From Perkinsus olseni (taxonomy: Eukaryota), in contig JABANN010000054.1 in assembly GCA_013115125.1 (NCBI GenBank), positions 1 through 64,000 of the forward strand: 64,000 nucleotides of DNA. Direction: 5' to 3'. The notes under the pieces are model-generated. The model was not told the DNA's origin. It was given only the letters and a program-made list of their open reading frames with translations, and made no database searches. Shown here piece by piece: positions 1 to 64,000 of the stretch. Every line of letters starts with the position of its first letter. Within the stretch, counting starts at the first letter, position 1. The translations under genes and the position numbers were made by a program.

Positions 1-459
1 ATATGAAAGCTTCGTATTAAGCAAGATATCTCAATTTTGTTCATTTGCATATCAAAATGGCACACACAGTAGACAAGCTGACTACCTTCGTTGACGCCCT
101 GAGAATCGTTCACTAGACCAGTCGCCCGCCGCGTGTTGCCTGATCTCTTCAGAGTACCAAAGGTGGCCCTATCCATGACAGAAGGGGATGGAGATACTCT
201 GATGAATACAGGCAACGAGGCCATCGTTGGCCGAGTGACAGAAGAACGGAAGGGATGTTTGGCCTTCTTCTGGAGGCATGGACAACAGCCGGACGGCGCC
301 ATGCAAGCGATAACACTACACCACGCTCAAGTTACTACCATCCATGAACGCAACAAGATAGACGCTTGTCGGACATATAGCAGAGACGCGTCTTGAAATG
401 ATAGTTGCCTTCGCACTGGCCGTCCAGACTACACAAAATCCGCCAGCGTGAAGGGTATC

Positions 460-1903
460 TTAGGTGAGGTCGACATCATTAACCTGATTCTCGGCACTGG
501 GGGCCATGATCTCCTTGACCTGACGAGAATACGCTCGAGGTACCCTTGGACGATTCTACAGTAGGCTACTTTGCAGAGCATTTCTGTCTTCCAAGCATCC
601 AGTCTAGTCACAGAATCGTATCTGTTCATGTGGGCCCATATCCATACCATATCTTCCCCAACTCATCCTACTTGTGTAGTGCATCGACGAAGGCATCAAC
701 ATCATTGTTCGAGAAGGCCTGAGTGATGTCCTGCAGCAGCTCCCCTTCGCGCGAGGTTGCCAGTCGGGGATCTTCCGACATATACCTACTCCCCACCAAA
801 TCACCAATGGCCCTTCGCCCGGACCTCTCACCTCTCAACCGCTATACTGGCAGTGACGGGATCGCCAGCGCACATCCACATAATGCCCGCCTTCAAGAAG
901 TGCTCCCGAGCGCCGAACTGGAGCATCGAATTATGCAAAGCCTTTTCCCCTGAAAATATGTGGATGAGAGATGTTCACGCGGACGGTGACGGACCTTCCT
1001 TTTCGAATATCTTGGCAGCGTCTTCGTATTTCCCAACTTCAGCGGACAGCTCAGCCACCTTGAGCATGCACTGGGAATGGGGCGCCTTGCTGTACCTAGC
1101 TCCAGGGGGATGCCGCACGGTCTGTGGGGCCTTATCCCTTACTCGTCCATCTCAAACATGTCGGCCGCCTTCTTGTAGTAGGCCAGGGCCTCCTCAGGCT
1201 TCACATCGATATCCTCCTCGGACATCTCAGCAACTGCACGCATGCACATCACAGAAGGCCTGGAATGCTGCCCCACACTACTGGTTCGTAGTATCTTCCC
1301 TCCCGCTTGGAATCGACCAGCCGAACTGTAAATCTTCACAGCGTGTTCGTACCTTAACGTGAGTCCCCGATCGTCAACTTTATCCATCCCTCACTAGTCC
1401 TACAACCACTACTAATATTTGAGCACTTATGTCCAGCAAGGGACATGCGCGCCTCAAATTATGGCAAATGCAAGCCAGTGCGCTCTATCCCTGCGGGCGC
1501 GCTACCACTACTACCATGTTATAGCATCCTTAATTCTCTCAGCCCTCCTGAAGGCGTTGCCAGCCTCCTCGTAGTAGTGTGCCTCGTCAGAAGCCGAGCC
1601 GTACTTACCCATCATCTCCCCTGCCAGGACCTGGTACAACCGTCACCAACACCGAGGGAGAAGGGCGAGGGCTCACCAGAGTCTCAGCAGCCCTGTTCCA
1701 GTCCTTGGCGAGCTTAAACTGGTTGGCAGCGTTCTTGTATAAATCAGCAGCCTCATCATAACTCGGCCCTTCACCGAGGAAAGAGAAGAGGCCCTTCGAC
1801 TGAAAAAACGGCATTTTTCCAGTGGGAAGAGAATGACAGCCATTACGCCCTGGGCCTTCTTCTCGGCTTCCTTGATCATATCTTCAGCCTGTTGAACACT
1901 CAT
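460..1903 (-). CDS. NAPA: alpha-soluble NSF attachment protein (alpha-SNAP), multi-exon
   Basis: Spliced exons give MSVQQAEDMIKEAEKKAQ, GLFSFLGEGPSYDEAADLYKNAANQFKLAKDW, YSSAGRFQAGGK, ALAYYKKAADMFEMDE, YDSVTRLDAWKTEML and C-terminal VNDVDLT*. Confidence 0.93.
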
Positions 1904-2087
1904 ATCACGTAAAAAATACACTGTCCGGCGGCAGCGGTCTCCCCGAGAATTGAACAAAACAAAAACAGAGAACTGAAAAGGAAAAGTTATAAAAACTTGA
2001 TAACATACGGAGCCTCCTTCAACGACGACCGGCCTGGGATGCCGAGTCGGCCGTGGACCAACTTTCCGATGAGTCACAAGACTACTA

Positions 2088-2676
2088 CTAGAAATCGGTG
2101 TTACGTCGAGGAATGCGACAAGTTCGACCGGTGGGGCCCGACCAAGATTCATGTCTCATGAAGAATGGATGGTTGCCAAAGTCGACGGACATGATAGAAG
2201 CATCGGGGTCCGTGGTGGCGTTCCTGACTGCCGACGTAAGTGTCTGTTTATTAACATGTACATGAGGCCTCCCAAGCCCTAGGCGTTGGCACAGCAACTC
2301 GGTATGTGTACGGATACGCCTGGGGTCAGCCGAGGCCAACAACGATAAGAACTGAAAGGGAAATGCGTTCAAGCCGGGACCCGGTGGTATCACTCACCCT
2401 TTCCTCATCCTCGGCGAGGAGGTTGTTAGGAGTAGCATCGCCGTGGATGGTGCCCCTACAGATCTGATCAAGCAGGGCGCTTCTGAGGAGCTCGCTGCTG
2501 ATGGCCTTGTCGCTGTCCGGCTTCTCTGTAGTGGCGATCACTCTCAGCTCCTCGCTGGCCGACACGATCTTCTCGGCCGTCGGGAGCTCTTCAAACTCGT
2601 CGGAGAATTCATCGGTCTCTTCGCCGGAGCTCTCGGGAGGGTTACTCTCCTTTTCGAATGCGGTCTGAGTTGCCAT
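2088..2676 (-). CDS. hypothetical protein with acidic N-terminus, probably spliced
   Basis: ATG-initiated ORF 2326-2676 with a GTGAGT donor near 2397 and a downstream ORF 2088-2393; no recognisable family. Confidence 0.45.
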
Positions 2677-2924
2677 TAAACGCTGGGCTCACGAGAACTG
2701 CACGCAGAAACAAGACCGATCATGTCGATGCGAGCATAGTAACCTAACGCCATCACTGCGTATATGCTACCCTATGCTAAATTTAACACTAAGGATGTTC
2801 AGCAGGCCGCTTTCGAGGCTCGGGGCTGCCAACACCAAAAGCATCGTTAACGCGCTTTAACCCATCCTACTATGCTGAGTTCCACAAAAGATGTTCTGAA
2901 ATATCGGAAAAAGATCGCGAGGCG

Positions 2925-2990
2925 AAGGCGCTACGCGTTCAAGCAAAGCACCCGGGTTCGATTCCCAGTGAGCGTATTTTGTTATTTTTT
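2925..2990 (+). pseudogene. degenerate tRNA-Gly(TCC)-like relic (3' half) followed by T-runs
   Basis: gcgttcaagcaaagcaCCCGGGTTCGATTCCCagtgagcg resembles the anticodon-to-T-arm part of eukaryotic tRNA-Gly(TCC) (GCCTTCCAAGCAGTTGACCCGGGTTCGATTCCCGG). B-box intact; no D-arm or paired acceptor stem found. Confidence 0.5.
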
Positions 2991-3266
2991 CTTATTCTGT
3001 TTTTTCCTGCGAAGTTGCGCTTGAAAGTGTTTCAACGTTGCAAAACAGAAACAAACACTGGCACATACCTTCGATACCACTTCTGACGCAACCCCGTGAC
3101 GCGGTAGCTTGCATGTCAGTGACACGAGGTCACGTCCCGGTAAAATGCGCGATGATGACGTCGTAGCGGCTGCTGCCCACAGACAAGATATGAGACTGCG
3201 GCGTTGTTGGTTGTATACATGCTGTCAGAGCTTACTGTTAATTTAAAGATCTTTCTGCACCCTCTC

Positions 3267-5664
3267 ATGACGCTCCATGACCATCTCGGACCAGAGCAGC
3301 CTCGAGACAACGAGCCGGGCTGCTTTCTGTCAACTGATGATCCATCAGTGTGAATCGATCAACTCGTGCCACCAACGAATGGTATAACTCAGGCCCTCGA
3401 CGTGCTTAACGCGAGAAAGGTGGACAGCGGAAGCTCAGATGCTTCAACGGCGACTGAGTCGGTCCACAACAGCAGGCATGGTAAGGCAGTCTGCTCGTAG
3501 TGCCTTGGTAGGCCGGTTCAGGTGCCCACTATGCTATCGACGTCATCGTGCTGTGTAACGACGATGAGAAGTCCGCCCAGGCTCTGGACGCTGCCAAGGA
3601 GATACTGCAGGACTGGTCACAGCGTGACGCCGATCGACCTCACGAGAACTACCGTGGGAAGCCCATTCATCAGCTTTTGGCGGACTTGCACTTCCTCTTA
3701 GAAGTTCGCATCGTTCACTTGTGTACCATGTCCGCGGTCGTGTCCGATTCGGCAAGGCTGGGCTTCGCCGATTGTACCACATCGTGTGGATGCACTGCCA
3801 AGTTCACTAACCTCATCTCATCGTGGAAGATTCCCGTCGACGTGCGGGTTCAGGTAGACTCGAAGTGGTAACCGTTCGAGCTACCTTGAGATGTCTTCTC
3901 GCCAGTCCGTTGTCCCATCTTTCTCTACACTCCAAGAAGTGCTACATTTGCCGAGAAGGGTGAGTTTCGCGAACGAACAGCAATAAGTGCACTTCGGTCG
4001 CCTCGAGGTTGTCGTCTCCCCGCTTGCTGTTTACCACGGCCCAAGCTCCTCCAAGCAGCTGCATCACTCTAAGCTCCTCTGCTGCATCATTCGACAGACG
4101 CTTACGTTGGCTGAGGGTCTTCAACCGCCACCGCAGCAGTCTGCGGATTCTGGTGAGGCCTCGCAGCCTCTTTCTGGTTAATTCATGAACTTGTGTGATA
4201 TCCTCAGAATCTCCCTGGGCCGTCACGGAGGAACAAGATACGCCGTTTCGGGAGGAGCGCTACAGAGCGGTGAGGGTCTCCGGTTCAATCCCATGCATTG
4301 AAATTTCTCCGCGTGGAATTCAGGTACTGCTTCTTGCAAGCGAAAAGTGGGAGCCTGTAGTCGACTGGGGCGTCCGTCTGGCGAAGCCCGGCGAGTCCAT
4401 TAGAGTCGTCCACTTCATCAGAGGGCCTGACGTCACTGCTCAGTCGGCTGAGATGCAGCTCATGGCTCGGCGACGGGTGAGCTAGTCTGGTCAATCATCA
4501 GCCCCTCAGGAGCATTTCAGGCACGCATGATAGACCCGTCAGTTCCCTTCGACATTCACGTCGTTCGCATTGGTCCGGGAGAGTTTCTGAGCAAAGTCGT
4601 GGAGCTCTCGAAGATGGCTGAATTTTTAGTTGTTGGCGACTCAGGAAGGGTCCAGACGCGGCATAGAGACATCGTGAGGAGGCCTTGGTCGCAGCATCAG
4701 TCCTGCACTCGAGGCCGATCAGATTCTGCAAGCCCAGTGTGACGTCATCCTTGCGCGGAGTGTGATACCGCCCGCAGCGAGGGCCATCACCGATATGGTG
4801 GTAGGCGTCGGGGCTAGAGACGCCGAGGTGAACTCCCTTTGACGCTATCTCTGCGTTGATGGAATCTGCTTGTACCGGTTCAGGGAGCCATGAACGCCCT
4901 TGGACTGGCGTATCGTATCGCTGAGATCTCGGAGTGTGCTGCTGCTGCTGCTGCTGTTAACGTGGCAGGAGTTTTTGTAAGACATGGCGAGGAGCATCTT
5001 CTATGTTGCGTAGACTCGGTTAAGGTTCCTGTGGTTATGCACGCTGACAGCATGTTGAAGGGCCAGTGGCAGATGGATCGCCGCGCCGTGCTAGTCAACG
5101 GAACCACCAGTAGGTCGTCCTGCCCTTCAGGTCGCCGTATGGGTCTGTATTAGGTACCGCTATCTTGCATCGTGTTGAACAGTTTGTTGCCTGCCACCGG
5201 ACTGATACTGTTTCCTTCCATCTTGAGATGGGCGGCTACAGTGATAGTCTCCAAGTGGCTCACCGTCTCCTCCTCCGGGCTGCAACAGGTGAGCTCCTCG
5301 CGTTCGAGTAGCAGCTCCTACCGGAACTCGCACATTTATTTCCCCTTTTCCCCCGTTCATACCTTCTATCGAGTGCCTGTCGCTTTAGCCGAGTCACAAG
5401 AGCGTCATACCCCACCTTTGCTGTTCGTGGGCACCGGTAGCGCTGCCATTGCCGGCCAGCTCGGAAGTGTAGTCGAGTACCTCACCAGGCCCGATAGAGG
5501 TAACTTCAGGGTGGCCACTAAAAGCAAATCTGTTGGTCTCAGGGGACCGTAGTGTACACTCCACCACAGTTGCCATTGCCAAATGCAAGCGCTGTGACGT
5601 CCCCTGCATCGAGCCCAAAGTTGAAGATTTTATGTGGAACACTTCCACCGAAACTTACGTATAA
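3267..5664 (+). CDS. multi-domain universal stress protein (USP)-like protein, about 3 repeats, multi-exon
   Basis: Spliced segments VIVLCNDDEKSAQALDAAKEIL, VLLLASEKWEPVVDWGVRLAKPGESIRVVHF...AEFLVVGDSG...QAQCDVILAR, and MVVGVGARDAEGAMNALGLAYRIA...LLFVGTGSAAIAGQLGSVVEYL match the USP beta1/alpha1 and G-x-x-G...LGSV motifs. Confidence 0.62.
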
Positions 5665-6086
5665 GTTACCATTCTAGTCATTTTGTCGTTTCTGCCGCAC
5701 CTGTCGGCACAGCTCACTCAGCGAGGTCTGGCCAGCCAACATGTCATATCGGCCGATTCCCAAGTTTTCCATAGAACGTACAGGAAATGCCTTCAAGAGG
5801 ATGTTTGATTGCATTCGGTTGATCGTTGTTGAACTCGCGGTTTTTGATGGATGTCAATGCAGCGAGTACGTTTCTATATTGTCTGTATGTCGTGCTAGTA
5901 GTGAGAGAGTGGATCAGAGTTGGAGGCACGGTCGGGAGTAGAAGGTGGGAGATTGCTAGTGCCAGGGTCGGGGCCTTGCACGGAACAGGCAAGCGAAGAC
6001 TTAGCAGGGCCTCGAACTACTGGGGCGAGCGAGGCGGTGCCGCGCAAAAGTAAACTTCCGATCATAGCCGGCACTCTAACTTCGCC

Positions 6087-7211
6087 ATGAAGCGTTCTAT
6101 GATGATACTCTTCGCTATCGCGAGCTCCCTACTGTCGGTTATTGATGGTGCGGCAAGTGAACAGCATGAGGAGTTGGAGCGCCAGCCCAAGAAGAGGGAG
6201 CGACACCGTGTTGAAGAGTCTGATCTGCCATCGGGTGTCTACCAGACAGTGCCCAATAAAAGCAGCGGCTACATCTGCGATACTCTCCCTAGCCTCACTG
6301 GCTTCGACATGTTCGTCGGAAACACTTCGGATGGGCAGACTATTCAACTTGCTGCTCGTGGTGATGGATGGAACGAGACAATGGCGGGAGCAGTCCTGCC
6401 TTTGAAGTTCAATATGGGGAGGGAGCATATTTACATCGGAGGAGAGGGTTATTCCCGATGCTCATATTTCCAGAGTGTGGGCCCCGGCTCTAGTCACCTC
6501 CGGGCATTCATATTGAGGATTAATCGAAGGCTGGGCCTAGTGTCCACGAGCCCCTACAAATCTCTCATATTCTGCAAGAAACCCGAGAGAGAGGACGCGA
6601 TGGCTTGTTTGGACCCGATTCGGATACCGAAACCACGGGGATGCAAACATTTCTTGACTTTAACGAAGACTAATAAGCCGGTCGCTGCAGCTCAGAAAGA
6701 GATGCTCACCTCCAGAAAAAGAACTGCCGAGGAGGCGCCAATTCTCAAGCCTGCCAAGAAACGGCAGGTGATCGGTGAAGGCCCAGTATCTTCTGGGGCC
6801 GCCGGATCGTTGATCAAGATAGAGGACGGGCGTTACCTGTCGAACGATGCATCTTTCCTCGCTAAGGTTACCATCTCGACCGACACCGAGAGCAAGCGTA
6901 GGTCCGGCACCTTCGAAATCATGGACGGCGACAGGCCGGTTGTCTTGCCCAATTTCGACTGGGTGGTGGATGCCGGCTTCAGGTGTCTCCGCCCTGAGTT
7001 GACGGACCCAGAAGCGCCATACTTCCTCATCAAGAGAACCTCCGGTGCCGTGACCTTTTCGATATCACCGGACTCGATTTATGTCTGTGAACTCGGCGTA
7101 GATAGGATATGGCTGTTGATCTCGAGTGGGGCCCACGGTCCTCAGCATCTTTCAGTTCTGACTAGGGACGACCGTGACTCCCTTCAACCTTCACTCGAGT
7201 TGGGTCACTAA
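6087..7211 (+). CDS. intronless secreted hypothetical protein (signal peptide, bipartite NLS-like motif)
   Basis: 374-aa single ORF; hydrophobic N-terminus MKRSMMILFAIASSLLSVIDG; RKRTAEEAPILKPAKKRQ. Confidence 0.75.
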   Translation: MKRSMMILFAIASSLLSVIDGAASEQHEELERQPKKRERHRVEESDLPSGVYQTVPNKSSGYICDTLPSLTGFDMFVGNTSDGQTIQLAARGDGWNETMAGAVLPLKFNMGREHIYIGGEGYSRCSYFQSVGPGSSHLRAFILRINRRLGLVSTSPYKSLIFCKKPEREDAMACLDPIRIPKPRGCKHFLTLTKTNKPVAAAQKEMLTSRKRTAEEAPILKPAKKRQVIGEGPVSSGAAGSLIKIEDGRYLSNDASFLAKVTISTDTESKRRSGTFEIMDGDRPVVLPNFDWVVDAGFRCLRPELTDPEAPYFLIKRTSGAVTFSISPDSIYVCELGVDRIWLLISSGAHGPQHLSVLTRDDRDSLQPSLELGH

Positions 7212-7893
7212 ACAGTTATAACAATGCTGTACATCTTTCACATGCATATGTGGATATCGGTGGCAATACATGGGTGCTGCTGTGACGTTTTGCTGTGTTT
7301 ATTGTCCCCTCGTTGGGTTAGGAGTCGCATTTAAATATTCAACAGGATAGCCGCTTCTGGTGTCGCGTGAGATTCGAGCATTCAAACCACGGCGTGAAGT
7401 TCCTTGAGGTTGTCAAGTTGTGAATCTAACCTGTGGCTGCGTGCATGGCATTCCGCGGATCGGCTACTCCATACTCCGAACTGTCTTATCTTTATGAAGG
7501 ACAGAAATAAAAATTGAGGATTCTTCAATCAAGCCCTTCAAACTTTCATCAGCGTCTCCCGGTTCCACTCAGTAGCCGTTATCGATATATTTGCGCCCTT
7601 CTCTCTGCATATCACATCTGTCGTCCAACTTTCATATCCAAATACTTACCAAGGACTGTTGTTCATACCGTATGCGATTAGAACCTGGCAATTCCCTTCT
7701 GAGGCCTCTGGAAGCCATGGGGGGGTTGGCGAAGGCGAGCAACTTCAGCAATTTCAGTGATGACTGCTGACAACTCCAGTGACGCACTTCGCGTCATGTG
7801 CGCCTGCACAGCCATGGCTCAGTCACACGAATGTTCCACTTTCAACTCGAGGAAGGCAACATGCGTAATTCGATCGTGGGTGATCGCTGATTT

Positions 7894-9442
7894 CTAAAGG
7901 AGCTCATCGTGATGATCGACACCGTCTTGTCTCGCCGGAACACCTTCAGTCCTGCCAACCACGTCGGCCTGACAGTCAACATATTTCCACCAATCGACCA
8001 TCCAGCTTAAGCCCTACTTCCGAATCAGCTATTCCTCCTTCGGATATCCTTAAAGCCGTGTTAGTGAAGTTGCTTGCTAGCTCGCCTCCAGCGAGGCCGC
8101 CAATAAGGCCTCCAGCGATGGCGCCCACTATCTGTTCATCAGAACTCCGTTCATTCGATAGAACACTCGAATGGCCTACTGGGATGGGTATTGTTGCCTG
8201 TCCTATACCACACCCTGCCAAACTCCCGAGTGCTCGGCTCGATGCTGATATACCAGCTTTGGAGATGTTGGTGACATGCGTGTGCTCGGAGATCTCTCCA
8301 CTTAGCCGACGACCAGCGGACTCTTTGAACCTGCTTCTGTGATGGGAGAACAAAGGCTTGCTTGCTTACTCTCTTGCAAAGACGGTGGCCTCCACTCCGA
8401 ATGTTGCGAGAGCTCCAGCGTGTCGGGCAGCACCTCCTCGTACCGCTCCAGCCAGTACCGCTGCGGCCTCGCGTGTTATTGCGGCGGAGGTTCGTGAAGC
8501 AGACGTCGCTGTTTCACCACTTTTCTGAAGGCACTCAAGGAGCGATAGCGCTACATCCTTCCCTCACCGATGCACGACTCTCGGAAGCCGCAGCCGAGGA
8601 CGCTTCTCGGTGTGGAGGCTCGGTGCAGGGCCTTGGAAGCCGAGCTGACTACAAGCTGTGTCTCTTCACGGACACCCTTACGCCGGTGTTGGAACCACCT
8701 CGAGTATTTGACTTTCGACGCTCCTGTCGAGTATTCCGCGCCAGCTGAGATTCCCAGTGAGAATCCATAAGGCGAATAATTCCGAGTGTGACATCCAGCC
8801 GCCCGTCCAGGCTTCCACAGGCACTGACAATGCGGTAGCAGCTGGCGAAGTTGAGGAGAGACCAGGAAACCGTCACGTCCTGAGTCGGTTAGGCCCTCCC
8901 AGTATCCCAGTAAAGCGGCTTCCGATAGCCCTCTGACAGCGTTCACTCGCGAGATTGTTGCTGCATAGGAGCACTTTTCACGGCGAACTCGGCGTTATGG
9001 ATACCCCCTGGAGAATGCTGCGCGGAGCTGCTCAGTCGCACTCTGTATAACGTACGCTCATCCCTACACGACCGGACCTCCCGAGCCAAAGGCACCTGAT
9101 AGGGGAGGTCGGGGATCTTGCAAAGATATGTTTCCCAGAGACTTCCGTGACATGATATTTTTGGAGCTCGATGGCTTTGCCTCCACTACGTGTCTCAAAG
9201 ACGACCATATGCCTGACGTCGTATCCTTCTGTTATGAGCTGATACAAAAAGCTGAGTTAACGCGGACTATGGGCAGGCGAAAGCCGACTGGCCTGTAAAC
9301 TCACTATATAGTCGAACTTTCTAAGGGAACGGGTATCGCGGAGTACTTCCCATGTGAGGGTACACTGGCTCATCGCGAAGCTGTCAGTTGATGGGGAAGG
9401 AGGCCGAGCGGGCTGGGCCTCCTTGGAGATTGGCGTCAACAT
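7894..9442 (-). CDS. LRAT/HRASLS (NlpC/P60-like) domain protein with C-terminal glycine zipper, probably catalytically altered
   Basis: Exons LRKFDYI, GYDVRHMVVF, KYHV, WMSHSELFALWILTG (compare NCEHFAxWCxTG), then GSLAGCGIGQATIPIP...IVGAIAGGLIGGLAG; ends DHHDELL*. Confidence 0.55.
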
Positions 9443-9596
9443 TTAAGGTAACTCTGCCGGGAGGGGCACTGACTATAGCAATGCTAACAGAACGCCACAT
9501 CAGGAACTGCTGCAAACCCGGCTGCATTGAAACCATGCAGGAATCATGAACACCTCAAGGAGTGCTCGATCGCAGCCTCTAGTGCCTCGTCTTCGT

Positions 9597-10744
9597 CTAT
9601 GACTTGGCCGGTATGGTCACCTTGACGGAATCTCTATCAGCTACCACAGGCTCTCTATCGCCCCTACATTGGAGATAAGCGTTGTCGTCCTCGTGGCGAG
9701 CCACGGTGATCCTCGACACCTGTCCCCGGCAGGAAGCGTGCTTCAGTGTCCACTCTCTAGCCTTCGCGTTGAACAACTCAGGGAAACTGCCGAGAATGAC
9801 GCACACCACCCGGAACCGTACCGCACGGCTCCCAACTCACTGCTCGAGCTCATCGCTAGCCTCCACATTGAGCGGGTCTCCTGTGTTGGGGTCGGCTAGC
9901 AGACTAACGAGGGACAGTAAGGCGGTCTGTAGTGTGAGGAGAGCCGACCAATGGTCTGCTTTCAGAATGTCCATGCATATCCGTCCACGTCCGTCACCTA
10001 GAGACGCTGTTCAATCTTGCATGCTCTGTTCCTACGCACCGGTGATGTTCGGATGCCATATTGGCGTTCTGAAGCGCATCTTTGGCGGCTTGAAGGGGTA
10101 GTCCTCCGGAATATCAATATCGATCGTCTAAGGGATGACAGAGGGCCGCCCTGGAGCATCGCAGCGGCGATCCATACAGATGGTTATGAAGTCGTTCGGA
10201 TCATTCAACCCGTATGACTCACGAATGAACCTCCTTCGTACGGTGTGCCCTCGGGACCATTGATGAAGCCCAGCCATTGAAGCATCGAGCCTTCTGATGC
10301 TGGATCTGCCACTCGCATGATGACCAAGCTAGGGTGAACGGGTCCTTGTTGGCCCACAAGCGCTGACTCCTTCAATCTTGTGCTTCTGCATGTGCTTTGC
10401 TTCGGCAGCCATTCGTCTCACGGCGGCAACAGACGACTGGGCACACTGACCCTAAAACCGGATCCATCACTGGTATTGGCCACAGGTGAGCTACGGCTAT
10501 CCGAGCCCCAGACTTCGATCTCTCTAGCTTGTGCCCGGAGTCATCATCGTCACTACTGCTGATGTCACTCCCGCCCTCATCGCTCTCCTCCAACCTGCCT
10601 GAGATCATCCGGCATGAGGGCGATCTTCATGGGCTAAGCGCGCTTACTCCGCCCTGGTCGCCGCTGCGTTTGCTTTGGCCGTGATTTCTCTGTTGTGGTG
10701 ACTGCGGGCGTGATTATGCGATGGTTAGAAGAAGTGCAACCCAT
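9597..10744 (-). CDS. ubiquitin-conjugating enzyme E2 with N-terminal MGCTSS acylation motif, multi-exon
   Basis: [101 protein letters not shown]. Confidence 0.9.
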
Positions 10745-11335
10745 GGACAGAAGCTGAATTTGCAGCCCTAGCCTGGGCAAAGCTATTACTGCTCAGATTG
10801 GTTTGCCACTCTCGAGAAACTACAATCAAGTCAACGGAGCTTCGCTTGAGAAGTGAAAAGCGTTCGCGGACAATCATACGGAGGAGAACCATGGCAGCAC
10901 TGGCCCCGCTGAACCATGTTAACGTTTCCCTCTTTGCAGCCATGTCAGCAGTTCGAGAGCTGGCTGAGGTGTGACCGCGGCTCCTATGTCAGCTGTGCAG
11001 TTGGCTTCGATGCGTCGCCATTCGTACTCTCACTTGACGCAACCCGATATGGCATAGACATCGAGAAAATGTATCCCCAACCCCGTAGCATGAGCACGTC
11101 TTCGTTAGTGGGTGTTGCAAGACAAGGTAGGCTCGAGGGTTATGGAGAGGTGCAGGAATTATCTACTTGAGTTCTCCCCGAGCATGATCTTCCAGCTTGA
11201 TCTAGCGCCCGCCGTCGCCAACGAAGGACTCCGTAGAGAGTCTGAACAGAGCATACGGGGGAAGATGACATCAGCCGAATCTCTCGGAGGGCATCGGACT
11301 CTTAGCGTCAACAGAAGTGTAAAGTTCAGCGTCAA

Positions 11336-13525
11336 TTAATTGGCGGTACGAAGGCTTACATGCGTATGATGGGTGGAACTCCTTTCGCTTTCTTCGCGAT
11401 GATGATCTTGCAAGATTCTGATAGTTTCTGACGTAGCATCGCTAAACCGTCCGCGTGCACTCAGCCGTCCAACCCTCAAGTATTCAGCCTCGACCGGTGT
11501 GAGCTCCACTAAGGCCCCTTCGACATAAGCTACGATGCAGAGGTCTGGAGGAGGCTTAGCGGCTAGCTTCGTGCCTGCCAACCCGAGTGGGAGCCGGCAA
11601 CGAGGCGGACGTACCGATGACGTGAGAGCTCACTGTAGAGGAAACAAGCTGGGACTTGTTCTTTGCTCCCTGAGGGAGGCCCTTGTGAGAGCCAAGACGT
11701 CTGCATAGAAAAACCTGGAAGGAGCGAAGAACGGAGTGTCTCCCTTGCATCGTACAGACTTACCCTCCCGGGGAGCTCCGCAAGGATCTCTAGCCGCGAG
11801 TCGCCCCCGAAGGTTGTCGCGAGGCTCATCAAGTCGCCCAGGACAAGATCCACCGTCAGCAGTAATATCGTAACGATGATCATCGCAATCTCGAAATTGC
11901 CAAGACCAGAGGCGGCGTCCTGATTTCCCAACTGACGGCCGAGCAGCGGGAATGGGAGGAGTTGTGTTCACCGTCATGTGAATGAGTTCGACGATGCATA
12001 GAACCAACAAAAGGACGCGAAGGGGCGCCGAGGCAAGCCTTTGGAGGCGATAACTAGATGAAGTCAGTTGGAAGAGGGCAGCTGCTGCTTGAAGGCTCTC
12101 ACTGATAACAGTTGTTTCCCTTCACGCTGAATAACAGCGCCAGAAAGAAGCAAAGAATTGAGCCCCACTGGAGAACCAGCGCCGAACTGAAAAAAGCTGG
12201 TCATTGACGGCGTAAGAATCGGAGATAACACTGACAGCGCTAGATAGGTAGCTGAGGACGAGACGAGGCGAGCCGTGAACAACAGAGGTACCTGGCAGGG
12301 AGCAGAGGGCATGGTTCACGTTGAGAGTGCGGTTGAGGGCCTTCCCTACCATGATCATCACCGCGCTATGACTACCCCGAGTATATTTATTGGGCGTATC
12401 GACAAGCTGAGAGAAAGGTAGAAATTGAGTGTCAGTCGGGCAAGGAGTGGTACGGAGGCTTTCAGAGCTTGGACGAAGATGTCCTGCTGCTTCGGTGGCC
12501 TGAGCAGCGCTTTCTTCCGGCCGACTTGAGCTGACCACTCGCCGTGCTTTTGCTCCATCAGACTGGAGAAATACCAAGACCCTTCACATGGAAACAAGGC
12601 TTCTCCGCGGGAGAGATGTTATCCCCTACTCATAGGAAGCACAGTGGCTTTGAAGTAGAACGGGTCGAAGGCGATCTCAGAAATCGTCAGTGTCTTGATG
12701 TCAACAGGGGACGTCACACCTGACGGCGTGCAAAGTCCTCAGAGAGGGTGAAGTGACCTGACGGGGTACGTGATGGCACCTTTGGCAGCCAGACGAGAGT
12801 TCCCCAATCTCCTCGTGGCAGAAGCTTTCAAGTCGATGAGGGTGAAGTCCGTCCAAGGATGGTCACATGCAAGAGTGATCCTCCCTGTGATAGGATGGCG
12901 TTTGAACTTATACAAGTAATAGTCCTTCGGCAGCGACACATACCTGACAGATGCCGATCACTTGACTCAGTGACGGCACGACTCACGTCACGGGCACCTC
13001 CGAAGGGGATAGCTTAGGCACCCTCTCGAGGACTTTCTGCTCAGGAGCCACTTTGGCGGCCTATGGGGCAATCGAGGTGGCGCTCAACAGACAGCCGCTG
13101 GCACCACCTTGGGGTCGATGGAGGCGCGTCGGCCAGGCAGAGGGGTTAGGTCGTAGCGCTTCTCGTACTCCTGCCTAGTGTTAAGTTGATCCTGAAGTGT
13201 ACTTTTCGATCAGCCGTTCGCTTCAGGTACTTACCTTATCAGCGAATGCTTCATACCAGTGACGGCGTTTGGACGCATCCGGTACGCGGGCTGATGCCGT
13301 GGGTGTAAGGGTCCCCGAGGTTGACGAGGAGGGAACTACTGTCTTGCGATGGGGAGCTAGTACCAACGACATACTCAGAGCATAACAAACTAATTCCATC
13401 AGAAGCTCTGGTTTCAATTTTGATCGCCGAATTTCCACCAGTAACACTTTAGCCGGATGAATAGGAGGGAAAGTTCCACCAAAACAAGACCGTAGCCACC
13501 AAACTTGTCGGTTTCCCGTTAGCAT
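11336..13525 (-). CDS. hypothetical multi-pass membrane protein, multi-exon (5' end uncertain)
   Basis: Chain of minus-strand ORFs separated by GT..AG introns; hydrophobic segments YLALSVLSPIL, FLLVLCIVELIHM, FEIAMIIVTILLLTVDLVL. Confidence 0.45.
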
Positions 13526-13992
13526 GGCAGAAGTGGGAAGAAATGTCGGGCAGACTTCCTCTCTTCAAAAAAGTCTCTAGAGAAGTCCGCACTCATCCTA
13601 GAGTCCGCGCTCCTAATTTGCCGACAGCAGAATAGACCACGCTCGTTGTGTGAAATGCCTCCTCACAGTAAAGATGGCTGCGGTGTAGTTGACGACGCAT
13701 ACTTGCCACAGTTGCCTCGGCTTCGAGGCCGCCTCATATCCAGTGTATTGGCTCTAGATTCACATGCTAGTCCCTCGGTAAGCCCTTGCATCATTCCCAG
13801 TCCATGTCTCTTGGCACCCACCGCACTTTTAGCTTTTCTCCGACAACCCGAGTTCTTCATTCTTATAACCATGACAACACAAGGAGCCGTGCAACCTCGA
13901 GTAACATAAAAACGGTGTTTATTAGGGGAGACGAAGAATCATAGCGTTCCCATTTTTCGCGAGAAAACTCGAAACGGATATTGCCCGTGTTT

Positions 13993-16403
13993 TTACTCGA
14001 CACCACAATCAACGATCACGACGCCGCCATCCACAGTAGGCTTGTCCTGAGTAAAAAGACTTGGCATTGTCGCTACCAGTCAGGAGGTCTCACCTGTGCA
14101 TCAGTCGGGACGTTCTCTACAGCGTCTAAGACGTCCATACCGTCAATAACTTCACCGAAGACGACGTGCCTACAAGAGGAAGTTGATACCGCGTCGCGAA
14201 GAAGTGTAGTTTAATATTGCACTACTTTCCATCAAGGTGAGGGGCGGGGGCGAAAGTAACGAAAAACTGTGAGCCATTGGTGTTAGGTCCGGAGTTGGCC
14301 ATGGACAAGAGTCCCCGCTTGGTCTGACAGGATCATGCATGAACGGGAGACGCGAGCCCTCAACAACCTACATGGTGGTCACGGAATCCTTCGTCCTGGA
14401 ATTTCTCGCCGTAGATCGACTCACCACCTGAGAAAAGTTTCATTACGAGAAGCCTTATGCTGCTGAGGGAACTACCGGTGCCATTGCCGTTGGTGAAGTC
14501 GCCGCCCTGCATCATGAAGCCCTTGATGACCCGATGGAAAGTGGAGCCCTTGTAGGCGAGGTCCACCTCGGGCTTGCTCTTGCACTTGCCGCCATCACCT
14601 ACAAAACGATAGGCTCAATGCTCATCATTAAACTTCATGTTGCTCCCACCTCTGCACAGCGTGAGGAAGTTGTCGGCGGTCTTGGGAACTGTATCGGAGT
14701 AGAGGGCAAACGTCACTCGTTTGGGCTCCTCCGTGCCGACCTAACGTGGATGAAGTGTAGACAAGTGTATCGGACGGCTGATGAGTATCACCTTGATGTC
14801 CATCCAGGCCTTGGGGAGCTTCGATAAGTCGTGGACAGGCGGCAGCTCAACATCGGCCTTCTCCGAGTAGATGCTATGACCAAACATTGCACCAAACGCG
14901 GCCTTCTCCTCAGACAACGCCTAGCCAAGCACAACTGGCGCTATAGTAGAGAATCAAGAGCTTTGACCAACGCTGATTTCACGTCTGTATCATCGACACC
15001 AACGGATGAACAGTAAGAATTTGAAACGCCGAGTGCTAAGTTGAAGCAAGGTCGAAGTATCTTCGTCAAAGTTCGGTGAGTTATATGCGCACGATGCATG
15101 GGAAGTATGGTACTACTACCGCCGCGAAAGAAACCCCGAATAGCTTTTATTACCTCCTTAGCCCTCTTCTTGCAGTCAGCCAGAGTCGTACGGATCTCTC
15201 GGTTCTGAGGCTCTGCCCGAGCTGCTATAAGAAGCTGCTCCTTGGCGTCCTTATAGGATGCTATTTCCATCAATGCAGCACCGTAGCGGAAGTGGGCCTT
15301 GGTCGATTTCTAAGAGTAAGGGTTACTTCACAGTCAACCAACAGCACTGCTGGTGCATTACATCGTCGATCTCAACAGCCTTCTTGCCGTAGTCAACAGC
15401 GGAATACCAATCCTTCATCTTCATGCAGGTACTACCAGACAGCAATCCGACACGCCCCCAAAGATTGTCCTCTCTATTACTTTGCCATATTCAAGTAGCA
15501 GGAGAGCAGGACCTTATCCTTATCCTCCTTATCAGCTCCCGACCATGACGATGTCTGCTCGAAGTAATCAACTCCCTCCTTGTACTGTTCCAAGGCTTCC
15601 TCGTATCTGACCACACCATCATTGAACGAAAACCCTAGTCTATCAGGACTTGCTCACTCGCCAGCCTTGAAAGCAGCGTTGCCCTTCTCCTTGCAGGCCG
15701 CCGCCGCGGCAACCTTCTCTTGCTTCGACATACTCCACTTGTCACTGAAAAGTAACTACCATCACACAAGGCAGCAGCAGTGGTGTCAACTCACGGCTTG
15801 CCGGGCTTGAAACTGAGCAGTTCGACGTCGAACTTCAGCCAGGAGTTGGGAGGGATCTCTGCGCCAGCTCCCACAGCACCGTAACCATAATCAGGATGGA
15901 AGGTGAAGATGGCGCGCTCCAACCGATGCATGCTTGCAACGCCTTCATCCCAGCCCTTGATAACCTACAGTACCGCACTGACCGACCCCATGTTTAGCGT
16001 TGTGATCATTGCTACCTGCCCCTTGCCGATAGTGAACTTGAACGGGGTGCCGCGCTTCCTGGAAGAGTCAAAGACCTCACCACTGTCCTTCAGCCAGCCA
16101 GTGTAGTGCACCTACAGTGATACTAATGCATCGATCTCCGCACTACAACCCAGGCAGCTCACCTCAACCTCATCGCCAGGCTTGGGGCAGTCCTCCCCGA
16201 GTCCCTCCTTGGTGACTTCCTTCACGCAATGACCGTCACCTACAAGACGAGCCAGAATAAGAACTATCAGGGAGTCATGAACCATTCCCCTTTCTACCGG
16301 ATATGTCCTCAGTACGGAGCACTATCGGTTCCTCCTGGATCTCCTCAGTATTCGCGGCGGAGGGTTTCTGCTCTTGCTCGACAGCAGCAGACGACGACGA
16401 CAT
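13993..16403 (-). CDS. FCBP: dual-family immunophilin: FKBP + TPR + cyclophilin (FCBP-type)
   Basis: FKBP ([49 protein letters not shown]), TPR ([29 protein letters not shown]), spliced in frame to cyclophilin ([69 protein letters not shown]). Confidence 0.92.
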
Positions 16404-16885
16404 TAGAATCGAGATGATATAATTAGACCTGTCTAGGCTTGAGTTGAACCCAGGAGAGTCGAGACTCTTAATATACCAGCTTGAAGGTGACCCATACGCC
16501 TGTCAAGGTTACGGACCGCACTAGGGTGAGGGTAGGGCTGTGATGGTGACACAGTGACACAATTGTGACGAGGATGTCTACGATCCTCTTCAAGAAGGTA
16601 ACATTGCCTTATGAGCCACCAGTCGAGATTCGAGAAAGCCGGCCTCGAGACTCTCGAATTTCTTGTAAAGGGTGGTAGCCGACTGTTGCTTGTCGGGAGC
16701 TATCGCTGGGAGGAGGGTTATCAAAATGACTGTGGATGATCGAGGATTCGAGCATACATTGGTAACTAGGAGAAGCAACTCTCAAGGTGACAACCAGAGC
16801 ACATTAACACATGAATACACCATTTCTAATCAACACCAAAGAGGATTGCTGATCATCTTGCGATGTCGTCGGGCGCCTAGGACGA

Positions 16886-17746
16886 TCACTCCTTCACTCT
16901 TATGTACCTCACTGCCAACCTCCATGAAGCGATATTGGCCATACCGTAAAAAGTACTGTCTGACGGGATCTCAGCCCTCTTGGGCGTCTGCCTGCCTCGC
17001 CTCAAAGACAACTTCGAGCGTGCATGAATGAGGATTAAATACAAGTCGTTCCAAGCCTTCTTGCCAGTGTCGTGAAAACGGACTTGAGCGATGATAAAGC
17101 CGCCAGCCTGGATCATCTTGTTGTCAGAGAAGTTCTTCGTCACATCCTTCACACCTATAAGCCCGTCAACAACTTCCCCATGGGCCACTTTCACCTCCTC
17201 GTCCATCTCTTCCCTCATCCAACCTTCGTACTTGCCAGGTTTCAGCCCGGTGAAGTCATAATATTCCCTAGCCGGAAGCGATCTCAGACTGTTACTCTTG
17301 CACAGCTCCTTGAGTTCATCTTCGACCGTGTACAGCACGTCTTCCATTCCTGCAGTGATCATCTGTGGCTCTCCCTTGACCTTGGGAGTATACTGAAGGT
17401 TCTCGAAACAACCTTTGCCGTCCTTTCTGATGTCGGCCGTGAATTGCTCTGTCTCCCCAAGCTTGTCTAGGGCCAGGATGGTAGCACTCGTAGCTACATC
17501 CAGTCTGGCTTGAGTTTGATTCACTACAGCCCAGTGTAGGCCGATCGCGACGGGTAGCACCCTCCAAGCATCCAAGGCTTCGAAGTTGTAGCGTCCAGTC
17601 TGATTGTGAGTGTTTTCGTAGTCCTTGTTTGACGGAAGGAAGAAGTACGTGCGAACCTTTCCCTCACCATAAAGGATCCGCAAAGGATGAAGGTTCGCAG
17701 TGACGATACCCGGTAAAAACAACGCTATCAGCTGCTGCCTAACCAT
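16886..17746 (-). CDS. intronless putative secreted hypothetical protein
   Basis: Long single ORF; likely start MVRQQLIALFLPGIVTA resembles a signal peptide. Confidence 0.6.
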   Translation of the reverse strand: MVRQQLIALFLPGIVTANLHPLRILYGEGKVRTYFFLPSNKDYENTHNQTGRYNFEALDAWRVLPVAIGLHWAVVNQTQARLDVATSATILALDKLGETEQFTADIRKDGKGCFENLQYTPKVKGEPQMITAGMEDVLYTVEDELKELCKSNSLRSLPAREYYDFTGLKPGKYEGWMREEMDEEVKVAHGEVVDGLIGVKDVTKNFSDNKMIQAGGFIIAQVRFHDTGKKAWNDLYLILIHARSKLSLRRGRQTPKRAEIPSDSTFYGMANIASWRLAVRYIRVKE

Positions 17747-17962
17747 GTCGAACAGTAGAGACAGGGAGATCTCCGGAAAATATGAACCTGGGGCGAGCGA
17801 GATTGCAGTCGAAGAGACGACAACGATTTGACAAATTATGAGACCATACACGAATGGTGATAGTTAGGTGCTTGCAGCAGCGGTCATGGACGGGCCTTCT
17901 CACTTTGGTTGAGGGACCGGGAAGCGCGCGTCATGCTAGGCATTTCAACGTTATTCTTTCCG

Positions 17963-20030
17963 ATGCCATTGGGGGACTCTATCGACCCTGAATTGGGTTA
18001 TGACCCAGAGCTGCTCACTAAGGCCATAGCCCGGGCCTTACCACCTACCTATGACTTCGAGATCCCTCAGACGATCAGTAAACTACGGAAAAGGGTACTA
18101 ATGGCAAGTCGGTCCGGAGCACACGGATTCCCTTTAGAAATGCACTCACGTCGCACTGCAGCTCCCCGATGGTCTTCTTCAGTTCGCCACGGTCCTCTCC
18201 GATATCTTCAAAAAGTAACTGGTCGTGTGACGTGTGTCTGGGCACTGGCATATCTTAGGTTTTGCACTCCATATCTCCGCACTGTGACGATTGTCGCTGA
18301 TGCCGTTTTCGGAGCCTGCTGCATTGACGATCTTACTTGTCGGGCCATCGGGGCGGATGCAATGGTTCATTATGGTAATGCTATAGGCTTGTGGACGATT
18401 GAGCGAAGTGATTGCTCTTCAGGTCACTCTTGCCTGACCCCAGTGGACCAAACTGTGGTTTACACCATGTGAGTTGAGTGAACCTATTTCGTATCTTACA
18501 TGGTTGAACTTTAGATACGTTCTAGTACGTATATCATACGATGTGAATCACATGACAGCGTCTCTCGCCGCCGCTGTCCCTCCGGAACAAAGGCCCGTAG
18601 CCCTCATGGCAACAGTACAATTCTCACAGATGCTTGACGAGGCGAAGGACATAATGAGGAGGAAGTAGTACTGCTCAGTCAGAGGGGCGTAGCGCTTCAC
18701 TGTCGTCATCAATGTCCGTGGCGGCTCTTCGTCCGGATTTGTATGTAATCGTTTCCGATGAACACACTCTGAGTGTTGGAATGTGATCTTGCCAGGTACG
18801 GCTGGGAGGCTGACGACTTGTTCGTACCACAGATCAAGCCATTGAGCAAGGGAGAGGTAGGGCGGGCTACACCATCCCTACAGCTTACTGTACCTCCTCA
18901 GACCTTGGGCTGCACAGCGCCATCTTTGGACGATCGTGCGAAGACTATTTACTACGTAGCGGACGGCCGATTCCATCTGGAGGGGGCCATGTTGGCGAGT
19001 CCGACGATTAAGAATGTGTAATGATCGACGGGGCTATCGTGCTCCGATGGGTCGCTGTAGGTTGCGATATTGCCCCTACACGCGACGACTGTTCCGTGAG
19101 GGGTTGGATCAAGAGAGCATGCACAGGACTAGGGAGGAGGAGATAGAACGGGCGAGGGCGTCCAAGAAAACTGTTGGTAGTAGAACTTAGATAAGTAGTG
19201 ATGGTGGGACTGTGGGGTCTCAGGACTTATCCTTGGGACGCTTGGCCGCCAGGGGTCCGTGGGAATCTTGGAGTCGGTGAGGGAGATAATACATAACTCT
19301 GGCAGAGAGACAGTCACCGTTCTGCTCAGTGAGGTAGTAGCGGTGGGAGGCCGAGGCCGTCGAGCGGGGAATCTTTGATGCGCAGATCACTACGGAGAAG
19401 CTGAGAGACCTCGGGGACTCTGTTGGGTGCTGGGTGGAAGTGGCGTGCCCGAGGTTAGCGCTCGATTGGGGTGCTGCAGAGTAGGAGATCATCGCCTTGT
19501 ACGCGGTCAGTGGACTCTCTCTGTGCTCAGTTATTCTAAGGATGCCCCTATGCTGTCGAGCTACGAGGCGTGCGTTGCTTTTGGGAAGGAGAAGTAATAA
19601 GGCGTGCAACGTGTGCATCTGACGGGACTTGCGCATTCACGGTTCAATTCGAAACTTTGTCTTCATTAGACGAGCAACTGATTCGTCGAAGAGCAGTTGT
19701 TCATTAGTAAGGATCGTGCGGGGTATCTTTCGTTCGTAGGTACGGTCGTCCATCATCCAATGGCTGTTCATCATCCTCCTGCTGTTCCAGCAAGACCGAT
19801 AAAGAGCCTTTGCGCTACCCTATGGACTACTACTCGAACACCGGAGGGGTATGGTCCAACTATCGCGCTAAGGGCGGCTTTGGTGGATCACAGAGCGGAC
19901 AGTAGGTTTCCGTTGTAGCCTGCCCGCTGATTACCAGCGTCATCCTTAGATACACTTTCTGGCACATGGGGCCAGGCAAGGCAGCGGAAGCGGCTAGGCC
20001 TGTGGGTGCTGCAGCGGCCGTGAGGCGATG
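17963..20030 (+). CDS. DPH1: diphthamide biosynthesis protein 1, multi-exon (3' end approximate)
   Basis: [91 protein letters not shown]. Confidence 0.93.
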
Positions 20031-20186
20031 ACCACGTCAAGTTGTTCACTGAAGTTTCTTCTTTTCTCGACTGCTTCTGCCATGAGTTCAGTCCGGAATT
20101 AATGGTTCGTTATCGCAGCAATTGTTGTTTTTTGATCATCGACTTTAAGTCACGATACTGTCTGCCACCGCCTTGATACCACAACG

Positions 20187-22731
20187 ATGAGCTATTACTC
20201 AAGCTCGAACTCTGCTGCCGCCCCTACGATAACAGCCACTGCACAGGACTTCCAGATTCACGCCTTGGAAGTTCAACTGGCGGGGGTAACGGAGGAGCGC
20301 GACGCTCTCGTCCGACGTCTGAAGAAACATAAATTTTGGTCTTCGTCTTCGAGTATGTGGATACTACAGTTGCAGGAGAAGCAAGAGTAGGATGCCTCCG
20401 AGCGTGGCGGTCGTATCCTCGTGATCTTCAGAGAGATCACTTCGTTGCAAGTGAAGATGGCTAACATGGAGGCAAAGCTGGCGGAGGTCTCTCGGGACTC
20501 CCAGGCGGCAGCGGTAATTACACCACCGTTGAGCGCCCTGACGATGACTGATGGGGAGTGTCAGACGGACTCGACGGGTGATGAGTTGCGGAAGTTATGG
20601 TATGTGGTCAGCTTCTGGTAGCTCAGACTCATCTGGGAGTTTTGGAGACCAACAGCCGGAGGAGGATGGTTCGCCGTCCTACTTCCCCTCTATCAACGCA
20701 GCCCTGGCTAGTGCCTCCAAGGCAGACCTGGAGAAGCAAGTAAGGGAACTACAGCGGCAAGTAGAGGTGAGAAGGAAAACATATTCATGCGCGGGTTCAC
20801 TTGAGCCATTTTAACGGTGAGAGGGAGCTCTCGAGATTACGGCAGAATCGTCGCTCAGTAGACTATCGGATAAGAATGGTGCTCTCATGTGATTTAGAAT
20901 ATCTACGCCTCGTTGTAGCCATAGGCGAAGGCTTCCTCTCTGGTTCGTTGTTTTGATCACTCCCGGGACTGATCTATGCGGCAGTCTTCCCGGACAAGGT
21001 TCATTGTAGGTGATGCGGCCGAAGGTCTCCCAGTACTACGTTTTGAGCTCTGAGCTGGCACGTCTAAAGGAGGAGAATCGGGACGGCCTCAACGGCATCG
21101 ATATTGCTGGTGCGAAAGGCCAAGCAATGACATCAGTGTTTCCTGTTCATGGCCTGTTTTATTCAGTGGACACGTCGGGCCTCCAAGGCAGGGACAGTGT
21201 ATCCACACAGACGGACTCCTCGGTGGCGTCTCGTGGAGGTAGTCAAACAGTGGCAGCCTGGCAACAGGTAGGAAGAGGAGATGCTCAACCTCAATGACAT
21301 CATCATCGTCGTCTGCCGGCGATGGTGGCGCTCGTCTTATTGTCGCGTGTTCCTCCATTCAACAAACAGTCCGAAACTCAGGATCGCTGTAGTTGAATTT
21401 TACACGTAATATGTGGTTCCAGAATCGATTCCGAATTTCCGAATTGCATCGCGCATGTCGTCGGTTTTCAGGTGGGGCAGCTCCGGGATAAGCTACGAGA
21501 CACTGAGATAGCGTTGAAGAGGTCCCAACGGCAACTGTCTGATCTCCAGGAGCAGCATGCTCGTGCGGGGGCGGAGCTGAGGGCCTCCTGGGCTAAGCGG
21601 GAGGCTGAGACACACGCGACGGCGGCGGTGGGCCTGTGCCCCTCATGCTCGAGATCGACTAGTGGCAGCGAGAAAGGCGACAGCCCTTCGGCGAATAAGG
21701 AGGCCGAGGGACGACTAGAGGAGCTCCAGCTTGCCTTGAAGACGTCACAGCAACGAGCTGATAGCTTCGCGAGCGAGCTGTTCAAAGCACAGGATGAGCT
21801 CAGCACTGCCAATGGTCAGCTGATACAGCAGAGAAGGAAGATGGCTGAGTTGGGATCTAAGGTGGGCTATCCTTCGCTACAGGGAATACGATTCTTTCTG
21901 CTGTTTCAGGTCGATTCATTGAAAGCAAAGCTGTCAGAGCAGTACGAGCTTGCGGCTCAGAGACGGGAGAGTGAGGAGTCTCTGGCTGCAAGTCGTCAAG
22001 AAGTGATCGACGAGCTCAGTGACCAGATCCGAGCCTGGGTGTCCTCTCATCGAGGTGAGCACGCTCGGTGGTGATTCTACATGCCACGGTGCGTTCTCAG
22101 ATCTGTCGCAGAAGTACCAAGCTTTGGAGCATCAGGCGGAGCTGTCTAGACTCGATGCGACGGACCGGGCCTCTGAGTTGTCCCTAGCGCAGGCCACAGC
22201 TGACAAGGCAATGTCGAATGCACGAGCGCTGAAGATAGAGTACGCTGAGGTAGGAAGCGGTATCCTTGAGGAGGAGACGACCATGTTAACCAATACCTTG
22301 GTCACTTGCTCTCTTGCTCGATTCCCAAGCATGGTCGATATGGAATCACCATGGATTAATCTCTCGTCTGTGCTCTTTCGACAACCCTATCCCTTGTTGA
22401 GCCTCCGTCATGGTCCCTCTAGGTCACGAGCCAGCTTGCGATTGCACGGCGGCAGCTTGACGAACTGAAAGCATCACACGTGGGCATCAGACCTGACGAT
22501 ACCCTCTGCAGTATACAGTCCAGCGGTAGGTGGCTGCGTCGCTGCAGCACCCCTCGGCACTAGCGTGTCTTAGGATCGAGCTCGTCAGGGCCGTCTCAGG
22601 GCCCGTCGTTTGGCGGCAGCTCTTCGTCTGATGGGTACCCTATAGTGCAAGTCGCTGATGCAGCCTCGTCGCGATCAGCAGCGTTGGTCCAACATCTGAT
22701 TCGTCGAGGCTCCTACCAGCGTCGCCGGTAG
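20187..22731 (+). CDS. long coiled-coil hypothetical protein, multi-exon
   Basis: Successive heptad-rich exons (LEVQLAGVTEERDAL, QLRDKLRDTEIALKRSQRQL, LEELQLALKTSQQRAD) with GT..AG introns. Confidence 0.6.
21370..21443. repeat. copy 1 (intronic) of a ~75-bp palindromic dispersed element
   Basis: actcaggatcgct...ttttacacgtaatatgtggttccagaatcgattc is shared with 40841-40917. Confidence 0.75.
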
Positions 22732-23581
22732 TCGTCAGTTCCTAGTCGTTCCCTGTAAAGTTACCGCTTTTGTACGATTCTCGCCGCATATCATTACAGC
22801 CACTGTACCTTCCAACGCTACCGGCCACGTTCCTGCCACCCATTGACCGCGTCTTCGATTATATTTAGTTTCGCGTGATTACCAATTCCCCTGCGTTGAT
22901 AATGAGGGTTGCCGAATGAAGATGATGCGCCGCTCGTCTAGAGTCCGCGGCGGACTCTGGAAGACCGGGAAAAAGGAGAGGGCTCAAGAATAAGAAATTC
23001 TGTTTTTTCTCGCCTCGTGAGAGGGCCATCCACTGCAGGTTATCTAGAGGGATAGCCTACTGAGGGATTGCCGTCTGCTAGGAAGCACTCCATAACCGAA
23101 TAAGCTAGCAGTCTTCTAGTAGCAGATAACAACTGCAATGACTATGGTTGTATACATACTAACCTTCTCTACTTGAGTGGGCAAAATCCCCAGTCACCCA
23201 ATGGTCCCTGGAATATGCAGTCGGGGGTAACTGTCGGGTAACGCTCCTGAGGAGCTCCCGAGCGGGATGGATGAAACATAACTGTAGATTGCGTGACTGC
23301 GTAGCAATAATCCCCCACCCTCTCCGATGCTCAGACTGGCTACGTCATAGTCAATGCCGTGCTGTATTTGAGGATTCCGTGATGGAATGCCTGACGGGAA
23401 GAAGCGCTTCTCTGGGCCCATTGCACAGATGCTTACTGATGCGTTGTAGTTCTCCCACCGGTGGGGTAGTCTCTGCTGCCCTACTTCGGGCTAGCGCCCT
23501 TGTCATCATGCTCCTTACGCAGTTGTATCATATCATCGTACACTAGCCTGTTCCGACTAGCATGGCTGGTATAGTGTTTGA

Positions 23582-25495
23582 ATGGCCTCGTTTGCGAGGG
23601 TAAATGGAAGCTGTAGTCGCCTCGTGGCTTCGAGAGCCTCCCAGTCTGTGGTACTACTACATGTGCGGTACTTCAACAAATCCTGTGGTCTAGTCGGCTA
23701 CCCTAACGTTGGCAAGTCGACAACCTTCAACGCCATCGTGGGGGCCCAGCTAGCAGAGGCAGCCAACTTCCCATTCTGTGAGCTCCACTATCTCGTCCAA
23801 AAGCAGGTCGTGAAGTCAGGTACGATCGAGCCGAATATTTCCAAGGCCAGCGTGCCCGACCCTCTCTTAGATGACCTGGCGAAAGTGGAGGGGTCCGCTA
23901 AGAAGATCCCCGGGCAGGTGGATCGTCCATACTAGTAGCCATCCGCTGTACTATACTTGCTCAGTTGGAAGTGAGGGACATCGCGGGCCTTGTAAAGGGG
24001 GCGAGTGAAGGCCAGGGGATGGGGAATAGTTTTCTTGCCAACATTCGCCACGTACATTGCATCATACAGGTCGGTGGAGGAGTGGGGATGCGCGTCAACT
24101 CAGTTGCTGTGCCGAAGATCGTTGCGGTCAGGTTGTGCGTTGTTTTTCTGATTCAAGGATAGCTCACGTGGACGATCCCGTGAACATCGATCCAGTGTCC
24201 GAGTTTGAAGCCATCTCCGTGAGGCTTTGGACTGGATACGCTGCCGGGTTATCGTCACATCAGGATGAACTCCTCATTGCGGATCTAGAAATGGCTACAC
24301 GGAAGATGCCGGGTCTTCGAAAGCGAGCTTGTGCTGACCGTGAAGCTAAAAAGGTGGGCTCGGCCACCGGAATGACCTTGAAACGACGGTCACGTGACAG
24401 CAGATGCTGCCGTTGTACGAGGCATGGTTGAAGGGCCTCAAGGAAGGAGTGCCTGTCCGCAACTTGCTCGACTTTGATAAGCTCATGGAGACCTTTGGAT
24501 CGAGAGTACGCCGAGAGGTGACCATTTGTACGGTATAGTCGAGTATAGGTCATGGCCACGGACCCGCTGCTTTGCGTTCTTATCACGGCCAAACCGATAC
24601 TGGTGATGGCCAACGTCCGTCCAGAAGATGTGAAGTCGGGCAATGATTACACAGAGACCTTACAGAAGCATGTTACACAGAATTGTACCCGAGGAGTAGA
24701 GCTTGTCGTGGTAGGGCGACCGGAGCCACTTCGTCCTGGCAGTTCTCTGTTCCTCACAGGCATCTTCTATTCTGGAAGAGGAGACTAGCTCCCTTGGAGA
24801 CGCTGACTTTCTGGCCGAGTATTTGGACTCCTACGGTCTCACTGAGCCTCGGCTGCCTCGAATGATGGACAGTGTGAAGACGCTGTTGGGTAACAGAAGA
24901 GGTTCCCTCTCGCGGTCCTACTTATGAGCCTCAGGAGTGTCGCATTACTACACGCTGGGGAGCAGTGAGGCACGAGCATGGTTCATTCAGAAGGGAGAGA
25001 AGGCGCCAGCGGCAGCTCGATATATTCACTCCGATTTCGAGAAGTACGCGGGGATGTCGCTGGAAGTGCTAATGATTATGTCGGGGATTTGTGATAAGAT
25101 GATGTTAAAGAAGTCGCTAGCGATTGTGTTTAACGGGATCCAGCTGTGGTTCCCATCAGTGATGGGCCATCACTATACGTGGTAGCTAGGAATATGCAAG
25201 AACGAAAGAAGGGTGGGTACGTTCGATGGGGTCTGGCGCTTCCCTTTCCACGCGATAAATTAGTGTTAGTGCATCATCAGGTTTTTCTTGACAGCCAAGC
25301 AGTGCCGGCCAGAGGAAGTTCTCAAACGCGGGGGCCTCGCGGGTGTGCGTGACGCGGGTGAGAGCCTCCAGGGTCACAGCAGCATGGGGCAGTCGATCTC
25401 CCCGTGCCCGTTCAGGTTCGATCAGGAATCGTGGGAAGGACTACGTCGTGCAGGAAGGAGACATCCTCGAGTTCATCGACCGCAGCAGTCACTGA
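23582..25495 (+). CDS. OLA1: Obg-like ATPase OLA1/YchF with N-terminal presequence-like extension
   Basis: [85 protein letters not shown]. Confidence 0.93.
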
Positions 25496-26211
25496 TACCA
25501 ACTTCTCGCATGTTTTCCTCACTGTGCAACACGTTTCCGTTTCCCGAACGGTCTTGCGTCAGTTAGCTATACCTCTCTTCCACCAACTCTCCACCGTTTG
25601 CAGTGAGCAGTCTGCTCCCTACGAAGGTGGTTTTATTGACTTCGACTCGAGGCCTGATTTGCGTGGTATTGATCATGTCGTGGTGGTGCTCTCCTCTGGC
25701 GTCGTTCATGGTGCGCTGTATCTGCAGATCATGCTCATCACCCCCAGTTGCTTGTTGCGTTTATTAATCAGTGGTTCATTGCTCTTTGGTGTGATTACCG
25801 GTTTCGCTGGTCGTAATCTGGTAGCAGGTATAGTGGGTCTGTGGACCGCGCAGCGCTCTCCCTGCTGCTGGATGTGGCTCGGGATCTAAGTCGCCGCAGC
25901 GCTGTCTGTGTCACGTCGTGTTGTAACGTCGAGTGTCGACGCGAGCTGGTCGCTGCTTGATGTTTATCTCCCCACCGATAGTGTTGGAACCATCCAGCTT
26001 TTTCCACTCCCGATTGCACGCAAGGAAATAGTAGAAGTAGCTTGCATGGTGAGCGTGAGAACGGCAGCCATGGCCTGGCGGACCTGGTGATACGCCACAG
26101 GAGAACAGTACAGGTGTCCTTCCGGAGCGTTTTCGAAGGCCAACTCCATTCCGTTTTCTCGGACCCCCTATCAGAAAACGAGGCCTGTGCAGTATCTTAC
26201 GTTGTATAGTA

Positions 26212-27930
26212 ATGGAGGAGCCTCGCGGTACTGCGGAAGAGAAGTTCACTCTCTCCCAGAAGGCTCTGCAGGGAAGGTGGATCCAACACCCTTTGCAGTG
26301 TTTGCTTACCGTTGTGGAGAACAAAGTGTAGGAGAGCTCATCAAACCTGCCCGACATGACCGACTTCTTGTTTGTCATGACGAGGATGGCGGCAGGTACT
26401 TTGAAGGCGGCGTCACCTACGATTTGGTGAAGCACTCTGATGGCCGACTTGAAGTAGGGCTGCCACTTGTCCGTGCTTACGCGTGGGGAGTCTGTGATTC
26501 AGGTCGGCGGCTACATTGGAGATCCTGAGCTCTCCTCGGCAAGCGAAATCCATTGGCATCTGCCGACTGGCGAGACTGCAACATGGACTTATGAAGGGGA
26601 GAACGACGTGAGCCGAGCGAGGCGTTGCTGCGCTTCTGTGACAGCCATGATGCTCAGGGCTTCGGAGGTACAGCGACGGACGTCGACCCGAGTCTTATTC
26701 TCACTGAAGGACGATCGAAACGTTACAAACCGGTGAGTAGCCTGGCGGCCTTGCCGGGTTCTGTTGCTCGGCGACTATGATAGTGTTCCTCGTCAGGCCG
26801 TCGACTACGCTGCGTTGGAGGCTCAACTGAGACGAGAGGAAGCGGGGCTGACGTCGGAGTCGAGCAGCCCTACTGAGAGGAGACAGTCGACTGACTTCAC
26901 GTATGTCGTTGGGGTGTGACCTCGAGATCGTGTCGTTACTTTTCACTGTTCTTGTTCTCTTATTTTCTCGGCAGGATGGGAGCTCATCAGGCAGCCAAAA
27001 GCGCGGCAGCTGCGAAAGCGTAAGTTCACGAGCGTCTAGAGCTCAGGCCAACATCGCTGACTGGCTCGTGCACTGCACTCAGTGCTACTCTCATGTCTGT
27101 GGCTGAGGATGGGTCTTTCTGAAGGTACTCAATCCTTCGTGACAAAATCATTCTCTGGCTGGGCACCACCAACACTAATCGAATCGACAGCATCGTCAGG
27201 AAACGCGGCGAGATCCACCATCATTTCGAAATACCCGGGATGCTCGACGAGAGTCTTTCCATGTAACGAAGAAGACGAAGGTTCTTTCGTACAAGCGGCG
27301 CTCCGTCGTGAGAGCAGCTTCGCTTGCTCCGAGTAGCGCCGTGCTCAGGCTCAGAAACGACTACGACATAGAATGCTCTCACAAAGATAAAATGACTTTT
27401 GTGCGCTTCACTTATGACCAGTGGAGGAGGGCGCTCGAGAAAGAGAATCTCGAGATCGCGGAGGGTCGCTCTGGCGAGTCACCGGGTAGCTCAACTCGAC
27501 CTGTCGTCCAACAGGAAGATGAGTTGTCAGGGGCGCCAAGTTCCCCGCGCAAGCGGTGCCTTTGTGTTTCCTATTCTTCCCCTACCAAAAGGGATGTTGG
27601 TAAAGTAGCAGCTGAACTCAATCTCGTTACCGAGGGTACGCTCCTCGAATCCGAGAAGGTGAGCGCTGTGCTTCTCCACCTGCAGCGGATTCTTCCGACC
27701 AGATTAAACCTTTGCTCGGAGTTCTGGACCGGTATGTTATGGATGTTGAGACTCTTCGCGACACTAAAATTGGACGAATCGTCCGCCGATATTCCCGGCA
27801 TGAGGATCCCGACGTGCAGGAGGTGGTAAGCCGGTCTGAGTTTTGTCCAAGTGTTGGTTCTCAGGCTAGTAGAAGCCTCATCGCCAAGTGGAAAGCTGTA
27901 TATCGGGACGCTAAAGCTAGCGAACATTAG
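26212..27930 (+). CDS. protein with C-terminal TFIIS N-terminal (IWS1/Med26-like) domain; 5' end uncertain
   Basis: LLGVLDRYVMDVETLRDTKIGRIVRRYSRHEDPDVQE-ASRSLIAKWKAV matches the TFIIS-N consensus. Confidence 0.6.
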
Positions 27931-28142
27931 AGCATTTCTTTTTTTCAAATTCTGTGACTCGTCTCTCGTGTTGAGCTAAGAGTGAACGCATCATGGCGTG
28001 CTTGCGTCGTGAGAAACGGGTATCGAACACAACATGAGATCTTATACAAAAAACATCGTCATAAACATCATCGTAAACATCCTATAAAGTCATCAGTACT
28101 GGAAATAGCCAGCAACAATCAGCCATACGAGCTGCCTCCAAG

Positions 28143-29144
28143 TCACTCAACTGCGTCTTTGCTTATTGGCGCGAAGTACGTCTTCCCAAATTTGGTCTTA
28201 TACTTGGGAGTTCGGTTAGATTCGGGTTCATCCAGGTTCCGAAGTCTTCTTGGAGCATCCGAGTTTTGCGAGGGGTCTACTTGTAAGGCCTCGGATTCAT
28301 TCCAGAAAGGTCCTCGCCACGTGTGCCCTAGACCTTGTGCTCGGGCTACTCTTTGGGATGGTGCCTCCACTTGCTCTGCACCGCCTTGCCTCTTTCTGCT
28401 TACCGTTAATTCCGCACTGACTGGCATCGTCTCCGCAGCCGGAAACTCACGGTATCTTCCCTCGGGACTGGTAGACGCAACTGGAGCTACTCTGTGCTGT
28501 CTGCTAAGATGCTCGCCGGTAGTGTCGTCACCCGTCGAGGGCTCCATGGTGACGAAGATGAAGTCTGATCTCTCGTAACGTTTGTCGTATTTATGCAACT
28601 TGCAGAAGCCGAGACTGATCGTACCATCATCTTCTGAACACAGCAGGATCTTGGACAGCAGGGCCGCCCCCAAAGTCGGTCTGAAAGCCCTTGATACTTC
28701 CTTCATCCCCTTCCATGGGTTGCTCTTCGCCGAATGCTGACCCATGGCTGCGATTCTCGCCGGACTTGGCCCTGACTGCGATCCTGTGAGCCCCCAACAG
28801 TCTCCTCCGAAATCATCGGTTAGCCTTCCCAGCAACGGTTTCCGCTTGTTGCTTGTGCCAACAAAGGACATCGTTCCAACAAGATACGAAGTACCCTCAG
28901 AATGAGTGAAGTTCATGTCGACTAACGGGACTACTATTTGTGGACTAGGAAGGTCGACCACCATCGTCAGATCTACCAGGTCAGGTATCTTTGATTTATC
29001 AGACTCTCTTATACGGTAATGACCGACCTTGTCACGTAAGGGGCTGTAGAGAAGTTGGGATCGATAACGAACGGTGGGGCGGGACAAAAAAGCCAGCCTC
29101 GCGAGGTTGAGTAGAATAAGGATGCGGATGTTAGCAGACATCAT
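28143..29144 (-). CDS. intronless secreted lineage-specific protein, paralog of the 43-kb gene
   Basis: Single ORF (in-frame upstream Met codons exist); GHYRIRESDKSKIPDLVDLTMVVDLP, CWGL, YERSDFIFVTMEP and TKFGKTY are shared with 43016-43958. Confidence 0.75.
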   Translation of the reverse strand: MMSANIRILILLNLARLAFLSRPTVRYRSQLLYSPLRDKVGHYRIRESDKSKIPDLVDLTMVVDLPSPQIVVPLVDMNFTHSEGTSYLVGTMSFVGTSNKRKPLLGRLTDDFGGDCWGLTGSQSGPSPARIAAMGQHSAKSNPWKGMKEVSRAFRPTLGAALLSKILLCSEDDGTISLGFCKLHKYDKRYERSDFIFVTMEPSTGDDTTGEHLSRQHRVAPVASTSPEGRYREFPAAETMPVSAELTVSRKRQGGAEQVEAPSQRVARAQGLGHTWRGPFWNESEALQVDPSQNSDAPRRLRNLDEPESNRTPKYKTKFGKTYFAPISKDAVE

Positions 29145-29374
29145 GCTGAAGGGTGGGGTAGGGTGCCACGCAGCTCCAACTGCCAACAAAAGTTCCACTG
29201 AAATCACGACTCCGCAGAGAAGAGACATCGCTGAACGCGGGACATTCTCTCCGATTCTCTCGAGGGACGCTATCTGGAAATACATATCGGGGGTCACGCC
29301 ATCGCGGTAGGCCACATCCGAATTGAGGCGAGCGAACTCAACTTCCGCTCGATGATGACTCGGAAACAACTCCG

Positions 29375-30450
29375 CTAGCCGCCCTCGTCACTCGAGGGGC
29401 CTCCTTCTTCATGCAATCGATGTAATCGTAGGCGGAATACCATGGCCGTGAGGTAAGGCTCACCACTTCTACTCATACCTACAGCTGACACCATGGTCAA
29501 CCTAAGATACTCATCCGATGTACCTTTCCTGCAAGGTAGATTCTCGAACCTCGCGCTTGATCTGATGTGCTGACCTTCACCATCGTCACCTGAGGTAGTT
29601 CGAGTGGAGCAGTAACGGACGGTTCTCGGCATACACTGAACCCCGGCGATCTCTAGCGCCTCCACAATCTTCCCAATGCACAGCGGGCCGATGCCTGGAC
29701 ACAGGAAGCACTCCGTTGAATACACAGACCCGATTCGAGGGAGCGTTCCGTGAGCGACTTTCGAACTCATCCCATCGAAAACCTACTTTACCTTGCACTT
29801 CGACGCAAGGATGCTCTCGCAAAGACAGCGAGATGGCTCCGGCCAGTTTGACTCGATCCGACTCGGCACTGGCAGTCAGCCTCGCAGGCGCCGTCGTATC
29901 GTCTCGAGCCTCTGAGCATCTCCAGGTCTTATGGAGTGTGATCCAACTATTACGCTTAGCGAAGGCTGCAATAGACTTTCATCGAGCGAGTCATAAGCTT
30001 CCCCTTACCTCCCATGCTTTTTGCTATCTCCTCGGTCGGCCCAGTGATCTCCATCTCAATCGGCTTCTGCTCATCGGCTAGTTTCATAGCGGCGGCGGCC
30101 GCCTTCACAGCTGTGGAGATGGTCTCCGTACCAACCTGAGAGGAGGACGAGGCTCTATGCACGTCAAGAAGTAAGCCCGCAGTCTACCGCCTCGAAAACG
30201 AGCATGTCGCCGACTCTTCGCAAGTAGAGATGAGCCATCCTGCCAAGCTCAGAAACATCTGACGAGGATCGGTGACGCCCGCCGACCTCCGATACTATCG
30301 CCTACCGGCTCGGCGGGAAATTCTGAATCTGTTCTCGCAGGCCTCCATCTCCCTCGTCGCCATTCGTCTCGCGACCAGCAACGGCTGAGCTAGTGTGAAG
30401 AATCCGCAGCTGCGACTGAGCCGGCGAAAGGGAGAGGGCCATCGCAGCAT
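29375..30450 (-). CDS. tandem SpoVS-like (Alba-fold) two-repeat protein B, presequence-like N-terminus
   Basis: MLRWPSPFRRLSRSCGF; repeat 1 FRISRRA-DVSELGRMAHLYLRRVGDMLVFEA-VGTETISTAVKAAAAA; repeat 2 LTASAESDRVKLAGAISLSLREHPCVEVQGIGPLCIGKIVEALEIA...SGEPYLTAMVFRL. Confidence 0.72.
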
Positions 30451-30519
30451 AGAACGGATACTGGTGATACGAAGGGAAGTGCAACACTGAGCAACATGAT
30501 CAGAAACTATCATCATCGC

Positions 30520-31472
30520 TCATGTCAAGGTCCGATCAATTTCAAAGTCATCTTCGAGACGGACCCGAAGGTTGATGCCGCTGATGGTCGTCTCCCCAGA
30601 TCGTGAGTAACCTACACATACCTCTGGACGACGGCAATTCATTCGAGACATACCAGAGTCGCTCTGCACTTGATAGAAGGAGGGCCTGGCCAGCAACTCC
30701 CCTGCAAGCTTCTCCTTTCGACAGAACTCAGCAGTTACCGTCATGGCCTCGGCCATCTTATGAACACAAACCGGTCCGATGCCTGAGCGTGGCCAAGAGC
30801 GAGCCATCCTCGTGATGAAGGTGGGAAGAAGCTCTCACCGTGCAGGTCCACGGGTGTCCTTTCTTTCAGTGAGCTGCTGATCGCTCCCGCCAGAGCGTGC
30901 ACACGAGTGGCTGTTGAGACTATCAATGCTCGGGTCTCTTCTGGTAGCTCAGGGACCAGTGGAGCATCCGCTAAGCGAATCACTAGCCAGATCTCGTAGT
31001 CTCGCCGTTCTGAAGGACGTGCGCTTCCGGCTATGAGATGGTCGGAGAGCTCACGTGAGTTCATTATCATACCGGGTGCGGGGCCGGTGAAGTGAACGTT
31101 CAGAGGAGTGGCACGGCCGAAACGCTGTGCAGCTATGGTGGCTGCCTTCACTGCGCAGTTGATAGGATGGGCACCCATCTGAGGAGATCTACGGACTATA
31201 ACCGACGGTGATAGGGACCCACCCCCTGCAGGACGAGGGCGTCTCCAGGCTGTATGAGGACACCCTGAATCAACTGAGCCAGCTCGCGTGCATCTAATGG
31301 GGAGAGCGGCGCCGCAGCGATGGGAGGAAGGGGATCTACCAGCCTCCTTCGAGACCCTGAACTTATCCTCAATAGCGACTATATCCGGCCCGGCACGGAT
31401 TCCCCACATGTCTCGGTGTGCGGCAGAGAGAGTGAGAAAGCCACGGCATAGCGACGGCGGCCGTGGAAGCAT
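30520..31472 (-). CDS. tandem SpoVS-like (Alba-fold) two-repeat protein A, presequence-like N-terminus
   Basis: MLPRPPSLCRGFLTLSAAHR; repeat 1 FRVSKEA-DARELAQLIQGVLIQPGDALVLQG-MGAHPINCAVKAATIA; repeat 2 LIVSTATRVHALAGAISSSLKERTPVDLHGIGPVCVHKMAEAMTVTAEF...RPSF...SGETTISGINLRV. Confidence 0.72.
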
Positions 31473-31645
31473 CGAAAACTGAGCGCTGGTGACTTATTCA
31501 CCATTCGATGAACACGAGCTCGGCTGGCTGTGAGAATGCAATACTCTCCCGAGTCCAGTGAGAGTCAATTGTTGTGAAGTGGCTTCATTTCAATGGAAAT
31601 AACAAGATACAAGATTGAATGATATTAACTGCAGAGGTCTCACGG

Positions 31646-31738
31646 TCATGACCTGCTAGGCGCAGCAGCCTCATCATCAGCGGCAACAGCAGCCGCAGCA
31701 GCCGCAGAAGCAGCAGCGGCGGCGGCGGCAGCGGCAGT

Positions 31739-31787
<49 letters not shown>

Positions 31788-32474
31788 GCATCAGCAGCAG
31801 CAGCAGCAGCAGCAGCAGGATGTGTTGGTGGTGCCCGACGTGGATCTGAGATTGTACGTACCAACGAGACGCGATGCTATCGGTCAGCGCTCACCTTCCC
31901 TCTTCCCACCCTCACGTCCCTCCTCGGCGGCATCGGCGGGGCCCTTCTTCGGATCAAACCCCAGCTGATTGCCCACCTCATCTACAGGCTCGCCGTCGGA
32001 CTCTCCAGAGGACACTTCGACGGGCTCCTCATCATAACTCAGTACAGGCTCACACTCTGATGACGTATCGCTATACACACTTGAGTCTTCTTCCTCAACC
32101 GGTCGCACCAGCCCCTGCTCTCTCAGCCTGCGGTACCGCTCCCTTATCTGCGGCTTTATGAACTTTTTCCAGTGCTCCTTCATGCTCTGCCAGCTCCTCC
32201 CGGGCAGGACACCTGATCGTTCAACTGAGTAGGGGGATAGTGCCATAATGATGATGAGCTTACAATCCCGCTCAGCGTGCTTCCAGAAGCTATCTCCTTT
32301 GGTCGAAGGCGGTGGACGTCCCCTCATCCTAGCCCTCCTGCTGACCTCCTTCACATAATGCTCCAACTTCACGTCCTCCACCATCGAACACTGCCTTCGT
32401 CTCTTGTCCTCCCGGTCCTCCCTGACGATCTGCTCCTCGAACCAATATTCGTTGCCATCCTCTGAAGTTGCCAT
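31646..32474 (-). CDS. RAP1-type Myb-domain protein with acidic poly-Asp/poly-Ala tail (paralog 1)
   Basis: EDVKLEHYV...TKGDSFWKHAE...LPGRSWQSMKEHWKKFIKP resembles the RAP1/TERF2IP Myb (GNALWK..HSWQSLKDRYLKHL); last exon encodes Ala and Asp runs. Confidence 0.7.
31663..31817. repeat. compound trinucleotide microsatellite (CAG/CGG)n-(CAT)15-(CAG)n
   Basis: Directly visible; (CAT)15 at 31741-31785. Confidence 0.95.
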
Positions 32475-32961
32475 CGTTGATGTGAGAATGGAGCGAACAA
32501 CTGCGAGCGAACAAGGTGATACCAATCAGAAAAAATGTCCCATGCGCAACTTGCGCTCTTCGCAACCCGTAGCGGCCTCTTTCGACCACTGAAATAGTGC
32601 ACGATTCCGATCTATCCCCATCAGATCGGGAGGGATGTGTGGCGTCGGGTCACGGAAAAGCACCCCTCACAATTCCTGAGCCACATCCTCCTGGCGCCAG
32701 AGCTAAGACGCGGAAGAGAGAGCGATGGCCCGTGGGAATAAGGAGAGTCATCGAATCATCCACCATGTGATGATCACTAGAGCGAATTCAGCGTCCAGAG
32801 AACTGTTGATGAACTCAAGACACTCCCACGCGTGTCGAAGAAACTCTGGGTGAACGTGGTAGATAGAGGGTAGGAGGAGGAGACCAGCGAGGTCGCTAAA
32901 CAAAGGCATGATGCTACCGTGGTGGTGAAGGAAGTGGTGGCAACAGCGGTAAACGAACATG

Positions 32962-33042
32962 CTAACCCCGCATCAGCTCCGGCTGCAGGACTTTCTTCCA
33001 GTGCTCCTTGAGGCCTTGCCAGGGTCTGTCAACGGTGCCCGC

Positions 33043-33084
<42 letters not shown>

Positions 33085-33330
33085 CAGAATATCCTAACGT
33101 CCTGGTGATGGTGACCCACCTGCCCTCAGCTCTACCGCAGCTAGCTTCCAGAATTTGTCGCCCTTCAAGCTGAGCCGCCGTCTGCTGCTGCGTTTCCGTT
33201 CACGCATGTACTCAGCCACCTTACGTGTCACATACTCAACAATTGCCGCGTCTTCTTCGGCAGTGTAGGGGCCCTTCCTGGGAACTGAAGTCTCCTCTCT
33301 AAGGAAATCTTTCAAAAGGGCGGTAGCCAT
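32962..33330 (-). CDS. RAP1-type Myb-domain protein (paralog 2; 3' end uncertain)
   Basis: RKGPYTAEEDAAIVEYV...LKGDKFWKLAA...DRPWQGLKEHWKKVLQP. Confidence 0.72.
33043..33084. repeat. (TGA)14 microsatellite inside the intron of Myb paralog 2
   Basis: Directly visible; on the minus strand it reads (CAT)n and ends at the 3' splice-site CAG. Confidence 0.95.
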
Positions 33331-33473
33331 GACACCGGATGACGGCCACGAACGACTGAAGTACTAGAGGACTAATCAGTAGATAGTCCTCAGGGTTCTG
33401 GCGCAACACGGTTCAGCAAAGAATACGCTAATTTGGTTTGAGTGAGAACAGTAATAAGATGTGAAAATCGGAG

Positions 33474-35141
33474 TCAATCTTCTTTCGTATGCCTGGCAGG
33501 CGATCGCGGGGTACTTTCCAATAGAAAACTCGTGATTTTATTGTGAGCCTCGAAAGAAGCCTCGTCGTCCAGGCAAAGCTCCCTGATAGAGAAGGATAAC
33601 CTAAACTCCACGCCCGTCCACTTACGGCTCAGTGGCACGAGCGATGGACAGGCGGGTGGCATCCGCTAGGTCTTCGCCGGTAGAAGCAGCAGTATCCGAT
33701 GGGCATACCTAAACGGCAGCACGAGAGCAGCGCTCCTCACTATAAAACGTGAGTGGTAGGGTACTTACTTCTGGCAGCCAGTAGACGTCAGAGTGCATGT
33801 CCTCAATACAGGCCAGAGCGAGGAAGATGAGGACGTGGCAAAGGAGATCAAGGCAGGTGTAGGAGCAATGGTCAGAGGCGTACGCAAGCTTTACAGGCTG
33901 AACCTGACGACACCACAACGCTCGACATAGCTGTCGTGAGTGGATGGTGCGGTACTGGTAAAAGACTCTCAAATGCTCCCTTCCGGAACTTCATCAATGA
34001 TGTGCCGTTGGTCGTGGTGCCCTCGGGGAAGATGCACAGCTGGAACTGTGTCGAACCGCTCATGACGCCTAGGCAGCGTCATCATCTCAGAGATCACATC
34101 GGGCGGGTAGGACTCACGTTCCTGCTTGTCCCTTATCTTTCCCACGACCTCCTCGCGCTCCTTGGGGCACTTGCTACGGCTGACGAACCTGAGCTACACT
34201 GAAGAGGCGTTCTGCTCTGCCCTCTGAGTTACACGCAATCAAAAGCTCGAGCAAGCTGGCCGATGAGGAACATGTCTCTGACGTCCTTCTTTGCCACGAA
34301 AGACAGGGGAGTGGCACCACAGCTCTCGAGGACCTATCCAAGGATACTTCCGAGTGTGATGGTGTTGAAACTAACGCAATGAACGTCTTACGTATATATC
34401 GAGATACGACACGTGATTGACTGCCACTGTTGGAACCTTTCTCGGAGAAAGGCGCTCGCCATGTTGTCTCACTGTGAGGCCTGACGGGAGGGTTTGATGG
34501 GCAGTCACATGGAGGGGAGTGTTACCTAGTACACGGAGGATGAGGTTGGCGCACACAGGGACGGCGGTCGAGAGTAACTTCTCCGATGGTATCAAGCAGA
34601 TGATGATGGCGAGGACATGTAGGGACGTAACGACAGCTATCTTTACGGGCACGGCCGTTGATGCCGCTATCTGAGACAATGACGGAAATCTTCGCTGTGA
34701 GCAGCGATATGTCAAATGAGAAGATTCGCAAAGATATCCGCCCGAAGGTAGAGCTTACCATGAGAAAAAGGTAATTAAGATTGCGAGGTGACGGGCGAAT
34801 GAAGGACTTCCATGATGGAGGTACATGACCTGACTCGGTAAGAAAACTGAGCGCCAGCTGCCAGAGTTACGAGGCCTCACCAAAAACTCTGATGATTTTA
34901 TCGGTGTCGCAAAGCATCGCCTGCTTGTAGGACAGATGCATACCAATGATGCATGCCAAAGTGAGAAGGGCGTAGCCCAACACGGACACGACCATGAACC
35001 CTTCGTAAACTGAGTATCCCTGTGATGCCATCATCGCAGGGAGTCAACTGAGGCGAAAACAATACTCACCACCCTTACAACAACAGCAACGCTGGTAAAT
35101 CTGCAGAAACATGTGGACAGAAACACAATTGGAGCATGCAT
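33474..35141 (-). CDS. LPCAT: lysophospholipid acyltransferase (LPCAT-like, PlsC domain), multi-exon; start uncertain
   Basis: NHVSYLD (motif I), FVAKKDV...IGQLAR, LCIFPEGTTTNGTSLMKFRKGAF, PVQPV. Confidence 0.88.
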
Positions 35142-35145
35142 TGGG

Positions 35146-37335
35146 TCATTCAACTTCCAGCGTGATTGAGCAGAATCCTCCGCTGTCGTGTAGAGAGAGA
35201 TGCACGGGATGGTCGCGGTAGTCGGAGGTGCCACGGTGGACTATGGTCGCCCTCGGCCTTCGAGCTGCGGCTACACCCCGAGCTGAAACAGCCATGATGT
35301 GAGCCGCTGATCAACGATTGCCTTACCCACAGCACCAGCCAGCTGAGACGGGCTGACCCCCACGTTGTCGCCGTTGGTAATGTGCAGGAGTCCTCGAGAG
35401 GCAAGATGCGGCACGGCCTTCGCTACCACGGTCTCGATACTGTGGAGCTTGGCATCTACGGCGACATACTGTGCCATCACTCCATTGGCAACCCATCACT
35501 TTTGGATTTCCGTTCTGCCTTGTCAGCTATGGAGGGCGGGTCAACTACAATAACGTTGTAGCGGGCGCTGTCGGGCAGCTCTTGCAAGTGTTGTTCAACA
35601 GAGCTGTGTACCTGAGGTAGGGGGAATTGGATAGAGGGAGAGAGAGAGGCTATTGGTTTGCCTACGAATTGGACGACGCCTTTCCGAATTCCATTCTCCT
35701 CACAACTGAGCTGACCTAGTCGAAGGGCTTCTGCGTCTTTGTCAACACAAACTACCTAACAAGGTTCATTCGTCGATCAACATCCCGGACCGGGTCCAGA
35801 AAACGAAGAGTGCAAACTCGAATGGGGACTGAGGGTTTCTGTCTTCTGGCCAATCGCTCTGACGTCGTCTTCGCTGGGAAAAATTTCCCGAGTGCAAAGT
35901 CCTTTCCCCTCTCCGGTTTCAGCTTGCATAGTTTTTATCGTTGAAATTTGACCATCGGGATCACGTCGATGAGGGCTACGTTACCATTGCTGCTTCGGAG
36001 GTGACGGGCGCGTCAGTAGTAGTAGCCTCGAGAACGTGTCCGTCTACCTTCGATTTAGAGTGATGGAGTGATTGCAGCAGTTGTATGGCATATGAGCCAC
36101 TGTAGCTGTACAGGTCCAAGATTGATAATGAGCTGCCCGATGGTGCCATGGTAGATGCCAGCCTTTGCAGGGTCGACCTGTCCGAGCGACGATTGAGAAG
36201 GTATCCTGAAGTGGAGGAGGCCAGGTCCGACAAGTTGCTGAAGTTTATCCTAGGTCAAAGCAGAGGACAACACGATGCGTTCCTGATGATTCGATTGTGG
36301 ACGCCCAAGTCGCCAGACCGAGGCTTTCCTGACCGCTGCGACTTGGTGCGATGAGAGCTTACCAGGATTGTCTTTTATGTCAACGGCCATCAACACGCCA
36401 TTCTCGTTGATGATGACTATCGTATTGTCACTAGCCTCTCCAGATGGCGAGTCATGTGGCCCATCGAAAGTGACGTCAGACAGCCCTGCTGGCCGTACCA
36501 ACTATAAGGGAGGGAATGGCGGCCTTCACGTGCCCACCGTTACCTCGCTATAAGCCTGCTGCTTCCCACCGCCAGCTTCCGAATATACGAACAGGGCTGT
36601 ACTAGGCTCAGCACAGTGGACCTTTTCAACAGCCTTGATGAAGCTGAGGAGGGAGCCTTCAAGGCCCACGTTGGACAGCCGCATTACTATCACCGGACAG
36701 GGAGAGCCAACGAACCTACAGGAGGACAGTTTCGGTGAACTCAGGCGGCGGTCACCACACTTGTCGATGTAAAGTCCCGGGATGCCGTCGGACTCGCCGT
36801 GGAAAAGCCGGCAGCTGATACTGTTCCCCGCCGAATCGTTTGCGAAAAACATCTCTCGGCGTTGAAGCGCCCTCTCGAGGAGGTGAATCGTGAAGCGCTG
36901 GTCGAAGACGCAATACCTGCGAGGTTGACGGTGGCCTCCTTAAACGACTGGCTCATCACTCACGGGTCTAGGTCGATTATTCTGCCGTAGACCACAGTCT
37001 TCTTAGGGTCCACCAGAGCCACCGCTGTGGGCGAATCCGGGAGGGAGGGTTGATCAGCTCCATTCACAACGACATTGCACAACACAGGAGGCAAGCCGTC
37101 GAGTTCCTGCGGGTTTTCGACCTCCGACTTGTAACTGACCACGCACAGATGGACGGAGAGTCTTCCCAGGGATGGCCTACATCCACCCAGCTCGAGGGCT
37201 CTGACCAAGCCTTTGGGCTGCCGCTGTGCTGATCTTCAACCGTGGCCTAGTCGACACGGAGTCTCGCGAAGTCGATGCTACACCTGCTCGCAGCGGAGAT
37301 AGCCGTATGGCGAGGGAGGCCCCACAGCGGAACAT
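35146..37335 (-). CDS. RlmI/RlmK-like SAM-dependent rRNA methyltransferase with presequence-like N-terminus
   Basis: RLFHGESDGIPGLYIDK, INENGVLMAVDI, ILDLYSYSGSYAI, VCVDKDAEAL, YNVIVVDPPS, RDHPV; N-terminus MFRCGASLAIRLSPLRA. Confidence 0.8.
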
Positions 37336-37419
37336 TACAACCGCCTGCTGGATGAACTTGGAACGAACCACCCGAATTCTGTGACTTCAAACTAAAATGA
37401 TATCGAGTAAGAAACATCG

Positions 37420-37940
37420 TTATCGCTCCCTAAAGATAGTAACCAGCGTGATCTCCGGAGACGAGAAGGGAGCATCGACATTATCCTCGGGTGCTCGGCG
37501 TAGCACTTCCGTGCCAGCCTCCGGATCGAACTCGAGGATGAAATCCTGTGGTTTCGCCGCGGCATCACTCTCTCTGGTCTCCACTGTATACCGGAACCCA
37601 TGACCAGATGGAAGCCGCCGTAGCGCGTACCTATCATTGGTGACAATTATTTTCAAGCCGTGAAAGAATTTAAAGACTACTTCGCAACCCGCTCGGCTAT
37701 TCGTCTGCATGTGCGACCCATCCCCTGGATGAGAACCTAATGGCAACAGAATCGTGGCAGCGAGGGTGTCGATGCTACTACCTTCGACTTTTGCTTCTCC
37801 ACGATTGCCTCTAGTACTTTGTCAACATACATCTGAATCGGTCTATCTCTGCTCACCACAACATCGATAGAGGTTCCCTCAAGTGAGGCCCTCGGGGTGT
37901 ACCGAAGCCTAACCGAGGAGCTGCTAGAATCTACCATCAT
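37420..37940 (-). CDS. Alba-fold protein resembling the Rpp20/Pop7 RNase P/MRP subunit
   Basis: DVVVSRDRPIQMYVDKVLEAI-VLIQGMGRTCRRIAERVAK-YTVET follows the Rpp20/Pop7 pattern. Confidence 0.5.
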
Positions 37941-38055
37941 ACACCCATAAACTGGAAACGTGAGCATGCATGCAGCGTCCGTATCAACGCAAGGCCATCG
38001 AAGGCTAGAAACAGAAGCTCTCGCTGTGTATGCGTTATTAGACCACCCAACGGCA

Positions 38056-39366
38056 TCAAACCACCGCGATGGTGTCCGACTCCGATCGACGTCGATTCTC
38101 GGAAGTTCGTTTCCTGATAGAGAAGCACGACGCCTGAGGTTCTCGCCAGTGCTCCTAGCGGCGACTTACGGGACGGTGGCGTCTGAGCTGGGATATCCCA
38201 CAGGCATCAGGAGATACACCTTCTCATTGGCTGGCCTGTTGAGGATGTTCCTGATGGCCGACTCCGCCCCCATCGGTGTTGAAGTTAGAGTGACCTGCGA
38301 TGCGGAGGGGTATGAAGAGCGAAAGGATAGGTATTAGTACCAGGCCGGCGTTGTGTAAGGCACATATGAGCATGCCAGCTGCGATACCGCAGGACTGCTC
38401 CACGTAGTAATGCTCTTGACGATCACCTGGCATGGAGGTATCGCCGTCAAACACGTAGACCCGGATGACACTAACCTGTGGAGGCATCGACTCTATAGTT
38501 CTGCTTCATCATAACAACAAGATAAGGCGCTTCCGACAAGTACGGCTTAGCCACCTACAAACAGTTGTGAAGTGAGCATCGACCAATTGCAGCAGCAGAA
38601 GTACTACCCGGCCATCACGGTGTAGGTCCCCAACCATCGGGGTCGCGTCCTTCACCCAGCTACGCCTCATACGGCGATCGTAGTTCAGCTGCTCTTCACG
38701 TTCGACTACGTCACCTGAGCGCACCTCTCGCCCCGTGTCTCATCACTCCCGACGTCCTACGTATCCTCTCCTTAGCTTGTTGATTTTGAACTATAACGAA
38801 AGTCCAGGGCTGGAGGTGTGCCCCGCTAGGGGCAGTGCAGGCAGTCCTTACCGCGGTCATAATCACACTCAGGGGCACATCCTCCTTAGAGTAGAATCTG
38901 ATGGATCTGCGCCAAGACTTCAACAATATCGAAGCAGTCAACGAACTGCTGCTATGATGACCTTCTCGTATTCATAAGCTTGAGGAACTTCTCAGCATGG
39001 TCTATCATCTCGCCTTGCTCTTGACGGTCGTGCCTGAGGGACGTAGTGATAGCGATGGTATAACCAGCTGGACCGCACCTGAAAATTTCGTGACCCTGTA
39101 GGACCTCTTCCTCAGCAAGATGGTTGTCAGGGTTAGCTACGAGCGACCCTGAACGAGTACGGCTGGATTTCTTCTTGATGTCTGAGAAGACAAATATTTC
39201 GCAGGGCCCAGTCTTCCCTCCCAAGGACCCCCTCAGTAGTACATTGATAAGTGGCAAAGAGGCCTACAGCACCAGCAGCACCAGTGGCTAGGCATACCCC
39301 AATCTTAGTGATATCACTTAGGTTGTTGATGGCAGAGGAAGAGCGCAGGTCGTGGAGGGTCTGCAT
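38056..39366 (-). CDS. IYD: iodotyrosine deiodinase (nitroreductase superfamily)
   Basis: FLKLMNTRRSIRFYS, TAPSGAHLQPWTFV, EREEQLNYDRRM, KPYLSEAPYLVV, HYYVEQSCGIAAG, ALHNAGLVTLTSTPM, LNRPANEKVYLLMPVGYP...VP. Confidence 0.92.
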
Positions 39367-39475
39367 TGTGAAATTAAAAACTGCCGGGGAACCATCCTAC
39401 GCGGATGGATCAATCAAAATCCCGAGGGTTGACTCAACCTCCGTGGAAGCAACATTAAGAGTCATGCGCAGGCGT

Positions 39476-40042
39476 TCAGCACGTCTCCGCTTTCTTCCCT
39501 GACGTCAGCTCGGCCATCACAGCATTGATTCTTCGGTCGTATCGCTGCATTACCGCCTTCAATGCATCCGTCTCCAATCTCAACGTCCGATGATACTCCT
39601 CCCACCGGGACTCGTGCTGAGTATGACTGAGTCTAGGGTCACTCCCCCGGCTGTGAGTGCAGTACATGATCATCATGCTTGACGCGAAGATCCGCGAAGT
39701 CCTTCTCCACGCCCTTCATCTAACACGATAAGGATTATCCTCTGCAGTCGGGTGGGCATCGCACAACATCCTGTTCCACCCTCTCCACAGCTGTAGTGCA
39801 CTCCTCCTCAACTGTCTTTGACATTTCTAAGAGCTCCTCCACCTGGCCCATTGCGGCTGCCACAGTGTTCTGAGACGCCACAACGTGTTCACTATTGCCT
39901 ACTCGAAATGTACCTCAGCACTTCTTATTTCATCATTAGCAATTCCCAGGAGCGCCTCCAAGTCCACAAGCCGAGTGCGAAGGCTCCGAGCCTCCCCCTC
40001 TCCGAGCTGCGTGACGCTATCCATCCCAGGATCACCCTCCAT
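39476..40042 (-). CDS. small coiled-coil hypothetical protein, multi-exon
   Basis: Spliced LRTRLVDLEALLGIANDEIR, VEKDFADLRVKH, LRLETDALKAVMQRY. Confidence 0.5.
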
Positions 40043-40103
40043 GACATTCTATTAGACTCCAACACGACATAACCATAACGAACTCAGAAACATGAATTAA
40101 TAA

Positions 40104-40777
40104 TCAAGGCTTGGTCCGAGTTCCTAGCCGATCCGGCCGCCATTCAGCGTTCTCCTTCCACAATCCACTTGAGGGTTCCCCTTCCTCGGAGACGTATACT
40201 TCCTTCTTCCACACTGGCACCTCGGCTTTCAATAAATCTATTGCCTCAGAGACGAAGTCCTACGGGGAAGGAGACCTCTGCCCCTCATCTCTGGTCATTT
40301 GAAGCACTTACTATAGCCGCCCTCCGGTGTACACTAGCAGCTGTTATGATGATACTCGCCTCTCCCACATTGACCCGACCCAGCCGATGGGACGCGTAAA
40401 CCGCCAGCACCGGGTGACGCGCAGGTGCCGCTAAAGTGGTGACTATCTGAGACGTGCCGAGGTCATTATTAGTAGAAAGAGCGCCTCAATCACTTCTAGC
40501 ATTTTCTTCTCTGCCATGCTTTCATGAGCTTCATACACTAGGTATTCCTGAGTAGAACAATCGAGGATCGACTGCCACCCGGGATAATTCTCCCTCCGCC
40601 AAACAAGGCTACTACCACTCGCTCTCCCTTCCAGCTGCCTTCATCTCTCCGAGTGACCCCGACAAAACTGCTGACTCCGCCAGCCCGGCCGCCACTAGCT
40701 GTGGTCACGAACTCTACAGCTGCACTAGCGTCCAAGGGAGAGTGTGTGAGGGAAATGTGTATCGACGAGGCATCCAT
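40104..40777 (-). CDS. MOCS2: molybdopterin synthase catalytic subunit (MOCS2B/MoaE)
   Basis: GGVSSFVGVTR, YEAHESMAEK, HRLGRVNVGEASI...SVHRRAA, IDLLKAEVPVWKKE, WKEN. Confidence 0.93.
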
Positions 40778-40840
40778 GTTGAGGGTGTAACAGTAGAACT
40801 ATTAACTGACAATGACATACCCTCCCCCCGTTTAAAGTAA

Positions 40841-40917
40841 TTCTGAGACTCAGGATCGCTTCTGGGATTGATTTTTACGCGTTAAATGTGGTTCCAGAAT
40901 CGATTCTGAGTTCGGAA
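40841..40917. repeat. copy 2 (intergenic) of the ~75-bp palindromic dispersed element
   Basis: ctcaggatcgcttctgg pairs with ccagaatcgattctgag around a central ttttacgcgttaaa palindrome. Confidence 0.75.
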
Positions 40918-43015
40918 TGGGTTTATTGAACGAACCACAAATGTCGCCTTCTGAGCAAGATGAGAACAACGAGTAAGAATATATTTAACACTACGAGCAG
41001 TAACCTTGAGGTCGCATTGCTGCATAATTAGTGATCATAACCTGTGATCCAAAGCATAGGGACCGATAAGTATCTGTTGCTTGCCCTGTGTTTAGTCACC
41101 TCACTGTCATCTCGGTAATGGTTCTCTTAGACAGGACGTTTGGTCCGGTCTACTCGTTGGGCTAGTTCTACCTCAGTGCGATTCATATATTACTCGTTTC
41201 ACTCACACTACTCCGATGATCATTCAAATTGATCATATCCTATCATCCGATCAACTTCCTCGGTAGCGTCCTGGAACATGAGCCTCTCTCGAGTTGACAC
41301 CTCCCACCGCTTTCTGCACTGGCGATGCTACGTTGCGTTCCCGATGCATCGCTCTGCGGAGCATCCCGCTACACGGCCCAGGCCATAAAGCAGTCGGCAG
41401 CCCGGGCAACCTAGGGAGATGCAGTTGTGCACCGGTTGTACAACTCGCTGTCCCATAACTGTCCACTACATGAGGATAGGACTCACTCTCAGAGCCTCCC
41501 AACCCGACCAGACCAGCCGAAACATGAGATAATAGCCCTATAACTTAGGAGCTGCTCCTCAAGGAAGGAACGGTACCTCAACATACCTTCGAGGTATACC
41601 TTGAGGAGGCACTCCTACGACATAGAGCCAATATCGGTAGATCCGATCCAAGTGCTCGCGGAAACTTCTGACAAACGAGATTCGCCGCAACATTTTTTAC
41701 GGCTTACAGGCTGTAAGTCACAGCTCGCAGGACGAGCCTCCCACGGAGAGCGTATGGCAGCCCGTTGAGGCGGGAACGAGATGCCTTCATGGTGAGTCTC
41801 CACAGTTTCCACCATCTTCAACGACTGCTTCGACGATCGGCGTTTGTTGTTAACATTCCGGAGAATTTGCGCATACAGAGCACACGATGTGAGCGCACGC
41901 ACGCCTGCGTGCTAGTGTACGCAGGCACAAGCCCCTAGAATTCTGCTATGCTATGCTGGGTGAATGGTATGAGACTGGGGGCGGTACGTGGATTCTGATT
42001 CGGAGGATGATTGTGAGTAGACCCTTTTCCAAGTGTCGCTAGCAGTTGCGTGTTGAACTACAACACGTGGGCAAGCCATCACAAGCAAGGAGGCTTTGGG
42101 GGCAAGCCTCTTTCGGTAAACGGGCTCCGAGCGCGTATCTGACTAGAGTTCTTTTTGGCAAGAAGGTTCTTGCTGAGTCGTGTGAGAAACTGCTCACGCC
42201 GCGCGAGTCACGCGTCTCTTTGTTGGTGCCAAAAACGTGAAGTACATGGTCGTACTCAGGACCATCCGATCGAACAGTGGAGTGTAATCATGAATGTGAC
42301 TGATGCCCCAATATGCTCTGAGTTGCAGCTACACTCGGGGCCCGAATTTTAGTCACTAAAATGCACAACTGAGATTTAGTGAGGGAAGCGACTTGTGATG
42401 AGCGACACTAGGGTGTGCCCTCACGTTCTAGCCTGACTAGCTTCCTACACTATTGCCAAAAGACTCTCATTAGTATGGCGGTAGTGCTGGGCGTCCTAAA
42501 TCTGCAAAGCTAGACGATCTGGTCTGAATTGGCCGATCATCACTGTGACTAAAAGTGATCAAAAGTGATTTTATGTTTGAGTCGCGGAGAAGGAAACACG
42601 ACTGTTAATTGCATTAAATTATACTGTACGGACTGAAATGGACGACTTTCACCTTTTGCGAAGTGGCCACAGAACGAAGCTTCCGAATCAATTGCGATAC
42701 ACCCGACGTAGGGACATGAAAGCAGTACCTCACGAGGGCGGCGGTAGAGTACATAATCTTCAAGAGATGTCAGTGAAACCCTTCTTATCTCCCAGCATGG
42801 ATGCCGAAGGGTTCCCGAGCTGGCAGTGGTCCGGTGCGTGCGAGTGTAGCTCTTTCCAGAGATTCTCAGGCTGTTACGGCCCGGAAGAGACTGTTGAGCA
42901 GCACAAACCAAGATTAAGAATATCAACATCATCATGATGAGCATCATCTACGTCTTCAGTGAGGACTCATCACCGTCATCAGCTGCTACTGAGTCATCAC
43001 GTGAGTGTATCTTGA

Positions 43016-43958
43016 CTAGACCCTAGGCTCCACGTGGTAGGTCTTCCCGTATTTAGTAGGATACCCGCCAGCTCGGCTGCCGTCCGTGGCGGCTGCCTGT
43101 GGTGTGGCTGACCTATCCCACGACTCTCGCTGCCACCACTCCACACGAGCTGCCTTCTGCGGCACCTCCATCGCTGGCACCGGATCGGCTCGCCTCTTGC
43201 CTCTTGCCGATCGTTGATGGTTGTGGATCGACTCTTACCCCCTGGGCCACAGGAGGAGTATCGGGCTCCTTCCCAGCAGCACTACTGGGTGGAACCGGGC
43301 CTTCCCTGTCAGGTCTATTGGGCAGTTTGCTGATCGTGCTACTTGCACTCTCAATCTGTGTAGGCTCCATAGTAACGAAGAGGAAGTCGGACCTAGTATA
43401 AATTTTCGATCGCGCGTTCCTTTTGGAGAAGCCGAGAATGATCGAACCACCCTTTTCTGGACATATGACGGTGTTGCCCACTTTGCACTCGGATAAGTCG
43501 GACGCGAAAACCCGCGATACTTTAATCATCCTCTCGAAAACAGAATCCGCCGCGGCATGCGATGTCTCGGCAGTGGATACACGCATTCTTCTAACCGACC
43601 CTGCAGTGGACTGTCTGAGTCCCCAACATACGCCTCGGAGGTGATCTTCGAGCTTCCTCGGCAACTGTTGACTGTTTCTGCTTGAAGCGGTCGGATTCAT
43701 GGGCCCCACGTGGTACTTGCTGCCATTCGTGTGGACAAAATCCAAGTCGACAATGGGAGCTGGTTTTCCATTCTGCGGGAGATCGATCACCATCGTGAGG
43801 TCTTTTAAATTATGTATCTTATCCTTATCGCTTTTCTTGATGCGGTAGGAGCCCATCTTCTCGTAGAAGGGGTTTTGACTGTGGAAGTGCAGAGTACCCC
43901 ATCCTGGAGTGAGGAGGACGAGGGCTGTGATGGAGTTGAGGACGTTGATGAGTATCAT
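43016..43958 (-). CDS. intronless secreted lineage-specific protein; C-terminus frameshifted by a 7-bp duplication (ORF stops at 43113, homologous frame ends at 43016)
   Basis: Signal-like MILINVLNSITALVLL; GSYRIKKSDKDKIHNLKDLTMVIDLP, CWGL and YTRSDFLFVTMEP match the 28-kb paralog; TKYGKTY lies in a shifted frame. Confidence 0.75.
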
Positions 43959-45679
43959 TAACAGCAAGTGGTGGTTGTTTAGGGTATCACACAGCTTCAA
44001 CTGAAACCAATGATCATGAAGCTATGAGGATCATCGACCATGGAAGGGAGACACCGTCCGTACGGAACAGAGACGGCAACTCATATATAGAGGAGACGTC
44101 AACGAATGCCACACCTCGCCGCCCTTGATGGACTGACTAAGGCGAGCGAGATAAACTCCCGCTCGAAGACTCGCCGATAAACGATAAACTCGCCTGCGTA
44201 TACTCCGAGATGCCGCTGCTATGCCGGTAACGGCATTTATGGCGATCTGGGGCCTATTTCACGAGAAATGCTTCTCACGGAACACCTCGCGGATAGATGC
44301 AAGGAGCAAGGTGCGGTCTTACGAGTCGTAGGTCTCGTTACGACGTAAGACTTCTTTCACAAGGAATCGCCCCTCGCACCTTATGGACCTATCCGTAAGG
44401 TGCACCTTATGAAGGGCACCAATGTGAGAAAGAATAACGCCAAGCAGAGAAAGTTTAGCGCTGATGAGATAAAAATTGCGCCCGTCCGGAGTACCTGCCC
44501 TTCCGACCGACGCAGCTGATGAGTTTACCCCGACATCAAATTCCACACAACAGAGGTTGTGGAACCATTTCGGCGAGTATGGTGAGTCTTCTATTCCGGA
44601 AGGCTCGACTCGAACATCGCGGTAGCTGAACGGTCCACTCTCTCTCTGCAACGCGAAGCAGCAAAGCTGGACTCCCTGGTTACGCCGCCAGAGTCGCTGT
44701 GGTTGTTGCGTATTTAGTGCTGATTAACCGTCCTATCTACGAGGTGGGAACGTTGTGTGCTCATTTAACAGCTCCTCGCTGCGGGAATGGGACTCACGCA
44801 AAGCGGGCCCTCTTCGAAGGAGACCCTAGAAGGTCGCACACTTGGCATTGAAGGTCGGGGGAACTCCGATTTTCGCTAAGTGCTCTCAGCGGGAGGGTCT
44901 TCTATCATGGACTTAAAGACGTAGACCGACTTTCGCTGCATCAGCCATCTTTTCCTCTCGCTTTGTACTCGAGCAACATCTGTTCAGTAGCGATCGAAAC
45001 CCGTTGCTGGTTAGCGTCCACAGCTAGTCGACTCTTTCTAGATCCGCATGACGATGGCACGAATGATTCGATGCTAACTACGCGAACAGAGGAGAAACAT
45101 CACCATTATGCATCACTAGCCAGACTCTGTAGGACTCATACGATAGGCCTCATCCTGAGCTTCGACCGGCGTTCACGAACTACATGACTTGCTCCATTTG
45201 TGTTGCGAGCCTCGTAGGATTCCCGATCAATTAGCGTAGAGCATGATGCTCCCTTCCGAGCCTGCAATATAAATTTGCGCTCAAGTCGGCAGTGTTCGTC
45301 ATCGATCCAGCTGAACATTCCTCCTGTAAGGGACGCCCACGGAGATCGAGCATCTCGTCAACCGTGTCTCCGGAGGGGCATTACTGAGCGACGTGGATGC
45401 GCCAGGTGAGCGCATCTTCGTAGGGTATAGATGTTGTGAGGTTCACCGGTCGCTTTGGCTGGCCTCGCGATGCTATCTTCGGTTCCCAGTATAGGGCGAA
45501 CATCCTCGAGCAGTTCGAGGAACTGATGTAGTTCCTGGGGTCACTTCGGGTCGATTCGACCCGAAGACCTCCACAGTCTCCGACGAGTAAGCTTGTGGCA
45601 GGTCCTGCGACTTGGCAGACCAATCTGCGAGACCGATCAGCCTTCCGGGAAATCATAAAATTAGGGCCACGCATTAGCA

Positions 45680-48600
45680 ATGACACCGTGGAGACATGGT
45701 GAGCTGCACGGTTAGCTCTGCTGCCACTGGCCCTCCAACAGCCCATCTACCTTGTGGTGCTTGCTATCTTCGCCGGCTCCTATCTGGGATACTCCTGGCC
45801 TAGTCGTAGGGGTTTGACCCTGTGTACTGTCATGTGCAGGTTCACCGACTTCGCGGAGCTGCAAGGAATTTCCGAATCGGTAAGGCATTCGACAAACCCT
45901 AAACGCACGTCGGCGGGCCATCGTATGCAGGGTGTTTGCTGGAATGAAGCTGGGACTCGACTGACACTGTGACGCCCATATTTTCGCAGGCTCAGACCTT
46001 GGGGGAGAAACCAAGGCGCGTCATCGATGCATACGAGTTCGTCGCCATATCCATCTTGCTCACGGCACGCCTGAGCTTGGGGGATAAACTACAGCTGTTA
46101 TTCAAGCTGTTCCACTTAAATACCAATAATAAAGGCCTTTCACGGGTGGCTGCATCTCGGTCTCTCTGGCGTTCTTCAGCACCACTCACTGTCACTGCAA
46201 ATGCTTCAAGGTCTAGAGTTCTGCTGGCTCCTTGATGTCAGGGTGAGCTCTCTCTCCTCCTGAGATCGGTGACTCGAGCAGCAGCGAAGTTCCATCGCAG
46301 TCTGGGCACTACCGCCATAGACGCAGACATACCCAAGAACTTAGTAATCCAAAGAGTCTCTTAACTCCTATCACATCCGAAGCAACCAGTGTACCGCATA
46401 ACTCGGGTGGGCAATTCCGTGACGGCGTTCGAAATGACACTCCGAACTAAGGACTCGCGTCGCTCACCGACCCAACTCATGATCAGGCAGTTGACGACTT
46501 CGCAAAGGACGTCCTCGAACAGTGGGGAACCAAGAATGGCCTGCTGACACAACAAAATCTGTGCCGTTGGGCCGGGACTGATGGAACCGCTCTCCGGTGA
46601 GCCTGCAGTTCGTAGCCACGCAGGAGGCGGCCTACAGTGACCAGGGTTCAAAAGCCAGACCCGCCGACTCGGTTCAGCCTAGATCAAGTTGATGTCATGA
46701 TTGGTGACTTCCTATCAGTACTACAATTCACCGCTGGTGGATCACACCAATGTATTGCCAATCTATTGCCAATACAGTATTGGTGAATCATCAATACATC
46801 CCCACAGCTTCTGCTGATGGGTTCTCGAAGCATTATTACCAGTCTAATATCAACAGATTCCTCTATGGTGTAGGTTGCTGCTCCGCTTTTCACGTTCAAG
46901 CTCCGTCATCCTTGCATTCGGGGACAATCACAGGTGAGACGGTATTTGAGAGTGCAAGTCGATCCGAACCCTGATTATGCACCCCATAACAGTCCCGATC
47001 ACTAATATTATCCCGCTGTCTCGGTCGTCCTCAAAGTGCTGAATCCTCGATTTAAGCCCGGAGCATGACAGCACAGGAAGCTGCTCCACAAGCTCTGAAG
47101 CTTCCCACTGGCTGCATTCAGATACCAGTGTGGTGTTGGTATTGGTGATCCACCGACCATAGACACGCGGCCCATCCCTCTCCTGTCAATGGACTCCGTA
47201 GAGGTCGTAAAGATTGCCGCAGGGGAGTCCCACTCACTGTTCCTGGACTGTGAGGGTTGTGTCATGCCGAAGAGAAGCAGAAAATTCATCCTCAGGCGAC
47301 GGCCGACTCTTCGCGTGCGGTAGCGGTTTCTGTGGTATACTTGGCATGGGCAACACCCTAGACTGCACCACTCCCAAGGTTCCTCAGGATCTCTGGCAAT
47401 GCTGTTGTATCATTTCCCCTGCCTTTTGCTCACCAGCTGGTGCCTTTCGCGCCTCAAGATCGGGAGGGTTCATCCAGTCTCGGCAGAGTGAAAGTGATCG
47501 ATATCGCGACGGGCATCCGACACACTGTAGCTGTGACCGAGAGCGGAGACGTTTACTGCTGGGGGAATAATGACGTGAGCAGACATTGCGATGATACATG
47601 GAACTACTTGCCTGCTGAGCAACTAATTCACGGTTCAAAAACTAAGCCCCTCGTCGGTTACGGTCTTCTAGGTGGATCAGTTGGGTCTCGCAATTGAGGA
47701 AAGCCAGGAGGCATGTCTAGAGAGAGCGTAAGCCAGCATCTTTGATTCGTACCACCCGTAGGAGAGCACTACGAGCGAACATCATTATCGTTACCAGCAT
47801 GTGTGCGGGAGGTCGGTTGTTGGAGTAACTGGAGGACTATTCCTGGGTAGTTACGACCACAGAACTGGCGGGACATTCACCTACGCTCCTCGGCCAGTTC
47901 TGCTAGGATCCTTGAAACGGCAAGGAATCAGAGCTAGAATGGTGAGCGTGAACCCTGTCATCACCACATCGGTAGCTCACCTCACTACGCGAGGTTGTCT
48001 GAACCAGTATTCGGTGAATAAATAGCTATCCTAGGGGGGGGGGCTCATCTTTCTCACCCTCGCGGCGAACGTCTATGTAGGCGGAGCCGTGCGGAAAGCA
48101 AAGGCTGCCTCTACATGCATCACTCTGAGAAAAGCAGTCCAACGCAAGCCGGTCAATTTTCAGGTAGGATGCACCAATTTCAGTACCGTTGTTGTTACTG
48201 ATGATGACCGAATGTGAGATTGTCCTATGGGATAACTTCTTGACGGCTGCCGAAATGTCCAACTTAGTTTCGCCTGGGGTTTGAACTCGCGTGGACAGTG
48301 CGGAGTCGCCTCCAAAGAAGGTAGCAAGGGTGGCCTCCTGCCGGCCATCAGCTCCACTCTGCTTCCCTTGTGAACAACAACATTGGCAAAGTTCCGGTGG
48401 GCAGGCGAACTTTGTATGGAACGCTGCGTCCATCTGGAGGAGCATATTGCGCCGGAGTGTGCCGTCCGTACGATTCCGATACCCGCTGAAATCAACTTCA
48501 AAAGGTTTGATGGAGCCAACTACCCTCCTCCCGAGGTAGGCCGACTCCTGAGGGGATCCTTCATCTCCGGTGCTGAAAAGAGCGCTGCCTTGTTACTGTT

Positions 48601-51600
48601 TGTAGAACTCGCGAGGAGGGGGTGAAACAGCAAGAGAATGGCACGGATTGCCGGGCAAGATCATCTCTCTGGCGTGCGGCGCTGCCCATATCATTGCCAT
48701 CGACGATGGGCATAACGCCTGGGCATGGGGAGACGTGAGCCCTACGCAATGTGTCTTATCGTGAAGATCAACTGCGTGGCTCAGAATTCCAGTGGACAGC
48801 TAGCTCATAGCAGCCCTGAGCCCTACTCTCAGCATCCTCAACTGATCAGCTCTTTGAGGGGCTTTTGTTTGAAGGCAGCAGCAGGGAGGAACATGACCAT
48901 GCTCATGACCAGCTTGCTAAGGTGAGGAACGCGCAGCGACCTTACTGCATCACTCCACAATAGAGTCACCATCGACAACCCTAAGAAGCGTGGAGTCTCA
49001 TCCCTGGGTGCGCGAACGAGTGAGCTTCCGACAGTGGTACGGCAATGGTCTCAGCTGGAGGTGGCTGAGCAGGAGTCCTCGTAGGTCTACGCCCTCCCTC
49101 TGGCTGGAGCCACTGAGTGGTCAGCAATGCTCCAGAACCGATCAGCTTCGTCAAGCTCGTTGGTATGTGTTGGGGATAGCCCTGAAGAGGGTGACTCGCC
49201 AAGTGACCATCATTGGGGAGAGTGGCTCCGAGACCTGGGCGACTAGGCCCAGATGCAGTTCTCAGATTACGGTACATCAGCGTCCGTGATGAGGGCGATG
49301 AATCCCGCTCTAAGACAATCCATTGTTTTCCTGGATCGTGGATTGTCCGAGGTTAGTCCTTTCTCGGCCTTCCCAGTTGGGTTGATAGGCATCTCAGGGC
49401 ACTTGGCTGAAGCTCTCTTCGAGCAGTGGAGGCTTTCGTATTCACACCCTCAATGGGGGCACCGCGATCTTCGGACCGCAAAACGCGATTCCGGTGAGGA
49501 CATCTCTCTTGTAGCACTCAGTTTCAATTCTCTTCAGGCCCATTCACCTACCGTTGTCTCGAATGCGGCCCTCGCCGTCGAACTGATGGCTCCCCGAGGT
49601 CTTCTCGCGTGTGCAGATTTATAGTGTCTCCGCAGCACTCTCCCGTGTGTGCTTCCGGTCGTATGTCGAGTCTTGTGTTCTAGATTCCACTGCATGTCGA
49701 TTCCTTCAAAACTGCCAAGGAAGAGTGTGCGTATTTGACATCTCCTCTTCACCGGAAATTGCTACCATAGCTGCATCGGAGCGGACCAGCGACCAGAACG
49801 TCAGTCGCCCGAGCCCCCGCCTTGCTGGACAGTCCAGGGACTAACTCGTTCACGAGGAGCGTCAACTCGTAGATACATGTTAGTGAAAGGTGTCGTACGG
49901 CCACGGAAGTTTTGGCGAAAAAAGTGCATGAAGCCGGGGCCAGAGGATGCATAGTGATACTCCCACCCGAGGTGAGGCCCCATTCGTTCCACGCCCCCTC
50001 CAGAAGCAGCAGAAGCTGCCCTACGGTCCTGTTCTAGGTCACGACCACCGACCTGATACTTCCGCATGACACACTCCCAGCAGACTTCTTCACAGGGTGC
50101 ATCTCTACCACTGATGGACGCCGGCTGATAAAACTGATGAAGGTTCGAGAAGAGCCCCTGGGTGTTGCATCGTCTGTGGGTTCTTCCCTATAGGCTGCGG
50201 AGCTCGAGGGTACGTCACCCCGCGCTACGGGAGAGGACATTCACAACCAGTGAGAAATACTAGTGAATGGTCGGAGCTCTCTCTGAGCGCTGTACCATCA
50301 TTCAGGAGGACCGAAAAGGTTTCGGATTCGGAGTTGTTGCCTGCTTCGGGTGATACAAAAGCCCACGCAGTAGGTATCACCGGCTGAGCTGGCCAAGTTA
50401 TAGTCGCCTTCAATGTCTCTTGCTTGGCAGGGGCGGGCCGGGGTCGTTGGAGGGATGAAGGGTCGCGGAACACACGTCTTGTCCGACACTGGTAGGGGCC
50501 ACTGCCACGGCAGTGCGAGTCCAAGCGTCATCACTGGGTTTTGGTTCAAGCTGGTGATTCTGTCCACCATGGAGGAGTGCCCGAGCTCTGCCTGCTTCCT
50601 CATGCAGGAGAAGGATGCCCAGCTCTGCCGCCTTTGATTTTCCCGCGCAATGAATGGAGCTCTGCCCACCTCATTTCCGTCCGATACGACCCTTTAGAAG
50701 AGAAGCTTGTGGACACAGCCTCCTACAAGTGGGTGCTCGTCGGCGCCAGATCGATGCTTCGCGGCATCTGTAGCTCTGCAGGCCCTCAGCGATTCTCATT
50801 GCCCAGAGCGAAGGAGAAGCCCACGTAGAAGCATTCAAACTACCCCAGGGTCTCGAAATAGGAGATTGCCCAAGTAGGAGTTTCTCCAACTCCGAGTTGG
50901 TGCTTCAATCCGTTGGAGCGACCCGTAGTTGCCGTTGTGAGCCACACAGACGGGAAGACCATCAGAGAAGCAGCTGGCCAAGCGAAGGCTCATGGTGGTG
51001 AACTTCTCGTCACTCCCAATCATCGTTCCGTGCCTCCCCCCGCCGAGGACGGAAACGACCTGGAAGCTTCCGCGGATGGCAAGCCTATCGACGTTAACAG
51101 TTCCGTCTCTCATCCAACCACATCGGGTGGGAATTCTCTTCTCCAGTATTTGCTGGGCCTCAGGCCAATCATCTGTGCAGGATCTGAGCACTCCTCGGTT
51201 GGCGCATCCTTGGAGCTTGACACCGAGGGATGTGGACTCTTCGTCTTCGGCAAGGGGAGCCATCACACCCCTAAAGGATGGTGATGCCCTGTCTCTCCTG
51301 CCTCTAGGAGCTCTCGCTGCTTCAGGTATGTAGCCGAGCTCCACGATAAGCGACTCCGCGACATCGGTGCCGAGGATGAACTATGCAGAGCTGTGTCAGC
51401 CGGAGGTCGTTTGTTCGTCCCTTTCTAACCGTAATAGATTCCACATATAGGTGAAGTGTTCCACTGGAGGGCGGGGGCGACGCGAATCTCCCAGGAGAGA
51501 TTCCCCCCTTCGGATGCAGGTGAAGCGGCTTCCAAAAGCATTACAGTTTGTTACCGTGACAGAGAAGTGCCCGGTGATTCCGGGCCGGTATCATGTTCAG

Positions 51601-51716
51601 GTTATGAAGAGGCCTATGAAGTCAAAAAGTTGTTTGCTGGTACACGTCACACTTTCTTGCTAGCTGATGCCGCGTGTGGGAATCACTACCGCCGACTGCT
51701 CTCGCGCATGTCATGA
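45680..51716 (+). CDS. large EF-hand + RCC1-repeat protein, many exons (start approximate)
   Basis: IDAYEFVAISILL...LGDKLQLLFKLF (EF-hand-like); RCC1 blades IAAGESHSLFL-DGRLFACGSG..GILGMG, IATGIRHTVAVTESGDVYCWGNN, ACGAAHIIAI..AWAWG..NSSGQL, LFAGTRHTFLL. Confidence 0.75.
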
Positions 51717-51948
51717 AATCCGCCCGGTATCATTACATGCCTGCGTTGCGTTGCATTTCTGGCCTTTGATAAGAGAGAGCATTGCACGAGATGACGAACG
51801 AAGAACGACCCTATTCGAGTAGCCCTGCAGCAACGAAGTGGTACTTATCGCACCCACACTACTACCCAACAGGCTCCGGGGACGGGAAATTGAACAGATA
51901 GACTGCGAATGAATTGTTGATGTTACAAGTGTTACACGGGCTGACTCA

Positions 51949-52866
51949 TCATCCCCAAGGCCCGCTTCCTATCTGCCGCAACTGTCGTTGTAGCGTCATT
52001 ACTGATAGCATGCTCTTGAAAAAAGTGCGTCTACAAAAGATTCTCAGCAACCTACTTCCACACCTTTATTAGTACCTTGCATAAAGCCTCATACTCCCTG
52101 AGCTGATTTTTGAACCCTTCATGCGGGGCACAGCAATGCCGCCTCGTGAGGATATAGGCGAGGGTCTCGTCCGTCGTAAGGCCATACCTATACTCCAAAG
52201 TGAGGTAGAAGGGGCTTCAATCACTCACTTCGCTATTATATAAGCAGCCACCAGAGTAGAGGACCGTGAGAGTCCTGCATTACCATGCACCTATTGACGT
52301 ACATGATGCAACGGTGAGGGAGCGTCTTACTAATATCTTATGTAAAGGGCTTGCTGATAGAACTGAATGTATGAATTCGCTAACTGGCTTGAAGTGCCGT
52401 ATCATGTTCTCAAAGGGCGAGTCTCGTGCATCGACGATGAAGTACTGAGTATATGAGAGATACGCTAATTGTAACCAGTAACATCGCCTTACCGTTATGC
52501 CCTCATCCACAAACTTCTCCCTTAAGAAACGACTCTCCTCGGCACTTCGGACGATGACAATCTGTGAAACCAAGGCTTTATAGCATTACGCTGAGTCTTC
52601 ATAGCATTACGTGGGTTATTCCAGCTTGTCGTAGTGTGTCAATATCACGAGCACAGCCGAATGGACCGAGATAGAGGTTGGGTATTATCTCCTGGGCCTG
52701 CATAGGGATGGCCTTTCTCCAGTCCAATGATAAGAGCGTTCAATAAAGACCCGCCGATTAGCAGAGGGCTAAGAGCCACCAGCCCGACTACCACCGGTCT
52801 CACCTCCCGCTTCATATCATAGTCCCAAGCCTTCACGGGTGGCAAGAGGGGGAAATCTTCCGGCAT
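51949..52866 (-). CDS. STYX: STYX-like pseudophosphatase (dual-specificity phosphatase fold)
   Basis: FPLLP..WDYDMKRE-AQEIIPNLYLGP, DARDSPFENMIRHF, VHGNAGLSRS (Gly at the catalytic Cys position), GFKNQLREYE. Confidence 0.88.
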
Positions 52867-53050
52867 TTCAATTAGGCATTTAGAAGCAGATCATGCGCCG
52901 CATGTCCTCTTCGATCATGAGGGCTGGCGCATGATATAAAAGCTTTTCGCTCGCCTCATTTCAGCGCAGGAAGATGTTAATGGGGCCCGGCTTTAGGTTT
53001 CCGAGCCTGCCGCCAATCAATGATGAAACTATTCAAAATCTGAATTTCAG

Positions 53051-53662
53051 ATGACGATCTTCACCGCACATACAGACCGCGTGCTGTGCTGCCCCGATTT
53101 CAGTGTGCACTTTAATAACAGTGTCGGTCCCTGCATGATGAACAGATCAAGCTCCGTGCCATACCTTAGCAACTCCAAGGCCGTCAACATGAGACTTTAT
53201 AAGACGAAGATGTGCTCTTTCCACTTGAATGGTGTCTGTGAGCGTGGTAACTTCTGCACTTATGCGCACTCTACAGAGGAGCTCAACACGACGATGATGG
53301 CCTGCCGTGATGCCTGGGAGCCTGGGGTATACTCATGTACGGAGTCTTTCACGGGAGCCTCCACTTGGAGCGACCCGACACCCGTGATGTCTCCTGAGCG
53401 TAGTCCGACCGCATCATCATGTGGTAGTCACTCAATTACAGTCGAAGATTTGATGCCGACGGTTGCCTTCCTCGGAGAACAGGTCACCGAGCTGAGGGAT
53501 GAACTACATTGGCGCAATGCTTTTATTATGACGTTATTGAAGCTGCTTTCTGGTCGTGACGGTGCAGATGATGTCTTATCGGGGGAATCCCCACCGACAC
53601 GTGAAGAGCTACTGGACATTATTTCCTATTTGGGAAGTCTTCATCATACAAGCCCTATTTGA
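53051..53662 (+). CDS. CCCH zinc-finger protein (single exon)
   Basis: LYKTKMCSFHLNGVCERGNFCTYAHSTEEL (C-x8-C-x5-C-x3-H). Confidence 0.82.
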   Translation: MTIFTAHTDRVLCCPDFSVHFNNSVGPCMMNRSSSVPYLSNSKAVNMRLYKTKMCSFHLNGVCERGNFCTYAHSTEELNTTMMACRDAWEPGVYSCTESFTGASTWSDPTPVMSPERSPTASSCGSHSITVEDLMPTVAFLGEQVTELRDELHWRNAFIMTLLKLLSGRDGADDVLSGESPPTREELLDIISYLGSLHHTSPI

Positions 53663-54150
53663 ACACTAATGCAGCAGTAATTAATTCCGGTACTTCCGTC
53701 GCGCGATATATTGAATTATCGGTACTCTACCTTGAACTCCCCGTAGGGTTGACCCAACACCCTTGATACGTTGATTGGCTTTAAGTAATCTAATACGTCA
53801 ATGGTTGTATTTAATTGGCCATAAGGTCATTGGCAAGATGTATTAGTCTCTCCATGAGTATTCGTGATGATGATGAAATTGCAGTGGTTGCGTTGTCATT
53901 GAAAGTGCTGTGACTGGGAAAGAGCGTCCTCTGGAGAAACGTGTCCTTCTTGGCTGATGTGATGTCCCGAGAGCGCCCTATGTCTCTCCCAGAGCATGCT
54001 AGATCGAATTACCGCGACTCGTGGTATGCTTGACGACGGGTGAAACGAAATCAGCCAGCGAAAAACTTCGTTAATTTTCGTCTTAGACGACCACTCGAGT
54101 GTAACGTAAAGGCGACAATGACAAGAAACTAGATTGAAACATCATGCTAT

Positions 54151-56281
54151 TCACTTGTGTAACATCATAATCACCGATTCGATTGCCTCTGTCAGATCGT
54201 CGTGATATTCCTTATACCTGCGGAGGCCCTTATAATCAGATGATACTTCCTCAGCTCACATGGTGTCAACAGCAGGACTCGGTTTTCCTATGTCAAGAGA
54301 TTGCATCCACCGCAGAAGAAGCGCCTCCGCCCTCCTCTCGGCCTCGGCTCTCACCGACGATAGTAAAATCCGAACCTGAGGAAAGCAAGAGTGATGATCA
54401 GTAATTTAAACCCTTCCCGACCATACTTGTGGAGGCAGGCCATGCTGTCTCTCTGAGGCGGAGTACGCCTGGCATAAACTCTCCAGCTTTCCCTTCTTCT
54501 CGGCCAATACATCAATCGACATGTAAGCTACCAGAGCCTCAGGGTACCTCAAGTGAACGTGAATTCGAGGGCCACGCTCTGACCACTAACCCTACGTGTC
54601 CTTTTGAATCGTTATAACATCAGCTTGGTCATCTGCATCATCTCCTGTGATGTCCATATGGACTAGCCTTCTCATAACGTCTTTCATGTCGCTACCGCCA
54701 GGCTTGCTCACGCTCGGCACCTACCACCTCCCAGGCTCCACGGATCAACAGTATTTTAACTACCGCAAACTTGTCCGGCTTCCCATTCCGATCCATGCGG
54801 AACCCGTAGGTGAACATACTCTGTTCTGCCGAGAGGATATCACCACCCGTGTAGGATATTAGGATCTACAGTAGTGCCCTGGTGATACCAACTCGGTGAT
54901 ACTACCACTGCTACCTCCTCCCCTGCCCTAATGTCACTCTTCGCTACCAGTGAGATGGTCTCAGATGAACCTGCATCCCATTACCTCAGACCCTGCTGAG
55001 TCAGCAGAGCCGACTGACACACTTAGTACCTCCCAACCAGCCAGCGGACGTATGTTGTGTACGGATCTCCGCATTGCCACCACTGCTATCATGGTTAGCG
55101 AAGTCCACCAACGGTATGACGAGCAGACCTAGATTGAGGCGAATCATCAGCGATAGAGAGCACCGTGTTGTACCTTCACCAGCCATCACACCAGCATCAC
55201 CAGGCACCCCACTAAGACCAAATCCACTTCGACTCAGAAGAACAGCATGGGCCCACAACCACAGCTGCTTGACCTTGGTGTGCCGGATGAATGTGTCAAT
55301 AGGACCCTGGTTCAATTCTAGGGTACTCAATATTTCTAACAGATGCCTGAAGGGCTGCTTGTCAAGGTTCGACTGCTTCGTGCCTTGGACACTACCCCAG
55401 CTGCCTCAACGTGTTCTCCTTCATTGACCCAACTGATGCATGCAAGGCGGTACCAGCGATAGAGGACATGCCGGAGTCATCAAGAAGGAGGGGATGATTC
55501 CTGAGCTCGCCGTCCAACCATAGCTTCAGTTCATCTAGATTCTACCTTAGTTTCCGTGCAGTAGGGAGCATCCTAGCGTACGGATACCACTTAGTCCTCA
55601 TCTTAGAGGACTCGGCTGCGGCCTACCACATCATGCTGTCCTCAACAGAACAGTACGGTACGCCTACCAGTTTCTGACATACTAACCAGAACGCTAGGCA
55701 ACCCCTCTCGTCTAGTCCAGCTCCCTTCAAAAAACATATCACTGAAGAGTGAGTACTTTTGGAGCATGCAAAGGACGAGTAGCCCCACCTTTGCCGAAGT
55801 CAGGGTCATCACACACCGTGTCAATGTTGATGAGAACCCTGGATTTCTTCGGTATCGTTATTACGGCCGTACCGGCTGATATTGCATGTGATGCGACCAG
55901 CCCCATACCTACCACCGCATCCAGTTCTAAGTGTGGTAGGCTAGTACCCTTAAGTCCCCGCTCCACTATGGTTAATGAGCGATGGACCTCCGCTCCCTCG
56001 CTAGTCAGGAAGTTGATTATATCTTGACACGCTCGATCTCTGTATACGGTCGATGCGGCTGTCGAGCTCTCAGGAGATGATCTGCATTCCGGCATAGCGC
56101 GGGTACTCCCAAATTCCCAGTACCTCTCCTCACAGCGAACTCTCTCATTCGTAAGCCCCCAGAGAGACATACAGGCTAGTGCAGACACTCCCAGCGCGAA
56201 GCTTGGCACATCTCGACGATCACCAGGGGATACTCGCCTAATTCGACCCAGAGCCGTGGAAGCACACCGGGACCATGACAT
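54151..56281 (-). CDS. SET-domain (Rubisco-LSMT/SETD3-4-like) lysine methyltransferase, presequence-like N-terminus
   Basis: GMGLVASHAISAGTAVITIP, KWYPYARMLP, WLWAHAVLLSRS, VIPLVDFANHD, MFTYGF. Confidence 0.82.
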
Positions 56282-56410
56282 TGTAGCGCGGAAAACGGAA
56301 ACCAACCCTCAAGCGGCGTGGGTGGGCTGTAGGATGACAACTTGAAAACGGAACAACTCAATTGTGGAAGAGAAACACGGTCTTAGTGACTTCGAGTAAA
56401 CAATCAAAGA

Positions 56411-57417
56411 CTAATGAGACTGATGCTCAATAGGCTTGCCATCGGACCCCATCTCCTTCTCCAACAACTCCACAGTGTCGGTGTGTCCCGCTTCACGAGC
56501 CAAATCAATTGCCTGCTTACCTACATGGAGCGACGTAGATAAAGATATCGTGTATAGCCGCTAGCGTGGCTGTGCGACGTCGGGCAGCCCATGGCCCCGT
56601 TAGTTGGCACAGTCCTTCCATAGTACTACCATCATTGTTCTTCACGGTGTAGCTGCCCTCAGCGCCATTCTCGCAGAGTAGCCAGACTATGTCCTCGTAA
56701 CCGCCCTTGGCCGCTACGTGGAGAGCGGTATCACCGTTCTTGTTGACAATGTCCCGATCGCAACCAGCCCAGAGGAGCTGACTTACACAAGTTCATCATC
56801 TTCAACATCCCCCCCCTACTACTACCATCGAGACCATCATCCGAAGATTGCCTCGGCAGGCGATGTGCAAGGGAGTGTCACCGTTGATATCTTGAATATT
56901 CAAGTCGGCACCGCACTCGGCCATCATCGAGGCTGAAGAAGGACAGATATCCAACTTTCCGAGCTACCGACAAACTGCTATCTGGGACTAGCAAGTCTGT
57001 CATTACCACAAGTCATTTGGTTGTTGGCTACGGCTACATGCATCGGCGATCGGCCAAACTTGTCCAGTTCATTGAAAACCTCCGGGTTGGGGGCACTGAA
57101 TCAACCAGCAGAATTAAGAAGGCGTTATCGATCCTGGAATCTCTCACGCATTTATTGTTGACATGTCCCCTTTACGGGCTGCCTCGTGGTACTCAGTGTT
57201 ACTTGTAGCAGCTGATGTTGCCGTGGACATGGTCGACCGATGATAAGATACACTTCGTAGGTGGACAGGATCCTACTGTCCTCAGCGCCGCTGCGCTCCA
57301 GTACTTGCGATCTTATCACCACTTGCTAGTTTCCCAACTCTCTTTGCTACAGCAGAACGGTGAAACTCCGAAGCAGATCGCAGAGAGTGGAGACTGATCC
57401 ATGAGGCATACACACAT
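56411..57417 (-). CDS. ankyrin-repeat protein (start uncertain)
   Basis: DKFGRSPMHVAV, ADLNIQDINGDTPLHIAC, NKNGDTALHVAAKGGYEDIVWLLCENGA, GKQAIDLA. Confidence 0.85.
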
Positions 57418-57495
57418 GAAGGGCACTGTAATGAAGTTGATCTGGCATACGGCAAACACTCGTCTTTTCAAGGCAGTTGATGACAACACTGGCGA

Positions 57496-59850
<2,355 letters not shown>

Positions 59851-59916
59851 AACCCCAGAAGGAAGTTATCAACAGAAAGGCAGTTGTATTAACAGTGGAG
59901 CAGATATACAAATACC

Positions 59917-61174
59917 CTACGCATTCGTATTGGATGGTGTTGCAAAGAACTCCTTGAGGTCTCCAATGTCCGCTAGGCTGTCCAAGACCCAGGTGGCCTT
60001 GTTGTACCTATCGTAAAAAGTAGTGCTAACACAACGACGATAAGTTAATGTTACGTGGCAGAGTGATCAACTTCAGGGCACTGGAAGCGCTTGTCCGGTA
60101 AGGCGACAACCCGCATGCCAGCTGCTAGGGCTGCTTGTACTCCCTGTGCTGAGTCTTCGAAAACTATACAATCCTGACGATCACAGCAGCATGATCAGAG
60201 GAACAGTGATGGGAGAGACACTCTGCCAAATCTATCCATGGGAACGACCACTCATATACAGCGCGTAGGGAAAAATGTAAAATGCAAAAGTCAGGCCTCT
60301 AAGCCACCATGTGGCAAGCGAACGGCGGTCGGACTAGTGGGCTGGCCCACAAGAAGTGAGCCAGCATCAGGGTGCTGCCTCACGTGGCACAGTCGCCCTA
60401 CTTGTTACTGTATGATGATATTGCTAGACACGGGGGTAGTCTGGCCAACACACCTTGGGATCAGCATCAAGCCTCCTAGCAGCCTCAAGGAAGATATCCG
60501 GTGAGGGCTTGCCCTTCTTCACATTAGGATCATCTCCACATACACAAATAGAGAAACATTCCTTAATCTGCGGTATATGGCTGACCTTCTTCTGGAACTG
60601 CGGAAAACAACAAGCAGTCATCAAGCCTGATTCCTCAACGGCCGCTTACTGAGGGCGAGATTGAACTCGTAGCTACGGCGCGCCTAGGATTGTACTTGAC
60701 CAAGTCGTCCATTATGTGCGCAGCACCTACAACGGAAATTCATCCGAGGGCCGACCGCTACCGTGGCGCCTTACCCGGCATCAGCTGCAGTGTATTATAG
60801 AGGGTATCCATGCACTCATAGTACTCCTTTATGTACTGCTGACGGGGTAGCTGATCTGGAGTGATATTATTGCCATCCAAAACCTGACGAGGGTACTGCG
60901 GTGTAAGAGCTGGTATCCACCGGACTTACGATACGACTCCAATCCTCTGGTTGAGTGCCCATGAGCTTGGCATGCAGTGCTGGCGTCACTTTGCCGCCAA
61001 ACCTCTCGATGGGCTTACTCAAGGCGATGGCCGAGGCACCTGAGGACTACACGGTGCACAGTATTCACATTAAGATTGATCACCTTCGTAATCGATAAGG
61101 GTGCCGTCAACATCAAAAATAAAAGCAGGAAGGTCGCTTGACGTGGCTGACGACGACGACGATTGTTTTACCAT
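59917..61174 (-). CDS. HAD-superfamily phosphatase, HDHD1/pseudouridine-5'-phosphatase-like
   Basis: FIFDVDGTLID, AVATSS, GDDPNVKKGKPSPDIFLEAARRL, CIVFEDSAQGVQAALAAGMRVV. Confidence 0.88.
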
Positions 61175-61660
61175 AGTCTTGAGGAACTTACTGGAGATAC
61201 AATCATGGATCATCAGCTGGACCGCCATTGTGGGTGAGCGGTTATCACGATACTCGGCACTGAACACTGCCCAGGCTCTAGAAACGCTAATATTACCCCT
61301 AGGAACGGTATCAATATTACTACTACAAAATGAAGTGTTTACAACTGAGTGAATTACGATAGTCGAACAATTACCGACGGTAGCGATTGTAGATGTGCGA
61401 TACCTAAGAGGCAAGATGCTCAACACCGCCCCTCTTAGAAGGCAGCATGGATTACATCAGAGATGGTCCGGCAAGACCCACAACGTATGTACTGCGTACC
61501 CCAAGGGGCAAGGTTAGATACATGACAAACTGAGCATATCATGTTGATCGTCTAGAAAGGAAACAACTGGAGCAAAGATGGCCTGCTGCCCTGCTTAGTA
61601 GCACCTGTGCACCCATAACAGCACCGTTGCCTGACGGAGCTGGCTCTGCCGTCACGCTGT

Positions 61661-62919
61661 TCATAGAGTTGCATCGAGGGCACTGGACGTAGGTGGCATG
61701 AGGGGCGAACCTAAGGGGAGAGCAGCAGCAGCATCATCATCAACTAGGCATGGGGACCGAGGTCCTACTCTAATAGAGTATGGCATCTGTAGCACTCCAA
61801 TCGAGGCTGTGGCGGAGGCTGAGCAGCAACACAGGCTGACAAGAGTGGCAGCCACAGTGTGAATGCTCACCTCCACAATCCGCCTGTTATTGCTAGCTAT
61901 CGAGGTAATGCTCCCATCAGGATTCTCAATAAAAAACGCTTCCGGTGTTGCTGTTCCGGGGTCCCCGGCAGACGCGACAGTCGTAGACATCGAAGAATGG
62001 CTAAAAGCAAGCAACTGCAGGGTAGCTCTCAACAGCCCATGCACTCGGGAAGTGCATCTCGATTCCCAGCACCGTTGTCTATGCCCGTGAACCCTCAGAC
62101 CCCTATGTTCCGACAGTGAAAACGTTTGTACAGTAGCTTATCATCACGATACTAGGTACCATCGTCATCATCGAGGTCTGCATAGAGGGATGCCCGAAAG
62201 TCCCCTCCAGAGGCTCTGATGTCCTGCAACTGCTCGCTAATCGATCCAGCGTCAAGGTCCTCATACCGCACTAATCGGGTCTTGTCCACCATAACCTGTG
62301 AGCAGCCCTGATCGACGTCGTTAGGCCAGTTTCCTTCTCCCCACCTCCTTCTCTATGCCCTTCAGCTTCATTGCCTCCCATCGGGTAGCGTCCGACGTAT
62401 CTCTCTTCTGTCGCTTCCTGGGCCTGATGATGGGAAGACGACACTCTACACTACGACAGGCTTCCTCAAACCCCACCCTTCTTGACCGCCATTGCCGTTC
62501 TCTAACGACGATGTGCTTCTGATGCTGTCAAGACTACTACTCCGAGAGCTGTGACTACTGGCGACCGATCGAGGGCTCAGAAGAGCTGAACTAGAAGAGG
62601 AGGAGGAAGAGACGCTCCTTTCGGACGCTGCAGAGGGGGACCTGATAGGTGTGCCGTTTCAAACGCTCGCGAGTTTCGAGCCATCCTCACCGAGATCTAG
62701 CAGACGGTGGCCCATGATCTCTGCTTCTACTCCGCGATCGCTCTGGTGGCCGGGGACTCCCAGAGCGGCTCCGGCTGCTATTGCGACTGGAGCGTAGAGA
62801 GGCCGGCTTAGAGGACTGACCGATAGCGATGCCCCTCCGTGGCGGCATCCTGGCGGGGAGCAGAGAAAAATATGGTACAACGACTGGGGTAGAACACTGC
62901 GGGCACTTGAACGAAACAT
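61661..62919 (-). CDS. hypothetical protein with an RS/Ser-rich region, multi-exon
   Basis: Frames give SRNSSRSRSGSPRPPERSRSRSR, Ser runs, RWEAMKLKGIEKE and LVRYEDL; exon joins uncertain. Confidence 0.4.
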
Positions 62920-63068
62920 TGCAGGTGCTGCCGTTTATGAAGATAATGGCATTAAGAAAACTGATAAGTGTCCAGAATACTACTATGATAGTAACATGAT
63001 GATGGACTGCTGGCTAATATGAAGGACCCTTAGAAAGGAAGGTTTCCGTTGGTATACCCTTGCTGCGA

Positions 63069-64000
63069 TCAGTGGGTGTGGCTTCCGTAGATGGGCCTAC
63101 CGAAGGAGCGATGAGAACCGGAGAAGACTCCGCTGAGGTCCCTTACTGAGCGACAGGACCGATGCTGGTAGTCGTGGTGCTGTGCCGGTAGTCCGTTGCC
63201 ACTCTTCAACACTTGTCCGTGTAGCATTCTGGGTGACCTAATGCGACCGAGTAAGGCCATCTCTCCTCTCCCCATCCCCTACATGGTATCGCCCTTCGCA
63301 AGTCTTCAGCCTCTCAGCTCTGACCGCTACCTGAGTACAACTGCTGTGTGCAGGACCGTTACACAAGTGTTCTCACCAGTTTGGCCTTCTGCATCTCCAA
63401 GGCTGTGATAACGAGACCCCTATCCTGCTCGGCCTGCCGTTGCCTCTCCGCCCATATTTGATTCCTCTTCTCTAAGGTCCTCTGAGCACAACATCCCGTC
63501 GAGCAGGAAGTAGCGGTGGACCCCCTCCTACCCTAGTCCGGTATGTGTCTTGTATGCTCTTCTGGAGCTCCTTCACCTTAGCCTCAGCCTCATGCAATCT
63601 CCGCTTCTCGTCTTCAATCACCTTTCGTATATCCTCCTCCTCTTCCCCACCTAATACCACCTTGCTGACCCCTCCACATAGCCGACCGGGCTCACCCTGT
63701 ACTCCACCCTCGTCGGCAGCTCCCACGGCATGCTCACCAGCAAGCCTACGGGCCTCATCCACATCTTTGCGGGCCTCGTCTAACCATTGCTTGGTAAGAA
63801 GCATAGCCTTCTCTGATGACTCTATCGACTTCTCAAGCTTCGCTTTCTACATGAAGACGTCCTAGCTTTTTCGCTCCTGCCTACGTCCTACCTTATCCGC
63901 TATGTCCCTATTATCCTGCCGTAGAGCCTCAAGCCTGGCCCCAGCCTGCCGCAACTGCTGCCTTATCTGCTGCTGCTGACGGAGCTGCAGACGTACTCTG
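63069..64000 (-). CDS. 3' part of a coiled-coil protein (runs beyond the window)
   Basis: WLDEARKDVDEARRL, IEDEKRRLHEAEAKVKELQK, GT..AG introns. Confidence 0.55.

What the first reader, a model, noticed from the sequence alone, without database searches (positions are those of the whole stretch)
29375..31472. Tandem pair of spliced, mitochondrial-type genes, each built from two bacterial SpoVS-like repeats
Seen: hand-splicing gives two head-to-tail paralogs about 70 nt apart with matching intron positions (after FRxSxxA, before the xG helix, and at the G of GIGP). Each has an Arg/Ser-rich, acid-poor N-terminus and two repeats such as LAGAISSSLKERTPVDLHGIGP and MGAHPINCAVKAATIA. Known: Bacillus stage V sporulation protein S has the pattern VAGALAGVLRERGAAEIQAIGAGALNQAVKAVAIA and an Alba-like nucleic-acid-binding fold, and it dimerises. 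Inference: these are fused pseudo-dimers of SpoVS imported into an organelle, possibly an A/B heteromer binding RNA or DNA. That would matter because myzozoan mitochondria have fragmented rRNAs and Perkinsus mitochondrial genes use programmed frameshifting. The ORF track misses the system because it is split across frames.
Basis: partly seen in the sequence, partly recalled or inferred. Interest (0 to 1): 0.82.

Follow-up and report, generated by a model that had tools for sequence, protein, structure and literature searches.

The report
Paired double-SpoVS-domain genes in Perkinsus
Two neighbouring, spliced and expressed genes of the oyster and clam parasite Perkinsus each encode a protein made of two copies of a small fold known from bacterial SpoVS and from Alba nucleic-acid-binding proteins; what the proteins do and where they sit in the cell is still unknown.

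Summary
On the minus strand lie two head-to-tail paralogs. Gene B is 31472-30520, with 6 exons and 239 aa. Gene A is 30450-29375, with 7 exons and 248 aa. They are 69 nt apart.

Spliced contigs from four public runs support all 11 introns, and every one is GT..AG. The five B introns match five of the six A introns in phase and place. A and B are 31% identical.

Each protein consists of two SpoVS (PF04232) domains:
- Public Perkinsus orthologs pass Pfam's cut-off.
- A profile built without Perkinsus rows matches both window proteins end to end.
- AlphaFold models of the orthologs have pLDDT 88 and 92, and their best match is Thermus SpoVS, then Alba and Rpp20/25.

The window is Perkinsus, closest to P. 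olseni. Public models there wrongly fuse the two genes and name them an acyltransferase.

About 40 two-domain relatives exist elsewhere. Some have RGG tails and some have presequence-like N-termini.

Organelle import, nucleic-acid binding and an A/B heteromer remain untested. A has a convincing basic, acid-free N-terminal extension. B's is weak. The mature proteins are near neutral.

This is a new, undescribed variant of a known fold family, of moderate interest.

The parts
30520..31472 (-). Gene B (upstream paralog), coding part from ATG to stop. Exons: 31472-31340, 31293-31223, 31178-31055, 31009-30839, 30782-30654, 30611-30520. 239 aa. Domain 1 is about aa 35-125 and domain 2 about aa 133-226.
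   Evidence: Five GT..AG joints in spliced contigs. Model built and translated. It is 96.7% identical to the P. olseni model P0001 and 89.5% to P. marinus P0003. It scores 131.5 bits against a two-domain profile built without Perkinsus rows.
29375..30450 (-). Gene A (downstream paralog), coding part from ATG to stop. Exons: 30450-30306, 30258-30188, 30135-30009, 29965-29792, 29694-29635, 29589-29524, 29478-29375. 248 aa.
   Evidence: Six GT..AG joints. Model. It scores 77.1 bits against the profile built without Perkinsus rows. It is 94.3% identical to the A part of P0002 and 84% to P0020.
31294..31339 (-). Intron B1 (46 nt, phase 1), after the first strand (FRVSKEA). Same place as A1, 30259-30305 (47 nt).
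   Evidence: Joint in X1, X2 and X13. Phases.
31179..31222 (-). Intron B2 (44 nt, phase 0), before the second helix of domain 1. Same place as A2, 30136-30187 (52 nt).
   Evidence: Joint in X1, X2, X3 and X13..
31010..31054 (-). Intron B3 (45 nt, phase 1), in the loop of domain 1. It corresponds to A3, 29966-30008 (43 nt).
   Evidence: Joint in X1, X3 and X13. The public models P0001 and P0003 splice it out.
30783..30838 (-). Intron B4 (56 nt, phase 1), in the G codon of GIGP in domain 2. Same place as A4, 29695-29791 (97 nt).
   Evidence: Joint in X1 and X13..
30612..30653 (-). Intron B5 (42 nt, phase 1), before the last strand. Same place as A6, 29479-29523 (45 nt). A has one more intron, A5 at 29590-29634 (45 nt), with no partner in B.
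   Evidence: Joints in X1 and X13, and in X3 for the A introns..
30451..30519 (-). 69-nt spacer between B's stop and A's ATG. It must hold B's 3' end and A's 5' end.
   Evidence: The B contig of X1 ends at 30502. The A contigs of X1 and X2 begin at 30455.
31473..31480 (-). Very short 5' leader of B. The X1 contig ends at 31480. Its loose letters, read with the matching bases, spell the last letters of the Perkinsus spliced leader (..CAAG) in front of TTTTCG-ATG. The genomic AG at 31480-31479 would be the acceptor.
   Evidence: table 7 (one contig). Leader sequences come from PMC3101222 (passages). This is a weak hint, based on only 2 non-genomic letters.
30451..30455 (-). Very short 5' leader of A. 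The X1 and X2 contigs end at 30455. X1 has 3 loose letters that again fit ..CAAG, but no AG acceptor lies in the genome at that spot.
   Evidence: tables 7 and 8. Sequence read.

Best explanation
Shown. These are two adjacent nuclear genes of a Perkinsus genome, closest to P. olseni among the named hits. Both are intron-rich and transcribed, and they are old paralogs. Each encodes a protein of about 240-250 aa made of two SpoVS-type (Alba-superfamily, beta-alpha-beta-alpha-beta-beta) domains in one chain. The genes belong to a distinct family of two-domain SpoVS proteins found outside Perkinsus.

Inferred, with my odds:
- The two domains of one chain pack against each other as a built-in pseudo-dimer, replacing the dimer proposed for single-domain SpoVS and known for Alba (about 0.7).
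- The halves have specialised. Domain 2 keeps the LAGAI...GIGP core but has lost the N-Q-x-x-K helix motif of canonical members. Domain 1 keeps the lysine.
- The proteins bind nucleic acid, more likely RNA than DNA, as a small chaperone or packaging factor (about 0.5).
- The first AUG of each mature mRNA adds a short basic extension that acts as a mitochondrial presequence (A about 0.5, B about 0.3, both about 0.3).
- Whether A and B work as a heteromer is open.
For: Gene structure and expression. 11 of 11 joints are GT..AG, in spliced contigs of 4 runs from 4 studies. All laid contigs (16 of 16) are 99% or more alike. Both frames are intact.

Family.
- Pfam SpoVS on the public orthologs: P0003 scores 59.5 bits with 2 stretches, and P0001 scores 80.4 bits with 3 stretches. 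The A part of P0001 scores 33.4 bits with 1 stretch. The cut-off is 24 bits.
- A profile of the 34 non-Perkinsus rows of alignment A2 matches window B (131.5 bits, profile positions 11-190) and window A (77.1 bits, positions 6-197).
- The A2 profile hits PDB 2eh1_A, Thermus SpoVS, at E 9.2e-28.
- Domain 1 of the clade against canonical domain 2 by hhalign: probability 96.5%, E 7.9e-10.

Fold.
- AF2 model of P0003: pLDDT 87.5, pTM 0.86, with two beta-alpha-beta-alpha-beta-beta units.
- AF2 model of the A part: pLDDT 91.9, pTM 0.87.
- Foldseek: the first four hits of both models are SpoVS chains (TM by target 0.85-0.88), followed by Rpp20/25 and Alba.
- VIA-align: Z 13.0 to 2ek0_A over residues 114-212, and Z 9-10 to Alba.

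Conservation. B is 89.5% identical to the P. marinus model and 85.8% to the P. chesapeaki model.

N-termini.
- X1 contigs end 8 and 5 nt upstream of the first ATGs.
- A's 29-aa extension has net charge +6, no acidic residue and hydrophobic moment 0.88. Its hydropathy is too low for a signal peptide.
- The extensions of A and B align with each other.
- P0020, an A ortholog 84% identical, also starts with a basic, acid-free stretch.

Relatives. 10 of the 35 other rows in the tree carry extensions that I classed by eye as presequence-like, and 7 carry RGG or basic low-complexity tails, typical of RNA-binding proteins.
Against: - No assay or predictor of location was available.
- B's extension is weak: net charge +2, an Asp at position 21, hydrophobic moment 0.48.
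- The P. marinus public model starts at the second Met without it. The P. chesapeaki fused model shows acidic residues just before that Met, though that stretch may come from another exon.
- The mature proteins are near neutral to slightly acidic (pI 6.3 and 6.2; domain 2 pI 5.6 in both), unlike basic Alba.
- No biochemical function of any SpoVS protein is established. Rigden and Galperin (2008, passages read) only predicted DNA binding.
- Pfam finds nothing in A's domain 1 alone (0 families), and B's domain 1 alone scores 22.1 bits, under the cut-off.
- The pseudo-dimer packing was not compared with the 2eh1 crystal dimer.
- The spliced-leader hint rests on 2-3 loose letters in one contig per gene, and A lacks an AG at the implied junction.
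- The Pfam and fold tests used public orthologs (84-97% identical), not the window's own spliced proteins, because the tools do not accept joined sequences.
Confidence: 0.55

Rival explanations
1. The same proteins work in the cytosol or nucleus as RNA-binding or RNA-chaperone factors, like eukaryotic Alba proteins. The short N-terminal stretches are not import signals, or translation of B starts at the second Met.
For: The P. marinus public model P0003 starts at the second Met. B's extension is weak. A whole branch of relatives carries RGG or basic low-complexity tails and no presequence-like start: 7 of 37 rows, classed by eye. In the 10-row clade that holds A and B, 6 rows have no extension. 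These 6 include the public Perkinsus models P0003 and P0004, whose starts are doubtful.
Against: Contigs place the first ATG 5-8 nt from the mRNA end in both genes. A's extension is strongly presequence-like, and the extensions are alike in A and B. Neither Perkinsus protein has an RGG tail.
Confidence: 0.3
2. The fold is used for something other than nucleic acid, for example as a protein-binding adaptor or assembly factor. SepF and IF3-C share this topology, and B. subtilis SpoVS has been modelled in complex with the protein YunD.
For: Near-neutral pI and acidic second domains. Domain 2 has lost the N-Q-x-x-K helix motif that is invariant in canonical two-domain members. SepF and IF3-C chains appear at Z 7-8. 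PDB entry 9a7h is a YunD-SpoVS model, known here by its title only.
Against: The closest fold neighbours after SpoVS are all nucleic-acid binders: Alba, Rpp20/25 and Pop6/7. Relatives with RGG tails point to RNA.
Confidence: 0.14
3. Artefact: bacterial contamination, chance frames, or one copy being a dead duplicate.
For: None found. SpoVS is best known from bacteria.
Against: There are eleven spliceosomal GT..AG introns, all removed in RNA-derived contigs. Both frames are intact. Orthologs exist in three named Perkinsus species. Both copies are covered by spliced contigs, and A's ortholog P0020 is 84% identical.
Confidence: 0.01

Closest known systems
Bacterial SpoVS (Pfam PF04232; structures 2EH1/2EK0 of Thermus thermophilus; B. 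subtilis stage V sporulation protein S)
   Same: Same domain family by sequence profile and the same fold. The LAGAI...(A/G)IGP core aligns residue by residue.
   Different: The bacterial proteins are single domains of about 86-90 aa. Here two domains are fused in one chain, encoded by intron-rich eukaryotic genes, with N-terminal extensions. Domain 1 is strongly diverged: under Pfam's cut-off in B and unseen by Pfam in A. It has a longer loop with an FTGP/ITGP motif, and in the A model an extra helix. Domain 2 lacks the N-Q-x-x-K motif. No sporulation context applies.
Alba superfamily (archaeal Alba/Sso10b; eukaryotic Rpp20/Rpp25, Pop6/Pop7; Alba1-4 of trypanosomes and Plasmodium)
   Same: The same beta-alpha-beta-alpha-beta-beta topology (VIA-align Z 9-10). 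They act as homo- or heterodimers. Eukaryotic members often carry RGG tails, as some two-domain SpoVS relatives do. The 2024 Alba survey counts SpoVS as a distant member (PMC11621453, passages read).
   Different: Pfam found no similarity to Alba families. The domains are fused rather than separate subunits. The proteins are near neutral rather than basic. The survey treats SpoVS as bacterial and, in the passages I read, does not mention eukaryotic or tandem forms.
Uncharacterised two-domain SpoVS proteins in public databases
   Same: Same two-domain layout and length, about 180-285 aa, aligned colinearly. A 10-row clade with SH-aLRT 100 joins Perkinsus A and B with 6 non-Perkinsus proteins. 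The nearest Atlas cluster is a 224-aa 'SpoVS domain-containing protein' cluster labelled Eukaryota 100%, commonest Chlorophyta; the score is 0.87 for P0003 and 0.91 for P0014. This is a lead, not proof. A gene named SpoVS serves as a chromosome-6 marker in volvocine algae (PMC4856071, one table passage).
   Different: None has a described function. Perkinsus has two diverged copies side by side. Organisms of the unnamed relatives could not be looked up, because the cluster tool was off.

Membership tests
SpoVS (Pfam PF04232) | Whole-protein score above Pfam's gathering cut-off (24 bits) | tested here: met
   P0003 (B ortholog) scores 59.5 bits with 2 stretches, and P0001 scores 80.4 bits with 3 stretches. 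The A part of P0001 scores 33.4 bits with 1 stretch. Single exons of the window are below the cut-off, at 20.1 and 16.5 bits. The window's spliced proteins could be tested only in a script, against a family profile: 131.5 and 77.1 bits.
SpoVS (Pfam PF04232) | Alba-like beta-alpha-beta-alpha-beta-beta fold matching solved SpoVS structures | tested here: met
   AF2 models have pLDDT 87.5 and 91.9. Their top Foldseek hits are 2eh1, 2ek0 and 9a7h_B, with TM by target 0.85-0.88. VIA-align gives Z 13.0, rmsd 2.4, 90 residues aligned, for domain 2. Domain 1 was not searched alone. Its fold rests on the model's secondary structure and on hhalign at 96.5%.
SpoVS (Pfam PF04232) | Both halves of each protein are SpoVS domains | tested here: met
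   B domain 1 alone scores 22.1 bits, E 1.3e-4, just under the cut-off. A domain 1 alone matches 0 Pfam families. Profile-profile comparison of the clade's domain 1 gives 97.4% (E 1.1e-11) against canonical domain 1, 96.5% (E 7.9e-10) against canonical domain 2, and 93.2% against its own domain 2.
SpoVS (Pfam PF04232) | Single-domain bacterial protein with a role in sporulation | tested here: not met
   These are two-domain proteins from intron-bearing eukaryotic genes. This is a different architecture within the same domain family. The sporulation role does not apply.
Alba family proper (Alba, Rpp20, Rpp25) | Sequence-profile match to the Alba families | tested here: inconclusive
   No Alba family was listed by Pfam at E up to 1. 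Only structural similarity was found, at Z 8-10. No direct profile-profile test against Alba was run.
Mitochondrial matrix-targeted proteins | N-terminal presequence: basic, free of acidic residues, able to form an amphipathic helix, present in the mature mRNA | tested here: inconclusive
   A has 29 aa, net charge +6, no D/E and moment 0.88. B has 21 aa, net charge +2, one Asp and moment 0.48. mRNA contigs reach 5-8 nt upstream of the first ATG. No trained predictor was available.
Mitochondrial matrix-targeted proteins | Observed location in the organelle | not testable with these tools
   This needs tagging or proteomics in Perkinsus.
Spliced-leader trans-spliced Perkinsus mRNAs | Leader (ending ..CTCAAG) joined at an AG acceptor upstream of the ATG | tested here: inconclusive
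   There are 2 (B) and 3 (A) loose letters, one contig each, that fit ..CAAG (leader from PMC3101222). B has an AG at the junction and A does not. Contigs cannot show RNA ends.

The most novel reading that the evidence does not exclude
Perkinsus A and B form an obligate heteromer of two built-in SpoVS pseudo-dimers. It is imported into the mitochondrion and there binds and organises the fragmented rRNA pieces or the frameshift-bearing mRNAs. More widely, two-domain SpoVS proteins would be an overlooked eukaryotic class of Alba-like RNA chaperones with separate organellar and RGG-bearing nucleo-cytoplasmic branches.
Probability: 0.1. Interest if true: 0.8.

Novelty: new variant of a known kind. 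Interest (0 to 1): 0.45.

Why it matters
SpoVS is treated in the literature as a bacterial protein of unknown biochemical role. The 2024 Alba survey calls it bacterial in the passages I read. I found no paper that mentions SpoVS together with Perkinsus or with dinoflagellates. Each of those searches returned 0 papers. A search for the P. marinus locus tag also returned 0. Only CC-licensed PMC papers and bioRxiv were searched.

A conserved eukaryotic family of fused double-SpoVS proteins offers a tractable entry to the function of this fold. Some members have RGG tails and some have presequence-like starts.

For Perkinsus it adds two expressed candidates for organellar or cytosolic RNA handling. 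The organism's mitochondrial gene expression is very unusual (PMC9550989, abstract read).

There is also a practical point. Public gene models at this locus are wrong. B and A are fused and named 'lysophosphatidylcholine acyltransferase 2' in P. olseni, and B is fused to the upstream Myb-like gene in P. chesapeaki. The spliced contigs give corrected models.

Tried and rejected
- Whole-genome search: no genome is held for this window.
The taxonomic range therefore rests only on two Atlas look-ups.
- A third word-index search, with alignment A1, returned only 8 proteins, all already seen.
- RNA runs: no listed holder is on record as RNA. The runs are called RNA-derived only because their contigs lack the introns.
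- Complex of B (P0003) with the A part of P0001 (residues 210-409, which lack A's first strand): no verdict, score 0.00 in 2 of 2 runs, controls not folded. This is no evidence either way.
A scan with P0018 matched 419 stretches, none confirmed.
- Phage records: tblastn with P0003 gave no match. The viral structure library gave one phage SpoVS at E 5.7e-6 and nothing two-domain of note.
- False relatives: P0008, P0015 and P0019 are bacterial repeat surface proteins that match through a TFTATDPGLL-like repeat. The other multi-stretch long hits (P0025, P0028, P0033, P0039, P0050) were not read and were left out.
- My first hand model of A's 3' part, with one long intron, was wrong. The contigs show two introns and a 66-nt exon.
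- Frame 0 of A's first exon (MALSLSP...) was rejected in favour of the frame that carries NRFRISRRA.
- Supplements of papers were closed and not seen. Those of PMC11621453 may list eukaryotic SpoVS hits.
Full report
**What is there.** The region 29375-31472 holds two genes on the minus strand.

I first read the frames. I then laid contigs of four public runs on 29200-31700. All 16 laid contigs are 99% or more alike to the window. Eleven joints were reported, and each skips 42-97 nt. All 11 have CT..AC on the plus strand, which is GT..AG for a minus-strand gene. Canonical placement was confirmed for 11 of 11.

The runs are only guessed to be RNA. I treat their contigs as RNA-derived because they lack the introns. 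Two contigs (X13 29667-29820 and X2 29763-29929) still hold part or all of the 97-nt intron of gene A. Unspliced forms or DNA are therefore present too.

**Gene models.**

| Gene | Span | Exons | Introns (nt) | Protein |
|---|---|---|---|---|
| B | 31472-30520 | 6 | 46, 44, 45, 56, 42 | 239 aa |
| A | 30450-29375 | 7 | 47, 52, 43, 97, 45, 45 | 248 aa |

- Both frames are open and end in a stop.
- The spacer between B's stop and A's ATG is 69 nt.
- Intron places, given as residue and phase, are (44,1) (68,0) (109,1) (166,1) (209,1) in B. In A they are (48,1) (72,0) (114,1) (172,1) (192,1) (214,1).
- With the 4-6 residue offset of the alignment, five pairs share place and phase. The linker pair is only approximate, because that stretch aligns poorly. 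A has one extra intron.
- A and B are 31% identical over 229 columns (E 2e-26).
- No third copy lies in the window.

**Organism and public models.**
- A search with B's largest exon found only Perkinsus proteins. B is 96.7% identical to a P. olseni model, 89.5% to P. marinus PMAR005541 (P0003) and 85.8% to a P. chesapeaki model.
- The P. olseni models P0001 and P0002 run B into A. They skip B's last exon and A's first, and are named 'lysophosphatidylcholine acyltransferase 2'.
- The P. chesapeaki model P0004 joins the upstream Myb_Rap1-like gene to B. That also shows the Myb-B neighbourhood is conserved (window 31884-32525).
- An MMETSP transcript product (P0005) is 99% identical to P0003 over the 72% of it that it covers.

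**Family and fold.**
- Single exons give only sub-threshold SpoVS hits of 20.1 and 16.5 bits. Spliced public orthologs pass: P0003 at 59.5 bits with 2 stretches, P0001 at 80.4 bits with 3 stretches, and the A part of P0001 at 33.4 bits. The cut-off is 24 bits.
- The tools do not accept joined sequence, so I tested the window's own proteins in a script. A profile of the 34 non-Perkinsus rows of alignment A2 matches B at 131.5 bits and A at 77.1 bits, both end to end over both domains.
- The A2 profile hits Thermus SpoVS (2eh1/2ek0) at E 9.2e-28.
- Domain 1 is diverged. Alone it scores 22.1 bits in B and nothing in A.
- Profile-profile comparison nevertheless links the clade's domain 1 to canonical domains at 96.5-97.4% probability.
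- The AlphaFold2 model of P0003 (pLDDT 87.5, pTM 0.86) shows two beta-alpha-beta-alpha-beta-beta units.
- The model of the A part has pLDDT 91.9 and pTM 0.87, and shows an extra helix in the loop of domain 1.
- For both models the first four Foldseek hits are SpoVS chains, followed by Rpp20/25 and Alba.
- VIA-align gives Z 13.0 for domain 2 against 2ek0_A and Z 9-10 against Alba.
- The high pTM values suggest a fixed packing of the two domains. I infer an intramolecular pseudo-dimer but did not compare it with the crystal dimer.

**Relatives.**
- An exhaustive search of 1.84 billion representatives with P0003 gave 53 proteins at E up to 0.001. Three that I read (P0008, P0015, P0019) are bacterial repeat proteins and false hits. 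Five more long multi-stretch hits were left unread.
- The rest are mostly 180-285 aa and align over both domains. A few have four domains (P0012, P0017).
- By eye, 10 of the 35 non-window rows in the tree start with basic, presequence-like stretches. Seven have RGG or basic low-complexity tails.
- I built a quick maximum-likelihood tree of 37 rows. P0006 was left out as a partial duplicate. P0030 was left out because it has no full two-domain envelope.
- The tree has a 10-row clade (SH-aLRT 100) with A, B, two Perkinsus orthologs and six others. It also has a 6-row clade (97) in which every row is presequence-like, and a 15-row group (92) that holds all seven RGG rows.
- A groups with P0016 and P0043 rather than with B, at support 89 and on long branches. 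The A/B split may therefore predate Perkinsus, but this is unsure.
- Organisms of the unnamed rows could not be looked up. The Atlas places P0003 (0.87) and P0014 (0.91) nearest a 224-aa SpoVS cluster labelled Eukaryota, commonest Chlorophyta. Another 246-aa cluster is labelled mostly viral. These are leads only.

**N-termini and location.**
- In run X1 the B contig ends at 31480 and the A contig at 30455, which is 8 and 5 nt before the first ATGs. X2 ends at 31477 and 30455.
- The 2-3 loose letters, read with the matching bases, spell the end of the Perkinsus spliced leader (PmaSL1/2 end in CTCAAG; PMC3101222, passages). They are followed at once by adaptor sequence, and A has no AG there. 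I count this as a weak hint.
- X13 has a spliced contig that runs on to 31700, so longer precursors exist.
- The B contig stops at 30502. The A contig stops at 29359, and the next gene's contig starts at 29347. The genes are packed within tens of bases, which fits processing of a long precursor (inference).
- A's 29-aa extension has net charge +6, no acidic residue and moment 0.88. B's 21-aa extension has net charge +2. Neither is hydrophobic enough for a signal peptide.
- The extensions align with each other. P0020, an A ortholog, also begins basic and acid-free.
- Against import: the P. marinus B model starts at the second Met, and the P. chesapeaki model has acidic residues before it.
- The mature proteins have pI 6.2-6.3, with acidic second domains.

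**Function.** Nothing here measures function. The fold's nearest neighbours bind nucleic acid, and relatives with RGG tails point to RNA. SpoVS itself has no established biochemistry (PMC2732212, passages). The canonical helix motif N-Q-x-x-K, invariant in alignment A4, is kept only in part in domain 1 and is lost in domain 2 of the Perkinsus clade. The two halves have therefore specialised. The one complex job gave no verdict and is listed under Tried and rejected only.

**Novelty.** The domain hit is already stored for these proteins in the databases. I found no paper on eukaryotic or tandem SpoVS:
- SpoVS with 'eukaryot' gave 28 papers, of which 20 were listed. The relevant one treats SpoVS as bacterial.
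- SpoVS with Perkinsus gave 0 papers, with dinoflagellate 0, and with Chlamydomonas 2, where it is only a marker name. The locus tag gave 0.

I rate this a new variant of a known kind, of moderate interest.

Noticed in passing
window 31884-32525 (-), and P0004: The upstream neighbour is a Myb_Rap1-like gene (21.1 bits here, under the cut-off; 31.4 bits in the P. chesapeaki model). The P. chesapeaki public model fuses it to gene B, so the neighbourhood is conserved and that model is probably wrong.
   Followed up: partly
window 31662-31818: A trinucleotide array (GCA/ATC units, 52 copies at period 3) lies between the Myb-like gene and gene B. On the minus strand one frame reads as long runs of Ala and Asp. 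A spliced X13 contig runs through it to 31700.
   Followed up: no
window 28143-29387 (-): A 414-codon open frame lies directly downstream of gene A, with hydrophobic stretches and no Pfam hit at E up to 0.01. An X1 contig for it begins at 29347, only 11 nt after the end of the gene A contig (29359). It may be the source of the 'acyltransferase' name on fused public models, but this is a guess.
   Followed up: partly
P0001, P0002 (P. olseni public models): Both models run gene B into gene A with wrong exon use and carry the name 'lysophosphatidylcholine acyltransferase 2'. No acyltransferase domain was found in them by Pfam.
   Followed up: yes
window 29695-29791: The 97-nt intron A4 is retained, fully or in part, in low-depth contigs of two runs (X13 29667-29820 at depth 15.8; X2 29763-29929 at depth 3.7). 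The spliced forms in X13 have depth 57-68.
   Followed up: no
P0012, P0017, P0041, P0009 (relatives): Some relatives carry two two-domain units in one chain. P0012 and P0017 each have four SpoVS domains, and P0041 shows one full and one partial two-domain envelope. P0009 (855 aa) has several diverged units. The two-domain unit itself has been duplicated more than once.
   Followed up: no
P0008, P0015, P0019 (one search hits): Very long bacterial surface-repeat proteins score down to E 2e-29 against P0003, through many weak matches of a TFTATDPGLL-type repeat to the FTGPAPGL loop. This is a trap for automatic family counts.
   Followed up: yes
gene B residues 68 and 167; gene A residues 72 and 173: Within each gene, the intron before the second helix of domain 1 (phase 0, after the Gly) and the intron in the GIGP Gly codon of domain 2 (phase 1) lie 2 nt apart in equivalent positions of the two repeats. 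This could be an intron older than the domain duplication, or coincidence.
   Followed up: no
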